The notes: generated from the sequence alone by a model not told the origin. A stretch of DNA of 64,000 nucleotides from IMGVR_UViG_3300025770_000870:62001-126000, one strand, 5' to 3'; positions 1-64,000 are shown, counted from the stretch's first letter. Made by a program: numbers and translations.

Positions 1-1146
1 GTTGATGCCGGATTTGAAATTGATGTAAGTGTAGTGTCACCAGCAACAACAGTGCAGTTAGGTGATCCAAACTCAACTACCACTGATGGAAGAGTCCCAG
101 CATATGGGTATTATGACTATTCATGGTCAGCATTAATATATGGAGCAGCTGAGGTAGGTGTACCGATTATCATAGATGAAATACAATTTGATGTTGATAA
201 CAATATCAATACAACTATGAATAATCAAAAGATTTTCATGGCCCATACAACCATGAATACGTTTCCTAATGGAAGCGAACCGGTAGATGGAGATATTGAA
301 ATATCTGATTGGACATTAGTTTATACTGGAGATATAACTTGGACCCATGGATGGAATTCAATACCGTTAGACGCTACATTTATGTATAATGGACTCGGAA
401 ACTTACTTATTAAAACAATTAATGAACATGGGTCATGGACTTTTGATTATCCTGAATTTAGGTACACTGCAAAAGCTAACACAGTAGTATATAATTATGC
501 TGACGGTGGAATGCCTGGCCCATTAGGTTGGAGAAATAACCTCAGACCTAATATGAGGCTTGGGTTTGGTGGCGGTGGTGGTTCACTACCAATTGAATTA
601 TTATCCTTTGGTGTTGAGTCTAACGATGCAAATGATGTGGTGGTTGAATGGACTACAGCATCACAGAGCAACAATGACTACTTTACAGTTCAACGAAGTG
701 TTGATGGATATGAGTGGGAGGAAGTAACTAAAATCACTGGTTGTGGTAACTGTAATAGTCAGATAGATTACACATATTTAGACAGGAATCCATATACTGG
801 CGTTTCATATTATAGATTGATGCAAACAGATTATGATGGAGTATTTGAAATATTTGCACCACAGTCCGTTACTATCGCAAACAATCAAACAATAGGATTA
901 CATATTATACCTAATCCTGCAATAGATAACATCCAATTAGAGTTAGTATATCCAGATCCATTACATCGAGACTATAATCATGATGTACGAATATACAATT
1001 CTGATGGAGTAGAAGTTTATAAGAAGTTTTATATGGGTGAGTTAGAGGATTTTAACATTGATATTAAGAAACTTAAAACTGGATATTATATCATAAACAC
1101 TAAAGGCGATCGAGTTAAAGGTACTGGAAAGTTTATAAAAGAATAG
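1..1146 (+). CDS. Secreted protein with T9SS (Por) type A C-terminal sorting domain; 5' end outside window
   Basis: Frame open from base 1. LPIELLSF..W.TASQSNNDYFTVQRS..YYRLMQTDYDG module, then IIPNPA...IYNSDG...GYYII...KFIKE C-terminal domain typical of Bacteroidota T9SS cargo. Confidence 0.85.
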   Translation, partial: VDAGFEIDVSVVSPATTVQLGDPNSTTTDGRVPAYGYYDYSWSALIYGAAEVGVPIIIDEIQFDVDNNINTTMNNQKIFMAHTTMNTFPNGSEPVDGDIEISDWTLVYTGDITWTHGWNSIPLDATFMYNGLGNLLIKTINEHGSWTFDYPEFRYTAKANTVVYNYADGGMPGPLGWRNNLRPNMRLGFGGGGGSLPIELLSFGVESNDANDVVVEWTTASQSNNDYFTVQRSVDGYEWEEVTKITGCGNCNSQIDYTYLDRNPYTGVSYYRLMQTDYDGVFEIFAPQSVTIANNQTIGLHIIPNPAIDNIQLELVYPDPLHRDYNHDVRIYNSDGVEVYKKFYMGELEDFNIDIKKLKTGYYIINTKGDRVKGTGKFIKE

Positions 1147-1163
1147 GACGGTATATAATAACT

Positions 1164-1394
1164 TTATAAAGTTTTGATTATATTTGATTGTTTTAAAATT
1201 TCACTTATATCTTTTTGATTATACCAAATATATTCACTATTGGGATAACTAACACCGAAAAAGGGACCAGTACCTTCCTTATCCGTTCTTTTATATAATG
1301 GTAGGTTTTTCCCACTTTGTAATATCACTCCTTCTTTATCTTTGTGAATAAATCTAATACCTATCCTCGGTCTCAATACTTCTATATTCATCAT
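1164..1394 (-). CDS. Hypothetical protein
   Basis: ORF in a minus-strand run; start moved to MMNIEV to avoid overlap with the upstream gene. Confidence 0.55.
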   Translation of the reverse strand: MMNIEVLRPRIGIRFIHKDKEGVILQSGKNLPLYKRTDKEGTGPFFGVSYPNSEYIWYNQKDISEILKQSNIIKTL

Positions 1395-1407
1395 TATATT
1401 TCTTTTA

Positions 1408-1602
1408 CTATATGAAAAGCCAACCCACAATATCCAGATTAGTATCATTATCAATTTTTTCTTCTTTAAACTTCAAGAAGCTTTCTTTGTTTGCAAATTG
1501 AGCAACTGATTGGTTACCATTAGTTTTATTTTTAAAGTGAATATAACCCACCATGCTATTCTTTTTAAGTTCTTCTACGTTTGGTATTTTTACTATCATC
1601 AT
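1408..1602 (-). CDS. Hypothetical protein
   Basis: 64-aa ORF; ATGA overlap with the upstream ORF. Confidence 0.55.
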   Translation of the reverse strand: MMIVKIPNVEELKKNSMVGYIHFKNKTNGNQSVAQFANKESFLKFKEEKIDNDTNLDIVGWLFI

Positions 1603-1772
1603 ATATTATTTTTATTTCGGAGAATTAATAGATTTTCCATTCTCATTCGAAGTTCTATAATCTTATACTCATCTGTCTCAGATTCTATCATTTCTTCTAC
1701 TATATCGATAGAAGAATCTATCATCATTGATGATAATGCTTCATCTACTTCTTCATCTGTTAGTTGTTTCAT
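1599..1772 (-). CDS. Small acidic hypothetical protein (57 aa, not in ORF track)
   Basis: MKQLTDEEVDEALSSMID...; TAATATATA box 5 nt upstream (1778-1786). Confidence 0.65.
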   Translation of the reverse strand: MKQLTDEEVDEALSSMMIDSSIDIVEEMIESETDEYKIIELRMRMENLLILRNKNNI

Positions 1773-1808
1773 ATTATTATATATTACTTAGTTCTGAAAG
1801 ATGTTAAA

Positions 1809-3053
1809 TTACATTTCTCCTTTAAGTGTTTCTAATTGGTTACTGACCTCAGTAAGTCTTAGATTTGAATCTTCGAATATACCATCAAAGTGTTCTTCTG
1901 ATACTAAGGTTTGGTTCTTATCAACTCCAGTAGTGATAGTTTCGATGTTATATTCTATTTCAGATAAGTTAGTCCATATCTTGTTTAGTGACTCTCCTAA
2001 ATTTTCACCAATACTCGATATTTTATTTTCAACATCACTGAGGTCTAATATAGATACTTCATTTGATTGTTTAAGTTTCGACATACTTATACCCGATGTT
2101 ATCATATACCTACCAAGTGATTTAGCGCTCGTGTTAGGTAAACTAGAATTCAATACATAAATATAAACTTTATAAGCTTGTTTAAGAGCTATTATATAAT
2201 AATCACATAATTGATCTTCTTCCAACGTTCTATGATCAATTCCATTTTGACTAACTAATTTAATATTTCCTTTATCAGCACCATAATCAACAAATTTGAT
2301 TTGATATGTATCTAGTCCATTTTCACCAATGACATCAGCTTTCTTATTATCATCAGGTACCGTACCATTAAGAAGACCTCCTATAAAAGACTCAAATAAG
2401 AACCCAGCACTTGTAGCATTAAAATGATCTTTCATCTCTTGTAAGTATTTCAATAGCATGATAGCTGATATCTTTTGTTGTATTACTTGTGTAGCATTTG
2501 AATTATTATATCCGCGGATGCCTAATGGGTTATTTAGTTTATTTAACTTTTCTCTTAACCCAGTCAGCCCTGTTCTATTACTAAGTGGTTTAGAGAACCT
2601 TTTAATCTTTTTGATAACCTCCATATCAATCTTAACATTGACCCAACCACTCGCCTCAGTATCGATTATATTAGAATATTCTGGTATAGATGGTGTCGGA
2701 TCAGTTTCATCCTCCCAGTCTTTGTTTCTTACCCATGGATTACCCAATTCATCAGTAACCACTTCTCCATCAAAGTTTCTCAATTGGTGATTTCCATTAA
2801 AATCAAATCCAACTAAAAATCCATTCTTGTCGATACCACCAATATATTCATGTTCTCTATTTCTTCTTAATTTATCAGTGTTATAATTCCAGTCCTTATC
2901 AATAATTATCTCAATTAAGTTACCACCTCTTCTGATATTTACTATATGTCCTTTCTTCTTAACTAATCTACCATCATTACCAATTATCTTATCAAGAACT
3001 TTTATACTTGTTCCTAATTCCTTTTTTTCGTTAAATCTTTTTAGGTGTTTCAT
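1809..3053 (-). CDS. Leader-tagged protein with putative PD-(D/E)xK nuclease-like domain
   Basis: Start MKHLKRFNE 5 nt after TAATATATA. GFLFESF...KADV...YQIK spacing resembles restriction-endonuclease-fold motifs. Confidence 0.5.
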   Translation of the reverse strand: MKHLKRFNEKKELGTSIKVLDKIIGNDGRLVKKKGHIVNIRRGGNLIEIIIDKDWNYNTDKLRRNREHEYIGGIDKNGFLVGFDFNGNHQLRNFDGEVVTDELGNPWVRNKDWEDETDPTPSIPEYSNIIDTEASGWVNVKIDMEVIKKIKRFSKPLSNRTGLTGLREKLNKLNNPLGIRGYNNSNATQVIQQKISAIMLLKYLQEMKDHFNATSAGFLFESFIGGLLNGTVPDDNKKADVIGENGLDTYQIKFVDYGADKGNIKLVSQNGIDHRTLEEDQLCDYYIIALKQAYKVYIYVLNSSLPNTSAKSLGRYMITSGISMSKLKQSNEVSILDLSDVENKISSIGENLGESLNKIWTNLSEIEYNIETITTGVDKNQTLVSEEHFDGIFEDSNLRLTEVSNQLETLKGEM

Positions 3054-3119
3054 TGACATATATATTAAAAATAAATACTAGATTTGATATACACAATTTG
3101 GCGAAATCATCAGAAATAC

Positions 3120-3152
3120 AAAAAGGCCCTGAGTAAAACTCAGAACCTTTTT
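3120..3152. terminator. Intrinsic terminator downstream of cspA
   Basis: AAAAGG-CCCTGAG-taaaa-CTCAG-aa-CCTTTTTT hairpin with A/T tails. Confidence 0.6.
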
Positions 3153-3178
3153 AATTGATTTTTCTAATTGATTTTTAA

Positions 3179-3376
3179 TTAATCAACTAACCCAACATCA
3201 ACAGCAGTCTTGCCTTTACGACCCTCACCTTCTGTGTATGTTACCTTATCAGATTCTCTTATCTCCACACCTTCTAATAGTCCTGTTATGTGTACGAAGA
3301 TATCTTCGCCTGTTTCATCATTATTAATGAATCCGAATCCTTTCGAATCATTGAAAAATTTTACTGTTCCTTGCAT
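3179..3376 (-). CDS. cspA: Cold-shock protein
   Basis: GTVKFFN..KGFGFI (RNP1) and DIFVH (RNP2); 65 aa. Confidence 0.95.
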   Translation of the reverse strand: MQGTVKFFNDSKGFGFINNDETGEDIFVHITGLLEGVEIRESDKVTYTEGEGRKGKTAVDVGLVD

Positions 3377-3505
3377 TATTTATTTATTTATTTTATTCTT
3401 TACTCAAAATGAGCTTGTTATTTACATTATACGTTGTTATTATAATTAGTTTAATAATTTATCATTTTTTTACGATACACAATTATAAAATTATAAATAA
3501 GTTTT

Positions 3506-3514
3506 TAATATATA
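3506..3514 (+). promoter_or_regulatory. TAATATATA putative phage late-promoter box (representative of ~33 copies seen)
   Basis: Recurs in sense orientation, usually 4-6 nt before start codons, including before structural genes. Confidence 0.75.
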
Positions 3515-3518
3515 CTTT

Positions 3519-3929
3519 ATGAATCATATAAAATCATATAAAATATTTGAATCCGAGTTGGGTTATGTTAGTAAACCAATCGATATAAAGTTCGATATAA
3601 AGACTGCTAAATTTGATTATAATAGAAATACAAAATATAGACATGGTATTGATAGGGTTATTAATGATGATGAAATAATTGAAATTGTCGAAAAGGGTAT
3701 GGAAAAATTAACCATTGATTTGATGAATGATAATTTGGATATTGGTGATAGATTCGTGTTGAAAGGTGAGGGTTTTGATGGTGATATGTTAAATTTAGTT
3801 TGTCAGTTAAATCCTGGTGAGAATTTTTTCACATTGATGATCATAACTGCTATGCGTAAAGAGGATTTCACAGGACATAGAAATCAATATATCTTGAATG
3901 TAGATACACAACAACATCATTACGAATAA
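3519..3929 (+). CDS. Leader-tagged hypothetical protein
   Basis: MNHIKSYKIFES leader; TAATATATA at 3506-3514. Confidence 0.75.
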   Translation: MNHIKSYKIFESELGYVSKPIDIKFDIKTAKFDYNRNTKYRHGIDRVINDDEIIEIVEKGMEKLTIDLMNDNLDIGDRFVLKGEGFDGDMLNLVCQLNPGENFFTLMIITAMRKEDFTGHRNQYILNVDTQQHHYE

Positions 3930-4759
3930 TGAGATATTTAAATAAATATAATATCTATAAAGGTGATTTCTTGTTAGAAAGTTTGAATGAGTCTATTGAT
4001 GTAGGTTCTTTTACATCTAAAATAAAAAATTATCTAAGTAATTTGAATAAGAATCAAATAAAAGAATACTATAAAAAATTCATTGAAAAGGTATCAAAAC
4101 TACCAAAAACAACAAAAAAGGCTATTTTAATAGGAGTTATACCAATATTTGCGTTAAATCTTAGTTCTGCTGACTTAGAACAATCAAGTGATCCAGTTGT
4201 TATAGAGGTTGTTAGTGAAGTAGAAACTTTAGAAGTGCAAGAACCAGTAGAAGAAATTGTAGAAGATAATTTCAAAAAAGGTTATGATTTTGTTTTAACA
4301 CAAAACGGGTGGGATTCTATACGAGATGAAGAGAAATTAAGATTATATCCGTATGATATAGGTGATGGTAAAATAACAGTTGGATGGGGACATGCCGAAG
4401 ATATCACTACATCTAAATATAAGATAGGTAATAAGATAAGTAAAGAGGAAGCTCAGAAATTATTAAAAGATGATTTGACATTAGCTGCTGATGCTGTTAG
4501 GCAAGTTTTCGTGGAGTGGAAAGAGAAGGATATAGATGTTGAAATAACACAAGATATGTTTGATGCTTTAGTTTCAATAACATTTAACATTGGTGTTGGT
4601 GGTATGAGAAATTCGGACTTTATACAAGACTTAAAGAAAGGAGATTATAAAGCTTGTGCTAATAGTATGAGAATACATAAGAGTAATCTATTTGAGAAGT
4701 TCCCTGGGTTAGAAACAAGACGAGGTAGAGAAGCTGATATTTACTTGAAAAATTATTAA
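3929..4759 (+). CDS. GH24 phage lysozyme with N-terminal leader and hydrophobic segment
   Basis: E.E.LRLYPYD.GDG.ITVGWGH catalytic motif; FDALVSITFNIG; GL..RR..E. Confidence 0.9.
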   Translation: MRYLNKYNIYKGDFLLESLNESIDVGSFTSKIKNYLSNLNKNQIKEYYKKFIEKVSKLPKTTKKAILIGVIPIFALNLSSADLEQSSDPVVIEVVSEVETLEVQEPVEEIVEDNFKKGYDFVLTQNGWDSIRDEEKLRLYPYDIGDGKITVGWGHAEDITTSKYKIGNKISKEEAQKLLKDDLTLAADAVRQVFVEWKEKDIDVEITQDMFDALVSITFNIGVGGMRNSDFIQDLKKGDYKACANSMRIHKSNLFEKFPGLETRRGREADIYLKNY

Positions 4760-4779
4760 ATAAAAAAATAAATAATATC

Positions 4780-5061
4780 ATGAAGACGGAAGAAGAATTA
4801 TCAAAAGAAAGTCAACCACAATATTTCACTTGGTTGTGGAGGAATAAAAAAACAGAGATATTACTTACCTTTGTTGGTATTGTATCATGTATTTTAACTA
4901 CACCGATAATACTAGATCCTATGAACGAAAACCCAATTATTGTAATGATTTTAGCTTTTATTGCAATATATGGATTTACTGTTGGTATGGCATTACAACC
5001 ATACACAATATATAAAAAATTAGTTAAGATGAATTATTGGTCACGTAATTCTCCTTATTAG
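4780..5061 (+). CDS. Two-TM membrane protein next to lysozyme
   Basis: Two hydrophobic segments; holin-like role possible but not demonstrable. Confidence 0.6.
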   Translation: MKTEEELSKESQPQYFTWLWRNKKTEILLTFVGIVSCILTTPIILDPMNENPIIVMILAFIAIYGFTVGMALQPYTIYKKLVKMNYWSRNSPY

Positions 5062-5079
5062 AAATAATATATAGAAAGT

Positions 5080-5376
5080 ATGAAATACTTAAAGACATTT
5101 GAAAATTATGGAATAGTAGAATCTGTTTCTTTCAATAGAAAGGATAAGGCTAGAATACTAACATTAAATGATAGAGCTACTGATGAGGATCACTTAATTA
5201 GACTAGCTGTTAATATGGCGAACGCTATTGGTAGAAATGTTGAAAAAGGAAGTGAGAACGAATATATCTCTGGTAAGAAAGCCTTTCAAAGAGGATTAGC
5301 AGCAGAAGATGAGAACTTCCACGAGGTAGCTCAGATATTTTTTGATAGAGCAAAAGAATTGGGATTCGAAGAATAA
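5080..5376 (+). CDS. Leader-tagged hypothetical protein
   Basis: MKYLKTFEN; TAATATATA at 5065-5073. Confidence 0.75.
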   Translation: MKYLKTFENYGIVESVSFNRKDKARILTLNDRATDEDHLIRLAVNMANAIGRNVEKGSENEYISGKKAFQRGLAAEDENFHEVAQIFFDRAKELGFEE

Positions 5377-6762
5377 TCATATAAATCTATACTTTTGAGA
5401 ATTATAATTTTTCTCGAATTGTTCTTGTGATAATTCCACACCCCCATGAATTGTCATTCCTAAAGTCTTTCCATTTAGAAAGTTTCCGACAGCAGACCTA
5501 TCACACCCAATATTGAATCCATTTGTAACGCTACTAGTCAATGTAGTTATAGTTATAGTATCTTCTAATACACCATTAATGTATAATTTAGCGTTTCCAT
5601 TTTCAACCGCTGAACATCCTATGTGATACCACGTATTTATTACAGGCGTAGTTGTAGCCGTCAAATTATCATTCACCGAAGCGTTTATTACAGTCGCTCT
5701 TAGTAAGTTTGGATTACCCGCATTAATCCTGATTAAAAAGTTTCTATTGTTAGCATTATCATTATATTCAGACCGATACTCGCCTAAAAATGCGTTTATA
5801 TAGATCCATTGCTCAAAACTAAAGGTAGATCCTATATCAGCAACAGGTAGAATCGGAAAACTTACATATTCGTCCGTGCCATCCATATCCAAAACCCCAT
5901 CGGTTATGGTTAAACCATTTCGAAGCTCTCCTATCATTGTTGGATCTACTATATTCTTTATCAGATTACTTCCCCACTTATTAGTAAGTTGATTCGACTT
6001 CGTAATTATTTGACTTGACGTGTACACACCTTCTGCTACGAACATTTCCCCGTAAAATATATTGCCTGATCCCGTTAATGTCGATTGACCGTGACCTAAA
6101 TAAGTAGCGCCTAAAGTCGCTAAAATAGCAGTTGCAGATGCGTTTATTGGTTTAGTTCCATAAGACACACCATCAACAAATAATTCCATTAACTTATTTG
6201 ATATTGATATTTTCAATGCGTAAATGTGTAAACTATCTATACTTTGGTCGGGTATTGTCCAAGTCGAAACTTCTTGCGTAGCCGTTCCTTGCCATTTATT
6301 AACACTCCTAAAAGTTGTTGATGTCGTGTGATTAATTGTTATTCCGTTAACTAATGGATTGATTGAAGTTGGCATTGAAAATATATTTCCATTGCTATAA
6401 TCGAATGTGGAATACATTATAAGTAACTCCAAAATACCATCTGCACTATATGAAGATGTTTGCACACCATTAGATGAGGTAACATCGTACCCGACACTTA
6501 AATTTCGATTGCTATAGTTCTCGTAAAATATAAACTCTTCGCCTACTGCCGAGGTTCCCGTATAGCCATTTCCACTTTGGTCGGGAACTACCAATATATT
6601 ATCGAGATTATTTAATCCCGTTATCTTAGAAAAATCCCAATGGAGTTTAATATTTGAATCAACTACATCTGGATAATTGGTTACCACAGATAGTTTATTA
6701 CCCGTATCAGATTGAAACGTTCCTGAACTTGTTATTGCTGATTTAAATCCTCCTGTGCTCAT
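5377..6762 (-). CDS. LamG/concanavalin A-like two-domain protein (tail fibre/receptor-binding)
   Basis: LDMDGTDEYV, FSFEQWI, WYHI, LYINGV and NYNSQKYRF motifs. Confidence 0.8.
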   Translation of the reverse strand: MSTGGFKSAITSSGTFQSDTGNKLSVVTNYPDVVDSNIKLHWDFSKITGLNNLDNILVVPDQSGNGYTGTSAVGEEFIFYENYSNRNLSVGYDVTSSNGVQTSSYSADGILELLIMYSTFDYSNGNIFSMPTSINPLVNGITINHTTSTTFRSVNKWQGTATQEVSTWTIPDQSIDSLHIYALKISISNKLMELFVDGVSYGTKPINASATAILATLGATYLGHGQSTLTGSGNIFYGEMFVAEGVYTSSQIITKSNQLTNKWGSNLIKNIVDPTMIGELRNGLTITDGVLDMDGTDEYVSFPILPVADIGSTFSFEQWIYINAFLGEYRSEYNDNANNRNFLIRINAGNPNLLRATVINASVNDNLTATTTPVINTWYHIGCSAVENGNAKLYINGVLEDTITITTLTSSVTNGFNIGCDRSAVGNFLNGKTLGMTIHGGVELSQEQFEKNYNSQKYRFI

Positions 6763-7490
6763 AAGTATCTATGTTTTTGTACTTCGTAATTATATAGTAT
6801 CTGTTCGGGAGTTAATACTGCACTATGTATAGTTGTTAGACCGAGAGTTCCTTGAAGTGTATATTGATTAAAGGCATTTAGTTGCAACCTACCTAATACC
6901 CATATATTATTTACTAAATCCGTACCGTACTGCGTTATGGGATTAATTGAATCGCTAACATCAGCAACCTTAACCCCATTAATAAACATTTCAGCATCCA
7001 ATACATCTGAGGGTGCAGTATAAACTATGTTCATCCAATCTCCTTGATTATAAGGAACTGTTGCGGGAATAGACCCATTACCCGAACCACCTTTTATTAA
7101 CTGATTAAGGCAATTAACCGACACTTCATTTGATGCTGCTTGTCCACTATTTCGACCCATACTTATTACCACAGCACCGCTTGAGCGACTTATGATATAT
7201 GAACTAAAGATATTTCTTTCTTCTTGAACCCAAGTGGAAAGTGTATAAGGTCTATCTGCTGCTCCTAAAGTTATTTGTGCTAATGGACTACTCGCTACAT
7301 TCACTTGGTCATCGACACCATCAAAAACTATACCTTTGTCAGAGAATGTTGTACCATTTTCTAAAAGGAGTTCTCTATGCTCAACAACATCTCTTATAGT
7401 AGTAGCGTCTTTACGCATAATTAAATTAGCACCATCAAAAGAGTACCTTAGATTGTCCTTTACTATTGATTTACGTGCGAAGTGTCCCAT
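6759..7490 (-). CDS. LamG-like protein
   Basis: IVKDNL...FDGVDDQV, YTLSTWV, MFINGV, NYEVQKHRY. Confidence 0.8.
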   Translation of the reverse strand: MGHFARKSIVKDNLRYSFDGANLIMRKDATTIRDVVEHRELLLENGTTFSDKGIVFDGVDDQVNVASSPLAQITLGAADRPYTLSTWVQEERNIFSSYIISRSSGAVVISMGRNSGQAASNEVSVNCLNQLIKGGSGNGSIPATVPYNQGDWMNIVYTAPSDVLDAEMFINGVKVADVSDSINPITQYGTDLVNNIWVLGRLQLNAFNQYTLQGTLGLTTIHSAVLTPEQILYNYEVQKHRYL

Positions 7491-7491
7491 C

Positions 7492-7752
7492 TTATCCTTC
7501 TATAAGCCCTATTGGTAATGTCCATTCTACCGTTGCCATTACTGCTAATATCTCTTCGTGAGTGTATGTAGGTATGGTTGGTGTAATTACTGATACACTA
7601 CTTGGTATATCTCCCTCCCATTTTAATACAAATTCTGTTTCATCAATATTCTTACGAACTGTATCAGCAGATGTCTGTTGGACTTGTGAATAATCTACGT
7701 TATTTAATTCAGCTATCGGTGCTATTGCGTATGTCTTATTATTGTGTGCCAT
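7492..7752 (-). CDS. Small phage protein associated with LamG fibre cassettes
   Basis: VDYSQV.QTSADTVRK...FVLKWEG..P...YTHEEIL..M...EW pattern; position inside the cassette. Confidence 0.7.
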   Translation of the reverse strand: MAHNNKTYAIAPIAELNNVDYSQVQQTSADTVRKNIDETEFVLKWEGDIPSSVSVITPTIPTYTHEEILAVMATVEWTLPIGLIEG

Positions 7753-7760
7753 AACTTTCT

Positions 7761-8480
7761 TTAATTTATATATCTTGATTTTTGTGCTTCGTAATTATCT
7801 AGTGCTTCTGCTTGGGTTAATTCTTTGTTGTAGATAACTAACTTTTTAAGACTTCCTTCTAAATAATTTGCAGACTCGTTAAATCTTCTACCGATTACAA
7901 ATCTAGCATTTGCACCAATCGCTATTGGAGAAGCACTTAAAGTATCATAGAATGTGACTAAAGTATCTTCAACGCCATCAGTATAAATGTGTATGCCCGA
8001 AACTAAACTACTACCATCATAAGTAACTACGTGGTGGTGTATTCCATCGTTATACGTGTTTGTTGTTCTTACTGCAACCCCATTAGTAGTCGGTGTATTA
8101 ACTAAACTGAAACCTAAAGCACCTAAAGGGGTATTTCGATATAACACTCCCCAACCTCTGTATGAATTATCAGTTCCTTGTCTGCCACATACCCAATCAA
8201 ATACCGAACCCGTAGATTTATCTATCCAAAATTCAATAGTAAATGAATCAGTCCTCTCGAACTTGGCAAAGTCTTCATCAGCAAAATCAATCCATTGGTC
8301 AACACCATCAAGTTCCATTCCATCATCAACTACTGTAATTCCGTTTTGAAAAGTTCCATCATTACGAGCCACTAAGTCACGAATGGTACTGCCTGAATTC
8401 GGATAAGATACTTTATTGTCAGCATCTATAAGTAACCCAGAATTTGTTACTATTGGTATTTTATGATAGTGTACTCCCAT
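7761..8480 (-). CDS. LamG-like protein
   Basis: DA.N..SYP.SG, LDGVDQWI, FTIEFWI, HHVVTYDG, IYTDGV, NYEAQKSRY. Confidence 0.85.
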   Translation of the reverse strand: MGVHYHKIPIVTNSGLLIDADNKVSYPNSGSTIRDLVARNDGTFQNGITVVDDGMELDGVDQWIDFADEDFAKFERTDSFTIEFWIDKSTGSVFDWVCGRQGTDNSYRGWGVLYRNTPLGALGFSLVNTPTTNGVAVRTTNTYNDGIHHHVVTYDGSSLVSGIHIYTDGVEDTLVTFYDTLSASPIAIGANARFVIGRRFNESANYLEGSLKKLVIYNKELTQAEALDNYEAQKSRYIN

Positions 8481-8494
8481 AATTATGATATTTT

Positions 8495-9172
8495 TTATAC
8501 TATTGTTGTGTTAAATACACTTGTTACTATCCACGCAGCTACTGTTGCCTCATATATTAGTTCTACTGAATCTCCTATATCGTTAAATGTTATAGTTGTA
8601 TATCCTAAAAGGCTTGTGGGTGTTAGTGTTACTTTATCAGTAGGATCACCTTCAGTAGTATATAATATTGTTATTCTCTGACCTTCAATACCATTTGGTA
8701 AGTCTAAAAAATCTGATGTGGTTGTGGTTGTTATTTTAGTAATACTTTTTGTAACATCTATACTTGCTGTAGTTCCTGTTGATGTTATGGTATAACTATT
8801 TAGATTTACGTCTATTGTGTTTGTGCTTAAAGTAGTATCTCCCGTCACATCATTATAGTTTAACTCTAAAGGAACACCACTCGTTTGAAATGGATTTCCC
8901 ATTTGAATTAACCAATCGGCATCCGCATACATAATATCATTACCACTTACATCGGCTACTCCAAATAGTTGACCATCTTTATCGTCAGTGATTGTGAATA
9001 GACCTCCCGTAGTTCCATCAAAAGTAATGTTAGAAGCAGCAACTCCTGCTGTTGCTGATTGAACAATTTTAATAGCGTCAGATTCCAATGCCGCAGTTGA
9101 TATAAACTTTAAATCACCATCTAGTTTTATATCACCATCTAGTATTTCCGCATTTCCGTATATTTTTGCCAT
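8495..9172 (-). CDS. Putative tail fibre/virion structural protein
   Basis: Thr/Gly-rich beta-type sequence heading the LamG operon; TAATATATA at 9223-9231. Confidence 0.6.
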   Translation of the reverse strand: MAKIYGNAEILDGDIKLDGDLKFISTAALESDAIKIVQSATAGVAASNITFDGTTGGLFTITDDKDGQLFGVADVSGNDIMYADADWLIQMGNPFQTSGVPLELNYNDVTGDTTLSTNTIDVNLNSYTITSTGTTASIDVTKSITKITTTTTSDFLDLPNGIEGQRITILYTTEGDPTDKVTLTPTSLLGYTTITFNDIGDSVELIYEATVAAWIVTSVFNTTIV

Positions 9173-9285
9173 ATCCCGTTATTTATTTTACAATCGACTT
9201 AAAATATATAATTGTAATATAGTATATATTAATTTTTTAATAAAAAATAGTTTGTGTTTCTAAATAATACGAAAAATAAATAAAA

Positions 9286-9981
9286 TTACTTACAGTGATA
9301 ACAATTCTTACCAAAATTTTCACACCATTGGTCTATTGTGCAGAAAGCTTCCATATATTTAATATATCCCCTTAACCCTTGGCATATAAATTTATCCCAG
9401 TAATTATACTTTATTGTATAATTCCATAAATCAATTTCACTCCAATTATACTTATCTTTTATATACTTAGCCACTTGATATCCAGTTCTATCAGCACCGG
9501 CTGTGCAGTGTATAAGAACTTTACCCCTTCTTAAATATGGTTGTATAATATCTAAGGATTCAACATAACCACTATCTTTCTTATAACCCAAATGTGCATT
9601 AACCCATACAAACTTTTTACCTAAACTTTCAACCAATTTTCTCTCAGAGTTAATACCAACACCAGTACCTTCTAACGCATTCATTCTAACTACAACATCT
9701 ATATCATAATTAGTTATTATTGACTTTAATTGAGATAGTGATGGTTGGTTTGTTCTAAAAACATTGTTACCACCAGGAACAGTATCAAATTTAGATGGTA
9801 GGTTATTTATCCTAATAAATGTGTCCTTTACAACCTCACCCACCTCATTGTTATTTTCAACATTTTCAGTTAATTTATAATTACTAATAGAAACACCTTG
9901 ATTATTTGAATAAATTGATAAAATTATAAAACTTGATATAAGTAATAAAGATGATATTAATATAATATTTATTCTTGACAT
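9286..9981 (-). CDS. Protein tyrosine/dual-specificity phosphatase with N-terminal membrane anchor
   Basis: VLIHCTAGADRTG P-loop (CX5R); FRTNQP; hydrophobic N-terminus. Confidence 0.85.
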   Translation of the reverse strand: MSRINIILISSLLLISSFIILSIYSNNQGVSISNYKLTENVENNNEVGEVVKDTFIRINNLPSKFDTVPGGNNVFRTNQPSLSQLKSIITNYDIDVVVRMNALEGTGVGINSERKLVESLGKKFVWVNAHLGYKKDSGYVESLDIIQPYLRRGKVLIHCTAGADRTGYQVAKYIKDKYNWSEIDLWNYTIKYNYWDKFICQGLRGYIKYMEAFCTIDQWCENFGKNCYHCK

Positions 9982-10069
9982 ATGATATATATCACACTAA
10001 AAATATGTATATTGTATTTATAGTTGAAACTATTTAAAATTAGTTACATATACAATAAAAATAAAAATT

Positions 10070-10288
10070 ATGAAAGATTACAAAAAATGGACAGAAGACG
10101 AAGTAGCTTTAGTTAGAGCTGCAATTAAAAACAATGCAGAGGATATGAACTATCTAACCAAAGCACTTAACAGAACAGAGGGTAGTGTATCTTGTAGATT
10201 GGGAAGGGAAAGAATGTCAATGGGTTTAGAATCAAACTATACTGGTGAAACTATTGGTCATGTTAAGACAGAACCTATTTTAATATAA
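10070..10288 (+). CDS. Small HTH/Myb-like protein
   Basis: KKWTEDE...L.RTEGSV..RL pattern. Confidence 0.55.
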   Translation: MKDYKKWTEDEVALVRAAIKNNAEDMNYLTKALNRTEGSVSCRLGRERMSMGLESNYTGETIGHVKTEPILI

Positions 10289-10317
10289 ACAAATTAAAAA
10301 ATTATACTATAATTTTA

Positions 10318-10405
10318 GTCGATGAGGTGGTGTGGGTTACGCGATCCTTAGACGTAAGGATTGGTCTTAAATGGCTAATTAGGGTTCGATTCCCTGACAT
10401 CGACC
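10318..10405 (+). tRNA. Atypical tRNA-like gene (long variable arm, 8-nt anticodon loop, no encoded CCA); identity undetermined
   Basis: Acceptor GTCGATG/CATCGAC; D-loop with GG; ATCCT/AGGAT anticodon stem; TGGTC/GGCTA variable arm; TTAGGG-TTCGATT-CCCTGA T-arm. Confidence 0.7.
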
Positions 10406-10430
10406 TCCGGTTTTAATAAAGTTAGACAAG

Positions 10431-11267
10431 TTATGATAGTTGGTATTCGGAAAACTTCAATATCTTACTTTCATTGAAGTAATTATCCACTGGGTTTATT
10501 TCTTTGCTATATGATACCTCAGTTTCGATTTCTTCATCAGGAAATAGTTTAGGAAACTTTATATTCTTTATCTTATCTATAACTCTCTTAACCGCTAATA
10601 TACCAATATCATTAAATGATTTCAACCCTTTGATTATATCAACCATGAAATGTTTTATAGCAAAAACACCAACACCAATACCAGTTACTATTAATTTACC
10701 GACACCATCAGTAGATATCGCAGTTAAAATTGATGATATTGAAGTATCACTTTGTTGACCAATATCATTAAATATCAACGCAAATGGTACAAATAAGGCT
10801 GTATAAGCAAACATTTCACCAAAAGATGTTACTATTTTACCCAATTTAGATGATATAAAGTTAAAAACGTTCTTAATACCTTTCATTGATGTTATAAGTG
10901 GTTTTATTAAATGAAATATATTTTCATTCTTTAATTTGGTAATTAAGTCTTTATATTTCTCTTTAGGTTCACTTAATAAAATACCCATTAAACAAACAGT
11001 TAAATAAACAATACTTGATTTGGAAATCTCTTGTGGTAATTCCATTTCTGTTACAAGCTTCTCTATTATAGGATATAATCCCTTAACAGCTGGAGCGAAA
11101 ACAAACACAAATGAATATTCATAACCTAATTGATTCATAAGTTTTTTAACACTACCATCCGGTTCTTCCTTATTATGATGATGAACAGCTGCTTGTCCCG
11201 GTGTCTTATTTTCCAATAAAAAATTACATTCTCTTTCTGTGATATAATCACTATACTTATTAATCAT
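10431..11267 (-). CDS. Leader-tagged protein with hydrophobic helices
   Basis: MINKYSDYITE...FLLE; TTATATATA variant box 4 nt upstream; leader-like ILKFSEY repeated at the C-terminus. Confidence 0.7.
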   Translation of the reverse strand: MINKYSDYITERECNFLLENKTPGQAAVHHHNKEEPDGSVKKLMNQLGYEYSFVFVFAPAVKGLYPIIEKLVTEMELPQEISKSSIVYLTVCLMGILLSEPKEKYKDLITKLKNENIFHLIKPLITSMKGIKNVFNFISSKLGKIVTSFGEMFAYTALFVPFALIFNDIGQQSDTSISSILTAISTDGVGKLIVTGIGVGVFAIKHFMVDIIKGLKSFNDIGILAVKRVIDKIKNIKFPKLFPDEEIETEVSYSKEINPVDNYFNESKILKFSEYQLS

Positions 11268-11286
11268 ACACTATATATAAATATAT

Positions 11287-11376
11287 CTAGATACTTTTCG
11301 AAATGTTAGCGAATAGATATTTTATATCAAGTGTATTGATAGATTCGAATAATTTATATCAACTTATATACTTCAT
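11287..11376 (-). pseudogene. Truncated leader-family gene MKYIS*YKLFESINTLDIKYLFANISKSI*
   Basis: TAATATATA (11382-11390) then ATG; in-frame TGA at codon 6; LDIKY..F matches ORF 12596. Confidence 0.65.
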
Positions 11377-11414
11377 TGCTCTATATATTAATAACGAATT
11401 AGTATATTTGTTAT

Positions 11415-11540
11415 ATGAATTGGTACGACTAATTCACCCTATGTGAAGGTAGGTAAATTTCAAACATGACTTCTCCTCTCTGTTTGTTTCGCCTAGCTGA
11501 GCGAGCTCCACTTTTTTGTAGGAAGCGAATCAGTTTTTTT
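11415..11540 (+). ncRNA. Candidate structured small RNA or leader
   Basis: TATATTTG promoter at 11403-11410; consecutive hairpins; ends in a T-run; no long ORF. Confidence 0.4.
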
Positions 11541-11545
11541 ATTAT

Positions 11546-11812
11546 ATGATAATATTTAATACCATAAAGAAAGCAGAACATTATGTCTCCTACTGTAACA
11601 AGAAGGTTGATCGGGAAGAGGGTGGATATGATTGGTCCTCTGTAAGAACTTTTATAGAGGGTGAATATATTATATGCAATAGCTCCGGTGATGGTTGTGG
11701 TTGTGGGTGTGATGATTATATGTATGATTATAATGAAGTAATTGGTCGTATAAAATCGTATGATAAAAAAAGTATTCGTGGTAATAAACTAAAACAGATC
11801 ATCGGTTTTTGA
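11546..11812 (+). CDS. Hypothetical protein with C-terminal RxxK[IL] tag
   Basis: GCGCGC motif; ends IRGNKLKQIIGF. Confidence 0.7.
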   Translation: MIIFNTIKKAEHYVSYCNKKVDREEGGYDWSSVRTFIEGEYIICNSSGDGCGCGCDDYMYDYNEVIGRIKSYDKKSIRGNKLKQIIGF

Positions 11813-11880
11813 ACAGATTTGAACAGAAAAAAATCTACAATATCTCAATAAATAAATAATTTATATTAATATATATAAAT

Positions 11881-12390
11881 ATGTTATTAAAGTATAAACT
11901 TTTTTTAGAAAAAAAATTCGATTCTAGAAAAGATATTGAGGGTTATGTAGATGCCAATGAATTGGTTGGACAAAGACTTTGGTTTCATACCAATAGGACT
12001 AATCGTAATAACGGTAATAATGGGATGATTGGTGTTTATAGTACATCACCTTCTGGTAGAAAAAAGGGTTTAGCTGGTAGGTATACGAATGAAGTTAGAC
12101 TAACAGATCCTATTTTCTTTCAGACCTCAATAGCAGGATCTGATACTATAAAGGCTACAAAAAAGAGAGGTTTAATAGCAGGAGTTTCGGGTGTAGTTGT
12201 TGAAACAAATAATGATATAAATAATATGATTCCGATAACTTACAACCCCAACGAAAATGGGTATTTTCATGAGGTGGGAGATGTGGATGCAAAAGAAATA
12301 ATATCGGGTAGTGAGGTATATTTCAACTCAACAGAAGATGGACAATGGTTTATCTATGTGAAAAATCCCGTGTATCAATTACTCAAATAG
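11881..12390 (+). CDS. Leader-tagged hypothetical protein
   Basis: MLLKYKLFLE; TAATATATA at 11867-11875. Confidence 0.75.
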   Translation: MLLKYKLFLEKKFDSRKDIEGYVDANELVGQRLWFHTNRTNRNNGNNGMIGVYSTSPSGRKKGLAGRYTNEVRLTDPIFFQTSIAGSDTIKATKKRGLIAGVSGVVVETNNDINNMIPITYNPNENGYFHEVGDVDAKEIISGSEVYFNSTEDGQWFIYVKNPVYQLLK

Positions 12391-12595
12391 AAAATAAACC
12401 GAGTTCCGATTCAAATATTACTCCAAAAATATATAAGCCAAAAAATTGGTCGTTGAGTAGCACTGGATTTATAACAATACCAAATTATTGGATTGAAGGA
12501 AGACAACCAGATTTACGTTTAGATATCTACGACATATACTTTCTTAAAGTGGTAATATTAATTTATGATATGTTTATTTTTAATATATAACTATA

Positions 12596-13150
12596 ATGAA
12601 ACACCTTATAAGATATAATGAGTCTGATGAGTCTGATGATAATAAATTAGATATTAAGTATATAGAATCTTGCTTTGCTGAATTAATAGATAATTATATT
12701 GATTATAATAATGGTTATTTAGGAAGAAATAGTTGGACGAAAAATCCTATTACTAGTAGTTTAGAATATGGTGCTGAGGATTATTACAGTAATGAAAGTT
12801 GGTCTATTAGGTTATTACTTGAAGGAACACCAACAAATATGTCTGATGATCTATCCGATGGTAGTATAAAAACATCAGGGGTTCATAGATCATCATATAG
12901 AATTGGATATAAGTTAGGTAAGTTAGTCAAGGACGCAAATGAAAAACTTGAGATATTAAAGGAAATTGAAGTGGGTGTTAAACGAATTAAGGAAAAATAC
13001 CCATCATATAATATAGATTTCAATAAACAATTTACACATAGTAAGGATACACAAACCACGATACAAGAATTTATAGTTGTTGGTATTAGTCAACCACATT
13101 CAGATCGTTTACGACAGGTTAAATATAACTGGAAAGACGCGAATATTTAA
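12596..13150 (+). CDS. Leader-tagged paralog-family protein
   Basis: MKHLIRYNES; YIESCFAELID; TAATATATA at 12581-12589. Confidence 0.75.
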   Translation: MKHLIRYNESDESDDNKLDIKYIESCFAELIDNYIDYNNGYLGRNSWTKNPITSSLEYGAEDYYSNESWSIRLLLEGTPTNMSDDLSDGSIKTSGVHRSSYRIGYKLGKLVKDANEKLEILKEIEVGVKRIKEKYPSYNIDFNKQFTHSKDTQTTIQEFIVVGISQPHSDRLRQVKYNWKDANI

Positions 13151-13500
13151 AAGATAATTGTATTAATTTTATATCCTCTTTCAAACATTTTATAAGCTCT
13201 CAGAAAATCTTCTTGTTTCGTAAATAAGCTTATTAAATAGTTTTCAAATTCTACACCAGTGTAACCATCCATGAGCGAGTTTCTAATTCCTCCTACCTTT
13301 ATAACAATACCTTCATAATCAAAGACAGAATGATCAGTGTCTATATCAATACTAAAATTACTCAAAAGGAATCCTATGTGTTTCGCTTTTTCTAAGTATT
13401 CTAATCCGATTTTATCATCATAATCACCACACATTATATCATTGAGGTTTTCACTTAAACCTCCAAAAGTTTTAAATGGTGTTTTATCCAAATGTTTCAT
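13147..13500 (-). CDS. Hypothetical protein with C-terminal tag variant
   Basis: Ends ERGYKINTIIF; TATATTTG promoter at 13593-13600. Confidence 0.6.
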   Translation of the reverse strand: MKHLDKTPFKTFGGLSENLNDIMCGDYDDKIGLEYLEKAKHIGFLLSNFSIDIDTDHSVFDYEGIVIKVGGIRNSLMDGYTGVEFENYLISLFTKQEDFLRAYKMFERGYKINTIIF

Positions 13501-13624
13501 TTAATAAATTTACTGTGTATAATATAATCGACATACACATCAACCATATTAAAAACTTGTTAATATTTTCTTTATACTTTTTATACATATCACAAATATA
13601 AGGATTATTATTAATATATAACAT

Positions 13625-14056
13625 ATGAAACATCTCAAAAGAATAAATGAGTTATATCTAACATCAGATGTGTCTAGTGTTATAGATGATATATTATTGG
13701 AGATTAATGATATACCTAAGTTTGTTGGTCTTAATTGGAATCATACGGATCGTTTGGGTCGGGCATCTGAACATAGTTTTTTGGTTATTATTAAGTTGAG
13801 TGAGGGTATAGAAGATGGTATGGATTATGGTGTTGGTTTAGATGAGGAAATAACAGAAACTATTAAAAGGTTATTAGAATTTATGACAAGCAATCGATAT
13901 GAATACTTGATGGAATTTGGAACAGATAACATACCACCTGGTACTTCAAAAAAAGAATTAAGTGATTATATTAGGAAGTTTGAATATAGTGAATTATCTG
14001 ATAATGATTTAACTATGTGGGTGGATGAATTTATAAGAATAACTTTTACAAAATGA
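13625..14056 (+). CDS. Leader-tagged paralog-family protein
   Basis: MKHLKRINE; VIDDILLEIND; TAATATATA at 13612-13620. Confidence 0.75.
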   Translation: MKHLKRINELYLTSDVSSVIDDILLEINDIPKFVGLNWNHTDRLGRASEHSFLVIIKLSEGIEDGMDYGVGLDEEITETIKRLLEFMTSNRYEYLMEFGTDNIPPGTSKKELSDYIRKFEYSELSDNDLTMWVDEFIRITFTK

Positions 14057-14472
14057 GATACATGAAAACATATGAATCATTTGGGAATCCCTTTGGTAAC
14101 AGTCCGAGGGATAGACGAATCAAGTTGTACAGTTTCCCCAGGGCAACACTTTTACTTGAAATCGAGGATATTCTAAGAGAGTTAGAGGATAATAATATAC
14201 GTGTTGAGGTATATTTTTGGGATGGTGTTGAGGTTTTCTTAACCAGTAGAAACGAACATGAAGTTAGAAGAGGCTTACTAGCTCCTGATACATTCCCATA
14301 TGAGGTTATAAAACCTAATATAGAGCATCTAGTTTCTTTCTTAGAAGAAATTGGATATAAAATTAAAAGTATTCATAATATTGTTAATCTTGAATCAAGA
14401 GGATCAATAACTCAATATCCTGATTTGGATGGTGAAGAAATAGGTAGATTGGAATTTAGATTTATCAAATAA
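14053..14472 (+). CDS. Leader-tagged paralog-family protein
   Basis: MRYMKTYESF; IEDILRELED; ATGA overlap. Confidence 0.75.
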   Translation: MRYMKTYESFGNPFGNSPRDRRIKLYSFPRATLLLEIEDILRELEDNNIRVEVYFWDGVEVFLTSRNEHEVRRGLLAPDTFPYEVIKPNIEHLVSFLEEIGYKIKSIHNIVNLESRGSITQYPDLDGEEIGRLEFRFIK

Positions 14473-14653
14473 TTAATTACTTTATAAACAATACAACATT
14501 TAATTTTTAGTTCCATTTTTCTAATTCATATTCCTTTAAGGTTATCCAAATACCAAGTATTCTATGTTGTAAAGCTCTAGTAGTAACTAAACAAGTTGCC
14601 TTGCGGTTTCGGATAGTAAAAATATTTTTAGTTTTTATTCTATACATAGTTAA

Positions 14654-15013
14654 TTATTTTAAAATACTATTGATTTTTTCATCACGAATCTCTAATAGTA
14701 GTTGATCTTTATCAAACTCAGGGTAAGCAAATTCACCGACACATACTTGTGTGTGTCCATCTTTGACATAGAGTTCCCAAGCATCTCCAATACCTTGTCC
14801 AATACCAGATATCTTAAAAATATTATCTGGTTTGGTTTTAGAAAATTTAATTATATCTTCTTCGTATGAATACCACTCACACCATGAATCTGCGTCTGAA
14901 TCACCATATCTATCAAAGGCGTATTTAGCACTATCAGAAAAATTTCTAAATTTATTAATTAACTTATTACTACCCTCCACAATAGTAAATTGATACTTTG
15001 TTAAATATGACAT
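14654..15013 (-). CDS. Hypothetical phage protein with C-terminal tag
   Basis: Probable start MSYLTKY; ends EIRDEKINSILK. Confidence 0.7.
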   Translation of the reverse strand: MSYLTKYQFTIVEGSNKLINKFRNFSDSAKYAFDRYGDSDADSWCEWYSYEEDIIKFSKTKPDNIFKISGIGQGIGDAWELYVKDGHTQVCVGEFAYPEFDKDQLLLEIRDEKINSILK

Positions 15014-15070
15014 TAAACCAAATCTTTTATATCTTTGAATAAAAATAATAATCACCCCTCGATAATATCA

Positions 15071-15274
15071 TTAAACTTTATATTTTTCAAGGTAAGTATC
15101 AAATGTTTTATCACATAAATCATTTCTAAAACCTTTAATAATAGTCTTATAGAAATATCCCGTATGTCTTTTAGCATACAAGTCAATAACATTACTAGCG
15201 TTACCGCAATCATTCATAGTTTCACAACCAGAAATAATTTCAGTTACTTTATCAATTTCAAAATCTGTGTTCAT
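15071..15274 (-). CDS. Hypothetical protein
   Basis: 67-aa ORF; TACATTTG promoter at 15310-15317. Confidence 0.6.
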   Translation of the reverse strand: MNTDFEIDKVTEIISGCETMNDCGNASNVIDLYAKRHTGYFYKTIIKGFRNDLCDKTFDTYLEKYKV

Positions 15275-15355
15275 AGTTTATATTTTTTAATTATTACTTT
15301 ATTTATATACAAATGTAAGGATATTATCATACTAATACAAATTAATATATACTTT

Positions 15356-15496
15356 ATGGAAGGAATGAGGAAAATTATTATGTTTAGTCTTGTAATGATA
15401 GTGTTAAGTTCTTGTGGAGTACTCAAGGGTGGTAAAGGTAAATGTGAGTGTGAGGACTGGGGTCGAAGAGAGTCTGAAAAGACTGATAGTGTATGA
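15356..15496 (+). CDS. Small lipoprotein
   Basis: MRKIIMFSLVMIVLSSC lipobox; TAATATATA at 15343-15351. Confidence 0.6.
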   Translation: MEGMRKIIMFSLVMIVLSSCGVLKGGKGKCECEDWGRRESEKTDSV

Positions 15497-15882
15497 AATA
15501 CCTAAAAAAATTCAATGATATAAGATTCGAAATAGAAGAATCTGATTCAACTAAAATACGTATGTATGATGTTGATGAAAAAGTTGGTTATTCATCAGTA
15601 ACTATAAAGGATAATATTTTTGATAAATGGAATTTACATGATGATTTAGAAGTTGATCCGATAAAAAATACTAAAAGCTTATACATTCTAGGAATATCAA
15701 TGAGGAATAGGAGAACAGGTTATGGTTCTAATTTAATAAACTATATTGAGGAATATGCTAATAAGAAAGGATGTGAATACATCACACTAAGTTCTATTAC
15801 CGATGCTTTGGGGTTCTGGAAAAAAATGGGATATGAAGTTTATAGTATGGGTGATTACTATTCAATGTATAAGAAGTTATAA
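15493..15882 (+). CDS. Leader-tagged GNAT acetyltransferase
   Basis: MKYLKKFND; RRTGYGSNLI acetyl-CoA motif; ALGFWKKMGY. Confidence 0.85.
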   Translation: MKYLKKFNDIRFEIEESDSTKIRMYDVDEKVGYSSVTIKDNIFDKWNLHDDLEVDPIKNTKSLYILGISMRNRRTGYGSNLINYIEEYANKKGCEYITLSSITDALGFWKKMGYEVYSMGDYYSMYKKL

Positions 15883-15905
15883 ACCTTATTGATATTGCTT
15901 ATATA

Positions 15906-16229
15906 ATGTTTATGGATTTAGTAGAAATAAGATATGTTGGTGATAAGAGTTGGTCAGTTGTAACTCGATTCTTAGCAACAGGGATGTCTGGGATTGAAAT
16001 GAGAGAGATTGATAAAAATGGACCTAAATTAACTCTAATCAACAATCTAAATAAAGAATTTATCAAAGAGCGTACTTGTAATTGGGAGAAGGAGGATTAT
16101 GAATACACAACACCATGTGGTGTTAATTTCGATTGTGATAAAGTTACTAAAATTAACGATAATAACCTTGGTTATGTCCTCCACTACTGTCCAAATTGTG
16201 GTGGTAAGTTAGATTTAAATCTAATTTAA
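15906..16229 (+). CDS. Zn-ribbon protein
   Basis: TPCG...YCPNCGGKL. Confidence 0.6.
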   Translation: MFMDLVEIRYVGDKSWSVVTRFLATGMSGIEMREIDKNGPKLTLINNLNKEFIKERTCNWEKEDYEYTTPCGVNFDCDKVTKINDNNLGYVLHYCPNCGGKLDLNLI

Positions 16230-16238
16230 ATCTATTGG

Positions 16239-16706
16239 TTAACTTTTACCTATTCTCCATGCGTTTTTAACAACTCTTTTAATTTTAGTAGAATCTTCAT
16301 AGTTACCAATTACGACACCATCTTTGATAGTGAATGCGTGTGATGTAACTTGTAGTATGTAAGTACCTTTATCATATTCTTTTATGAAAGTACCAACAGT
16401 CATTTTACTCTTACCATTGTTAGTTTTTAAGTGGTTTTTATTAATGGTATTTACCGTTTTTCGATTTAATCTAAGGTTATCATTATTCATACCATTCATA
16501 CCTGGTGCGAATCCATATGTTCCTTTTTTATTTTTACGGCTGAATTTATTACAGACCCATTTATGTGATTTATCGTATGTCATACCAGATGCGGATGCAA
16601 TGGCTCTAACAACACAGTCATTATTTTCTTTTTTAGCAATAACCGAATCTCTGTATCCGTTAATCGCGGCTGATGAAGATGTATAAGGAATTTTTTTTGT
16701 TTTCAT
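16239..16706 (-). CDS. Conserved phage protein (NDCVVRAIA...HA), possible papain-like fold
   Basis: Cys in DCVVRA and His in SHAF. Confidence 0.6.
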   Translation of the reverse strand: MKTKKIPYTSSSAAINGYRDSVIAKKENNDCVVRAIASASGMTYDKSHKWVCNKFSRKNKKGTYGFAPGMNGMNNDNLRLNRKTVNTINKNHLKTNNGKSKMTVGTFIKEYDKGTYILQVTSHAFTIKDGVVIGNYEDSTKIKRVVKNAWRIGKS

Positions 16707-16759
16707 AGTAGTGATTTTTATTTCTACTAAGATACGGAATTTATATCAATTAAAAAAAT

Positions 16760-17272
16760 TTATTTATTAAGTATTTTATTAAGTTTAGTATCTCTTAGTG
16801 TTGATTTACCTATAATATTGTGTATTTTCTTCATTGATTTATCACAATTATCTTTTGAATTTTTATTAAATTCATTTTTATAATCAGCATACTTTTGGTA
16901 AAAGAATTTATAATCTTTTTCCTTTATATCTCCTTTGTGTGAGAAGAAGGTACCAGCTGATAAATAGATTGCGGATATTGTAAATATCCCACCTTCAATT
17001 TTATACTTTACTTTTAAGTCTACCTTATTTTTAGAAAATTTTATTTCTTCATAGTTCACTCCCAAATCCCAATTATCAATTTGTACTGAATGGAATATGT
17101 CCTCGAATGTGTCTTCAATATATTTGTCCTCGTTGAAGCTTTTTATTTCAACAAATTCATCCTTTATGTTTTTTGGAATTACTTTTGATTTTTTTCCTTT
17201 ATTCATCTTAATACCCAAATAGGAATATGTACATAATATGGCAATAATTCCTATAAGTAATAATATATTCAT
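16760..17272 (-). CDS. Membrane-anchored protein with C-terminal tag
   Basis: N-terminal TM; ends LRDTKLNKILNK. Confidence 0.7.
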   Translation of the reverse strand: MNILLLIGIIAILCTYSYLGIKMNKGKKSKVIPKNIKDEFVEIKSFNEDKYIEDTFEDIFHSVQIDNWDLGVNYEEIKFSKNKVDLKVKYKIEGGIFTISAIYLSAGTFFSHKGDIKEKDYKFFYQKYADYKNEFNKNSKDNCDKSMKKIHNIIGKSTLRDTKLNKILNK

Positions 17273-17289
17273 TTTGTAATTTTTTTTAA

Positions 17290-17480
17290 TATTGTTTTCA
17301 TTAAAGTAGTCTAATGAAAGATTAACTTACTGATATCAATGAACCTCACTGTGTTGAATTTAACAGACTCTTTAAGAGGTTTGATAGTCTTAGTAGTATT
17401 CTCTATAATAGTTAGCTCAGTCCTCTAAAAAGACACCCAGTTGTGATTCTTAGTCTATCAACCGGGTTATTGTTTTCATT
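17290..17480 (-). ncRNA. Structured intergenic element bounded by a 13-bp direct repeat
   Basis: TATTGTTTTCATT at 17290-17302 and 17468-17480; nested stems between them. Confidence 0.45.
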
Positions 17481-17481
17481 T

Positions 17482-17955
17482 TTATTTTTCAAAATAATCA
17501 GTTAATTCATCCTTCAATATCTCTCTATATTTTAGAGTTCCTATTCCGTTATCTAGATAAATCCATATTATTGGTTTCATTTTACTAATGAATTCTCTCA
17601 TTTCATCAGTAGCAACTTCTGACCACCTTTCATCTAAGACAGATAAATTATCAACCTTGATGTAATATCTACTACCAACTTTACAACTACCAGATGGGAT
17701 TTCTTTTATACAAGTATATAACTCAACCAAATCATTATCGATATCGATATTACATTTAATATCTTCTTCTTTAGATAATTCAGATTTTAAATCTATAAGA
17801 TCTGTCTTATGTTTGAGCAAATACTCTTTAATAATTGGATCATTATCATCAAAAATATTTAATGCGTTAGTTAATACTACATGTTTGTTTTCTAAATTAG
17901 CAGCATTCTCAAAGTCTGATTCGAATTGTTCTATTGTGTAAGAAGTTTCTATCAT
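17482..17955 (-). CDS. Hypothetical protein
   Basis: 157-aa ORF in a minus-strand run. Confidence 0.7.
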   Translation of the reverse strand: MIETSYTIEQFESDFENAANLENKHVVLTNALNIFDDNDPIIKEYLLKHKTDLIDLKSELSKEEDIKCNIDIDNDLVELYTCIKEIPSGSCKVGSRYYIKVDNLSVLDERWSEVATDEMREFISKMKPIIWIYLDNGIGTLKYREILKDELTDYFEK

Positions 17956-17991
17956 GTGTATAATTTTAGAGGGGATATTAACCCCCTATTT

Positions 17992-18180
17992 TTACGAAAG
18001 AATACCTTTTCCAAGAATAAGTGGAGAAGCATCTTTGTTTGTTGTTATGGTAAAAAGATTTTCATATTCCTTTATGATAAGAGCTTTATCACCGAACATT
18101 TTTTTATAGTTCTCTCTAGCATAAGCTTCAACTTCATCTCTTACTGAATCTTCCATTATAATTTCTTCTTTTCTTTTCAT
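17992..18180 (-). CDS. Hypothetical protein
   Basis: 62-aa ORF. Confidence 0.6.
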   Translation of the reverse strand: MKRKEEIIMEDSVRDEVEAYARENYKKMFGDKALIIKEYENLFTITTNKDASPLILGKGILS

Positions 18181-18229
18181 TTCTTTTCTTTTTATAGGTT
18201 TATAATTGAATACAAAAATACAAATCTAT

Positions 18230-18487
18230 TTAATATATTCCTAATTTATTTAACTTTTTTATTCTATTATTAATTTTTTTTATTCTATACTGAGTATTTT
18301 TATAATTATTCATTATACAACTCTTCATAACAAGAGCCATATAGTCAAACTCTTTAGTGTTCTTGTTTGGTTTATAATGATGATAATGGTGTAACTTGGT
18401 TTTGTTAATAATGTCTTTTTTATTAATAAACCCAGTTATACCTGAATTTTTGACCAACCTTTCATATAAATCATCAAAATCTAACAT
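18230..18487 (-). CDS. Hypothetical protein with tag-like C-terminus
   Basis: Ends NRIKKLNKLGIY. Confidence 0.6.
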   Translation of the reverse strand: MLDFDDLYERLVKNSGITGFINKKDIINKTKLHHYHHYKPNKNTKEFDYMALVMKSCIMNNYKNTQYRIKKINNRIKKLNKLGIY

Positions 18488-18496
18488 TTTATAAAA

Positions 18497-18694
18497 CTAC
18501 TTTCCATTTATATTTGATGCTATTGACAAAACCTCATAACTACAACCATTATCAGAATTTTCATTCATAACTTCAGCAAGTTTATTTGCTACGTTTACTT
18601 GTGGTATTTCTAATACCTCACTATAACCATTTGTTAAAAATACATGGCTCTTCTTACCACTTTTGATAAGGGTTTTTTTAATTACATAAATCAT
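18497..18694 (-). CDS. Hypothetical protein
   Basis: 65-aa ORF. Confidence 0.65.
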   Translation of the reverse strand: MIYVIKKTLIKSGKKSHVFLTNGYSEVLEIPQVNVANKLAEVMNENSDNGCSYEVLSIASNINGK

Positions 18695-18757
18695 ATTTCT
18701 CTATTTTTTAATTTTCAATTATACAAAAAGTCTATTTTATAAATATAAGTAAATTAT

Positions 18758-19015
18758 TTACAATACCTTTCTAATTCTTACTTTTTTATATTTAAATTTT
18801 TCAATAACTATTGTATCTGTACAAGACCAATTAGACTCTTCTATATAAATACAAAATTTATCACAATTATAATCTTCATAGTGTGAGTGATGTGATGGTA
18901 TTGTTATAGTATCCTCTATTACTAAAATTTCCACACCATCATGAACATAATGTTCTGTGGTTTTACAAGATGTGAATATTATTGTAAGTGTTAGTAAGTA
19001 TATTAATATCTTCAT
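18758..19015 (-). CDS. Lipoprotein
   Basis: MKILIYLLTLTIIFTSC lipobox. Confidence 0.65.
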   Translation of the reverse strand: MKILIYLLTLTIIFTSCKTTEHYVHDGVEILVIEDTITIPSHHSHYEDYNCDKFCIYIEESNWSCTDTIVIEKFKYKKVRIRKVL

Positions 19016-19043
19016 TTTATTATTTTTATCTATTACTATTTGA

Positions 19044-19277
19044 TTAATACCATATTTGAAAATATCTGAAAATATTCCCGGGCTCTTCTTTATCCATTGA
19101 TAAGTAAATTGGTAGATTTTGGTCATGGTCATTATCCATTATTTGAATATCACTATCTGATATATGAAGTATTTCATATTCCTTACCAGGTGTTAAAAGA
19201 ACAGTCATTGGGTAAATACAAGTTAGTTTTTCACCAACTGATATTTTTCTACTATTAATTGATATTTTCTTTGACAT
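19044..19277 (-). CDS. Hypothetical protein (SH3-like beta)
   Basis: TATCTTTG 4 nt before ATG; LT.GKEYEI pattern. Confidence 0.65.
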   Translation of the reverse strand: MSKKISINSRKISVGEKLTCIYPMTVLLTPGKEYEILHISDSDIQIMDNDHDQNLPIYLSMDKEEPGNIFRYFQIWY

Positions 19278-19300
19278 ATAACAAAGATAAGGAAAATATA

Positions 19301-19735
19301 TTAAAGTTTACGATATTTTAATATTATATCTATATGTGATGTTTCCATATCTTTGATATGTTTTAATTTGGAATATGAATGTTTTTTATTCATACGAGAG
19401 TCATCTATATGATTAAATTCTCTATATGTTAACTTCCAAAGTTCTAACCCATATTCTTTCTGTAAGAGTGGTAATGCGAAGTTAAGAACTCCCATAACAT
19501 CATAGACTTTAAATCTACTAAAACTTGGTAAGGTATATCTTTCTACAATCTTATCGATTTCTATTTTAACGTGTGGTGTCAATTCCATATTCATTTTAAC
19601 TTCAACAGTAAACCCCAAATCACTTAATTCGATTAGAGATTCCTCCACAACATATTTTAAATCTGTTGAAGTATCCTTCTTTTTCTTAAAGAAAGAAAAG
19701 TTATTAAATAATTCATATGTTTTGATATACTCCAT
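19301..19735 (-). CDS. Leader-tagged paralog-family protein
   Basis: MEYIKTYELF; VEESLIELSDLGFTVEV; TAATATATA at 19740-19748. Confidence 0.75.
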   Translation of the reverse strand: MEYIKTYELFNNFSFFKKKKDTSTDLKYVVEESLIELSDLGFTVEVKMNMELTPHVKIEIDKIVERYTLPSFSRFKVYDVMGVLNFALPLLQKEYGLELWKLTYREFNHIDDSRMNKKHSYSKLKHIKDMETSHIDIILKYRKL

Positions 19736-19758
19736 TGTTTATATATTATTTAGGTATT

Positions 19759-20463
19759 TCATTTATTCTTAAATATTTCTAAATCTTTGAAGATGGTATC
19801 CAATAACATCTTTAATCCTTTTTTAGAACTAACAATATAATTAATATATTCTTTAAGGACCTTTTCATTATTACATTGTAGTTTTAATAAATATGATTCT
19901 CTTCCTTGTAAACAAGAGATTGGGTGTATCTCAAAATGTAAGTTATCAACTTGTGTGTAACTCTTATTATTAACAGGGCTAACTTCATCTAATGAATTAT
20001 ATGGTGATGATAGTTCTGGTTTATATTCATTATTAGTATAAGTTATAAATTTATACTTACCATCATCTTCCAAACCATATTTATCATCTGTTGTGAAGTC
20101 GGTATGCCAATCATCTATATAATTGATTTGATCAAATCCTATATCAATTGTATTCGCAGTCGTTGACCAATAACTTTTTTCCAAAGATTTATCATAAAAT
20201 GATAATTGTTCTAAAACTTGCATCAATGTTTTGAATGTATAATGTTTATAAGCATTAGCACCACTTGGTCCCTCACTATCTTTATTACCATCATATTTTG
20301 TTATGATGTATTGTTCTTCGTGTTTATAGAAAAGGAATTTAATACCATCGACAGCCATTACATGAAATCTAGTAATTCCATTATCTATTAAAGTATAATC
20401 TAATTCATTATCTTTTATAAATTGTATAATCTTATCTTTATCCTCTTTGGTGATTTCTATCAT
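19759..20463 (-). CDS. Hypothetical protein
   Basis: 234 aa; shares the palindromic promoter with ORF 20489. Confidence 0.75.
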   Translation of the reverse strand: MIEITKEDKDKIIQFIKDNELDYTLIDNGITRFHVMAVDGIKFLFYKHEEQYIITKYDGNKDSEGPSGANAYKHYTFKTLMQVLEQLSFYDKSLEKSYWSTTANTIDIGFDQINYIDDWHTDFTTDDKYGLEDDGKYKFITYTNNEYKPELSSPYNSLDEVSPVNNKSYTQVDNLHFEIHPISCLQGRESYLLKLQCNNEKVLKEYINYIVSSKKGLKMLLDTIFKDLEIFKNK

Positions 20464-20466
20464 AGT

Positions 20467-20486
20467 TTTATATATTAATATATAAA
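20467..20486. promoter_or_regulatory. Perfect 20-bp palindrome containing back-to-back TAATATATA boxes
   Basis: TTTATATATTAATATATAAA fills the 25-bp gap between divergent ATGs. Confidence 0.75.
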
Positions 20487-20488
20487 GT

Positions 20489-20935
20489 ATGAAATACTTG
20501 AGAACTTATAAAATATTTGAGTCTGTTGATTTGGTTGAGTTGGAATCAACCGTGGATGATATATCTTTAGAGATAAAGGATTTGGGCTATGAAGTAATGA
20601 TTTATATGCTAAGGAACTTCGTTAGTGTTGAAGTAATATCAAAAAGGTCAGAAAATCTTTATTCTAAATGGACGCAAGATAGGGAGAATTTTTCAAAGAA
20701 GGAATATAATAAGTGTTCTGAGGTTTTGGATAGATTGGAAGATTTTTTGAAATCGGAAGGTATGTTAATTTATTCAAAGAACTTAATTCGGGTATCACAA
20801 GTTAATTACTCAAATTATTCACAATTCGAACATGGTGTATGTGATCAAGGGTATGATAGCACAGGTACTTGGGAATATAACGTGATGTATCATCTTCCAC
20901 CTCCAAAACCTTTATATCCAAGAAAAATAAAGTAA
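20489..20935 (+). CDS. Leader-tagged paralog-family protein
   Basis: MKYLRTYKIFES; VDDISLEIKDLGYEV. Confidence 0.75.
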   Translation: MKYLRTYKIFESVDLVELESTVDDISLEIKDLGYEVMIYMLRNFVSVEVISKRSENLYSKWTQDRENFSKKEYNKCSEVLDRLEDFLKSEGMLIYSKNLIRVSQVNYSNYSQFEHGVCDQGYDSTGTWEYNVMYHLPPPKPLYPRKIK

Positions 20936-20940
20936 TAGTT

Positions 20941-21636
20941 ATGATAAATTGGCAAGGGTATGAGTGGTTGAGTGAAGAGAGATGGGGAGAATATCACCCA
21001 AATAAACCTATTGTTTGGTATGATCCATCAGCTATTGAGATAGACTCCCTCGATGTTCTAAAACTAAAATGTAGGTCTAATCCAAAAACTTTTGATGATA
21101 TTATCATCCCAATTGGTACCGGTTTGATATCTTGTACTACTGAGTTTGGATATGGTAAGTTTGAGATATGTGCTAAGTTACCAGATGGTCCTTTTGTTTG
21201 GCCAGCATTTTGGATGTGGTCTTTTGATTCTTGGCCACCAGAAATAGATGTATTTGAGGGTTATACTAATAAAAGGAATAGTTATTTTAATTGGAGTTTA
21301 CGTTCTTTACTTGGTAAATTCTGGGCAGTTAATTCGAATATACATCTTGGATCATCACCAGATAATTATATGATGGGTGCAAAATCTCATTGGTTGGGTT
21401 GGAAAAGTCCAAGTAAAGTTTTTAATAAGTATGGTGTAATTTGGACAGATAAAGAAATAAAAATATTATTTAATGATAGAGTTGTTAGGGAAATAAAAGA
21501 TGAAAAGGTTATAATCCAGTTACGGGGTAAGAAGATGAATGTTATAATAAATAATTCTATACAAGATGGTTATATGGAAACTGATAGACCGGCTCATGAA
21601 ATGATAGTTAAATATTTCACATACGAAAAATACTAA
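20941..21636 (+). CDS. GH16 glycoside hydrolase (laminarinase-like)
   Basis: YGKFE..AKLP.G..WPAFW...EIDVFE (ExDxxE). Confidence 0.9.
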   Translation: MINWQGYEWLSEERWGEYHPNKPIVWYDPSAIEIDSLDVLKLKCRSNPKTFDDIIIPIGTGLISCTTEFGYGKFEICAKLPDGPFVWPAFWMWSFDSWPPEIDVFEGYTNKRNSYFNWSLRSLLGKFWAVNSNIHLGSSPDNYMMGAKSHWLGWKSPSKVFNKYGVIWTDKEIKILFNDRVVREIKDEKVIIQLRGKKMNVIINNSIQDGYMETDRPAHEMIVKYFTYEKY

Positions 21637-21716
21637 CCAAATAATTCATTGGTTAAGTCTTTGTTTTTGTGTGGTAAAGAATAAGATGTTGATAATACAA
21701 ATTAATATATACAATA

Positions 21717-21923
21717 ATGAAAAATTTGAAAGAGAGTGATAGTTGGGCTGGTTCTAATTACGCTTATAACCAAACAATAGTACCTAGAAATACTGAGATA
21801 TTTAAAGTAAATGATCCTATATCCTATAAGTGTGATAGTTGTGAGTTTGAATTTTTCACTTATACTAAAGAGCAAGACTACTGTACCCTTTGTGGATCAG
21901 AAGATATAAAACAAATAAATTAA
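21717..21923 (+). CDS. Zn-ribbon protein with short leader
   Basis: CDSC...CTLCGS; TAATATATA at 21703-21711. Confidence 0.65.
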   Translation: MKNLKESDSWAGSNYAYNQTIVPRNTEIFKVNDPISYKCDSCEFEFFTYTKEQDYCTLCGSEDIKQIN

Positions 21924-21925
21924 TA

Positions 21926-22282
21926 ATGAAATTAAAAAGATTTAATGAGGATATCACAGATGATTCTGTTATACCAACAGGAATTCCCAATCCAGAGAAT
22001 GATATGTTCCAAACAAGTATATTTGCTGATATAGAAGGTGATTTGGAAGATATGTCACCCGGAGAAGCAGAAGATTATCTATCAAGTATAATTGTTTTCT
22101 GTAACCAACAGATTAAAGGCATCATTGAGGAAGAAGTGGATGAAGAAGAAGTGGATGAAGAAGATGAAAGAAGATATGATGATAGAGAAAATTATGGTAC
22201 AGATGATGAATCAAGATATGATGATACAGTAGCACGTAACATCAGAAATTATAAATACGGAAACCATCCTGATGAAAAATAA
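21926..22282 (+). CDS. Leader-tagged acidic protein
   Basis: Start MKLKRFNED; EEEVD repeats. Confidence 0.7.
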   Translation: MKLKRFNEDITDDSVIPTGIPNPENDMFQTSIFADIEGDLEDMSPGEAEDYLSSIIVFCNQQIKGIIEEEVDEEEVDEEDERRYDDRENYGTDDESRYDDTVARNIRNYKYGNHPDEK

Positions 22283-22517
22283 TAATAAAATAATGAAAAA
22301 AATAATTAAAAAAGTAAAGTGTTATTTTGAGAAAGTTAAGAACTTCTTAAATAGATTTAATCTAATAAATGGTTGGAAAAATGGATCAGGTTCTAAACAA
22401 GGAGATAAATATATTCTCGAATTAAGACTTGGTAAGTTAACTGTGGTTGAGTTGGATATTGATTTGAATAAATCATTTAGATTAACATTATTTAACTTTG
22501 CTATATCCTTTAAGTAA
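22272..22517 (+). CDS. Hypothetical protein
   Basis: 81-aa ORF coupled to the previous gene. Confidence 0.6.
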   Translation: MKNNNKIMKKIIKKVKCYFEKVKNFLNRFNLINGWKNGSGSKQGDKYILELRLGKLTVVELDIDLNKSFRLTLFNFAISFK

Positions 22518-22518
22518 A

Positions 22519-22773
22519 TCACTTTAATGCTTTATATGACTCGTTATACATGAAATGATATAACATGCCTATGATCATGGAAAAGATGCCTATGATTAGT
22601 ATTGGTGATATAATAACACCAATGCTTTTATATCTAAACATAGATAAAAGTAATACAAGTCCACCCAAAGATAAAAACAATAATGTTTTTATCTTAATTG
22701 ATGATAAAAATTTATCTACATCACCACCATAATTGGTATCTACTATTTTCTTAACTTCCTTTTCAAATTCCAT
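22519..22773 (-). CDS. Two-TM membrane protein
   Basis: Two hydrophobic segments. Confidence 0.6.
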   Translation of the reverse strand: MEFEKEVKKIVDTNYGGDVDKFLSSIKIKTLLFLSLGGLVLLLSMFRYKSIGVIISPILIIGIFSMIIGMLYHFMYNESYKALK

Positions 22774-23114
22774 TATTTACTTAATTTATCCTTTAGTTTT
22801 ATTAATCCAAACATTTGTTCTTCTCCTCGGCCATCGAATTTACGTTTATTATTTAATATCCATTCTAAATCAACAATTCTTTTATTACAATTCTTTATAT
22901 AGTAAACACCATACTTAATTCTTGAAGATTTAAGGTTATTCCAATCAGCAATCATAACTTCGTCTATATCAATATTTTTATTTTTTAGAAGAACCTTCAT
23001 GAAATTAAACGACCTTATAGTAAGTTGTGTTTTTATATCAACTATATTTTTACCTCCTTTGAAGGATTGTATTATGGTTCTATCAACCATCTGTAATATT
23101 TTTTCTGGACTCAT
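22773..23114 (-). CDS. Hypothetical protein
   Basis: TATATTTG 4 nt before ATG. Confidence 0.7.
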   Translation of the reverse strand: MSPEKILQMVDRTIIQSFKGGKNIVDIKTQLTIRSFNFMKVLLKNKNIDIDEVMIADWNNLKSSRIKYGVYYIKNCNKRIVDLEWILNNKRKFDGRGEEQMFGLIKLKDKLSK

Positions 23115-23283
23115 ATTACAAATATAGTAAATTAATTTGAATATATAAAGTTTATGTCGGATTTTTTTATGGTACTATCAAATATAAACAAATGATATAA
23201 AATAAACAAATGATATATTATTTAATATATAGGTGTGTTAGTTTTGCTATTTGTGTAATGATATTTAATTTAAAATAAAAGTT

Positions 23284-23538
23284 ATGGGAGAAGATAATCA
23301 TAAGAAGGATCAACAAGAAGTTATTAAAAAACAAGCTAGTTATCTCGAAAAGTCTATAAAGGAAAAGACAAAGGAACTGAAATTTGTACAAAACACCTGT
23401 AAACATCCAGAAGAATCGATAAAACTTAAAGATATGAATCCAAGTGGTGCATCTGATATAAGAAAATGTTGTGATTCTTGTGGACATGTTTTAGGATATC
23501 CGAGTAAAACTGAAATGGATAATTGGATAGGTAAATAA
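23284..23538 (+). CDS. Coiled-coil/Zn-binding small protein
   Basis: CKH...CDSCG; TAATATATA at 23223-23231. Confidence 0.65.
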   Translation: MGEDNHKKDQQEVIKKQASYLEKSIKEKTKELKFVQNTCKHPEESIKLKDMNPSGASDIRKCCDSCGHVLGYPSKTEMDNWIGK

Positions 23539-23546
23539 TTACTTTT

Positions 23547-23999
23547 CTATATTAATCTATTATCATTTAGTAAACCAGTACCCAAAGCCGCGGTAGTAGC
23601 TAATACATCACATCTTTCATTTTCTTCATGTCCGTTGTGCCCCTTAACCCAATTAAAATTTATATTGAAATTGTTGTGTATGTTTAAGTATCTTCTCCAA
23701 AGGTCTTCATTTTTCTTACCGCCAAAGTTTTTCTTCTTATCCCAATTAAAAACCCATCCTTTGCTAATAGAGTCAACGACATATTTTGAATCAGAATAAA
23801 CTTCTATTCTATATTTGGTATTTTTAATTGCTTCTAAAGCAACGATTATAGCAAGTAACTCCATTCGGTTATTCGTTGTGTGGATATATCCTTGTGATAG
23901 TTCTTTGACTTTACCTTTGAACTTCATGACAACTCCATAACCACCCGGACCAGGGTTACCACGAGAACTACCATCTGTATATATGTAAATTTTATCCAT
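23547..23999 (-). CDS. rnhA: Ribonuclease HI
   Basis: IYTDGSSRGNPGPGGYG, TTNNRMELLA, SDSKYV, WVKGHNGHEENERCD. Confidence 0.97.
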   Translation of the reverse strand: MDKIYIYTDGSSRGNPGPGGYGVVMKFKGKVKELSQGYIHTTNNRMELLAIIVALEAIKNTKYRIEVYSDSKYVVDSISKGWVFNWDKKKNFGGKKNEDLWRRYLNIHNNFNINFNWVKGHNGHEENERCDVLATTAALGTGLLNDNRLI

Positions 24000-24307
24000 T
24001 ATATTTTTATGGATTTCCATACCTCCACGGGGTTATTTTTTTGTTCAACTTTGAAAACACTTTTAAATGGTGTTTTGAAAACTCTAACTGTTATACCTGT
24101 TTTTGAATTAGAAAATTCTTTGATTGATTTAAAATCATCTGTTCCATAAGAATATAAAGATTTGAATCTCTTGTCGATTTCGCCTTTTTTATTTATGCGA
24201 TTAATCAAATAACAAAAAGAGTTTGATTCTTTAATTCCTGTATAAAACCTAGTCATTACTAATCTACGTTTGGTATCTACTTTTGGGGAAAATTTTTTGT
24301 ATCTCAT
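23999..24307 (-). CDS. Basic hypothetical protein
   Basis: TATCTTTG 4 nt before ATG. Confidence 0.65.
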   Translation of the reverse strand: MRYKKFSPKVDTKRRLVMTRFYTGIKESNSFCYLINRINKKGEIDKRFKSLYSYGTDDFKSIKEFSNSKTGITVRVFKTPFKSVFKVEQKNNPVEVWKSIKI

Positions 24308-24335
24308 AATACAAAGATACGGAAAATAATCCGAA

Positions 24336-25061
24336 TTACAAAATCGACTTTATCTCATTTACTTTATCCTCACTCAATAACTTAGACATAACTCTCCAAA
24401 ATATATCATCATTATCAGCCATTGATTCTGATAATCTAAAAATAGGAATTGGTTTTTCTATATTTTTTAATTCCATCTCAAAGATATAAAACAACATAAA
24501 TTCTTTAGATATCAAAATAACTTCTGGATTATCAACTAACAATTTATCATAATTATCACTTTTCATTATATCAAATGATGCTGGGTAAAAATGTTCGATA
24601 AGTCTGTTATATAAATGGAATCCAATAGATGCTTTAGTATCACCAAATAATTTAGTATTAGCTTCTATTCTAGATGTTCTATTTATAACAGTCCCAACAT
24701 AAGTATTTAATAAACCTGTTCCAACTTCCCATATGTTACCGGAGTCAGATCCTATACCAAATGATGCTTTTACTCCAGTGATACTAACAAAGTCATTACA
24801 TAATTTATTTAAAGCTCTGTGTGTTGATAATAGATAAGCGTATCCTTCAATATAATTTTTATCTGATAAAAATATTGTTAATACTCCATCACCGGTTGTA
24901 CCCATATGTATATCATCGGATATAATATTAGCTATATCTGATTGTATTTGATAATAAGACTCGATGAAATTTAAAAATTCATTGGATTGTTTATATTGAA
25001 AGTTTTCAAATAACCCACTAAAATTCCTGATATCTGTTAATATTGTAGTCGCTGATTTCAT
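24336..25061 (-). CDS. Stand-alone class III adenylate/guanylate cyclase domain protein
   Basis: LTDIRNFS, GDGVL, G..IN.TSRIE motifs; TATCTTTG promoter. Confidence 0.85.
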   Translation of the reverse strand: MKSATTILTDIRNFSGLFENFQYKQSNEFLNFIESYYQIQSDIANIISDDIHMGTTGDGVLTIFLSDKNYIEGYAYLLSTHRALNKLCNDFVSITGVKASFGIGSDSGNIWEVGTGLLNTYVGTVINRTSRIEANTKLFGDTKASIGFHLYNRLIEHFYPASFDIMKSDNYDKLLVDNPEVILISKEFMLFYIFEMELKNIEKPIPIFRLSESMADNDDIFWRVMSKLLSEDKVNEIKSIL

Positions 25062-25110
25062 AAATACAAAGATAGATAAATTTTATCATATATCAATATA
25101 TTATAAGTAT

Positions 25111-25380
25111 TTATATTTTATTCCTAGATTTTTCTTCTTTACCACAAAAAAAACATTTAATATATCTTTTATCATCACTACCAACTATCCTTTTATCACA
25201 TTGACTTAGACACTTAGCCTGTGGTATAACTTCTTCTTTACCAACTAACTTAATTCTATTTGGTTTGAAGAATTTAATCACAACATCATCACCATTTTCA
25301 GAAACGACCTTACCTAATCTACCTCTCACAGTAACTATATCATCTTTTGTGAATTCTTCAAATAATTTTAAATGTAACAT
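25111..25380 (-). CDS. Leader-tagged small protein (KOW/SH3-like plus Zn ribbon)
   Basis: MLHLKLFEEF; TAATATATA at 25385-25393. Confidence 0.7.
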   Translation of the reverse strand: MLHLKLFEEFTKDDIVTVRGRLGKVVSENGDDVVIKFFKPNRIKLVGKEEVIPQAKCLSQCDKRIVGSDDKRYIKCFFCGKEEKSRNKI

Positions 25381-25431
25381 AAGTTATATATTATAATTAA
25401 TATATAAAGAAATAATAAAAAATATAATTAT

Positions 25432-25818
25432 ATGAAATATTTAAAGAAATTTTTCGAAGACCTTGAGGAAGCTCAAGAAGAAGTAGTACAGGCACAGAGT
25501 GAAGGTGATATGGATGCTTGTATTGAGGCTTGTAATAAATGTGCTGAGATATGTAAAAGGTGTGCTGATGAGTGTGCTAAGAATGATAATGAAGAGTGTG
25601 CTAAGAATTGTACAGAATGTGCTTTATTATGTGAATTATGTGCTACAGCTTGTGAGAGTGGATCAACTAGATCTAAAGATATCTGTGAGTTGTGTGTAGA
25701 TTGTTGTAAAGACTGTGTTGAGTCATGTGATGATTGTGGTTCAGAAACTTGTACAGAATGTTCAGCGGCTTGTAATGTTTGTATAGAAGAGTGTATGATG
25801 TGTCTTGAGTCCATGTAA
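25432..25818 (+). CDS. Leader-tagged Cys-rich four-helix bundle, copper-storage (Csp/DUF326)-like
   Basis: MKYLKKFFE; 25 Cys in CxxxCxxC helical repeats. Confidence 0.8.
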   Translation: MKYLKKFFEDLEEAQEEVVQAQSEGDMDACIEACNKCAEICKRCADECAKNDNEECAKNCTECALLCELCATACESGSTRSKDICELCVDCCKDCVESCDDCGSETCTECSAACNVCIEECMMCLESM

Positions 25819-25836
25819 AAAAAATATTTAGAAAGT

Positions 25837-25989
25837 ATGCTTAATCGAAAATATATAACGGAGTCTGAATTTATTAATTGGCTTAAGGGATATTTAGATG
25901 CTATTGATGCTAATAGTATAACCTACAAAGAGTATGAAAAAATATTAGAAAAATTAGTATTAGTCAAGCCTAAAGATTACGAAGATTGA
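25837..25989 (+). CDS. Small phage protein (50 aa, not in ORF track)
   Basis: MLNRKYITESEFINWLKGYLD... Confidence 0.55.
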   Translation: MLNRKYITESEFINWLKGYLDAIDANSITYKEYEKILEKLVLVKPKDYED

Positions 25990-26011
25990 GTCTAAACTCA
26001 TTACAATATTA

Positions 26012-26626
26012 TTAATTTTTTATAATCCCTAAATCTTTTAATGCTAGATAACCAAAGTAAGCTCCGAATAGAGCCATAAATAAGAATCCTGACATAACAC
26101 TAACGATAATTAATAACACTGATGTTACTAAAGAAACTTTAGCCGCTATTGAAAATGCTTGTCCTCGGTTGATTCCTAATTTTCTACTTTTTATTGATAA
26201 TAAATCTCTTAAAATTCTACCACCATCCATTGGATATATTGGGAGAATGTTAAATACGAACAGTAATAGGTTAACCATCATAAATGAATCAATGAATGTG
26301 TTTGGATAAACAAAACTAATCAACATTCCAATGAAATATAGAGTTAGATTACTTATTGGACCTGCGGCCGTGATTGGAATAGAATCTCTCTCGTGTATAT
26401 TAGAATCAATAGAGGCAGATCCACTAAATAAACCAACCTCAATACCATATACTCTATAACCCCTTCTGTTAGCTACAAAAGCGTGTGCCATTTCATGCAA
26501 TATTACTGATATAAAAATTGAAACTGCAATCGGTATTGGTGTTATTATAAATATAATCAGGAAGAGTAGGTTCAGATTAACTGGTGTTCCCTGGAATGTA
26601 AATAACTTAAATATTAAATTTGTCAT
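26012..26626 (-). CDS. Site-2 protease (peptidase M50)
   Basis: HEMAH, AGP.SN, FNILPIYPMDGGR. Confidence 0.92.
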   Translation of the reverse strand: MTNLIFKLFTFQGTPVNLNLLFLIIFIITPIPIAVSIFISVILHEMAHAFVANRRGYRVYGIEVGLFSGSASIDSNIHERDSIPITAAGPISNLTLYFIGMLISFVYPNTFIDSFMMVNLLLFVFNILPIYPMDGGRILRDLLSIKSRKLGINRGQAFSIAAKVSLVTSVLLIIVSVMSGFLFMALFGAYFGYLALKDLGIIKN

Positions 26627-26742
26627 AACTAATTTTTCTTTGCTTTATATTTCATTTATACAAATATAGTTATATTATATCAAGAACCATAAAAAGTGTT
26701 TAATTATTTAATATATAATTGTATAAAAATCACTACAAAAAC

Positions 26743-26958
26743 ATGGCATTACCGATGGTATCTTTTAAGGAATTTGTAAAAAACCCAATAGTGGCTCTAT
26801 TATTTATGTGCTTAATGGCTATTGGATATTTATATATTGATAATAAATCAACATTAACCACACAAATAGAGACTCTACAAGTAGAAGTAATTAACTTAAA
26901 GAAGGATTATAAAGAATTGAATGATAAATTCATAGAAACAATACAAAAAATGAAATGA
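26743..26958 (+). CDS. Single-TM coiled-coil protein (holin/spanin-like)
   Basis: F.KNPIVALLF TM followed by coiled coil; TAATATATA at 26709-26717. Confidence 0.65.
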   Translation: MALPMVSFKEFVKNPIVALLFMCLMAIGYLYIDNKSTLTTQIETLQVEVINLKKDYKELNDKFIETIQKMK

Positions 26959-27542
26959 AAAATTTTTTAGTTATATTTTCAGCATTTTGTTTATTATTAA
27001 CATTAGTGGTAATAATCAGAAGTAATCAACATATGTATGAACACGATTATGAAGATGCTCAATCTAATATAGATAGTATGAAAATTGAAAAAGACAGTCT
27101 ATTTCAATTAGCGGATGATGTGTTAGATATCGTTTTTCATGAAAAAGAAATGAAGGACTCTATCGTTAGTAATTTAGACTATCAAGTTAAGAATAGTGAA
27201 ATTACTATCGAACAACAGGTTCGTCAACTAAAGGAATTATTAAGGGAATCTAATGAATCTAATGAATTTGCATTAGAACAAAAGGATATAGCTATACAGG
27301 TACAGAGAATGGCTCAATTAGAAAAGGAAAAAGCTGAAATGGCAAGAATGATATCACAGAAAAAATATCAAGAACTTCTAAAAGAGAATATGATGTTATT
27401 GGAAGAGATAAAGAACTTTAAGGAACTTACTGAAAAAGTTGTGTTAGATAATATCGAAATATCTGATACTTTAAGTGTTGATGATATAGATATCAAAAAG
27501 GATAAGAAGAAGAAAAACAAGAAGAAAAAGAATAAAAATTAA
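26955..27542 (+). CDS. Membrane-anchored coiled-coil protein
   Basis: N-terminal TM, long coiled coil, Lys-rich tail. Confidence 0.7.
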   Translation: MKNFLVIFSAFCLLLTLVVIIRSNQHMYEHDYEDAQSNIDSMKIEKDSLFQLADDVLDIVFHEKEMKDSIVSNLDYQVKNSEITIEQQVRQLKELLRESNESNEFALEQKDIAIQVQRMAQLEKEKAEMARMISQKKYQELLKENMMLLEEIKNFKELTEKVVLDNIEISDTLSVDDIDIKKDKKKKNKKKKNKN

Positions 27543-27598
27543 TCTAAAAATTTGATTAGTTTATCATCTCTATTTAAATCTTTATATCCACTAAAATT
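27539..27598 (-). pseudogene. Orphan 3' end of a C-terminally tagged gene (..GYKDLNRDDKLIKFLD*)
   Basis: Fills the gap after the EEP gene; carries the RDxKL tag but no start codon. Confidence 0.4.
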
Positions 27599-27600
27599 AT

Positions 27601-28332
27601 TTACAAAATTATTATGATTGGTAAATGATCTGATAATTTTCTTTTATCATTTTTATATTCAAACTCAAAAACCTCAGAATGGTTTATCTTAATACCCCTT
27701 TCTACAAAGAAATGGTCATAACTATTTTTACTAATACTACCATCCCTTTTGAATGTGGTCGGCTCACCCACCAAAGGACATTGGAAATTTACCAATAGTG
27801 GTATATAAATTATATGTTTAGATGTTAGATTAAAATCCCCACAAAGTATTCCATCTTTATAGTTATATAAATGTTTTATTTCTCCTTGTGGGTTTTTTGA
27901 CGCTGGTACAATGTGAACTTGTCTTATTATAATTTCCTCACATTTATATTTGAAGTGAGCAATATAAGGTTCTCTATTAATCGAATCCTCTAATGTTACA
28001 TCTAAGTAAGCTGTGTCTAATTCAACATCTTTACTATAAAGGTAAGCGTATCTTTCTGTTCCTCTACCAGTAGTCTTGTCGGATATAACATAATTATAAT
28101 TTAATATGTTTGCTAATTGTATAATACAAGAGTCCCCATACTTATTTGTCACCAATTCCTGAATAGCTATTATATCAGCATTTGATTGTATCATAACATC
28201 AGCTATTGCTGGTACAATGGTATCTTTCTTGAATTTTGATTCTCCTAAATATTGTATATTCCAAGACATAATAACCTGAGAGAAGGTTATAGTTGGAAGT
28301 AAAAGTGATAGTATTAAGATTATTTTTTTCAT
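27601..28332 (-). CDS. Secreted endonuclease/exonuclease/phosphatase (DNase I-like)
   Basis: Signal peptide; SWNI, AIQE, GDFN, YDH, LSDHLP. Confidence 0.9.
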   Translation of the reverse strand: MKKIILILSLLLPTITFSQVIMSWNIQYLGESKFKKDTIVPAIADVMIQSNADIIAIQELVTNKYGDSCIIQLANILNYNYVISDKTTGRGTERYAYLYSKDVELDTAYLDVTLEDSINREPYIAHFKYKCEEIIIRQVHIVPASKNPQGEIKHLYNYKDGILCGDFNLTSKHIIYIPLLVNFQCPLVGEPTTFKRDGSISKNSYDHFFVERGIKINHSEVFEFEYKNDKRKLSDHLPIIIIL

Positions 28333-28394
28333 GTAGTTATATATAAAGATATACCCTTGTAAATTATTAGACTATTTATTTAATATATAAATAC

Positions 28395-29861
28395 ATGAAA
28401 TCTTACACAGAGTTTCTTTTAGAAAAAAAGGAAAATGATTTATTGGAATTACTCAATGAGGCTGTATTTATTATGGCACCGGAAATGAGTGATATAATAG
28501 ATGAGTTATATAATAGTGAAGAGGGTTATTCTAAAATAGCTAAATGTTTCTATATGTTAGATATGGAAGACATAGACACTCAGATAAGTTATCTAAACTT
28601 AGGAGATGATAATTCAACTATAACATTCCTAAAACCAGAAAAAGTTGATAAGATAAGAAAGGAAAAAGAATGGACAATAAATGATGTGTGGGTAAATGTC
28701 AAAGGTAATGGTATTAGAGTTGGGAGGTTAACTAGAAAGGTTATCGAACTTTATAATAAATCAAGAAGTGTAAAAACCACTAAAGCGACTAATTCTTCCA
28801 TAAGTGATGTTAAATTTACAGATCAAGAAATCGAGAAGTTTGTAAATGCTTACAAATCTCAATATGATTTTAATAATAATATAATGGATAATTTTAGTTT
28901 AGTATCAAGTGAAGATGATATTAAAGAAGCTTATTTAGAAGATAATTATTATAGTGGTGATGGTACACTTGGTGGTTCTTGTATGAGAAACGATGATGCT
29001 CAAAATTACCTTGAATTATATCATAATACATCAGTAAATCTATTGGTATTGAAATCAGCAAATAATAAAATTATGGGAAGATCTGTTATATGGACCCTAA
29101 GTGATGGTAGGAAATTTATGGATAGAACTTACACGAATAGAGATTCTGATGTTGATTTGTTTATAAAATATGCTCAAGAGAATAGATATATTTATAAAGC
29201 GGAACAAGACTCACGAGCCCACACTTATTTTTATGAACCTGGTGATAATTATAACAACAGCTCATTTATACAATTGGAATCAAAAGTTTATGAATTTAGT
29301 ATTGGTAATAATGGGGGCGAGGAATTTCCTTATATGGACACAATGAAATATCTTTACTGGGAAGAAGGTATTATACGCAATTATAAAGATAAATCAAATT
29401 ATTATATCAAATTGGAAGATGTTGATGGTTGGTGTGATTGTGCTGAATGTGATGGCGAAGGTAGAGAAGAATGTAATAAGTGTGATGGTGATGGTAACAA
29501 TACATGTGAAGATTGTCGTGGGTATGGGTATGAGGAATGTAGTAGATGTAATGGATATGGTGATAATATGTGTAAAGAATGTGATGGTGATGAGGAAGTT
29601 GAGTGTGAAGAATGTGATGGTGAAGGTTATATAGATGGGGAAACGTGTGGTACTTGTGGTGGATCCAGTAAGGTTACTTGTGTTACTTGTGATGGATATG
29701 GTACAGAAAATTGTTCAAATTGTGATGGTGATGGTAGAGAAGAATGTGGTGAGTGTAATAACAACGGAACAATTGAATGTGAGACTTGTGATGGTGATGG
29801 TGAAGGTGAATGTAGTAGATGTGGGGGATATTCTCATAGAGATTTTTTTGTTAGTAATTGA
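28395..29861 (+). CDS. Leader-tagged protein with SCM/FMDRxY domain and 12 DnaJ-type CxxCxGxG repeats
   Basis: MKSYTEFLLE; GTLGGSCM; GRSVIW..DGRKFMDR; paralog of ORF 39078. Confidence 0.8.
   Translation: MKSYTEFLLEKKENDLLELLNEAVFIMAPEMSDIIDELYNSEEGYSKIAKCFYMLDMEDIDTQISYLNLGDDNSTITFLKPEKVDKIRKEKEWTINDVWVNVKGNGIRVGRLTRKVIELYNKSRSVKTTKATNSSISDVKFTDQEIEKFVNAYKSQYDFNNNIMDNFSLVSSEDDIKEAYLEDNYYSGDGTLGGSCMRNDDAQNYLELYHNTSVNLLVLKSANNKIMGRSVIWTLSDGRKFMDRTYTNRDSDVDLFIKYAQENRYIYKAEQDSRAHTYFYEPGDNYNNSSFIQLESKVYEFSIGNNGGEEFPYMDTMKYLYWEEGIIRNYKDKSNYYIKLEDVDGWCDCAECDGEGREECNKCDGDGNNTCEDCRGYGYEECSRCNGYGDNMCKECDGDEEVECEECDGEGYIDGETCGTCGGSSKVTCVTCDGYGTENCSNCDGDGREECGECNNNGTIECETCDGDGEGECSRCGGYSHRDFFVSN
29694..29730. 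repeat. 37-bp perfect inverted repeat with 39245-39281
   Basis: GGATATGGTACAGAAAATTGTTCAAATTGTGATGGTG, in frame in both Zn-finger paralogs. Confidence 0.85.
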
Positions 29862-29862
29862 T

Positions 29863-29979
29863 CAAGAAGAATTTGATTATTTATCAAACACATACACAAT
29901 TCTATATTAGAGGATCATAAATTCAACATATTAGTTGATAAGACAGAAAACGGAACAAAAAATAAAAATTAAAAGATGA
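29863..29979 (+). pseudogene. Probable histidine-kinase C-terminal relic
   Basis: QEEFDYLS.TYT / ILEDHKFNILVDKTENGTK / IKIKR* in shifting frames; stop overlaps the response-regulator start. Confidence 0.45.
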
Positions 29980-30410
29980 TAGATTCAATTTTATTAGTGG
30001 ATGATGAAGACTTATTTCACTTGGTTTTCGAAGATGCGTGTAGCTTATTAGATATAACGTTATCATTAGAAAGTTTAACATCTGCTGATGAAGCAGAAAA
30101 TCTATTCAAAGAATATTTTCAAAATAAAAATATCGATAAACCAGAATGTGTATTCGTAGATTTGAATATAATCGGATCATCATTCGATGGTATAGAATTA
30201 ATTAGAAAGATTAATTTCGAATATGGTAATGGTGTTGTTCTTGGTATAATTTCATCATCAGGTGAAGTAGAAGAGCAATCAAAGGCTATAGGGGCTGGTG
30301 CTCAATTCTGGATAATTAAATCAGATGATATAGAACCTAGATTGGAAGAGTTTAGAAAGGACTACAAAGGTTATAAGAACCGAACAAACCCATTTAAAAT
30401 ATATAAATAA
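29976..30410 (+). CDS. Stand-alone response regulator receiver
   Basis: ILLVDDE, FVDLN (phospho-Asp), DGIELIRKI, ISSS, IIK. Confidence 0.9.
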   Translation: MIDSILLVDDEDLFHLVFEDACSLLDITLSLESLTSADEAENLFKEYFQNKNIDKPECVFVDLNIIGSSFDGIELIRKINFEYGNGVVLGIISSSGEVEEQSKAIGAGAQFWIIKSDDIEPRLEEFRKDYKGYKNRTNPFKIYK

Positions 30411-30412
30411 TA

Positions 30413-31093
30413 ATGAAAATTAAAGTTGATAAAGGAACTAGGAAACAATTACTTGATATCTATAAATCAAAAAGGATTTATTTAGAGGGTAATATTTTGA
30501 AGTTAATTGATTGTGATGGTGATGAAGAATTTCAACTTTATGTGGAGGCCGCTATCAATAAAGATAAGGAGGTAAGAAGGAAAAGATTAGATATAACCAA
30601 AAGAGTACAGTCACAGAATACTGAACTAGTAAATGGTCAGAATGAAAATGATAGAGTAAATAAACAACTAATAAAAGCTTTAGATGAAGCTGAAAAATCT
30701 AAATCTCGAGCAGTTAGTGCGAAGGATGAAGCAGAGAAATCTAAAGATGAGGCTAATGAATTGAGATTAGAAGCAGAGGAAGCGAGGGTAGAATCTGAAA
30801 AAGCTAGAATGGAATCTGATAACGCTAAAAATTCTGCTGAAAATGATTTAGAATTAATACAAAAGAAAAGTCAATTTGAATTAATAGGCACGATTGTTAA
30901 AGTTTCACTTTGGGTTATTTTGGGAGTTGGTGTATCAACAACTTTAATATACACAACAGCTTTATTCTTAGGTGTGGATACAACCGGATTATTTACAACT
31001 TGGAGCAATATAATTGGTATTTTATTAACAAATTCATTTAGTATAATTGGTACGATAATGGGTGTTAAATATGCACTTGGTAATAAGGAATAA
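30413..31093 (+). CDS. Coiled-coil protein with two C-terminal TM helices
   Basis: AEKSK-type coiled-coil repeats; 2 TM. Confidence 0.75.
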   Translation: MKIKVDKGTRKQLLDIYKSKRIYLEGNILKLIDCDGDEEFQLYVEAAINKDKEVRRKRLDITKRVQSQNTELVNGQNENDRVNKQLIKALDEAEKSKSRAVSAKDEAEKSKDEANELRLEAEEARVESEKARMESDNAKNSAENDLELIQKKSQFELIGTIVKVSLWVILGVGVSTTLIYTTALFLGVDTTGLFTTWSNIIGILLTNSFSIIGTIMGVKYALGNKE

Positions 31094-31102
31094 AATATAG
31101 TT

Positions 31103-31381
31103 TTAGATATTTAATCTTTTGTATTTTTTTGATTCTACCCAACGAACTATAAATCTACCAGATCCACTATATCTTGAGTTAGTATCACATATAAGTTTAT
31201 TTGTTTTTTTATTGAATTTAAAATCCACCTTTCTAAGTTCATCACATACGACTTGTGATACTTTTAGTACATATATTTTCTTACCGACTCCAAAATCGTA
31301 ACAAAAGAGACCGTTCAGTCCTCTCATCTCAATGAAACTAGATTTTGAGTTATTCTTAACTGCACTAGAAAGTAAATTCAT
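31103..31381 (-). CDS. Hypothetical protein
   Basis: 92-aa ORF. Confidence 0.55.
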   Translation of the reverse strand: MNLLSSAVKNNSKSSFIEMRGLNGLFCYDFGVGKKIYVLKVSQVVCDELRKVDFKFNKKTNKLICDTNSRYSGSGRFIVRWVESKKYKRLNI

Positions 31382-31605
31382 ATTTTATGTAATAATTTAT
31401 GTAATATTCTAAGTTGTGATAAATCTGAATTTGCATCCTCAACACTCTTATAAAGAAATAATATTTTTTCAGTATTACTCTTTTTATATTCTAGTCTAAA
31501 TTCATCATCTATTAGAATTACTTTCATGTCATTTAATGAATTCTGATCTCTTAGAATTTCATAGAAGTCTGTCTGGAAGGCGTAATTTTTTAGTTTTTGT
31601 AACAT
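31378..31605 (-). CDS. Hypothetical protein
   Basis: 75-aa ORF; ATGA overlap. Confidence 0.6.
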   Translation of the reverse strand: MLQKLKNYAFQTDFYEILRDQNSLNDMKVILIDDEFRLEYKKSNTEKILFLYKSVEDANSDLSQLRILHKLLHKI

Positions 31606-31744
31606 AATTATTTTTTATAAAGATAGGTATGTTATTATTACTAAAGAAATTTAAAAAGTTTTAATTATTTATACACATATAAAAAATTATACTAATCTAT
31701 ATAATTCATAATATTTGTATATATTTGATATAAATACAATTCAA

Positions 31745-31942
31745 ATGAATAAATTTAAGAAAGGACAAAGAGTATTTTACCTTTTGATGGGTAGTACTTG
31801 TCAATCGAATATTGTGGATTTTTATACTAAAGATGGTATAATCTTTTACGTTGATGATTTATTTGATAATATTAAAGAATTTTATTTATTCACGAATAGA
31901 AAGAGTTGTATAGAATTTCACCAAAATAGTTTTAAAAGTTAA
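31745..31942 (+). CDS. Hypothetical protein
   Basis: MNKFKKGQRVFY; TATATTTG at 31720-31727. Confidence 0.6.
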   Translation: MNKFKKGQRVFYLLMGSTCQSNIVDFYTKDGIIFYVDDLFDNIKEFYLFTNRKSCIEFHQNSFKS

Positions 31943-31952
31943 TATATACAAT

Positions 31953-32153
31953 ATGAAAAATATAAAAACATTTGAAAACTACGAGTACGAAAATTTCACA
32001 TATAGTGATATGGAATTCGCTAAAGAATTATACGAAGAAGGTATGACTGACCCAAAAGACATTGCTAGAGAAATGGATTGGAAAGATGATATGGATGAAG
32101 CAACAGTTAAACAGATGATATACACAATGAAAAAAAGTGGAGAGATAACATGA
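31953..32153 (+). CDS. Leader-tagged small HTH-like protein
   Basis: MKNIKTFEN; TAATATATA at 31940-31948. Confidence 0.7.
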   Translation: MKNIKTFENYEYENFTYSDMEFAKELYEEGMTDPKDIAREMDWKDDMDEATVKQMIYTMKKSGEIT

Positions 32154-32623
32154 AATATTTAAAGAAATTTGATAAAATAGATGAGTCTATTCATGATGGG
32201 ATGGTAAATGTTATTAGAAATATTCTAAGAGAAACTTATGACTCTAATAATGAGGCTAGTATAACTGATGTTATAAATAAATTTGCTGATAAATTATTCA
32301 TTGATGTTTCTGATAGAGAAGCTTTCTCAACTAGTATAATCGGTGAGATTATGGAAGAAAGTTTAAATGAATCTAGGATATATGACTATAAAATACTACC
32401 GGATGAAGCCTTAAAGGAATTAGAGATGTATGTTGATTATAATGATACTGATAATAAAATAGAGGTTGTTCCGGATCCAAGAGTTGATGGGTCTTTTGCT
32501 GTTAAAGTTTATAGAATAAATGATGACTATACTTTCCATTTATTGTGGAACAGAGGTGCTTATGATGAGGTTGAGTTTGATACATTCCCACCAATATCAA
32601 GTGACTTAAAGTTTTTTACCTGA
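32150..32623 (+). CDS. Leader-tagged hypothetical protein
   Basis: MKYLKKFDKIDES; internal SLNES site. Confidence 0.75.
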   Translation: MKYLKKFDKIDESIHDGMVNVIRNILRETYDSNNEASITDVINKFADKLFIDVSDREAFSTSIIGEIMEESLNESRIYDYKILPDEALKELEMYVDYNDTDNKIEVVPDPRVDGSFAVKVYRINDDYTFHLLWNRGAYDEVEFDTFPPISSDLKFFT

Positions 32624-32647
32624 TAAAAAATCATAATAATATAACAA

Positions 32648-33043
32648 ATGAAAACTTTAAATAAATTAAAATTATACGAGGAGTTTGTGGAAGAACCAAC
32701 TATTAATCATTCATATATAAAGGCTAAGATGAAAGAATTATCTGAGTTAGTAAACTATACCTTAAAAAGTGATTTTGATAAAGGCGCTCATTTTGAATAT
32801 GGTATAACAGAAGATGATGTAGAAATTACATTGGTGTATAGAAATCACGAAATAGAGAATTCTATAACATTACAGATACTTTTTAACCTAGACTCATTGA
32901 TATTAGGATTCTATATGGGAGGTCCTGTTGACTATGAGGGCCACGAAGAACACTTTAGGGTGTCTTCAATAGAAGAAGGTATGGAATGTATAGAAAAGAA
33001 AATTTACGACGCTATAGGTGTCTCTGAGAAGAAAGAAATATGA
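32648..33043 (+). CDS. Leader-tagged hypothetical protein
   Basis: KLKLYEEFVEE. Confidence 0.75.
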   Translation: MKTLNKLKLYEEFVEEPTINHSYIKAKMKELSELVNYTLKSDFDKGAHFEYGITEDDVEITLVYRNHEIENSITLQILFNLDSLILGFYMGGPVDYEGHEEHFRVSSIEEGMECIEKKIYDAIGVSEKKEI

Positions 33044-33921
33044 AACACTTAACAACACATAACGAAGGTTTATTCAATTGGAGAAGAAATAGGGGTAAGG
33101 AACCTTTACATAGAGGATTCTCTAAAGATGATATGTACATATCCAGTGGTATTGGATATAAGAAAAGGATTGGTACATCACAATTAAAGGATTCTAATAC
33201 TTTTTACTCTATCCGTTTTCCTGATATGTCTTTAAATATGATAAAACAACACATAGTTTCTAAGAGAGATATTCATTCTAAAGGTATATTTGGTGACTTT
33301 GGTAGTTATAGAACAGACGGGCCTCGATATAGAGAAAAGAGTTGGGTTAAGAGCACATCTGTTTGGTATGATTGTGGGAATATATTTAACTCTCTTAGAA
33401 ATATATCAGATCAATGTGGGTATAGTTTGAATCAGTCTGTTCATGTTACATCTACACAAAAAGATACTAAGATAGTAGAAATAGTAAACTTTTCTTTTTA
33501 TAAATTAACTGGTATTTTATCAGATGGTATTGATGAATGTTTAACACTTTTATATAAGGTTGAAGAAGATGATAATTATTATCAGATAGGTCAGATAGAA
33601 AAAATAGAAGATAGTCCAGAAAGAAATATAGTGGATGAGGTTATAGAGGAAAATTTCTTGGAACTTATGGATGATGGTTTAATTACCTTTAAATCAGAGG
33701 AAATAAAAATAAAGGGTGTTGTTAATTATAAATGTTATGTTAAAGTATCAAAAGATATGACACCACAAGTTCTATTTAAGATATCAGAATGTTTATTAGT
33801 TGCTGCTCAAAGGTTGAATGATATTAACATTGATATTGATATAAAGTCTATGCAACATTCAGAAGATAGAAATACAAGAACTGGTACAACTGATATTGAG
33901 TTTACTGCTATTCAAAGATAA
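33040..33921 (+). CDS. Leader-tagged protein with C-terminal paralog-family domain
   Basis: MKHLTTHNEG; IEENFLELMDDG. Confidence 0.75.
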   Translation: MKHLTTHNEGLFNWRRNRGKEPLHRGFSKDDMYISSGIGYKKRIGTSQLKDSNTFYSIRFPDMSLNMIKQHIVSKRDIHSKGIFGDFGSYRTDGPRYREKSWVKSTSVWYDCGNIFNSLRNISDQCGYSLNQSVHVTSTQKDTKIVEIVNFSFYKLTGILSDGIDECLTLLYKVEEDDNYYQIGQIEKIEDSPERNIVDEVIEENFLELMDDGLITFKSEEIKIKGVVNYKCYVKVSKDMTPQVLFKISECLLVAAQRLNDINIDIDIKSMQHSEDRNTRTGTTDIEFTAIQR

Positions 33922-34453
33922 ATCCTAAATCTCTTAGTCTATCACCGTGGTCAAAAGCAAATCCATTTTTATTCATTTGATTTAATTCTTCAATCGAAAA
34001 CCATCTAGCTGATTGAGCATCATCCATACCGATTATATTGTTACCCATATCTCCAGGAATCTCAACAGTAAACGAATGAGCTTCTACCCATGATGTATCA
34101 CTATTTCTAGGATCTCTATTCTTATCATCAAAAACTCCTAATAGTTTGAATTTAGAATCTTCTATTTCCGATAGGTCTAATCCCGTCTCTTCTAGAATTT
34201 CTCTTTTACCAGCTTGTAACTCAGTCTCTAACCCAGGTTCCCATTCATTACCCCGATTAGCAGTAGTATCAACAAAACCACCAGGAATACTCCATTTATT
34301 TGGTTCTGCCTTAACAGACTCACCTCTTTGTATTAATAATACTTGTTGTGTACCATCAACTGTTCTAGTTACGATAGTATCAGCGGTTGGGTTTGGACCA
34401 ACATATCTTAATGATGGCTTGTCGAATGACTCAAATGTTTTTACAAATTTCAT
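33908..34453 (-). CDS. Leader-tagged NUDIX hydrolase (ADP-ribose pyrophosphatase-like)
   Basis: MKFVKTFESF; WSIPGGFVD...REILEETGL; RDPR; DDA; AFDH. Confidence 0.92.
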   Translation of the reverse strand: MKFVKTFESFDKPSLRYVGPNPTADTIVTRTVDGTQQVLLIQRGESVKAEPNKWSIPGGFVDTTANRGNEWEPGLETELQAGKREILEETGLDLSEIEDSKFKLLGVFDDKNRDPRNSDTSWVEAHSFTVEIPGDMGNNIIGMDDAQSARWFSIEELNQMNKNGFAFDHGDRLRDLGFIFE

Positions 34454-34477
34454 AGTGTATATATTATAAAATTTTTA

Positions 34478-34485
34478 TATATTTG
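34478..34485 (+). promoter_or_regulatory. Bacteroidota sigma70 -7 element TAnnTTTG (representative of ~14 copies seen)
   Basis: TATATTTG/TATCTTTG 4-5 nt before starts at 19277, 23114, 24307, 25061, 34490, 37919 and 43502. Confidence 0.75.
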
Positions 34486-34489
34486 TAGG

Positions 34490-34912
34490 ATGAGTAAATT
34501 ATACGGAGTTGCTTTAATAACCAATTCCAAAATTAGAGATTTGATATTGAGTTATGTTTTAGACGAAGAATCATTCAACAAGAATGATTATGTTTATGAT
34601 GGTGAGTATGATTATATTATTGATATCAATAACACACTCAATACAGATATCTCTAGATATACAAAGGTTTATAAAACATTAAATGGGGCTAAAAGACTAA
34701 GAGATAGTTTTGGAACAGATTCAGTAATGAGACTAAGGTACGCCATACCAGCAGGTGTTGGTTGGAAACGAGAATATAATACACCGACACATCAAGCTGT
34801 TATTATTGATATAACAAAAAAGTGGGATGATATAATCGATAAAAGAATTGAAGAACGTACTAAAATCTTTAATAAAGATATAGAGAGGTTAAAATCAAAG
34901 AAGTCCAAATAA
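34490..34912 (+). CDS. Hypothetical protein
   Basis: TATATTTG 4 nt before ATG. Confidence 0.7.
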   Translation: MSKLYGVALITNSKIRDLILSYVLDEESFNKNDYVYDGEYDYIIDINNTLNTDISRYTKVYKTLNGAKRLRDSFGTDSVMRLRYAIPAGVGWKREYNTPTHQAVIIDITKKWDDIIDKRIEERTKIFNKDIERLKSKKSK

Positions 34913-35320
34913 CAAGTAAGCAACTTGTATAATCAACCCAATAATCATAAAAATAGTTCTATTTCTATAAGTCATTATCTTTGTTAACTTAGCAGTTGAA
35001 GTTGTTGATTGTGATTTCCATTTTAATGGATAAACTTTAGAATCTATTCTATTTCTAGTAACATAATAACTTCCATTATGGAAGAAACTAAATACTAAAG
35101 CCATACCAACAGTATTTAGTATAGAGAACCACCCAATGGTAAATGATAACATAACTCCTATTAATATAAGTATTATACCTCTTTGTGATGCGAACACAGG
35201 GTGTATTTCAAAGTCATTTTTAGATTTTGAAATTCCCTTGAAATACCAATAAAAACCTTCTCTAAATCCCTCTAACATTGAATATAATATCCAAAGTATA
35301 TTTGTTATTAATACTATCAT
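34895..35320 (-). CDS. Membrane protein
   Basis: Three to four hydrophobic segments. Confidence 0.7.
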   Translation of the reverse strand: MIVLITNILWILYSMLEGFREGFYWYFKGISKSKNDFEIHPVFASQRGIILILIGVMLSFTIGWFSILNTVGMALVFSFFHNGSYYVTRNRIDSKVYPLKWKSQSTTSTAKLTKIMTYRNRTIFMIIGLIIQVAYLLFGLL

Positions 35321-35325
35321 AATTA

Positions 35326-36339
35326 TTATTTTTCTACTTTTACTCTAAAGTACAATTCATAAACATCAAAGACTTTAGTAACATCTCTTGAAAATCTTTT
35401 TGGTTCAGTAACAATCTTAAATGTTTTTTGTTCTTCATACCAATAAAATATTGTTATTAATATATTACCATCATTATCAATAATCTTATATCCCCGCTCG
35501 GCACTATGTGATTGTATATGTGGTCTAGATGCTTTAACTGGTACTAATTTTAATTCATGGCTTTCGATTTTACTGTAAAACTTAGTAACCCAAGTGTTGA
35601 ATAAAGACATTAGTTGTTCTCTATTATCAGATTTACCACTATCCATAGCAGTTTTTATAGCCCATTCCGATGGTAGTAAATCATTATTTAATATTCTTAT
35701 TTCATTTGGTAAAGTTCTAAGTTGTGCTTTATATTCATAAGTATCACCACTTGGTCTTCTCCAAGTAGAATCGAAACTTAATGAATACCCTTCTATTCGA
35801 GCACCATCTAGGTCACGGTACCTAACACCTCTGTGGTGATGGTCATCCACTATCTGTAAAGATTTTAATATATCTTCTACACCTTCATAATTAATAAAGG
35901 AATCACTTTGCTCTCTATCGAAAATTATTCTTATTGTAATATGATTTATATTTCTAATTGAATAATACACACTGGCTTTACCATCAAGCATTGATTTTAT
36001 CCTATGTATTGAGTTATAGATAGAGTCTATTATATTTAACTCTGATTCGAAATAAACACTCCCATTCCAATTCCTAACATCACCAGATCCACCATCAGAT
36101 ATAGATTTATCATTAATCGTTCTATCAAGTTCTATTTCGATACCTGGATAATAATCTTTAACATCTCTAGTTCTTCTGTGTGGGTAACCTGTTGATAGTG
36201 ATATGTAAACAGGATCTATCATATAAGTATATCCCAAATCAACCATATCGATAAATATTTCCTCGATATTATCATCATCAGCATTTATTCTTGATAACAA
36301 GTCTTCTTTACTTTCTAATATTTGGGAAAATTTTCTCAC
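35326..36339 (-). CDS. Leader-tagged paralog-family protein (long form)
   Basis: GTG start RKFSQILES; IEEIFIDMVDLGY; TAATATATA at 36345-36353. Confidence 0.75.
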   Translation of the reverse strand: MRKFSQILESKEDLLSRINADDDNIEEIFIDMVDLGYTYMIDPVYISLSTGYPHRRTRDVKDYYPGIEIELDRTINDKSISDGGSGDVRNWNGSVYFESELNIIDSIYNSIHRIKSMLDGKASVYYSIRNINHITIRIIFDREQSDSFINYEGVEDILKSLQIVDDHHHRGVRYRDLDGARIEGYSLSFDSTWRRPSGDTYEYKAQLRTLPNEIRILNNDLLPSEWAIKTAMDSGKSDNREQLMSLFNTWVTKFYSKIESHELKLVPVKASRPHIQSHSAERGYKIIDNDGNILITIFYWYEEQKTFKIVTEPKRFSRDVTKVFDVYELYFRVKVEK

Positions 36340-36373
36340 ATAGATATATATTAAAATAAATCTATTTAAATTG

Positions 36374-36402
36374 AAAAACCCACCGTTACAGCGGTGGGTT
36401 TT
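36374..36402. terminator. Intrinsic terminator
   Basis: AAAACCCACCG-loop-CGGTGGGTTTT. Confidence 0.85.
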
Positions 36403-36405
36403 ATT

Positions 36406-36517
36406 AACTCCTCGTTACAAGTATTAACTATTTTCTTACACCTGAGAACTTGCTAAACCTGGACTCACGGATTCACTTTTCAAGTAGAAAAGCTAACATC
36501 GTGTTAGAGAAGGAAAT
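36406..36517 (-). ncRNA. 6S RNA-like (Flavobacteria-type) long imperfect hairpin
   Basis: Own TATATTTG promoter (36565-36572) and terminator; rod fold TTCCT/AGGAG, TGTTAGCT-TTTCT/AGAAA-AGTTAATA, ACTTGA/TCAGGT, TGAATC/GGTTTA; no ORF. Confidence 0.6.
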
Positions 36518-36650
36518 GAATTAAAGTTGTTTAATTCTGAATGTCTTTCTTTTTATTTATATTACAAATATAGTGAAAAGTTTTTAATAAAAAATAAAAT
36601 TTTACATTTTTAATATATAATACTCATATTAGTTAAAATAAAAACAATAA

Positions 36651-37040
36651 ATGGGTCATATAGAGAAATTTAAGAGTTTTAGTAGAAGAAAAGTGGATAA
36701 AATAAGGAATCTTACTTGGGATGATGTTAAATCATTCGGTAATAAGAGTTGGGTTTACCTTAAACGTGAGAGTGATGAGACAAAACAAGCCGCTATGATT
36801 CTAAACAAAATGATATCTGGTAAAGATGTTACTAACAACGAAAAGAAATTCTTAAAAGAACAGAGCAAAGACCTTGTTAGGATAATATCAACCGGTGCTT
36901 TACCTATACCAATCACAGCTATCTTGGTATCTCTTGGTAAGAAATATAATTTTGAAGTTTTTCCTGGTGATCAAAAAGAATTAAAAGCTCTTATCGAAAA
37001 GGAAAAGGAAGAGTTGGGTGTTGCTATCGAAGAAGAATAA
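36651..37040 (+). CDS. Leader-tagged LETM1-like protein
   Basis: MGHIEKFKSF; ETKQA...EKKFLKEQSKDL.R...LP pattern. Confidence 0.55.
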   Translation: MGHIEKFKSFSRRKVDKIRNLTWDDVKSFGNKSWVYLKRESDETKQAAMILNKMISGKDVTNNEKKFLKEQSKDLVRIISTGALPIPITAILVSLGKKYNFEVFPGDQKELKALIEKEKEELGVAIEEE

Positions 37041-37073
37041 TTAAACCACCAATATTATCGGTGGTCTAAACTA

Positions 37074-37832
37074 TTATTTTAAGTGGGGTAATACTTCTTT
37101 TGCGTAGTAATCATCAAACCCTTCAAGTAATCCAGTAATTGGAGTACTCTTATCAGTTATAATGATTTCATCAATGAAACCAAAGTCTAAAGCTTCTTGT
37201 GAGTTTAACCACTTATCTCTTCTAGCACTTTCTAATACTTCATCAAAAGATTTACCACTATTCTCAGCTAACATCTTAAATAAGATATAATTATACTTCT
37301 CAGATTCCATTTGTGAGATGCGATTATCAGCAACATGTCCTTGTGCACCACTCGATACTTGGTGAATCATAACCTTTGAGAAATTCAAAGATGAACGTTT
37401 GCCTTTTGTACCAGATGATAATAGAATAGAACCCATAGATGCTGCCATACCTGTGTTGATAGTTTCAATATCACAATCGATATATCTCATTACATCAACC
37501 ATAGATAATCCACTTTTAACTGAACCACCTGGTGAATCAATGTGCATCCTAATATCTCTTTTCTCCGCTGCTCCTTCTTCTACGGAATCAAGATACATCA
37601 ATTGTGCTTGTACAACAGTTGACATATTATCATTCACAACACCAGCAACCCATAAAATTCTTTCTCTCATTAATCTAGAGAAAATATCCATTTGAGTTAC
37701 TCTCATTTCTCTTTCTTCAAGTATGTATGGTGTCATACTATTCTCCATTTGTTTTTGGTAATAGTGTAAGTTCATAGAAGATAACCCCTCACTCTTTGCG
37801 TACTTATTAAAATCTTTCCCGTAATCTATCAT
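37074..37832 (-). CDS. clpP: ATP-dependent Clp protease proteolytic subunit
   Basis: MDIFSRLMRERIL, SPGGSV, AASMGS, MIHQ, EALDFGFID. Confidence 0.97.
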   Translation of the reverse strand: MIDYGKDFNKYAKSEGLSSMNLHYYQKQMENSMTPYILEEREMRVTQMDIFSRLMRERILWVAGVVNDNMSTVVQAQLMYLDSVEEGAAEKRDIRMHIDSPGGSVKSGLSMVDVMRYIDCDIETINTGMAASMGSILLSSGTKGKRSSLNFSKVMIHQVSSGAQGHVADNRISQMESEKYNYILFKMLAENSGKSFDEVLESARRDKWLNSQEALDFGFIDEIIITDKSTPITGLLEGFDDYYAKEVLPHLK

Positions 37833-37918
37833 ATTTCTTAATTTAGTTATTAATCATATAAAGAATAATCAAAAAAGTTTAATTGTTATTTAATTACTTT
37901 ATCCTTATATTTGTGATT

Positions 37919-38227
37919 GTGAAAAAGAGTTTAATACTTAAAGGTAAGAGTGAAATCGATAATTTGTTTACAACTGGGTATCCAGTTTCAAGTGATTTTG
38001 TATTTGCTAAAGTTTTATCTTCTGATTCAACTAAATTCCTATTCGCTGTTTCATCTAAGAAATTTAGAAGAGCAGTTGATAGAAATAGAATAAAAAGGTT
38101 GATGAGAGAAGTTACTCGTAAAATAGATATAAGTGGTGTTAAAATTGCTTTTATCTACACCGGAAAATATTTACCGACATACTCAGAAGTAGAATTATCC
38201 ATCAAATCAATAATCGGTAAAATATGA
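37919..38227 (+). CDS. rnpA: Ribonuclease P protein component
   Basis: VSSKKFRRAVDRNRIKRLMRE (RNR motif); GTG start 5 nt after TATATTTG. Confidence 0.9.
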   Translation: MKKSLILKGKSEIDNLFTTGYPVSSDFVFAKVLSSDSTKFLFAVSSKKFRRAVDRNRIKRLMREVTRKIDISGVKIAFIYTGKYLPTYSEVELSIKSIIGKI

Positions 38228-38332
38228 CATATTAAGGAATCTTAACAATATAGTAACAATAAGATAGCACCATTTTATACATTTTTTTGACTTTTAGGTA
38301 TATATAAAATCAAATAAAAATGTATAAAATAA

Positions 38333-38950
38333 ATGAATCTTAAAATAAAATTATTATCATTACTAATGTTATTCACATTTAGTGGTATTTCTCAAATAAA
38401 TTATGAAAATTGGTCAACTCTGAATGTTTGTGGTGGTGTAAGTGATAAATTCAAGGTATACATGGAATTAGAACAAAGGTTCAATCATACAAACAAAAAA
38501 ATAAGATATCTACATGGTGATATTGGATTGGTATATAAAGTAGGTGATAAATTATCTATTGGTGGTTATTACAGAGAGTTATATGAAACTAAAAAGGGTG
38601 TTCGTGTTTCTGAAATTAGACCACATTTGGATATCTTTTATAAATTCAATAAGAATTGGAAAGTAAGAATAAGAAATGAATATCAAATAAAAGAATTTGA
38701 TGATGATATTTATAGACTGAGAATAAGAGGTACTTACAAATTGAACAAATTTGAAAATTTCAATCCATTAATACAAACAGAGGTTTTTTTAACACCAAAT
38801 GGGTTAGTTAGGAATAGATTAAATATAGCGACCTCAATAAAGGTAGGTGATAAATTAATTATAGAACCTGGTTACTTATTAGAATCTAATAATAAGTCAG
38901 GATGGACTAACATACACATTTTGTGGGTTAATACAAAAATTAAATTTTAA
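38333..38950 (+). CDS. Outer-membrane beta-barrel, DUF2490-like
   Basis: Signal peptide; alternating beta pattern (E.RF, R.R.R, RNR); terminal Phe. Confidence 0.75.
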   Translation: MNLKIKLLSLLMLFTFSGISQINYENWSTLNVCGGVSDKFKVYMELEQRFNHTNKKIRYLHGDIGLVYKVGDKLSIGGYYRELYETKKGVRVSEIRPHLDIFYKFNKNWKVRIRNEYQIKEFDDDIYRLRIRGTYKLNKFENFNPLIQTEVFLTPNGLVRNRLNIATSIKVGDKLIIEPGYLLESNNKSGWTNIHILWVNTKIKF

Positions 38951-38954
38951 TAGT

Positions 38955-39060
38955 TTATTTAAGTAAATTACAATATTCTTTGAAGTGTTTGATTCTATCA
39001 TATAATTTTATTGAAAAATAAAGCCGCTGATGCTAAAGGATATTTATCAACCACTATATT
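38955..39060 (-). pseudogene. GH19 lysozyme/chitinase C-terminal relic
   Basis: VVDKYPLASAALFFNK followed in another frame by LYDRIKHFKEYCNLLK*. Confidence 0.6.
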
Positions 39061-39077
39061 AAAAGGTGTGGTTATGG

Positions 39078-40559
39078 TTATTGACAATCATAACAAGGTC
39101 GTTCACCTCTCCCACTACAATCAGAACATTCTATGGTTGAATTACCATCACATTCAGTACAATCTACTTTACCCCTAGCATCACAATCCTCACAATCTAC
39201 ATCATGTTCTTCACCATCAGATCCTTCTTCTGTTATAGTTCCTCCACCATCACAATTTGAACAATTTTCTGTACCATATCCGTCACATTCTGGACAGTCT
39301 CTTTCACCACTACCACCACAATCATAACATTCCACTTCGCCTCCACCACCACATCCCTCACATCTATAATGTGAGCCTTCAGTATCTTCTAATATATAAC
39401 AATTACCACATTCATCTATTGATAGTGTACCATTATCTTTATTCCAATATTTCAAAGTGTCTAAGTAAGGATATTTTTCATATTCACCTGGTTTTATATC
39501 CACGATTATGTTCAAATTTGTATCATCACCATTAGGATCAATACAACTACCATTGGCGTTGGATGCGTTTCCACGTTTTGTATACCAACCATTCTCTTTA
39601 GCATAATCCTTAAATAATTGAACATCAGAATCATTGGCTGTGTATATTCTATCCATAAATCTTTTACCATCTCTCAATTTCCAAAGTAATGCTCTTCCTA
39701 AAATTTTATCTGTATCATCATCTGATTTATAAATAACCAAAGTACAAACTTCTGGATTAGAAATATAGATATCAAAAAATTCCTCATCAACAGCGGACAT
39801 ACAAGAACTACCTAATACGCCCCTCCTTGTCGAGTAATGTGAATAGTGATACCAATATCCTATTTTATCACCAGTAACTTCTTCAAATAGTGAAAATTTA
39901 TCATTAAATTTATCAATTGTTGCTTTATATAAATTAACAAATACTTCAATATCCTTATCAAGGAATTCTATATCATTAGTTTTAAGTAATGCTCTAATAG
40001 CTCTACCTACTTTAACTTCTTGTCTATTCGTTGACCAAATTTTATCCAATCTATCATCAACCTTTCTAATCTTTTCGGCATTTATGACCAATTCTGTACT
40101 TGGGAATTTAACATAAACAAATCTCTTACCCGATTCTTCCGAAACTGTTTCTTTAATAATTTCTCCTAGTTCATCATTTTCTGGTTTTATCAATTCCTCA
40201 CCAGGTGTGAATCCTAAAGCATCGAAAATAGTTTTATTTTTATATTCTCCTCCTTCATTTTTATTAAAAGTTAACCAACCACCATTATTACCAACAAATC
40301 TAACCTTAATATTTTCCTCACTCAGTATTTGTTGTGCTCTTCTATCTGGTATAAATGATACTTTATCATTTTTATCCATTACTATATCAAAATAATTAGA
40401 CCTAACGTCTAAATCTTTATTCTCAACATCTAAAAGTGATTTGGATACTGGGTTCTCTATTTTTGAAAGAGTGAGTCTAAATTTATCAGAATAAACGACA
40501 TCCGACTCCAATATTAACTCTAATGACTCATTTATGAAATCAAAATACTTTTTTAACAT
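39078..40559 (-). CDS. Leader-tagged protein with SCM/FMDRIY domain and 8 CxxC(xGxG) repeats
   Basis: MLKKYFDFINES; GVLGSSCM; ILGRALLW..DGKRFMDRIY; paralog of ORF 28395. Confidence 0.8.
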   Translation of the reverse strand: MLKKYFDFINESLELILESDVVYSDKFRLTLSKIENPVSKSLLDVENKDLDVRSNYFDIVMDKNDKVSFIPDRRAQQILSEENIKVRFVGNNGGWLTFNKNEGGEYKNKTIFDALGFTPGEELIKPENDELGEIIKETVSEESGKRFVYVKFPSTELVINAEKIRKVDDRLDKIWSTNRQEVKVGRAIRALLKTNDIEFLDKDIEVFVNLYKATIDKFNDKFSLFEEVTGDKIGYWYHYSHYSTRRGVLGSSCMSAVDEEFFDIYISNPEVCTLVIYKSDDDTDKILGRALLWKLRDGKRFMDRIYTANDSDVQLFKDYAKENGWYTKRGNASNANGSCIDPNGDDTNLNIIVDIKPGEYEKYPYLDTLKYWNKDNGTLSIDECGNCYILEDTEGSHYRCEGCGGGGEVECYDCGGSGERDCPECDGYGTENCSNCDGGGTITEEGSDGEEHDVDCEDCDARGKVDCTECDGNSTIECSDCSGRGERPCYDCQ

Positions 40560-40597
40560 AATTATATTTCAGTTTTTATATATATTAAATACTATTT

Positions 40598-40879
40598 ATG
40601 AAATATATTAAACCATATAAAATTTTTGAATCAAGATACACTCTTGAGGAATACTTATATGCTGTTTCACAAGAATTTAGTAAGTATAATATCTCTGCGG
40701 TCGGTGTTCGAGAGTTGTTAGATAATTATAAAGTAGCTATCGAAGATGCTATATCAAGTGATGTTGATCCATATACATTTGTAAAAAATATTGCTAATGA
40801 TATGCAATTATCTGATAATGGTGGTTTCATGAGTCATGACACACCGCCTCCGCAACCAACAACGATTAAATATCTATAA
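40598..40879 (+). CDS. Leader-tagged hypothetical protein
   Basis: MKYIKPYKIFES. Confidence 0.75.
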   Translation: MKYIKPYKIFESRYTLEEYLYAVSQEFSKYNISAVGVRELLDNYKVAIEDAISSDVDPYTFVKNIANDMQLSDNGGFMSHDTPPPQPTTIKYL

Positions 40880-40972
40880 TCTATATCTTTTTTCTCATTA
40901 TATAGGAAAACATAAACTTGAGCAGATTATTGAATTGAAAAGTTAATATATACAGAAAGTATTAATTTTATT

Positions 40973-41353
40973 ATGAGAATAAAGAGATTCAATGAAATAG
41001 AAAAATCAGGAGAAATATCTGAAGGTATAGATGCTGATATCTTAGGTATCACAACTAACACTGGTAGAAGAACCGGAACTAGAAGTCCTAATAGAAGAAC
41101 TCAATACTTTTATGATTACTATACTGGTAAGAAAATTAGTGGTAAATCTAAATATGAATTAAACTCTAAAGTTTTTGACTTGGCTAAGAGAGATGATGAA
41201 CTTGGTTTATTAGCTCAATTTTGTTTACAAGTTGAAAGAGATTCAATGACTACTGATTATAGTATTACAGGACAAATGGATAAAGGTGGTTTGTCTGATG
41301 AATTTATACAAAAGATTAAAAATATCAGTGATAATATTGAAGGTGAAGAGTAA
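40973..41353 (+). CDS. Leader-tagged hypothetical protein
   Basis: MRIKRFNE; TAATATATA at 40944-40952. Confidence 0.75.
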   Translation: MRIKRFNEIEKSGEISEGIDADILGITTNTGRRTGTRSPNRRTQYFYDYYTGKKISGKSKYELNSKVFDLAKRDDELGLLAQFCLQVERDSMTTDYSITGQMDKGGLSDEFIQKIKNISDNIEGEE

Positions 41354-41364
41354 ATAAACTTGTT

Positions 41365-41586
41365 TCAATTTAATCTAACTATAACACACCCATAATTTGT
41401 AGGGTGATCAATAACATTAAAATTATAATCATAACAAGTTTCTTTAACGATTTCTTTCATACGATTACTAATACCCGTTATAATTTCAATCTCAATCTCA
41501 TTTTTTTGCATCATTTCCCAAAAGAAGGTATCTAACCTCCTTGACACAAACTCATGTTTAATTCCATGTAAATCTAACTTTTTCAT
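41365..41586 (-). CDS. Stand-alone Smr-domain protein
   Basis: LDLHG, IITG, N.G motifs. Confidence 0.85.
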   Translation of the reverse strand: MKKLDLHGIKHEFVSRRLDTFFWEMMQKNEIEIEIITGISNRMKEIVKETCYDYNFNVIDHPTNYGCVIVRLN

Positions 41587-41603
41587 TTTAATATATATCT
41601 TAT

Positions 41604-41858
41604 ATGAGATATCTGAGAACATACAAAAAGTTTACGGAAAATGCTTACGTAGCAGCATCCACTGCTGGTTCTGGTAGTGTAGTTGCTGCTCAACCTGGAT
41701 CCTTACCTGGTACATTCGGAACAGATGGGTCTGGTGATATTGGGTTTACCTTTAAGAAGGAGAAAAGAAAAAAAGGTGATGTTACCGAGGTTAGTGATTT
41801 GAGAGACCTAGAAGAGGTTGAAATTGAGAAGGTTGATGATATAAAAATCAAAAATTAA
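41604..41858 (+). CDS. Leader-tagged low-complexity protein
   Basis: MRYLRTYKKFTEN; TAATATATA at 41589-41597. Confidence 0.7.
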   Translation: MRYLRTYKKFTENAYVAASTAGSGSVVAAQPGSLPGTFGTDGSGDIGFTFKKEKRKKGDVTEVSDLRDLEEVEIEKVDDIKIKN

Positions 41859-41871
41859 TAAGTTATTTAAA

Positions 41872-42142
41872 ATAAAAAAGAAACTGATTTACATCTGTGT
41901 GATCAGATATAATTTCAGTCTCTTTTCTTACGAGTCCAGAAGTTCACAATTTCATTTACTCTACTACACACCTTTTAATTCAACCGTATCGGTATAGCTA
42001 ATACTAATCTACTGCGGATTAAACAGATAAAGAATCCATAACCTCGGTAAAAGTTATCCCAATTTTCATCACAAGTTACCGCGAGTGATTTATATGAGAG
42101 TGATTAAACACTTTTTTAATTTCGGTATAAATTAAATACCTT
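41872..42142 (-). ncRNA. Candidate ~270-nt structured RNA
   Basis: TATATTTG promoter (42147-42154); at least five hairpins; long terminal hairpin with T-tail; no long ORF. Confidence 0.55.
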
Positions 42143-42155
42143 AATACAAATATAG

Positions 42156-42431
42156 TTATTTTATTTTAATATTTGATCTTTTTTTATTATTATATTTCTG
42201 AGCTTTCTCCTTGATATCGGTCAGAGACATACCAAATATTAATGCGATTATTATTATAACTACTGACAATAAAGCAGTTGATATGATAATCAAAAATGGT
42301 ATCCATAATGGAGATGTTACCCACCACCAAGACCAAGTTGCGACCATACCTACTTCAGCTAATTTTAATCCCAAAAATAGGAGGAAAATTAACACAGGTA
42401 AACTCAAACCACTGTTATTAGATTTTGACAT
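42156..42431 (-). CDS. Membrane protein of the phage WSWWWV.SPLW family
   Basis: LKL.G...WSWWWVTSPLWIP. Confidence 0.8.
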   Translation of the reverse strand: MSKSNNSGLSLPVLIFLLFLGLKLAEVGMVATWSWWWVTSPLWIPFLIIISTALLSVVIIIIALIFGMSLTDIKEKAQKYNNKKRSNIKIK

Positions 42432-42503
42432 ACAATCTTTTTTATTTTATACCTATTTCTTATAATAAGTTTTCTATTTTTTTTTGTGAATATATGAGAT
42501 TGA

Positions 42504-42698
42504 TTATGTAACTGAGACTTTTCTTATTTCAATGTATTCACTTTCATATCCATCATATAAGTCTTTCCTATCCAAAGTCCAACGGCTCACACCCAATTGC
42601 TCATTACCATAATGAGCGTATAATTTTCCGAGGTTAACAAACACCTCTACTCTGTTCGTCAATTTCCAACGAATATAAATTATAGTTTGACTTCTCAT
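42504..42698 (-). CDS. Hypothetical protein
   Basis: 64-aa ORF. Confidence 0.6.
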   Translation of the reverse strand: MRSQTIIYIRWKLTNRVEVFVNLGKLYAHYGNEQLGVSRWTLDRKDLYDGYESEYIEIRKVSVT

Positions 42699-42722
42699 AT
42701 ATATTATAAAAAGAAGAGAGAA

Positions 42723-43502
42723 TTATACTCTCTCTTCCCAAAGTTCACCAATATTAAGTAATCGATGTTGTATACCATACATATTTATAGTAGCACTTCT
42801 GTGGAAGTGACCATAATAGTGGTGTGTGATATCATTACCATTTAATCTCAATAAATGAAACATATCTGTTATTTGATTTCGTTCAAATAACAGATCGGTT
42901 TTTAATTCTGTATCACCAGTATCTCTAATTATACCTTCAACAAAAGGACCAAGTCCAATGCTATTATCAACAGGACAATAATCGGGTGAGTTATGTGTAA
43001 CTACAATATCGATGTCTTTCATGTTAGCTATTTTATCACGATCTAATACGAATACTTCATCTTTCCACCAACTTTGACCTGGGTGTATTGTATAGTCACC
43101 TTTTCTTTGTTTATCAGTTCTTCTCCAATTTCTATCAACACTCACAGCACCACCAACACAAAGTATATTTTTTGTTTCGGTAAATCCTAATGTATCTAAT
43201 TCTAAATTAAGGATGGTGTAGTCTGGAATAAGTTTAATATTACTAAATCCAAATGGGTCATTATCGAAATAAGGTTTGAAGTCATGATTACCACGAATTG
43301 CGTATAACATGATGTTATTCTTCTCAAGAATAGTATTTACATATCCTAATGTTCGGCGCTCTTTCTCAAGAGTAGCAAAACCAACACCAAAGTCACCAAC
43401 TTGAATTATGATAGCATCTTTTATATCATACTGCTTAACATATTGATTAATCAAGTTAAAATTTCCGTGGATATCACCGAGATATAAAATTCTTTTTTTC
43501 AT
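42723..43502 (-). CDS. Calcineurin-like metallophosphoesterase
   Basis: GDIHG, GDFG, RGNHD, VTH, GHFH; start MKKRIL 4 nt after TATATTTG. Confidence 0.92.
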   Translation of the reverse strand: MKKRILYLGDIHGNFNLINQYVKQYDIKDAIIIQVGDFGVGFATLEKERRTLGYVNTILEKNNIMLYAIRGNHDFKPYFDNDPFGFSNIKLIPDYTILNLELDTLGFTETKNILCVGGAVSVDRNWRRTDKQRKGDYTIHPGQSWWKDEVFVLDRDKIANMKDIDIVVTHNSPDYCPVDNSIGLGPFVEGIIRDTGDTELKTDLLFERNQITDMFHLLRLNGNDITHHYYGHFHRSATINMYGIQHRLLNIGELWEERV

Positions 43503-43568
43503 ATTACAAATATAAGTAAAATTTACAGAAGGCAAAAATTATTTATAGTATATCATGATGTTACATGA

Positions 43569-43781
43569 TTAACTTATACTTTTGAACCTTTTTTTACCAC
43601 TCTCTACATTAGAATTCCAATTATCGAGGGGTCTAGCATGGTATGATCCGAAAAGAATTGATTTGTAGATAACTAGCTTATCACCATTCTCGCTATGTGG
43701 GGCCATAAATAAAAATTCATATACACCACCTTTATAATGCCTGTATTTCCCACCAGGCTCGGGATATTTTACTTTTTCCAT
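43569..43781 (-). CDS. DUF1653-family protein
   Basis: YRHYKGG.YE...A.HSE...VIY...ARP. Confidence 0.85.
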   Translation of the reverse strand: MEKVKYPEPGGKYRHYKGGVYEFLFMAPHSENGDKLVIYKSILFGSYHARPLDNWNSNVESGKKRFKSIS

Positions 43782-43812
43782 ATAAATAATATGTAGTAAG
43801 TAAGTGAAAGTT

Positions 43813-44256
43813 TTAATTTTTTATTAAATATCTCACAACAGAATCCCAATTTTCGAATTTATCAGAACCAAAGTGTAACCACTCTCCTTCAAATTCTGGT
43901 TGTCCATCAGCGTCACTATCATCAATTAGGTATTCACCCTTCAATAATGATTTGTCACCACACAGAACCATTCTTTGAACAACGTCAAATCCTAAGTGGT
44001 CCCAAATCCATTGTGCCTTTTCTGTGAAACAATTTACGTTTCTAAATGAAGGTCTTGTTAGAATCCAAACATCATATTTTTCTTCTAGTTTCCTAAATGA
44101 ATCAATTGCACCAGGCATTTCTTCTAATTTAAGAAAAAATCCCCATTGAGATTGTGGATATTTTTGCTCAGGATATTTTTCTAAAGCTTCTGATGCGGCT
44201 TTGAAAAAATCACAAAGGACTCCATCCATATCTACGTAAACTTTTTTTCTTTTCAT
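43813..44256 (-). CDS. 5'(3')-deoxyribonucleotidase (HAD, NT5C-like)
   Basis: VYVDMDGVLCDF; EK..W; DKSLLKG.YLIDD. Confidence 0.92.
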   Translation of the reverse strand: MKRKKVYVDMDGVLCDFFKAASEALEKYPEQKYPQSQWGFFLKLEEMPGAIDSFRKLEEKYDVWILTRPSFRNVNCFTEKAQWIWDHLGFDVVQRMVLCGDKSLLKGEYLIDDSDADGQPEFEGEWLHFGSDKFENWDSVVRYLIKN

Positions 44257-44411
44257 AATATTTCTTTTAATTTTCTACTTCGAAAAATGTTACTTTCTAT
44301 GAAATAACAAGTAAGGTACTTATAAGTGTGTTCATAATATAATATACAGAATTAATATATAATATTATAATTATAGTTGATAATTATAGATTAGTTTAAA
44401 TAAGGAACAAC

Positions 44412-44945
44412 ATGAAACATATAAAAAGATTTGATGAGGTTATTAAAGTCGATATTAAAGTCGGTGATACTGTCCTTGGTGGTCGATTTAAGAATAAGAA
44501 AACCCTTGTTAAGAAAATAGGTAAAAATAAAAAAGGTGATATAACTATTAATGATAAGCCTTTGCTTAAATATAGAATCATAAAAGAAGATGTTGATATT
44601 AAAGATGTTGTTACTTATTACTTATCACATTTAATAGATGATGGATTCGTAGCTTATGATGGAGATGAATTTATAAGAATTTTCAAACCAAAGTATGGTG
44701 ATGTTTATACTTATACGAATTTAATAGAATTTAATTTTGCTGAAATAGCTGGTGATATAATCAGGTTTGTTAATTCAGTGGACGATATTAAAAATATATC
44801 ATATATGACAATTGCTGAAAAACCAAAAGAGTATAAAATGCAAGGTGGTGGTGTGTTATTTGATAATTTGGAAAGAAATGTTATTGATATTAATAATTTA
44901 GAACAAGTCAATATGGATATGTATTCATTGACTATATTATTTTAA
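44412..44945 (+). CDS. Leader-tagged protein (KOW-like plus paralog-family domain)
   Basis: MKHIKRFDE; IKVGDTVLGGRFKNK; YLSHLIDDGF. Confidence 0.75.
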   Translation: MKHIKRFDEVIKVDIKVGDTVLGGRFKNKKTLVKKIGKNKKGDITINDKPLLKYRIIKEDVDIKDVVTYYLSHLIDDGFVAYDGDEFIRIFKPKYGDVYTYTNLIEFNFAEIAGDIIRFVNSVDDIKNISYMTIAEKPKEYKMQGGGVLFDNLERNVIDINNLEQVNMDMYSLTILF

Positions 44946-44997
44946 TATAATGTAAACTTTTACATGGTCAAGAAATAAAAGAAATAAATCTTTAAAA

Positions 44998-45261
44998 ATG
45001 TCAAAATCAGAAAACGTTAAAGTTAAGAAGAAAACCACTAAGAAACCTAGTGCTAAAAAAACTACTCAGAAGAAAGTAGTTAAGAAACCTAAAGTTATTA
45101 AAGACCTAAGTTTATGGGCCTTAAACGAGAATAACGAAATCGAAAAAGTTATTGTACCACTTAAATATAAATTGGATTATATTAAAAGATTCGGTGTTAT
45201 GGAAATAACAAATAAAACGGAGTTAAAAACTTGGTTAGAAAATATTAAATTAGTAGGATGA
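44998..45261 (+). CDS. Lys-rich hypothetical protein
   Basis: Histone-like KKTTKK N-terminus. Confidence 0.65.
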   Translation: MSKSENVKVKKKTTKKPSAKKTTQKKVVKKPKVIKDLSLWALNENNEIEKVIVPLKYKLDYIKRFGVMEITNKTELKTWLENIKLVG

Positions 45262-45704
45262 TTAAAATATCAATGGGTTCGGACCATGCTGGTTTTGAAT
45301 TAAAACAGGAAATTAAAAAATACCTTCACACACTTGGTAATAAAGTTGAAATAAGTGATAAGGGTTGTTTTGTTGAGGAAAGGTGTGACTACCCAGACTA
45401 TGCACATTTAGTTGCAGAAGATGTTGAAAAAGATATATGTGATTTTGGTATATTAGTTTGTGGATCAGGTAATGGTATAAATATGTCAGCTAATAAATGG
45501 GATGGTGTTAGATCTGCATTATGTTGGAACTCCGAAATAGCTAATATGGCGAGACTTCATAACGATGCTAATATACTAACACTACCTGGGAGATATATTT
45601 CGGTAGAAGACGCAATAGAGTGTGTGTGTGAGTTTATGAAGACCGAATTTGAAGGTGGTAGACACTCCGATAGAGTTGAAAAAATATCTATTTGTAGATC
45701 CTAA
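45258..45704 (+). CDS. rpiB: Ribose-5-phosphate isomerase B
   Basis: GSDHAG, DYPD, CGSGNG, ARLHNDAN, FEGGRH..RV. Confidence 0.97.
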   Translation: MIKISMGSDHAGFELKQEIKKYLHTLGNKVEISDKGCFVEERCDYPDYAHLVAEDVEKDICDFGILVCGSGNGINMSANKWDGVRSALCWNSEIANMARLHNDANILTLPGRYISVEDAIECVCEFMKTEFEGGRHSDRVEKISICRS

Positions 45705-45809
45705 AATTGGTAAAAATAAATTCGATGAAATTTATTAAAATTTCAAGGTTTTGGTATAAAGTGATAATATAAAGTTAATAGATATATTACAAAAAATAAC
45801 ATCTTACTT

Positions 45810-46043
45810 ATGAAAAATTTCGATAACAACCTTAGAGAATTTACTATTTCACATTTAAATGGAAATAAAATAGATGAAGATTATAAATTTCTTGTTGAGA
45901 AATTTATTTTTTATATGGATGCTTATTGTGCTGAAATGAAAACCACAGATAGTGAAGTTTTAAACAATGATAAGTTATATAAAACGGTATCTTCTCTTTT
46001 TAAGAGTGTTATTATGGAGAAGCAACTTAATATGGTTGTTTAA
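45810..46043 (+). CDS. Hypothetical protein
   Basis: 77-aa ORF. Confidence 0.6.
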   Translation: MKNFDNNLREFTISHLNGNKIDEDYKFLVEKFIFYMDAYCAEMKTTDSEVLNNDKLYKTVSSLFKSVIMEKQLNMVV

Positions 46044-46445
46044 TTAAAAGTTTGTGTGTGCTACACCATCACCGAATGTAACATATTCCTTTTCTTTTTC
46101 TTTTGTAAAAGAAAGATATTTATCAATAGGATAATGTTCACGATCTTCGGTATCTTTTTCGAACCATTCTGATATTTTCATTAAGTCACGTATCCTCTCA
46201 ATTATATCTTTTAGGTTTGAAGAATCTGGTGTTTCCTTATATTCTTTCCATTGAATTCTAACAAATATTTGATCACTTTTGGGTAACATCTTACTAACAT
46301 TTATAGAAAATCCTTCGTCTTCCAATTCCATACAAATATCCTTTATCGTTTGTACCAAACAATCTGTTTCTTCGTTATCATATCCCATTCTACAAGGTTT
46401 GGAAACGTTTGAGTTAAATTCATTTATAGATTTTAGATATCTCAT
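46044..46445 (-). CDS. Leader-tagged paralog-family protein
   Basis: MRYLKSINEF; IKDICMELEDEGFSINV. Confidence 0.75.
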   Translation of the reverse strand: MRYLKSINEFNSNVSKPCRMGYDNEETDCLVQTIKDICMELEDEGFSINVSKMLPKSDQIFVRIQWKEYKETPDSSNLKDIIERIRDLMKISEWFEKDTEDREHYPIDKYLSFTKEKEKEYVTFGDGVAHTNF

Positions 46446-46963
46446 TTTTCGTAAGGAGCAAATATGTGTTCCCAGGGGATAATATCTTCTGTGTGATACA
46501 TAGCAATATCAAATCTAATACCATGTTCACCATCACCTTGAAATACCGAGGACTCTAAAGAAAAATTAAGTATTTTGAATTTATACCCAAAATCTTTTAT
46601 TTTAATTAACGAATCAGAAAACTCATTAAAGAATTCAATTGTACTAGACATTTGTTTATCATTTACATCTCTAATTGATGATGATAAATCATCAAATCTT
46701 AATCTAAGTGTATATCCTTTATAAAGAGGTTTATCTATGTAATTTATTCTATCTCTAACTTCAAAGTTTTCATCAACTAAAGTATGTGTTGAGTTTTTAA
46801 TTCCTATAATTTTACCACCTAAATCAACCAATTCTAAGAAAAATTCTTTTAACTCACCATCTCTATTATATTCAGATCTCATGATAGCTAATTCAAACCA
46901 ACCATCTCCCTCGCCCGATTCGTTTATCATCTCTACATTATTATAATTCTTTAAGTATTTCAT
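46442..46963 (-). CDS. Leader-tagged paralog-family protein
   Basis: MKYLKNYN..MINES; LKEFFLELVDLG; TAATATATA at 46968-46976. Confidence 0.75.
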   Translation of the reverse strand: MKYLKNYNNVEMINESGEGDGWFELAIMRSEYNRDGELKEFFLELVDLGGKIIGIKNSTHTLVDENFEVRDRINYIDKPLYKGYTLRLRFDDLSSSIRDVNDKQMSSTIEFFNEFSDSLIKIKDFGYKFKILNFSLESSVFQGDGEHGIRFDIAMYHTEDIIPWEHIFAPYEK

Positions 46964-46973
46964 TAACTATATA

Positions 46974-47194
46974 TTATTTTCCTTTGAAGAAATTCCAAAA
47001 TCCACCGACTTTCTTTTTAGGATATTCAACTGCTTGTGGTTTGATTGGTTCTTCTGGTTTATTTAACTCTCCATTACTATACCACATATTTCTCTTATCT
47101 TTAGATAGTCTTGGTATTCTGGGGAATCGGTGTTGACTCCATTTTTATTTAATATCGATTTAGCGTATGCTATATTTTCATTAATAATACTCAC
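46974..47194 (-). pseudogene. Internally deleted/frameshifted gene
   Basis: GTG-SIINENIAYAKSILNK...REICG then frameshift to ...PKKKVGGFWNFFKGK*; TTATATATA box 4 nt upstream. Confidence 0.55.
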
Positions 47195-47211
47195 GTTGTA
47201 TATATAAAAAC

Positions 47212-47246
47212 AAAAAAACCCAATCACTTTTGGTGATTGGGTTTTT
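47212..47246. terminator. Intrinsic terminator after the FKBP gene
   Basis: AAAAACCCAATCAC-ttttg-GTGATTGGGTTTTT. Confidence 0.9.
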
Positions 47247-47265
47247 ATATCAATATGTTTGGTTA

Positions 47266-47712
47266 TTAAGCCTCTGTTGTCTCAGTAGCAGTTGCTTGAA
47301 TATCAATAACTTCAATGTCAAATTGGATATCTTTCCCAGCTAACGGGTGATTACCATCAATCACAATGTGATTTTCTTTAATCTCTTTAACTTTTACTGG
47401 TGTACTTTGACCATTGTCTGATTGTGCTTCAAGTGTTAATCCAACTTCAACATCCCCAGGCATTTGGTCTTTAGGTACTTCTACAATTAGGTCTTCTCTT
47501 ACTGGTCCGTAAGCATCTTCTGGTGTTAAAAACTCTGTGTTGACTTTATCTCCTATATTTTTACCGATTAAAACGTCTTCAAATCCCGGAATTATTTGTC
47601 CAGAACCAATTTGAAACGTTAAGGGATCTCTTCCCTGTGATGTGTCAAAAGTTGTTCCATCAGTTAATTTACCAGTATAATGAACGCTAACTACATTTCC
47701 ATTTTCTATCAT
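47266..47712 (-). CDS. FKBP-type peptidyl-prolyl isomerase (SlyD/SlpA-like)
   Basis: VHYTGKL.DG..FD, IIPGFE, PEDAYG, IDGNHPLAGK. Confidence 0.95.
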   Translation of the reverse strand: MIENGNVVSVHYTGKLTDGTTFDTSQGRDPLTFQIGSGQIIPGFEDVLIGKNIGDKVNTEFLTPEDAYGPVREDLIVEVPKDQMPGDVEVGLTLEAQSDNGQSTPVKVKEIKENHIVIDGNHPLAGKDIQFDIEVIDIQATATETTEA

Positions 47713-47759
47713 AATAATTAATTTATTTTTAAGTTATATTATTAATTCTTTTTTTGTTG

Positions 47760-47882
47760 TTATAATTGGTTAATTAATAACCATTTTTTATATTTAAGTG
47801 TGTTACTTAGAAAGTCATCTATTTCATATTCAACTGAATCTGTTGGTACCTCAATTATTAATATATTATCTTTTATAATCAT
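47760..47882 (-). CDS. Small hypothetical protein (40 aa, not in ORF track)
   Basis: MIIKDNILIIEVPTD...; TAATATATA at 47935-47943. Confidence 0.45.
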   Translation of the reverse strand: MIIKDNILIIEVPTDSVEYEIDDFLSNTLKYKKWLLINQL

Positions 47883-47973
47883 AATTCTTAAATGTTTGTA
47901 TATTTATATATTTTTCTTAAATGTTTTTGTTAATTATATATTAAACTTTTTGTTATTATTAATTAGAATTAAT

Positions 47974-48663
47974 GTGAGAGAATCTTTCGAAGAATATAAA
48001 AAAACAATAGAAACCTTAATTATCAACTTCAAATATCTATATGATGGTGATGTTAAATCATCTAGTAATAAATCATACTCTGGTAGTATATCACATAAAA
48101 ACACTTCACCTAGTTTTGTTATAAATTGTATAAATCAAATATACGATGAAAGTATTCAATCGATGATCGATAAGTCAATACCAATGAGTATAGGATTAAA
48201 AACTGAACCATTGATAGGTAAACCAAGTAATGTGGCTGATAATATATTTTATTATATTGATAAATTAAAAACAAACTCATTCAAACCTCTTTATGTTTTT
48301 TGTTCATATAATGGAAGAAAATTATTTGGTATAACTAAAGAAATTAATAAAAACAAGCCTTTCCCGGGACACTTTTATGATATAGAAAAGTATCATAGTA
48401 GATCATATGACTTATATTTATCACCTATACTAATTAATGATAAAGAAGATGATATTGAGATTTATGTAACTGACAAATCAATACAAAGCTTAGTTTATTC
48501 TATACAAAATATGGATTATAAAATTTCAAAAGATGATGAATCATACAAACATACAATGTCTTATCATTTTTATGATTGTGACTTTACCTGTTATAAATTG
48601 ATAATCAAGGATGTATCTAAATGGAGGGATGAGAAAATAAATGAAATATTAAATGAGAATTGA
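47974..48663 (+). CDS. Hypothetical protein with C-terminal tag
   Basis: Probable GTG start RESFEEY; ends WRDEKINEILNEN. Confidence 0.65.
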   Translation: MRESFEEYKKTIETLIINFKYLYDGDVKSSSNKSYSGSISHKNTSPSFVINCINQIYDESIQSMIDKSIPMSIGLKTEPLIGKPSNVADNIFYYIDKLKTNSFKPLYVFCSYNGRKLFGITKEINKNKPFPGHFYDIEKYHSRSYDLYLSPILINDKEDDIEIYVTDKSIQSLVYSIQNMDYKISKDDESYKHTMSYHFYDCDFTCYKLIIKDVSKWRDEKINEILNEN

Positions 48664-49060
48664 TTGTGATAGTTTGGATTTTGGATTGGAATGTTATGAT
48701 CCAAGTTCTTTAGAGGAACGAAATAGATTAAAATCTAGTAAATTAGTTAAGGATTTATTGAAAATAAATAATAAAATGGAACCTAGAAGAAACTATATGG
48801 TTATATCAATGAATGTCTTTAATCTATTAGAGTATCACGATAGATTTGAACATATAAAATTATCTAGTAAAAAAGAAATAGGCCCATTAACACTTGTTGG
48901 TTATATAGGTGGTTTAGATTGTTATGTAGATTTAAATATGAAACATAATAACATACTATTACATTACGATAAACAAGTTATTCGTAATCTTAGATTAGAA
49001 TCTATATTAGATGATAGTAATATTATTGATGATGAGGTTGAAATTGAAGTGATAATTTAA
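48653..49060 (+). CDS. Protein resembling a fragment of gp23-type major capsid protein, with tag
   Basis: NYMVIS..V...LE....F...VGYIGG..CYVD; IRNLRLESIL. Confidence 0.5.
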   Translation: MRIDCDSLDFGLECYDPSSLEERNRLKSSKLVKDLLKINNKMEPRRNYMVISMNVFNLLEYHDRFEHIKLSSKKEIGPLTLVGYIGGLDCYVDLNMKHNNILLHYDKQVIRNLRLESILDDSNIIDDEVEIEVII

Positions 49061-49093
49061 CTGGACTAAAAGATTTTTATCTCACCTAACATA

Positions 49094-51106
49094 TTATTTA
49101 TTATTGTTATTGAATTTCTCAAATTTAGCGATAATCTTTTTATTTGTATTATCGATAGTCATTAAGCTTTTCCTATCCGTTTTCATTCCTTTTCCAGCAC
49201 CGGCCCTAATAAATTCTTCTTTTGTTACTGTTGATGGTGTACCATCGTTATTAACTAATTGATATTCGAAATTTTCATTAGTATCTTGTCCTAATAACTT
49301 AACACCTTTGGTATCATAATCAACATCCTCTCCAGATCTAGCAGTATCTATCTTTTCTTTAAGAGCATTTACAAAATCTCTAGCTATCTTCTTTAATACA
49401 TCAACATATTTATCTGTATCATAAGCTATTTTCATCATAGCTTTATTATATTTTAATAGATTAAGACCAGCGATATTTGTAATTGATGGGTGACCTCCAC
49501 TATTTCTTATTACAATTTCCCATACTGGAATTTTGAGATTATTTAATAGTGTTTTTTGTTCGTAAGATAAATCTTTATGTAAAACATTCATAGCTTCTTC
49601 TAATCCATCTTCTTTAATATCAACATTAAGAATAGTTCTACCCTCTTTCTTAAATACACAATCAGAATAAAAAGCTTCTAAATCAGAATATTTAAATCCA
49701 ACACCTTCGTATGAATCACCTTCATCCTTCTTCATTTTTTTCCAATCTTGTGAATTTTCAAATTCATTCTTAATTGATTCTAATGATATATAATACTTAC
49801 TCATCATTGGTTCATACTTAGCTAATACTTCTTTAGAGATTTCTCCTAAGTTAATATCTTTAAGTATTTTCTCCTTAAATGGATTACAAGAAACTTGTAC
49901 AAGACCCATTGGCCAAACAATACAGATAAATTCCGCATCCGGGAAATTCTTAAATGGTGTATATCTATCATAAGAACCTGGTTTAATCATACTACCACCT
50001 CCATATTGCATAAGTATTTTATAATCTTCATCAATATGAATACCCTTTATAGAACTCTTACCATTGAGAGCTTTTCTTCCTAACCAAGTAACGCTATAAA
50101 CATTTTTCGGTTTATCTTCAATATAATTTTTATCAAATAATCTATCAACATACTTAACATACTCTTCGTTAGATATTCCTAGCTTCTTAGCTAATTCAAC
50201 ATCTTGAGAGGCTGGCATTCTGTGTATATTTTTTAGGATGCTTAATTCGGTTCTACCAATTTCCATAACATCACCACTTTCACTTTCAACGAATCCGTAA
50301 TCCTTCATTCTCTCGATATAGTTAGTAAGGTTTGTTTTTATTTCTTCTGGTGTTGCTAATCTACCAAGCTTATCGCTTGTTTTTGCATTATTAATATAAT
50401 GTCTAATATTGTTAAACATTGAGTATAAACTCGCAGTTGAGTCTAATAATAAACACTCAAGTATATTCTTATTTATGTGATCTCTTTTACCATCTAATGA
50501 TTTAACAGTTATTCTTTTATTCTTATAAGCTAATAATAATCTATTAACCACTAATCCCATCATAAATCTATTCTTTTGTGGTGTTTCTGCCTTTTCATAT
50601 TTGAATATAGAATTTTGAACATCTTCTGGCTTAATATTATTTCTCAAGAAATCTGCTGAATCAATTGTTTGAATCATTTTTATATCTTGTGCCGTGAATA
50701 TATCTGAATATGAAACTTCACCTGATATAATCTCAACATTTGATCTAGCTGATTTGAAATATGTTGATTCTGTGTCCTCAGCACCAACTTGTTTATCATG
50801 ATGATCCGATTGTATATGGAACATTGGTTTACCGTGTGCGAAATCAACTAAAACTTTTAATGTATCAGGTCTTCCGTTTTTAACAGCATACTCTAATCCA
50901 CCATATTGAATGATATGACAATCAACTGTTTCTATTTGATAGTAATTTTTTAAGAATACACTCATAGCTAATGCTGATGTTACTCCATCTAAATCTTTGT
51001 GAAAGTATATCTCACATTCTTTATATCCTTTAGTTATAGCTTTTATGTTTCTTAAACCTACTTCCTCGTTTACAAACTCAGTATATTTTTTCATATTATT
51101 TTTCAT
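49094..51106 (-). CDS. Leader-tagged DHH-family phosphoesterase with inserted wHTH-like segment
   Basis: MKKYTEFVNE; HKDLDGV.S, LVDF, SDHH, GGH; TAATATATA at 51134-51142. Confidence 0.8.
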   Translation of the reverse strand: MKNNMKKYTEFVNEEVGLRNIKAITKGYKECEIYFHKDLDGVTSALAMSVFLKNYYQIETVDCHIIQYGGLEYAVKNGRPDTLKVLVDFAHGKPMFHIQSDHHDKQVGAEDTESTYFKSARSNVEIISGEVSYSDIFTAQDIKMIQTIDSADFLRNNIKPEDVQNSIFKYEKAETPQKNRFMMGLVVNRLLLAYKNKRITVKSLDGKRDHINKNILECLLLDSTASLYSMFNNIRHYINNAKTSDKLGRLATPEEIKTNLTNYIERMKDYGFVESESGDVMEIGRTELSILKNIHRMPASQDVELAKKLGISNEEYVKYVDRLFDKNYIEDKPKNVYSVTWLGRKALNGKSSIKGIHIDEDYKILMQYGGGSMIKPGSYDRYTPFKNFPDAEFICIVWPMGLVQVSCNPFKEKILKDINLGEISKEVLAKYEPMMSKYYISLESIKNEFENSQDWKKMKKDEGDSYEGVGFKYSDLEAFYSDCVFKKEGRTILNVDIKEDGLEEAMNVLHKDLSYEQKTLLNNLKIPVWEIVIRNSGGHPSITNIAGLNLLKYNKAMMKIAYDTDKYVDVLKKIARDFVNALKEKIDTARSGEDVDYDTKGVKLLGQDTNENFEYQLVNNDGTPSTVTKEEFIRAGAGKGMKTDRKSLMTIDNTNKKIIAKFEKFNNNNK

Positions 51107-51144
51107 ATCAGTATAATAATTTTCTTTATTCTTTATATATTAAA

Positions 51145-51588
51145 TTAGACAACGTATTTTATTTTTATGTCTTCTATTCGATGCATAAATATTTTAAGTT
51201 GATATCCCACTACCTTTGACTTCGAAATATACCATCCAAAATCACCCAATCTATCATTTGTGGTTTCTATTATTTCTTTAAATTCACTAGATTTTATATA
51301 ATCTTCTAATTCTTCTTTTTGTCTTCCGACATCATTAGCATTCCGTTGAACCAATTCCTGAAAGACACATCTTATATAAGGTATAGATTCTATAACCATT
51401 TTACCATCCTCTTTATCAACTGATGTATCTCTTTGGATAAGATTTTTATCAAAGTATGTTGATGTATTATATCCAGCATCCGATATATCAACAAACATAT
51501 CCTCAATGTATTCCTTTGTTAATCCATTATAATGTTCTTCCTTTGGTACTAACATTTCCCAACCTTCGAATGTCTTTAAATATTTCAT
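51145..51588 (-). CDS. Leader-tagged paralog-family protein
   Basis: MKYLKTFEG; IEDMFVDISDAGY. Confidence 0.75.
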   Translation of the reverse strand: MKYLKTFEGWEMLVPKEEHYNGLTKEYIEDMFVDISDAGYNTSTYFDKNLIQRDTSVDKEDGKMVIESIPYIRCVFQELVQRNANDVGRQKEELEDYIKSSEFKEIIETTNDRLGDFGWYISKSKVVGYQLKIFMHRIEDIKIKYVV

Positions 51589-51595
51589 TATTTCA

Positions 51596-52990
51596 TTATT
51601 TCTTTAAGAATTGCTTACCATATGATTTCATAATACCCTTATCAGTTCCTTTCTCTCCATCAGCATCAAACTTAGTATCAAAGAAGTTATTATAATCAGT
51701 AACAATCTTAACATCTGAATCCATTGTTGCATAAGGACCTAGTTTACCTGATCGATAAACACCACCTCTCATATCACCATTTAAATAACCTCCTACAAAA
51801 TAACAATTGGTTAATTTACTACGCTCAACATTACAATTTAATATCTTTGTATCTTCTGCATCAGAGTTATTTAATTTTGATTTAGATACTTGTGAATTTA
51901 TTATGTTAGTTCCCATAAAGAAACAATCATCAAATATACCCTCGACATTACAGTTTATTAATTCATATCCTTTTATGGTAGATGTTCCTTTTATATTAGC
52001 ATCAACAACCTCCATGGTTTGATCAGTTGTTACATAATTGATAATACACTCTTTCATATCTTCCGAACCTTCTATTATATTATAAAGTTTTGTATAAATT
52101 TTACCATAATATGCAGAAACGATATCATATGAGTGATTCTGGTCTATTTGTATTTGTATAGTTGGAAAATCGATTATAAAATTATCATAACTTGATAAGT
52201 TCTTATAATTCAATATATTTTCTTCTAAATAATCTTCTAATTTATTAATATCTTCTGAATTGAAATCAGATCTAACTGAATCATAAACATTAATAATAAA
52301 TCTTTCCAAGAAGTAAATTAATTGTCCAATATTTTTCTCGTAATCTTCACCCCCGATATATCTAAATTCTAACCTTTGTGTTTCTCTGGTATTACTTATG
52401 TTAGTGAAGTTTATACCATAATATTTATCATTTGGTAATCTCATGTTGTTTTTAACAACACCAATTGGTATGTTAAAAAAATCATATTCCTTAAATGGAA
52501 TCATTTTCTTAATACTCTTAGCATAAACATTTGATTTCCTTGATGGATAAGCTCTGTATATCTCTTCTTCATCAGTATTTAATATTAATTTTAATACATT
52601 TAGATCATTTAGATCCATATCATCATCAGTAAAAGATATATTAAAGTGTACTGATGACTTCTCATTTGTATATCCATAATTTTGTATGAACTTTAGAATC
52701 TTAATTAAGAAGTATTTAGCATTATAAAAATCCATTGGTCCAGTCACTATTTCAACCATATTGGAACCACCAGATAAATCAGGTTCTATTTTGAAATTAT
52801 TTGCATCTGGTTTGAAGTCTGAGTGATATTGTCTAAATCCCCAAACTTTCACTGGATTAAGTTCCTGATTCAATAATTCAAGTGTTTTATAATAAGATAA
52901 ATCCTTTAAATAAAATTCAAACTCGAAACCAACTTGTGATTTTTTGAGCTTGTTTGTTTGGCTTAGAAATTTATCAGAGTATTTTCTCAT
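51596..52990 (-). CDS. Putative amidoligase (COOH-NH2 ligase) with beta-helix-like C-terminus
   Basis: GFEFEF, D.S...EIVT.P, SVHFNIS, KYYGIN, EFRY; TAATATATA at 52996-53004. Confidence 0.75.
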   Translation of the reverse strand: MRKYSDKFLSQTNKLKKSQVGFEFEFYLKDLSYYKTLELLNQELNPVKVWGFRQYHSDFKPDANNFKIEPDLSGGSNMVEIVTGPMDFYNAKYFLIKILKFIQNYGYTNEKSSVHFNISFTDDDMDLNDLNVLKLILNTDEEEIYRAYPSRKSNVYAKSIKKMIPFKEYDFFNIPIGVVKNNMRLPNDKYYGINFTNISNTRETQRLEFRYIGGEDYEKNIGQLIYFLERFIINVYDSVRSDFNSEDINKLEDYLEENILNYKNLSSYDNFIIDFPTIQIQIDQNHSYDIVSAYYGKIYTKLYNIIEGSEDMKECIINYVTTDQTMEVVDANIKGTSTIKGYELINCNVEGIFDDCFFMGTNIINSQVSKSKLNNSDAEDTKILNCNVERSKLTNCYFVGGYLNGDMRGGVYRSGKLGPYATMDSDVKIVTDYNNFFDTKFDADGEKGTDKGIMKSYGKQFLKK

Positions 52991-53059
52991 AATAGTATAT
53001 ATTAAAAATAAATATTCTAATAAGTTCGAAGAGAATGTTATATTTCAATATATATGATT

Positions 53060-53170
53060 ATGAAATCTTGTAACAAATGTGAATTTTATAAAATGACACC
53101 AATAAGTATAATAAAGTCTTTAGATAACCTATTATACACTAAAGATAATTCAAAATTAAATAAAATATAA
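53060..53170 (+). pseudogene. Internally deleted HNH-type homing endonuclease relic
   Basis: MKSCNKC start fused to TPISIIKSLDNL...KDN.SK.NK end. Confidence 0.5.
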
Positions 53171-53171
53171 T

Positions 53172-53561
53172 ATGGAATTCTTTTGTGTATATTGCAAGAC
53201 TCGCAAGAAGTTTGATAAGTTTGTTAAAGTTAACAAAATTAAAAATAAGTATATTGTTGATATACGAAGGATTGTTGATGAAGAAGAAGTCGATTTCACT
53301 GATGATAAGACTTACCTCAAAATATTAATCTTTAATAAAATTCAACAAGCAATAGATAAGAAAAAGGATATTTACTATATTCCAGATTTTGACAAAGACT
53401 TTGCAATCGAGAAATTATTAAACCTTAAAAAGATATTAGCCGAGAATAACTTCAATGTTCTCATTTTTTACAACGAATTCAGAAAGAATCCAGAAATAAT
53501 GGATGATGTTCTATCAAACCTTTCTAAATTTTCAAATTCGCAAATTATTCGCGATTATTAA
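53172..53561 (+). CDS. Hypothetical protein
   Basis: 129-aa ORF. Confidence 0.7.
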   Translation: MEFFCVYCKTRKKFDKFVKVNKIKNKYIVDIRRIVDEEEVDFTDDKTYLKILIFNKIQQAIDKKKDIYYIPDFDKDFAIEKLLNLKKILAENNFNVLIFYNEFRKNPEIMDDVLSNLSKFSNSQIIRDY

Positions 53562-53629
53562 ATAAATAAAGATGTATAATTATTAGTAGAGATTACTAAT
53601 AATTAATATATACTAAAAAGATATTATAT

Positions 53630-55450
53630 ATGGCAATATTAGGAGGATCACCACTAGGACTTATAGGTATTAAAAGTACCCCATCTAGAGATGGTATGTC
53701 AACTTTTAATGCTGGGAACTCTCGTAATGTTAATGTTAATAAATATAACACAGGTAAACCTAATGAGGGTAGTGCTAAAGGAGGAATGGTATCATTATTC
53801 AGTGGTGGTAATGTTGTAAAAGCGTGGGGTAATATTAAAGCTGCAGGGACCGAGATGGATTCAACTGGACTTACGGATAATTTCAAAGGAACTTCTAGAT
53901 CAACATTACACAACAATGATATTTATGATACTAGTGTGTTAAATTTAATAGAGAAATTATCAACTACTCCAGCAAGGCTAAGACCATCTGATTTTGCTTA
54001 TCTCAAAGATTTAGGTCGTTATCCAAATAATAGACTAATGATAGCTAGAAGATTTGGTGGAGCAATTGGTGATGATATTATCGGAAAATCTAGAAAGCCG
54101 GACGTACAGGCGCTGTTGATAACATGGAAACCAGAGGGTGAAGAATTTTTTGAAATTTCATTTAGTGAAGACTGGGAAGATGCTGCTGCTGATTTTACTG
54201 GTATAATAAATGAAATGGGTGAAGACTTCTTGGGTAAGAGTGTTGGTAGCGGTATGGGAGCTGCTTTGGGATCTATACCACTCCCTGGATTCACAGAAGG
54301 TTTACAAAGACAATTCATGAAAAATTTAGGGATATTTGATAAGCTCCCAACAAATTCTAAAGGTATCGAGATTTTACCAGCAGGTAACCCTAATATAATT
54401 AAAATGGCCAAGAAAAGGAAAACTATCAATGCTGCTGACAAGGGTAGTGGTTTGAAATGTAGCTTTGCGGTGAAAATGGTGTGTGAATATGAGCAGAAGT
54501 TTATTTCGGGTATAGATCCAACAATTGTTTGGCAGGATTTATTAGGCACTATGTTAAGGTTCGGTACTTCTAAAAAATCAAGTTATGGATTATCAAAAGA
54601 TTTTGTTAAAAAAGTAGGTGAATGGTCTACAGATCCAGGTAAAGCTGTCGCATTTATTGCTAAAAAACTTTCATCCGCGGTCAATGCAATCGCTGATGAA
54701 GTTTATGAATTAATTGCAGCCATGACAGAAGATAAAGATGATAAAGAGGATAGGTTAGAAGAAGAAGCTGCTGAAGCAGGTAATCTAGCTACGGCGTTCT
54801 TCAAAGGCTTACTCGCTGATATTAAGAGCTCAGTTGAATCAACTGTTCTTAAATATAAACATGATATAATGGGTGTTGCTAACGCATTATCTGGTATGCC
54901 GTCAACACCTTGGCATATAACAATTGGAAACCCATTAAGACCTATGTTTTGTTCAGGTGATATGTTAGTTGAGGACACCAGATTAATCGTTGGTGCGGAT
55001 TTAGCATTTAATGATCTACCATCTAAAATAAGAGTTGAGTTTACTCTGAAAAATTCTAGACCTTGGGGTTTAGGTGAAATAGCTAGTAAATTTAATACTG
55101 GTAATATACGTACTGTGAATACTATTAGGGATTTTTCATCATTAAAAGCTGGTCAAACTTTACACAACTCACCACTTGAGAATGTTCCAACTCCAAAGGC
55201 CGAACCAGTGGGATCAGGACCCGGGGTTTCTAATACAGCCGCTGGTGTTGATAATACCAATAGTGGAGTAACAACTGAAAACAAAGAAGTGGAAGTGGTT
55301 GTTCCTGAGGCTGGAAGTGGATCAGAACCTGAATCTGTTGTAACCGATGGAGAGACCACATCCCCTACTGAAGTACAAGTAGCCGCCGAAGCCGCTGCCG
55401 CCACAGCCGCCGCAGCCGCAGCACCAGAATCAGAAACACCTGCCCCATAA
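53630..55450 (+). CDS. Putative baseplate/tail structural protein
   Basis: PWHITIGNP..PMF...DLP...VEFTL pattern; precedes the gp53-like gene; TAATATATA at 53604-53612. Confidence 0.6.
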   Translation: MAILGGSPLGLIGIKSTPSRDGMSTFNAGNSRNVNVNKYNTGKPNEGSAKGGMVSLFSGGNVVKAWGNIKAAGTEMDSTGLTDNFKGTSRSTLHNNDIYDTSVLNLIEKLSTTPARLRPSDFAYLKDLGRYPNNRLMIARRFGGAIGDDIIGKSRKPDVQALLITWKPEGEEFFEISFSEDWEDAAADFTGIINEMGEDFLGKSVGSGMGAALGSIPLPGFTEGLQRQFMKNLGIFDKLPTNSKGIEILPAGNPNIIKMAKKRKTINAADKGSGLKCSFAVKMVCEYEQKFISGIDPTIVWQDLLGTMLRFGTSKKSSYGLSKDFVKKVGEWSTDPGKAVAFIAKKLSSAVNAIADEVYELIAAMTEDKDDKEDRLEEEAAEAGNLATAFFKGLLADIKSSVESTVLKYKHDIMGVANALSGMPSTPWHITIGNPLRPMFCSGDMLVEDTRLIVGADLAFNDLPSKIRVEFTLKNSRPWGLGEIASKFNTGNIRTVNTIRDFSSLKAGQTLHNSPLENVPTPKAEPVGSGPGVSNTAAGVDNTNSGVTTENKEVEVVVPEAGSGSEPESVVTDGETTSPTEVQVAAEAAAATAAAAAAPESETPAP

Positions 55451-55465
55451 AAATAATTAATATAA

Positions 55466-55993
55466 ATGAACTTTAAATCACTTGCTGAGTATATAGGAAT
55501 AAATAAGTATCGAGAATTAGGTGATAATGAAGATGTTTTTTATGATTTGTTTTCATCTACGTTTAAGTATAATCAACGTATAGTATTATCAGAATATAGA
55601 GTTCCTAAGGGGTTTGATATGAGATTAGATTTGGTGTTTCAGGAAATGTATAATTTAGAGCCTAATGAAGTTGGTAATTATTTAGAAGATATGGATGTTA
55701 TATACTTTATCAATAATATTGATAATCCACTTAATATAAAGGAAGGACTTGTATTAAAATATCCGCCCGATTTGGGTAACCTACGTGAGTTTAGAGTTCT
55801 TAATGTTGATGATGATATTAATCATAAAGATAGAGTGAAAGAGAAATTAGCATACCCTAATAAGTCAACTCGTAAAGATAAGTCTAGAGAAAATTTTGTC
55901 AAAAATGGGTATTCACTACCACCAGTAGTATTAGAAACACCCAGGCCACCAGTTTCAGTAAAAGATGGTAAATTCAATATTGGTGGACTTTGA
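55466..55993 (+). CDS. Baseplate wedge protein (T4 gp53/LysM-like)
   Basis: Y.V.....MRLDL....Y...INNIDNPLNIKEG..L.YP. Confidence 0.7.
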   Translation: MNFKSLAEYIGINKYRELGDNEDVFYDLFSSTFKYNQRIVLSEYRVPKGFDMRLDLVFQEMYNLEPNEVGNYLEDMDVIYFINNIDNPLNIKEGLVLKYPPDLGNLREFRVLNVDDDINHKDRVKEKLAYPNKSTRKDKSRENFVKNGYSLPPVVLETPRPPVSVKDGKFNIGGL

Positions 55994-56012
55994 TAAATTT
56001 TATAAATAGTTT

Positions 56013-58130
56013 ATGGCTAAAGAACCGGATGTATCAGTAAGAGTTAGAGCAATTAATACAAATCTAGATGAGAGGCACTCAGGGTTGGGTGATATAGAGG
56101 TTCGTGTTATTCATGAGGGTGGTAAAAAATATAAAGTCGCTTGGATTCCTAAGGGTGGATACGGATATGTTACGGAATTTAAAAAGAAAGGCAAATATGA
56201 ATTATACACTGCTGAAAACTTTATACATGCTGTGATTTATCAAGCAACTAAGATTAAACTTGGAGGAAATTCTTCTATCGTTGATGTTAATGATTATAAA
56301 TTATTTGGTGATGATCAATATTATGAGATAATACAAAATCCCTTTGAGCAAAATCCCCCATTGTATAGATCTTTTGGTAATGATCCATATTATTTAAATA
56401 ATCAAACTAAAGTCAGTATATTTTGGTTTATAGGTGATAAACAATCTATATCTAGATTGGAGTTTAGTAAAACTTATGCACAAACTGAAGCAGTTAACTC
56501 AGTTAATGCGGTAACTGGGAATTTCGAACTTCGGGCGACATTTGGAGGTACAGAGGGTGTGTGGTCAGGTGGTGCTCTTTGGAGTCTTCCTAATGGTCGA
56601 GAGAAATTACGAAATACCAGAGATACAAATGGTGAGGGTATATTTAGTGAGGGTAATACATATGATGACAAGGCTGCTTGGGGTCAAATTTATGGATTAT
56701 ATATTGAATCTGATAATACATATGAAGACCCGTTAAATATTATAGAATATAAGAAATGTGATATAAAGAAATATGTCTTGATAGAGCATAAAGAATCCGG
56801 TGAGAAATTCACACTTGAGGAGAATATGACAGATTTCGTGGGCCCCTTCACAGGAGAAATAGAAAAACAATATGGGTTTGAAATAGATGGGGAAATACTC
56901 GATGTGGAAATACTCGAGTCTATCTTGACTATTTGGAAAAAAAAGGTTGCTGATTATGATGCACTTGATGTTTGTTATAAGGACTATGGGAATACCAAAG
57001 GTAAGGATTTACCTAAACACTTTTCTTGTAATGAGGTTGAGTATAGAAGTCCTATACAAATAGAACCAAAAGAACCGGAACCTACACCAAACGAAGAATC
57101 TGTACAAACACAGGGCACACCAAAGATTAAACTGAGTGTTGTTTTACCGGAAGATTTCGAGTTGAAGGTTAAAGAAGATTTAGATGAGGTTAAAGTTTAT
57201 ATAGGTGATCCACCATCAGATGGTTTTGTTTTCCAGGATGATTTTGATAATCTAGAAGAGTTGGATCCTGAATATATGGAGTCTGATTTTGAAGGAAGTC
57301 AAGAGGTGATAAATACACCAGAAGAGGTTGAAGAAAATATGGAGGTTGCTAAAGTTGATAATACTGGACCTCCTTCCGCTGTAATATCAACTGGTGATTT
57401 TACGTGCTCTGAGCCCCGTCAATCATCCGATAGCACCTTTCAGAATAATAAAGTACCTTATTATTTCCAATATGATACTAGATGGAATTATGTCATATTT
57501 GGATTATCGAAGGAAAAACAGTTTATAGAGGATGAAATCTTACCAGCGCTTTCAAGAGGTTCTTCAGGTAAGCTATATACTGTTAATTTTAAAGGAAGTA
57601 GTTATAAGATACAATGTGATCATAGAAGTGGGGATAAAGGGTATTCCGGAATTGGAGGTGGTGGGTGTGGTCCTACTAGTTTGGCTATGGTTAGTAATTA
57701 CTGGGCAAAAAGGAATGGTAAAGGAGTTTATACATCCCCTGTAAAAACAGCAAAAATGATATGTGATCTAGCTATCAGTGCTCGACCTGGTCCACCATGT
57801 AGCGGTACTGCCATGCGTACAGTAGAAAAAAAATGTAATGACACACTATCTTCGTTATTCGGTTTTAAATTACGGAAAGTCAGTAAGGAGCAAGCGATTT
57901 CTAGAATTAAAAGTGGAAATCCAGTTATATGGCAATGTAGGCAAGGATCAGGTTACAACAAAACGGGTGGTAAGAAGAAGTATGGTGGTCATTATATGGT
58001 GATATCCGAATTTAGAGATGGTAAATTTTGGGTAAGTGATCCTGGTAATAAATCCAAAAAGGGTATTGTATATTTAGATTCCACGTTGAGTACTTGTAAA
58101 GGTTATTACTTTGAATGTTATAAGGCATAA
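56013..58130 (+). CDS. Virion-associated protein with C-terminal C39-like cysteine peptidase
   Basis: VPYYFQ.D.RW, GCGPTSLAM, GGHYMVI, VSDPG. Confidence 0.8.
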   Translation: MAKEPDVSVRVRAINTNLDERHSGLGDIEVRVIHEGGKKYKVAWIPKGGYGYVTEFKKKGKYELYTAENFIHAVIYQATKIKLGGNSSIVDVNDYKLFGDDQYYEIIQNPFEQNPPLYRSFGNDPYYLNNQTKVSIFWFIGDKQSISRLEFSKTYAQTEAVNSVNAVTGNFELRATFGGTEGVWSGGALWSLPNGREKLRNTRDTNGEGIFSEGNTYDDKAAWGQIYGLYIESDNTYEDPLNIIEYKKCDIKKYVLIEHKESGEKFTLEENMTDFVGPFTGEIEKQYGFEIDGEILDVEILESILTIWKKKVADYDALDVCYKDYGNTKGKDLPKHFSCNEVEYRSPIQIEPKEPEPTPNEESVQTQGTPKIKLSVVLPEDFELKVKEDLDEVKVYIGDPPSDGFVFQDDFDNLEELDPEYMESDFEGSQEVINTPEEVEENMEVAKVDNTGPPSAVISTGDFTCSEPRQSSDSTFQNNKVPYYFQYDTRWNYVIFGLSKEKQFIEDEILPALSRGSSGKLYTVNFKGSSYKIQCDHRSGDKGYSGIGGGGCGPTSLAMVSNYWAKRNGKGVYTSPVKTAKMICDLAISARPGPPCSGTAMRTVEKKCNDTLSSLFGFKLRKVSKEQAISRIKSGNPVIWQCRQGSGYNKTGGKKKYGGHYMVISEFRDGKFWVSDPGNKSKKGIVYLDSTLSTCKGYYFECYKA
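57225..57247. repeat. 23-bp perfect inverted repeat with 63248-63270
   Basis: TTTGTTTTCCAGGATGATTTTGA, encoding FVFQDDF in both hydrolase genes. Confidence 0.85.
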
Positions 58131-58225
58131 AATCTCACATTAGTTATTACGGAGATAACGAGTTCTATGATAGTTTATCAAACTAATCGAGTGGTTATTT
58201 AAGAACAAGAATACTATCAATATAA

Positions 58226-58444
58226 TTACCAAGTTCTGATAGAACTTAAAGGTGTATTTCCTGAGTTAGGAGCTGCATCTACAAGTACTAATAAATTAGA
58301 TAAAGCTAATTCATATGTTGTTCCGGTAGCGGATAAATTAACTTCCGGCATAATAGCAATGAATAATCCGGGATCGTTTCTTCCTGAAGTAGCAAGTCCG
58401 GATGGTTGATAATGTATGTTTATTAGATATGTAGGATTTACCAT
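58226..58444 (-). CDS. Small protein, tandem duplicate B
   Basis: MVNP.YLINI...MPEVNLSATG.TYELAL...PLSSIRTW. Confidence 0.75.
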   Translation of the reverse strand: MVNPTYLINIHYQPSGLATSGRNDPGLFIAIMPEVNLSATGTTYELALSNLLVLVDAAPNSGNTPLSSIRTW

Positions 58445-58465
58445 TTTAAGTATTTTTAATTATTT

Positions 58466-58720
58466 TTACCAAGTTCTGATAGAACTTAAAGGTCCATTTA
58501 CTGGGTTAGGAGCTGCATCCACAAGTATTAATAAATTATCTAAAGCTAATTCATATGTTGATCCAGTAGCGGATAAATTAACTTCCGGCATACCAGCAAC
58601 GAAACAAGCAGGTCCATATGTGTTTACTGATGATGTTACACCACCAACATTTACGAGTTGTTGTCCACTAAGATGAGATGGACTATAAGATATGTTTATT
58701 AGATATGAAGGATTTACCAT
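58466..58720 (-). CDS. Small protein, tandem duplicate A
   Basis: Near-identical to ORF 58226-58444; TAATATATA at 58742-58750. Confidence 0.75.
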   Translation of the reverse strand: MVNPSYLINISYSPSHLSGQQLVNVGGVTSSVNTYGPACFVAGMPEVNLSATGSTYELALDNLLILVDAAPNPVNGPLSSIRTW

Positions 58721-58758
58721 TTTAATTAGTATATTTTTAATTATATATTAATTTTCAA

Positions 58759-60303
58759 TTATATAAATTTATCGAAATCACTTTTTCTGATAAGTGTGTA
58801 TGTAAAGGTATCTTTATTTGTAACTTTTACTTGATTTTCACAATTATTCATAAACTGTTTAAATTGTCTAGATTTCTTAAATACCTGACAGCCTTTCGAC
58901 CAGTTATAAACATTATTAGAACTACCACCTTTACTAGATCTGTGTATATTTATACCAAATGATCCTTCTTCTGTACTAGCTTTGAAGTTATATGCTCCAT
59001 CTTTATCATTTCTGTGTACTATACTCTTGGCGTATTTTAGACATTTATGATCTTTTTTACCCTGGTGTAATCCTATCTTATATTGATCGATATATTGACC
59101 AAGTGCTAACACAGCAACATTTTTCGGTAACTTCTTAGTCTTCGGTATAAAACCTGGAGTTGTAGTTACATTATATTCCATCGATATCCATGTGTTATTC
59201 ACATTTTTAAAGAAAACATAAATAGTATCATCAAATTTATTCGAAACGGTTCCATCATCTTTAGTTCTAATACCAACTATATTCATCATACCAACTTGGT
59301 CATAAACCACATAACCCTTTGATTGCATAAACCTTACCCACTTATTTACTTCCTCATTAGATTCTGTTGATGTCAGATCTATTGGTGGATTTGTGTTTTC
59401 TGCTGGTACATCGTCCGGTTCTCCATCCGTTGCTGGTGCAACATAATCTTCATCATATTCTTGCTTAGGACCATCTAGAGGTTTGAAATCTTCATCAGTT
59501 TTAGCTGTCATATCATTTTCAATTCCTCCTACTTCTTCTGGACCCTTTGTTGAATCCCAAGCATCCCCTACTTGTGGATCATCTTGTCTTTCAGGGAAAG
59601 AGTGGCATCTAACAGCAGTTACTTTATTATTATCTACTATATTAACGTGATGTGATAGAAAGACCGGATCTCTCAAAGATTTATATTTTAATAGAACTGA
59701 TATCATTTCTGGATTTGGTACAACCGGAGCTCCCAAGTTTCCTAAATAAGGACCGGCTTTGCTACCCAATAGGTTATCCACAAACTCATCAAACCAATCC
59801 ATCCAATGATTACCTAATATAGCTTGTTGTGAAGCACCAGCATCCCCAATATTAACATCTCTATTATTATCTTTAAGATTTAAATCAATTGTATCTTCTG
59901 TTATATTAATATTATTATACTTATAGTCTATTTTAAGTCCTTCATCATCATTAACATAAATTTGTGTTTTGTGATCAAAAATCAAAGACTTCATCGATTT
60001 ATAATTATCACCATCTAAAGATTCTAACTTCTTTTCTAAATTTACATTGTAGTGATCTGAGAATATGAATTCTGGTTTATATTCATCACCTTGGTCAAAA
60101 ACAACAATTAAAACTTTACCCTTTTCTGGTACATTAAATTCATTACCATTTATATCTTTCCATGGTGTAGCCCAGGGTAAATCCTCTAGCTTCATTTCAT
60201 CAAAAATATCCATAACCCTAACTTTAACTCTCCCGAGTTTCTTAGGATCTGCATTGTCTTCGACAACACCTATATATGTTTTGTTAGCTTCTACTTTATT
60301 CAT
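58759..60303 (-). CDS. gp5/VgrG-like baseplate spike (OB-fold) with C-terminal peptidoglycan-active domain
   Basis: YIGVVEDN.DP.KLGRVKVRV..LPWA.P..VPEKG; C-terminal TT.PG...GINIH...WSKGCQV (L,D-transpeptidase-like His/Cys). Confidence 0.85.
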   Translation of the reverse strand: MNKVEANKTYIGVVEDNADPKKLGRVKVRVMDIFDEMKLEDLPWATPWKDINGNEFNVPEKGKVLIVVFDQGDEYKPEFIFSDHYNVNLEKKLESLDGDNYKSMKSLIFDHKTQIYVNDDEGLKIDYKYNNINITEDTIDLNLKDNNRDVNIGDAGASQQAILGNHWMDWFDEFVDNLLGSKAGPYLGNLGAPVVPNPEMISVLLKYKSLRDPVFLSHHVNIVDNNKVTAVRCHSFPERQDDPQVGDAWDSTKGPEEVGGIENDMTAKTDEDFKPLDGPKQEYDEDYVAPATDGEPDDVPAENTNPPIDLTSTESNEEVNKWVRFMQSKGYVVYDQVGMMNIVGIRTKDDGTVSNKFDDTIYVFFKNVNNTWISMEYNVTTTPGFIPKTKKLPKNVAVLALGQYIDQYKIGLHQGKKDHKCLKYAKSIVHRNDKDGAYNFKASTEEGSFGINIHRSSKGGSSNNVYNWSKGCQVFKKSRQFKQFMNNCENQVKVTNKDTFTYTLIRKSDFDKFI

Positions 60304-60310
60304 TATATTC

Positions 60311-62167
60311 TTATCTTCTTTGACCGCCATTAGAGAATCCACCACCAACTGCACCACCCAATGAGTCTCCTAAAAACCCAACTAAATCACCCCTTACATC
60401 ATAGAAAAATCTTTGTGACACATTACTACCAGCATTCAATAATGAACCTTGTTCTCCTGGGCCAAGCTCATATATATTTTTGGGTGGTGGTATCGTACCT
60501 CCCTGTAATGATATTGCTGCTTTATTTAATGTTCTGGCTAATAATTGTGCTTTTGTGTTTATAACACCTTGTAATTCTTTTTTAGCAGATGATACCAATC
60601 TATCCTTAGCTTTTTTTGCCGCAGCTTTAGCCTTTCCTTTAGATGCTTTCTTATCTCCTTCTAAACTTTCCCCATCACTCGGTGGATCATCAGCGGTTAG
60701 GACTTCAGGAGCCAGTATAATTTCTGTTGTTCCTAATTTATTTATACTTTTTAAAACAAATGGTGATTCAACACCATTTTCTCTTAACTTATTTTTACCA
60801 ACTGTGAAGAAATTTGGTATTGATGTGTCTCCAACTGATTGTGTTCCTCTTGCTCCTGGGTTACCAATTTTCCAAATAGCACCACTATCATAACCAACAT
60901 AGCTACCAAAACCATCACCGGTTGGTACAAACTTTTCAAATTTAACGGCTGAGTATTTATAATCAAATGTTACTGGTGTTGTGCCTTGCGCAGCAATACT
61001 ACCCATGTCTATCTGAGCTGGGTGAGGTAGTTGGTCAAAAAAGAATTGACATTCTCTTAGAGAATAAACATATCTAGATACATTATCCTTTATTATTTCT
61101 AAATTACCAGTCTCTACTGCTTTTCTAACCCTGTTAAAATTTCTACATTCCGAAACTACTATATCACAATTAAATCTCAATAGATTCTCAGGAATCATTC
61201 CCTTACCATTTGGTTTAGACCAATATAATAATTTATAAAGATGTGTTAAAGTACCAACACTCAAAGAAACATCTTCCAAAAAGTCTAATGTTATGACATC
61301 TTTTCTATAATCAGTAATATATTTTAATGTTCCTGGTTTATTACTCTCTACTAAGAAGTTTAGACCTGTTATTTTTTGTATATAATAACCCATATAAGCT
61401 TTTTTACCCAATTGAAAAATTGATTTCGAGTTATCAAAACTAGCTGAGTTTACACCACTATTACTCATTGTTGTTTGTTCTGGATCAATCCTTAATGTTC
61501 CTTTTGTTTTGAAAAATTTCAAAAATTGTTGCTTAAAATCCTCATATACTGGTATCCTAGCGGCCATTTCATTTATTCCCTTATATTGATTTAAAAAATC
61601 TATCACAGATCCGTTTAATAATGGTGATGATATACCATCAATTATTAAATCAAATCCATACATAACCGGATCATTATTTTCGAATGGTGTTGCTTTGAAT
61701 TGACTCAATCTTAAATCAGAAGCACCTTCTGAATTTTCAATTGGTGTTAACCCATCAATTATTTGTAAACCGTGTTTAAAATAATCCGTTTTATTATCAT
61801 CAAATATCATATAATGATCTCTCATGGAATAAGGGATATCTTCTAAATCTGCACTTGATTTCGGTAAATCTTTACTTTCGTTAAATCTATCCGTAGTATC
61901 TAAATCAATTAAACCATTTGGTGTTATTTTCTGACCTAACCAATCTTCATATTCATATTGTCCATATTTAATTTTAACAGCTTCTTGCTGCTTCCCAAAA
62001 ACAGACAATGATGGTTGTATCAAAACTGGTGGTAAGAATCCAGAAGTTTTTGAAAAATCGGGATTTACTAATGTTTGTGGCCAAGGATTACTCACAAAAG
62101 CAATAATACTTGATGCTGAGTTAGATATTTTCTCTTTTAAATCTGTGATTTTGTCGAATACTCCCAT
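60311..62167 (-). CDS. Putative tail/baseplate structural protein
   Basis: Upstream of the gp5-like gene; IPENLLRF motif; TAATATATA at 62175-62183. Confidence 0.55.
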   Translation of the reverse strand: MGVFDKITDLKEKISNSASSIIAFVSNPWPQTLVNPDFSKTSGFLPPVLIQPSLSVFGKQQEAVKIKYGQYEYEDWLGQKITPNGLIDLDTTDRFNESKDLPKSSADLEDIPYSMRDHYMIFDDNKTDYFKHGLQIIDGLTPIENSEGASDLRLSQFKATPFENNDPVMYGFDLIIDGISSPLLNGSVIDFLNQYKGINEMAARIPVYEDFKQQFLKFFKTKGTLRIDPEQTTMSNSGVNSASFDNSKSIFQLGKKAYMGYYIQKITGLNFLVESNKPGTLKYITDYRKDVITLDFLEDVSLSVGTLTHLYKLLYWSKPNGKGMIPENLLRFNCDIVVSECRNFNRVRKAVETGNLEIIKDNVSRYVYSLRECQFFFDQLPHPAQIDMGSIAAQGTTPVTFDYKYSAVKFEKFVPTGDGFGSYVGYDSGAIWKIGNPGARGTQSVGDTSIPNFFTVGKNKLRENGVESPFVLKSINKLGTTEIILAPEVLTADDPPSDGESLEGDKKASKGKAKAAAKKAKDRLVSSAKKELQGVINTKAQLLARTLNKAAISLQGGTIPPPKNIYELGPGEQGSLLNAGSNVSQRFFYDVRGDLVGFLGDSLGGAVGGGFSNGGQRR

Positions 62168-62226
62168 AATGATTTATATATTAAAAATATCCTACTCTAA
62201 TAGAAGTTTGTTGAAAATTAAGGTGA

Positions 62227-64000
62227 TTAAGCAGGGGCGTATTTACCAGTACCATTTTTTTCGGCTCTAACATCATTATAAGTAGCTAAAGCAGCTTCAC
62301 ACTTCTTTATTCTTTCACCAGCGTGATGTTTGTAATAGTCCCTATTGGATACTCCGTTTTTATAGATTGCATCAGGCTTCTTTAGTGGTCGGCCGACTGA
62401 ACCAGGAACCTCAAAGTCACATAAAATTGCTTCACAATAAGCACCTATTGTTTGTGTTGGCTTACCACCCTTTTGGTTGATAAAAGTACCATTCTTTATC
62501 AACTTAGCTGAATTACCAGATGGAATACCAGCGAACATTTTTTGAATTCTACCTCCTTTACCGGAGCTCTGAGTCAATTCAGATATTAAAAAGGCACATT
62601 GTGCCTCAAATAAATAAGGCACTGATTTCAAATATACTTCGAGTTTATTTAAAGTATCTCTTCCAATCTTAACAGTTCCGCCTCCATGTGGTCTTGGATC
62701 TGTATCAAGGAATCCATTCTTCAAAGCTGAAGTCTTAACTCCTTTGTTAGTTAGATACTCACCACAAAATTTCTCCATGTTATATCTCCTTGAATATGTC
62801 CATTGAGCTAAGCCGAGACCAGAGAATACTTGACATTTACCTTTCTTACACGTATAATGTTTTACTGATCCTTGTTTTGCGTTCTCTTTTGACCACCGTT
62901 TTGCACCCATCCCACCGGGTACTATGTAATTTGCTTGATTTTCAATATTCCAAAATTTAAAACTTGATTCTGCATCGATATTACCACAGATACCAGCTGC
63001 TTGGTCTTTTGTAAACCCGCCCTCCTTGATTAACAATTCCATCAAAATATAAATCGCCTGTCGTTTCGTTTGGTTGTTACTAGGTGATGCTGGTGTAGGA
63101 GGTTCACCAGTAGCTGGATCAGCGTCTGGATCATTGGATCCATTCTGTTCCCGCGCCTCATCCCGCTCCTCAGCTGCTTCTGCTTCTGCCTCCTCTTGAC
63201 CTAAGAATGCAGTTTCTCGGTACTCATCGTCCAATTCACCAAGTTGTTCAAAATCATCCTGGAAAACAAACCCACCGGGTTCGATTAGTGTTAATTTACC
63301 AATTTTTGAATCTACTATTATTGATAAAGAATCTTCATATGATTTGAGAGAATCGTTACTAGTTGTTCCGCCGCTTGCACTTCCACTTGATAAAGGAAGA
63401 AACACTCCCTCAATTTCAACATTGAATGTTATTATATTTTTTTTTGATTCTACATCACCGCTTTGTGAACCCGTAATTACAGGCGCGGGCTCTTCTACTT
63501 CTTCTTCTGGTAGTAATTTTATGGGGCTTTTATACTCTACTAATTCTCCTGAATAATATAAACCTTTTTCACTTTTAGCAGGTGTTGAATTAGCCGCCCC
63601 CAATCTACCACCACCTTCGGGGTTATATATGTTACAAGCCACACCATTACCAAATATTTTATTAGTGTTCCCATCCTTCGCTGGCCACCTACCGAGTGAT
63701 GTTTCCTGTGGATCTATCAACTCACATTGACCAACATTATAATTAGGTACTTTTTTATTCCAAGCAGATAGTATATCATTTATGATATCAACATCATCAA
63801 CATTACCAGTATATTTCTTTTCTTGCTTCTCTAATTTTGTTGTGGTAGATTTCCCAGTATCGTCATAAGTCGTTTCATATCCAACCTTAGTAGATAATTC
63901 TAATAAATTATCCTCTGTTATATAAAGAACAGATTCTTCGGTCTTCCATTGTGGATCAAAAGAAGGGTCACTAGGAGTCCGTATGGTTACCGACTTAATT
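62227..64000 (-). CDS. Virion-associated protein with C-terminal phage tail lysozyme (Phage_lysozyme2-like); 5' end outside window
   Basis: Frame stays open to base 64000; AAGICGNI.AES, GLAQWT..R, Q..FL..EL, FEVP. Confidence 0.85.
   Translation of the reverse strand, partial: IKSVTIRTPSDPSFDPQWKTEESVLYITEDNLLELSTKVGYETTYDDTGKSTTTKLEKQEKKYTGNVDDVDIINDILSAWNKKVPNYNVGQCELIDPQETSLGRWPAKDGNTNKIFGNGVACNIYNPEGGGRLGAANSTPAKSEKGLYYSGELVEYKSPIKLLPEEEVEEPAPVITGSQSGDVESKKNIITFNVEIEGVFLPLSSGSASGGTTSNDSLKSYEDSLSIIVDSKIGKLTLIEPGGFVFQDDFEQLGELDDEYRETAFLGQEEAEAEAAEERDEAREQNGSNDPDADPATGEPPTPASPSNNQTKRQAIYILMELLIKEGGFTKDQAAGICGNIDAESSFKFWNIENQANYIVPGGMGAKRWSKENAKQGSVKHYTCKKGKCQVFSGLGLAQWTYSRRYNMEKFCGEYLTNKGVKTSALKNGFLDTDPRPHGGGTVKIGRDTLNKLEVYLKSVPYLFEAQCAFLISELTQSSGKGGRIQKMFAGIPSGNSAKLIKNGTFINQKGGKPTQTIGAYCEAILCDFEVPGSVGRPLKKPDAIYKNGVSNRDYYKHHAGERIKKCEAALATYNDVRAEKNGTGKYAPA

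What the first reader, a model, noticed from the sequence alone, without database searches (positions are those of the whole stretch)
56013..64000. Two convergent virion hydrolases share an adaptor and an in-frame 23-bp inverted repeat flanking the gp5 spike: possible catalytic-domain swap
Seen: ORF 56013(+) and ORF >64000-62227(-) share GEILDVEILESILTIWKKKV.DY / GNVDDVDIINDILSAWNKKV.NY and GFVFQDDF..L.ELD.EY.E..F.G..E. They then diverge into a C39-like peptidase versus a tail lysozyme. At the shared motif, 57225-57247 and 63248-63270 are a perfect 23-bp inverted repeat, including GC-ending TTC and CAG codons. The gp5-like spike, with a third wall-active domain, lies between them. Inference: a polymorphic-effector architecture (constant loading module, variable enzyme). 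Recombination at the repeat would invert ~6 kb and exchange catalytic domains in frame, shufflon-style. No recombinase is visible in the window.
Basis: partly seen in the sequence, partly recalled or inferred. Interest (0 to 1): 0.7.

Follow-up and report, generated by a model that had tools for sequence, protein, structure and literature searches.

The report
Swappable wall-cutting enzymes on phage tail
Two tail-hub genes of a 242-kb marine phage join a common front part, through a very conserved acidic junction motif, to interchangeable cell-wall-cutting enzymes that related phages swap by recombination; the proposed flip-switch inversion between the two genes is not supported.

Summary
The perfect 23-bp inverted repeat is at 57225-57247 / 63248-63270. 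The two convergent ORFs share both peptide motifs, and their Pfam domains are Peptidase_C39_2 and Phage_lysozyme2. They are paralogs over the whole N-terminal ~430 aa.

The polymorphic-architecture idea is strongly supported. A profile of the N-module finds 264 cluster representatives. 155 full-length members carry 17 unrelated C-terminal types (VanY, C39_2, M15_4, CHAP-like, GH19, GH108, Phage_lysozyme2 and others). In relatives 93-96% identical in DNA, similarity stops within or just after the motif and resumes at the stop codon. The adaptor-plus-enzyme unit also sits on other scaffolds, including a protein that looks like a baseplate hub.

The shufflon idea is not supported:
- No serine or tyrosine recombinase was found in the 242-kb record.
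- All bridging contigs from seven metagenome runs, and two other assemblies, show the reference orientation.
- The swap traceable in a relative (L008) is a cassette replacement, not an inversion.
- Codon identity outside the seven invariant residues is at chance, so the repeat is a by-product of amino-acid conservation and AT-biased codons (P about 0.04).

What the motif does is unknown. Only assembled contigs were available, so rare inverted molecules are not excluded.

The parts
56013..58130 (+). Left gene, 705 aa: N-module, adaptor, acidic linker and a Peptidase_C39_2 domain
   Evidence: ORF; Pfam PF13529 at residues 531-677, E 5e-14; N-module profile residues 6-434, E 1.5e-112
56013..57017 (+). 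N-module core (residues 1-335). Fold confidently predicted in parts, with no recognisable structural relative
   Evidence: AF2 with a 90-sequence alignment gave pLDDT 75.7 and pTM 0.67. Foldseek found nothing at E<=0.001 in PDB or BFVD and nothing below E 0.04 in AFDB clusters; best VIA Z was 5.5 and best Atlas TM 0.28
57018..57305 (+). Adaptor (residues 336-431), the most conserved part of the family. It ends in the motif GFVFQDDFDNLEELDPEYMESDFEGSQE at 57222-57305
   Evidence: Alignment A4 has 70% mean column identity, against 29% for the whole N-module. Motif shown across 28 members
57225..57247 (+). Left arm of the perfect 23-bp inverted repeat (codons FVFQDDF plus GA)
57282..58223 (+). 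Exchangeable cassette: the end of the motif, the acidic linker, the C39_2 domain, the stop codon and the 3' spacer. A GH108 cassette replaces it in the 93%-identical relative L006
   Evidence: blastn of the window region against L006 gives 93% identity up to 57281, no similarity after that, then 97.6% from 58224. Base-level junction
58226..58444 (-). Small ORF, 72 aa, a tandem paralog of the next ORF. Position matches a spike-associated protein; function unknown
   Evidence: (repeat D1)
58466..58720 (-). Small ORF, 84 aa, present in one copy downstream of the gp5-like gene in five of the six relatives whose contigs cover that position (not detected in L024)
58759..60303 (-). gp5-like central spike protein: N-terminal OB domain, acidic linker and a C-terminal phrog_3000 domain with a weak Tlde1/YkuD-like signature. 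The probable start is the ATG at 60303, judged from relatives; the listed ORF starts at a GTG at 60357
   Evidence: PF04717 E 5e-8; phrog_430 and phrog_3000; weak match to T4 gp5 chains; PF10908 E 0.05; alignment A5
60311..62167 (-). 618-aa conserved protein. Language-model features resemble phage tail-tube-fold families, suggesting a tube initiator or hub component (a lead only)
   Evidence: Atlas feature score 0.91-0.93 with 178-190 shared features against Phage_TTP clusters; synteny
62227..64000 (-). Right gene, 786 aa, continuing to 64587 outside the window: a paralogous N-module, the adaptor end, an acidic linker and a Phage_lysozyme2 domain (about 62755-63045)
63190..63273 (-). Right copy of the motif, GFVFQDDFEQLGELDDEYRETAFLGQEE
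63248..63270 (-). Right arm of the perfect 23-bp inverted repeat
55466..55993 (+). 175-aa protein always encoded directly upstream of the left gene. Function unknown
   Evidence: synteny in all relatives examined; alignment A7; no Pfam or PHROG hit

Best explanation
The two convergent genes are paralogous virion (tail-hub) peptidoglycan hydrolases of a 242-kb, 30% GC marine jumbo phage. Its tail genes resemble those of the 635-kb uncultured phage LR745206. Each protein has four parts: a structural N-module of about 335 aa, a very conserved adaptor of about 95 aa ending in the acidic motif FVFQDDFxxLxELDxE[YF]xExxFxGxEE, a short acidic low-complexity linker, and a C-terminal wall-degrading domain. 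The part downstream of the motif is an exchangeable cassette. Related phages replace it by homologous recombination. The motif and adaptor coding sequence supply the upstream homology, and the next conserved gene supplies the downstream homology. A given scaffold therefore carries any of many unrelated hydrolases. Shown here: the domain architecture, the size and diversity of the family, the DNA breakpoints, the disagreement between N-module and C-terminal relationships, and the conserved gene neighbourhood. Inferred: that the proteins are built into the central hub next to the gp5-like spike and act on the wall during infection; that the motif works at the protein level, most likely as a docking or tethering element, or a processing site, shared by every cassette carrier; and that cassette turnover reflects adaptation to host wall chemistry or host inhibitors. 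The 23-bp inverted repeat follows from the two paralogs lying on opposite strands and keeping seven invariant residues in an AT-biased genome. It is not a dedicated inversion site.
For: Architecture. Family: 26 close relatives carry PF13529, PF05838, PF18013, PF02557, PF13539 or PF00182 at the C-terminus. The profile search finds 264 representatives, 230 of them at E<=1e-10. 155 full-length members fall into 17 C-terminal BLAST clusters (further Pfam labels). Recent swaps: window against L006 (93% DNA identity) has C39_2 against GH108. L004, L007 and L008 (95-96% identity) have GH19, GH108 and Phage_lysozyme2. The breakpoints lie in or within about 30 nt after the motif, and similarity resumes at the stop codon or the convergent small gene. 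Exchange runs both ways: 20 of 23 pairs with N-modules at least 80% identical have no C-terminal similarity, and 26 pairs have C-termini at least 70% identical with N-modules under 50% (for example P0004/P0061, 88% against 36%). On the N-module tree the C-terminal type changes 106 times, against 108 +/- 2.7 for shuffled labels and a minimum of 16. Other scaffolds: at the right locus the adaptor end and enzyme sit on an unrelated 232-aa N-part (L004), on the first ~110 aa of the p747 homolog (L005, L026), or at the C-terminus of the p747 homolog itself (L023). p747 resembles Mu gpP / P2 gpD-type baseplate hub proteins by language-model features, a weak lead. Neighbourhood: p606, p175 and the left gene on one strand, and the small ORF (undetected in L024), gp5-like gene, p618, right gene, p747 and helicase on the other, in L004, L005, L023, L024 and L026. 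Protein-level constraint: the motif is nearly invariant in proteins that are only 25-45% identical overall, while its synonymous sites are at chance in most pairs.
Against: There is no direct evidence that either protein is in the virion; no proteomics or structure exists. The N-module has no detectable structural or sequence relative of known role. Co-folding the adaptor with the gp5-like protein, p175 and p129 gave no answer (score 0.00), so no partner is identified; p618, p747 and p606 were not tried. The near-random association of N-module and C-terminal type is inflated by sampling. The library holds one representative per 50%-identity cluster, which collapses pairs sharing both parts. 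The codon TTC for the second Phe is shared by all six independent DNA copies examined, which amino-acid selection alone does not explain. Several cassette labels (CHAP-like, M15_3-like, GH19 in L024, M15_4 in L023) rest on Pfam matches below the curated thresholds.
Confidence: 0.8

Rival explanations
1. Shufflon-like switch. Recombination between the two 23-bp arms inverts about 6 kb within a genome or population and exchanges the C39 and lysozyme domains in frame, as a programmed source of variation.
For: The arms are perfect, in frame and inverted, and an exchange would keep both reading frames. The Phage_lysozyme2 cassette sits at the right locus here and at the left locus in L008 (67% DNA identity), so cassettes have moved between the two loci at some time. 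L005 also has a 20-nt identical inverted core.
Against: No serine or tyrosine recombinase in the 242-kb record. Seven metagenome runs and two other assemblies show only the reference arrangement at the junctions. In L008 the gene downstream of the transferred cassette is not inverted. Codon identity outside the seven invariant residues is at chance, and P is 0.037 for seven identical codons given the amino acids. The one inverted relative (L025) inverted the whole gp5-to-helicase block, and its near end is not at the motif.
Confidence: 0.04
2. The motif is a maturation cleavage site. A phage protease, for example the ClpP-like head maturation protease encoded about 5 kb away, cuts at the acidic x-E-x sites, and the hydrolase is released from its scaffold during assembly or infection, much as T4 gp5 is processed.
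For: The motif lies exactly at the scaffold/enzyme boundary in every carrier, whatever the scaffold or the enzyme. It has invariant Glu residues (E420, E423, E431). A ClpP-family head maturation protease gene lies nearby. In the first AF2 model (26 sequences) the region is low-confidence throughout; with 90 sequences it reaches only pLDDT 50-80 with a short helix.
Against: No cleavage data exist. The conserved block of about 28 residues, with aromatic residues at fixed spacing, is much longer than known phage protease sites (my own knowledge: T4 gp21 recognises L/I-x-E, phiKZ gp175 recognises S/A/G-x-E). That length suits a binding interface better. This reading is compatible with the main explanation and may hold alongside it.
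Confidence: 0.15
3. The conserved DNA, not the peptide, is the selected element: a recombination signal kept so that cassettes can be exchanged.
For: Breakpoints cluster in or just after the motif. TTC is used for the second Phe in all six DNA copies seen. The 70 codons upstream show excess synonymous identity between the window and L004 (42/51 against 25.5 expected, p 2e-6).
Against: In seven of eight pairs tested, including left against right within this genome, synonymous identity in the motif equals the codon-usage expectation. The excess in the window/L004 pair is as well explained by a recent recombination tract reaching into the adaptor. Breakpoints would fall at the last conserved block in any case.
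Confidence: 0.05
4. The proteins are not virion components but soluble lysis or accessory enzymes that happen to be encoded among the tail genes.
For: No virion evidence exists, and the N-module has no known structural homolog.
Against: They hold a fixed position between baseplate-type genes in all relatives examined. In L023 the cassette is fused directly to the p747 homolog, which has hub-like features, and in L005/L026 to that protein's N-terminal domain. PF18013 is a phage tail lysozyme family. A large non-enzymatic N-terminal part of 335-440 aa is, from my own knowledge, typical of virion-associated lysins and not of endolysins.
Confidence: 0.05

Closest known systems
Virion-associated peptidoglycan hydrolases / tail lysins (T4 gp5 lysozyme, phiKZ gp181, staphylococcal tail hydrolases)
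   Same: A wall-degrading domain is carried on a large structural tail or baseplate protein encoded beside the central spike. Modular build is a general property of these enzymes (reviews PMC6024856, PMC8310338).
   Different: Here two separate carriers flank a spike that has its own putative wall-active domain. The carriers' N-module has no known homolog. The enzyme part turns over among at least 17 types behind one invariant junction motif, which I did not find described for these enzymes.
Polymorphic toxin systems and 'evolved' T6SS spike proteins such as VgrG with C-terminal effector domains (Vibrio cholerae VgrG-3 carries a peptidoglycan hydrolase; my own knowledge)
   Same: A constant delivery or anchoring module, a sharp conserved junction, many unrelated C-terminal enzymatic domains exchanged by recombination, and attachment to hub or spike components of a contractile injection machine. 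The gp5-like C-terminus weakly resembles the T6SS effector domain Tlde1.
   Different: No immunity genes and no arrays of spare cassettes lie downstream. The payloads are phage entry enzymes, not inter-bacterial toxins. The junction motif is not one of the known pre-toxin, MIX or FIX markers, as no Pfam family matches it.
Modular tail fibres and tailspikes with a conserved N-terminal anchor and exchangeable C-terminal receptor-binding or depolymerase domains (T7-like gp17, Klebsiella phage depolymerases; my own knowledge)
   Same: Homologous recombination at a conserved anchor or linker swaps the functional C-terminal module between related phages.
   Different: The module exchanged here is a peptidoglycan hydrolase at the hub, not a receptor-binding protein. 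It would not be expected to set adsorption specificity.
Shufflons and invertible tail-fibre segments (R64 Rci shufflon; Mu Gin, P1 Cin; my own knowledge)
   Same: In-frame inverted repeats lie inside two convergent genes with a constant N-terminal and a variable C-terminal part.
   Different: No recombinase gene, no second orientation seen, and no DNA-level conservation of the repeat beyond what the amino acids impose.

Membership tests
Shufflon / site-specific invertible segment | A dedicated serine (Hin/Gin/Cin) or tyrosine (Rci) recombinase encoded with the segment | tested here: not met
   No PF00239 or PF00589 match at E<=0.01 in the whole 241,918-bp record; the positive controls matched. 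The record is 89% complete by CheckV.
Shufflon / site-specific invertible segment | Inverted repeats bounding the invertible DNA | tested here: met
   Perfect 23-bp arms at 57225-57247 and 63248-63270
Shufflon / site-specific invertible segment | Both orientations present in a population | tested here: inconclusive
   Only the reference orientation was seen in bridging contigs of 7 runs and in 2 other assemblies. All runs are held as assembled contigs, which drop rare variants, and no raw reads were available.
Shufflon / site-specific invertible segment | The repeat is conserved as DNA (a recombinase site), beyond the coding constraint | tested here: not met
   Left against right: 9/18 identical codons in the motif against 10.6 expected. 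Identity drops immediately outside the 7 invariant residues.
Polymorphic effector / toxin architecture | A conserved N-terminal module joined to many unrelated C-terminal enzymatic domains | tested here: met
   17 C-terminal clusters on one N-module family, with 6 Pfam families above threshold
Polymorphic effector / toxin architecture | Recombinational exchange with a sharp breakpoint at a conserved junction | tested here: met
   DNA breakpoints at or just after the motif in backgrounds 93-96% identical; C-terminal identity far above N-module identity in 26 pairs
Polymorphic effector / toxin architecture | Cognate immunity genes and/or silent spare cassettes downstream | tested here: not met
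   Only a 95-nt spacer and then the convergent small gene follow the left gene; the right gene abuts p618. There are only two adaptor copies in the genome.
Virion-associated peptidoglycan hydrolase | A recognisable peptidoglycan-degrading catalytic domain | tested here: met
   PF13529 E 5e-14 and PF18013 E 3e-12, both above the curated cut-offs. Activity itself was not tested.
Virion-associated peptidoglycan hydrolase | Encoded within the tail or baseplate module | tested here: met
   Flanks the gp5-like spike gene (PF04717). Synteny is conserved in six relatives. Cassette carriers are fused to p747, which has hub-like features.
Virion-associated peptidoglycan hydrolase | Physically present in the virion | not testable with these tools
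   This is an uncultured phage, and no proteome or structure exists.
T4 gp5-type spike lysozyme | OB domain, lysozyme domain and C-terminal beta-helix in one chain | tested here: not met
   The gp5-like ORF has the OB domain and a weak N-terminal match to T4 gp5. It has no lysozyme domain. Its C-terminus is phrog_3000 with a weak Tlde1-like signal. The lysozyme sits on a separate protein.

The most novel reading that the evidence does not exclude
The acidic FVFQDDF...ELDxEYxExxFxGxEE block is a universal loading or tether signal. Through it any wall-degrading enzyme is docked to the central hub of this lineage of jumbo and huge phages, whatever scaffold carries it. The fast turnover of at least 17 enzyme types at two loci per genome would then be the phage side of an arms race over entry, against host peptidoglycan modifications or periplasmic hydrolase inhibitors and immunity proteins. 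This would be a phage counterpart of polymorphic T6SS effectors. Most genomes examined pair enzymes of different bond specificity.
Probability: 0.3. Interest if true: 0.75.

Novelty: new variant of a known kind. Interest (0 to 1): 0.55.

Why it matters
Modular virion lysins are known. This family adds three things:
- A large, uncharacterised N-terminal module with no detectable structural relative.
- One nearly invariant junction peptide shared by carriers with different scaffolds.
- Unusually rapid, well-delimited exchange of the catalytic domain between near-identical phages.

If the enzymes are hub-mounted, wall penetration, and not only receptor binding, would be under diversifying selection in abundant marine jumbo phages. 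That makes a testable link to host wall chemistry and to hydrolase inhibitors.

The natural junction also marks where evolution joins unrelated hydrolases to a common carrier. This is useful knowledge for understanding, and for ordinary laboratory study of, phage lysin modularity.

The result also corrects an attractive but unsupported reading of an in-frame inverted repeat as a DNA switch.

Tried and rejected
- **PHROGs, left gene:** no hit. The right gene gave only a marginal tape-measure hit.
- **Phage GenBank collection (tblastn):** the only relative is LR745206.1.
- **IMG/VR scans:** they returned only the same phage, and the degenerate DNA pattern for the motif returned chance hits.
- **JGI metagenome scan:** The adaptor alignment found only 4 loci.
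- **First AF2 model (26 sequences):** poor, pLDDT 55. Its Foldseek search was uninformative.
- **Better AF2 model (90 sequences, pLDDT 75.7):** still no fold relative in PDB, BFVD, AFDB clusters or the ESM Atlas, nor by VIA-align, where the best Z of 5.5 is background level.
- **Profile search of solved structures:** only an insignificant hit, E 0.5.
- **Atlas feature search of the N-module:** nothing above 0.7.
- **Co-folding:** The run with window sequences only (gp5-like, p175, p129 and the adaptor) returned 'no answer', score 0.00, which is evidence neither way.
- **Promoter and terminator scan of 55300-64000:** no more sites than in shuffles.
- **Loose end at 57221 in runs X5 and X8:** considered as a possible hybrid junction. 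It carries the right gene's upstream sequence. The extra depth is confined to one 197-nt bin; in X8 it corresponds to about 27 nt at the main contig's depth. The likeliest reading is a contig of the right arm aligning locally to the left arm.
- **Similar motif in the gp5-like linker (DEDFKPLDGPKQEYDEDY):** considered, but the spacing differs and the C-terminus is not polymorphic in relatives. Left as a resemblance only.

Full report
**1. What is in the sequence**

The window is bases 62001-126000 of a single 241,918-bp contig with 29.9% G+C. It is a virus record rated 89% complete. The sequence turns up in many marine and seawater metagenomes.

- The left ORF (56013-58130, +, 705 aa) ends in a Peptidase_C39_2 domain (PF13529, residues 531-677, E 5e-14).
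- The right ORF lies on the minus strand, ends at 62227 and runs off the window. In the genome it is 786 aa (window 62227-64587) and carries Phage_lysozyme2 (PF18013, E 3e-12).
- Between them lie two tandem small ORFs, a gp5-like spike gene (PF04717 OB domain; phrog_430 'baseplate hub subunit and tail lysozyme' over the N-terminus; phrog_3000 over the C-terminus) and a 618-aa gene.
- The exact 23-mer occurs only at 57225-57247 (+) and 63248-63270 (-), with none expected by chance. It is the core of a 54-nt, 78% inverted repeat.

The two proteins align along the whole N-terminal ~430 aa with several further conserved blocks, so they are paralogs and not merely carriers of two shared motifs.

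**2. Is the DNA repeat special?**

The 23 bp encode FVFQDDF plus two bases. With the genome's own codon usage, the chance that seven identical residues use seven identical codons is 0.037. Just outside this core, identical residues use different codons (D GAT/GAC, E GAA/GAG, Y TAT/TAC, F TTT/TTC, L CTA/CTT).

- Over the 28-residue motif, 9 of 18 identical residues share a codon, against 10.6 expected.
- Over the rest of the N-module the figures are 52 of 100 against 52.5.

There is thus no trace of gene conversion between the two copies, and no selection for DNA identity. The repeat is what two diverged paralogs on opposite strands give when seven residues are invariant in an AT-biased genome.

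One detail is unexplained. All six independent DNA copies examined use the rarer TTC for the second Phe.

**3. Test of the inversion**

All public runs holding this DNA are kept as assembled contigs, so only dominant forms can be seen.

- Contigs bridge the left junction in the reference arrangement in four runs from different studies (X5, X8, X9, X10).
- Contigs bridge the right junction in three further runs (X12, X14, X15).
- A loose end at 57221 in X5 and X8 carries the right gene's upstream sequence. The added depth is confined to a single 197-nt bin; in X8 it amounts to about 27 nt at the main contig's depth. The likeliest reading is a contig of the right arm aligning locally to the left arm, not a hybrid molecule.
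- Two IMG/VR assemblies from other samples are collinear over 12 kb.
- The whole record has no serine or tyrosine recombinase.

Among relatives, the order p606-p175-left gene (+) / small ORF (undetected in L024)-gp5-like-p618-right gene-p747-helicase (-) is kept in L004, L005, L023, L024 and L026, which is LR745206.1. The one exception, L025, has inverted the entire gp5-to-helicase block, including the complete right-locus gene. The near end of that inversion lies outside the motif.

**4. The polymorphic family**

A word-indexed search with the N-module found 26 relatives whose C-termini carry PF13529, PF05838 (GH108), PF18013, PF02557 (VanY), PF13539 (M15_4) or PF00182 (GH19). A profile search of 1.84 billion cluster representatives found 264 members, 230 of them at E<=1e-10.

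I cut 155 full-length members at the end of the profile match. Their C-termini fall into 17 BLAST clusters:

| C-terminal cluster | Members |
|---|---|
| VanY | 33 |
| C39_2 | 25 |
| M15_4-like | 17 |
| CHAP/NlpC-like (weak), two clusters | 16 + 16 |
| M15_3-like (weak) | 14 |
| Unassigned | 11 |
| GH19 | 5 |
| GH108 | 4 |
| Phage_lysozyme2 | 4 |
| Second M15_4 cluster | 4 |
| Singletons | 6 |

Every assignable type acts on peptidoglycan.

**5. Evidence for recombinational exchange**

DNA comparisons give sharp cassettes.

- The window and L006 are 93% identical from 53300 to 57281, which is inside codons EY|ME of the motif. They are unrelated through the enzyme domain (C39_2 against GH108) and 97.6% identical again from 58224, at the stop codon of the convergent small gene.
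- L004, L007 and L008 are 95-96% identical up to ...F[T/A]G[D/E]EE. They then carry GH19, GH108 and Phage_lysozyme2, and similarity resumes at the stop codon.
- In L008 the small gene downstream keeps its usual orientation, so this lysozyme2 cassette arrived by replacement and not by inversion.

Exchange runs in both directions. 20 of 23 pairs with N-modules at least 80% identical have no C-terminal similarity. 26 pairs have C-termini at least 70% identical on N-modules under 50% identical.

On a FastTree of the N-modules the C-terminal type changes 106 times, against 108 +/- 2.7 for shuffled labels and a minimum of 16. This figure is inflated because the library keeps one representative per 50%-identity cluster.

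**6. The adaptor is the constant unit**

The last ~95 aa of the N-module (C..IEYKSPI...PTEES.Q.Q..KIKLSVVLPEDLELKVKEDLN.LKVYIGDPP....FVFQDDFDNLEELDPE[YF].ES.F.G.EE) have 70% mean column identity, against 29% for the module as a whole.

At the right locus the end of this adaptor, with an enzyme behind it, sits on different scaffolds:

| Locus | Scaffold at the right locus | Enzyme behind the adaptor |
|---|---|---|
| This window | N-module paralog | Phage_lysozyme2 |
| L004 | Unrelated 232-aa N-part | VanY |
| L005, L026 | First ~110 aa of the p747 homolog; the rest of p747 is a separate gene | CHAP/Amidase_6-like (weak; scanned in L005 only) |
| L023 | C-terminus of the p747 homolog itself | M15_4-like (weak) |
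| L024 | 138-aa N-part | GH19-like (weak) |
| L025 | ~500-aa N-part | Unassigned domain, behind a degenerate motif DVFDTVEGLDEEYKETGYGETEEE |

By language-model features p747 resembles Mu gpP / P2 gpD / XkdQ-type baseplate hub proteins (score 0.88, a weak lead). p618 resembles tail-tube-fold families (0.91-0.93 with 178-190 shared features). Together with the gp5-like spike, this places the cassette carriers at the central hub by inference.

Synonymous sites in the motif are at chance in seven of eight lineage pairs. The 70 codons upstream show an excess between the window and L004 (42/51 against 25.5 expected, p 2e-6), which fits a recombination tract reaching into the adaptor. The constraint on the motif is therefore on the protein.

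**7. What the N-module and the motif are**

- With 90 sequences AF2 gives a usable model (pLDDT 75.7, pTM 0.67). The motif region is of middling confidence, with a short helix.
- Foldseek found nothing at E<=0.001 in PDB or BFVD and nothing below E 0.04 in AFDB clusters. VIA-align found no Z above 5.5. The Atlas found no TM above 0.28.
- Sequence profiles find no solved relative.
- A co-fold of the adaptor with the gp5-like protein, p175 and p129 gave no answer.

The fold and the partner remain unknown. I favour a docking or tether role for the motif because it is long, has fixed aromatic spacing, and is shared by carriers with unrelated scaffolds and unrelated enzymes. A processing site is the main alternative, and the two are not exclusive.

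**8. Comparison with known systems and verdict**

The system works like a virion-associated lysin built on the plan of polymorphic effectors or 'evolved' VgrG spikes: constant carrier, conserved junction, variable enzyme. It exchanges modules in the way tail-fibre and tailspike genes do.

It fails the tests for a shufflon: no recombinase, no second orientation, no DNA-level site. It also lacks the immunity genes and spare cassettes of classical polymorphic toxin loci.

Literature searches found general accounts of modular virion lysins (PMC6024856, PMC8310338) and the description of LR745206 as a huge phage (PMC9723777). I found no description of this family or motif.

I rate it a new variant of a known kind, of moderate to good interest. 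The inverted repeat itself is ordinary.

Noticed in passing
window 58226-58444 and 58466-58720 (-): Two tandem paralogous small ORFs (72 and 84 aa, 64% identical; 143-nt direct repeat at 90%), both ending ...PLSSIRTW, lie directly downstream of the gp5-like gene. Five of six relatives have a single copy (none detected in L024). The position matches that of a spike-tip protein, but neither has a Pfam or PHROG hit.
   Followed up: partly
window 58762-59340 (-), C-terminus of the gp5-like protein; L005 11934-13457, L026 11875-13398, L024 4361-6271: The C-terminal domain (phrog_3000) has an H-x18-C / SxGC pattern and a weak Tlde1_dom match (E 0.05), suggesting an L,D-transpeptidase-fold enzyme. 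In L005 and L026 the His and Cys are replaced (I and S), and in L024 the Cys is replaced by Ala. The spike's own enzyme may be inactive in some relatives.
   Followed up: partly
L025 6610-16542: In this more distant relative the whole block helicase-p747-right gene-p618-gp5-like gene is inverted, so both adaptor genes lie on the same strand. The helicase gene appears split into two ORFs (251 and 217 aa).
   Followed up: partly
window 53172-53561 (+): The 129-aa protein heading the p129-p606-p175-left gene operon is very highly conserved (84-93% identity where its neighbours are at 45-70%). It starts MEFFCVYCK (a CxxC pair) and has no family hit.
   Followed up: no
L001 14626-16869 (window 64626-66869, -); L005 15413-18506; L023 15297-17762: The p747 protein, which has hub-like features, is one gene here. 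It is split after about 110-150 aa in L005 and L026, with the adaptor and enzyme attached to the first piece. In L023 it is fused at its C-terminus to the adaptor and enzyme. Gene fission and fusion thus occur around the same junction motif.
   Followed up: partly
left and right loci of the window, L004, L005, L023, L024, L026: In four of six genomes the two loci pair a glycosidase-type cassette with a peptidase or amidase-type cassette (C39_2 + lysozyme2; GH19 + VanY; GH108 + CHAP-like; CHAP-like + GH19). L023 pairs two peptidase types, and L026 probably does as well, judging by the likeness of its right gene to that of L005. The sample is too small for a test.
   Followed up: no
window 55385-55427 (3' end of p606, Ala/Glu/Pro-rich tail): This low-complexity stretch attracts many short, high-depth contigs from other sources. 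One run (X9) has a 21-nt in-frame insertion after 55417.
   Followed up: no
window 59846-59878: A 33-nt stretch inside the gp5-like gene is matched by very high-depth contigs (up to about 410x) that continue into unrelated sequence on both sides in five runs. This is probably a chance or conserved short match to an abundant organism.
   Followed up: no
IMG/VR contigs behind L002 and L020 (483,262 and 492,776 bp) compared with this 241,918-bp record: The identical region occurs in contigs about twice the length of this record. They may be concatemeric or duplicated assemblies of the same phage, or this record may be partial (CheckV 89%).
   Followed up: no
window 49094-51106 (-): The 670-aa protein upstream of the cluster has weak DHH and winged-helix hits, so it is probably a nuclease or phosphoesterase and not a tail sheath. 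The recognisable tail-hub module seems to start at p129.
   Followed up: no
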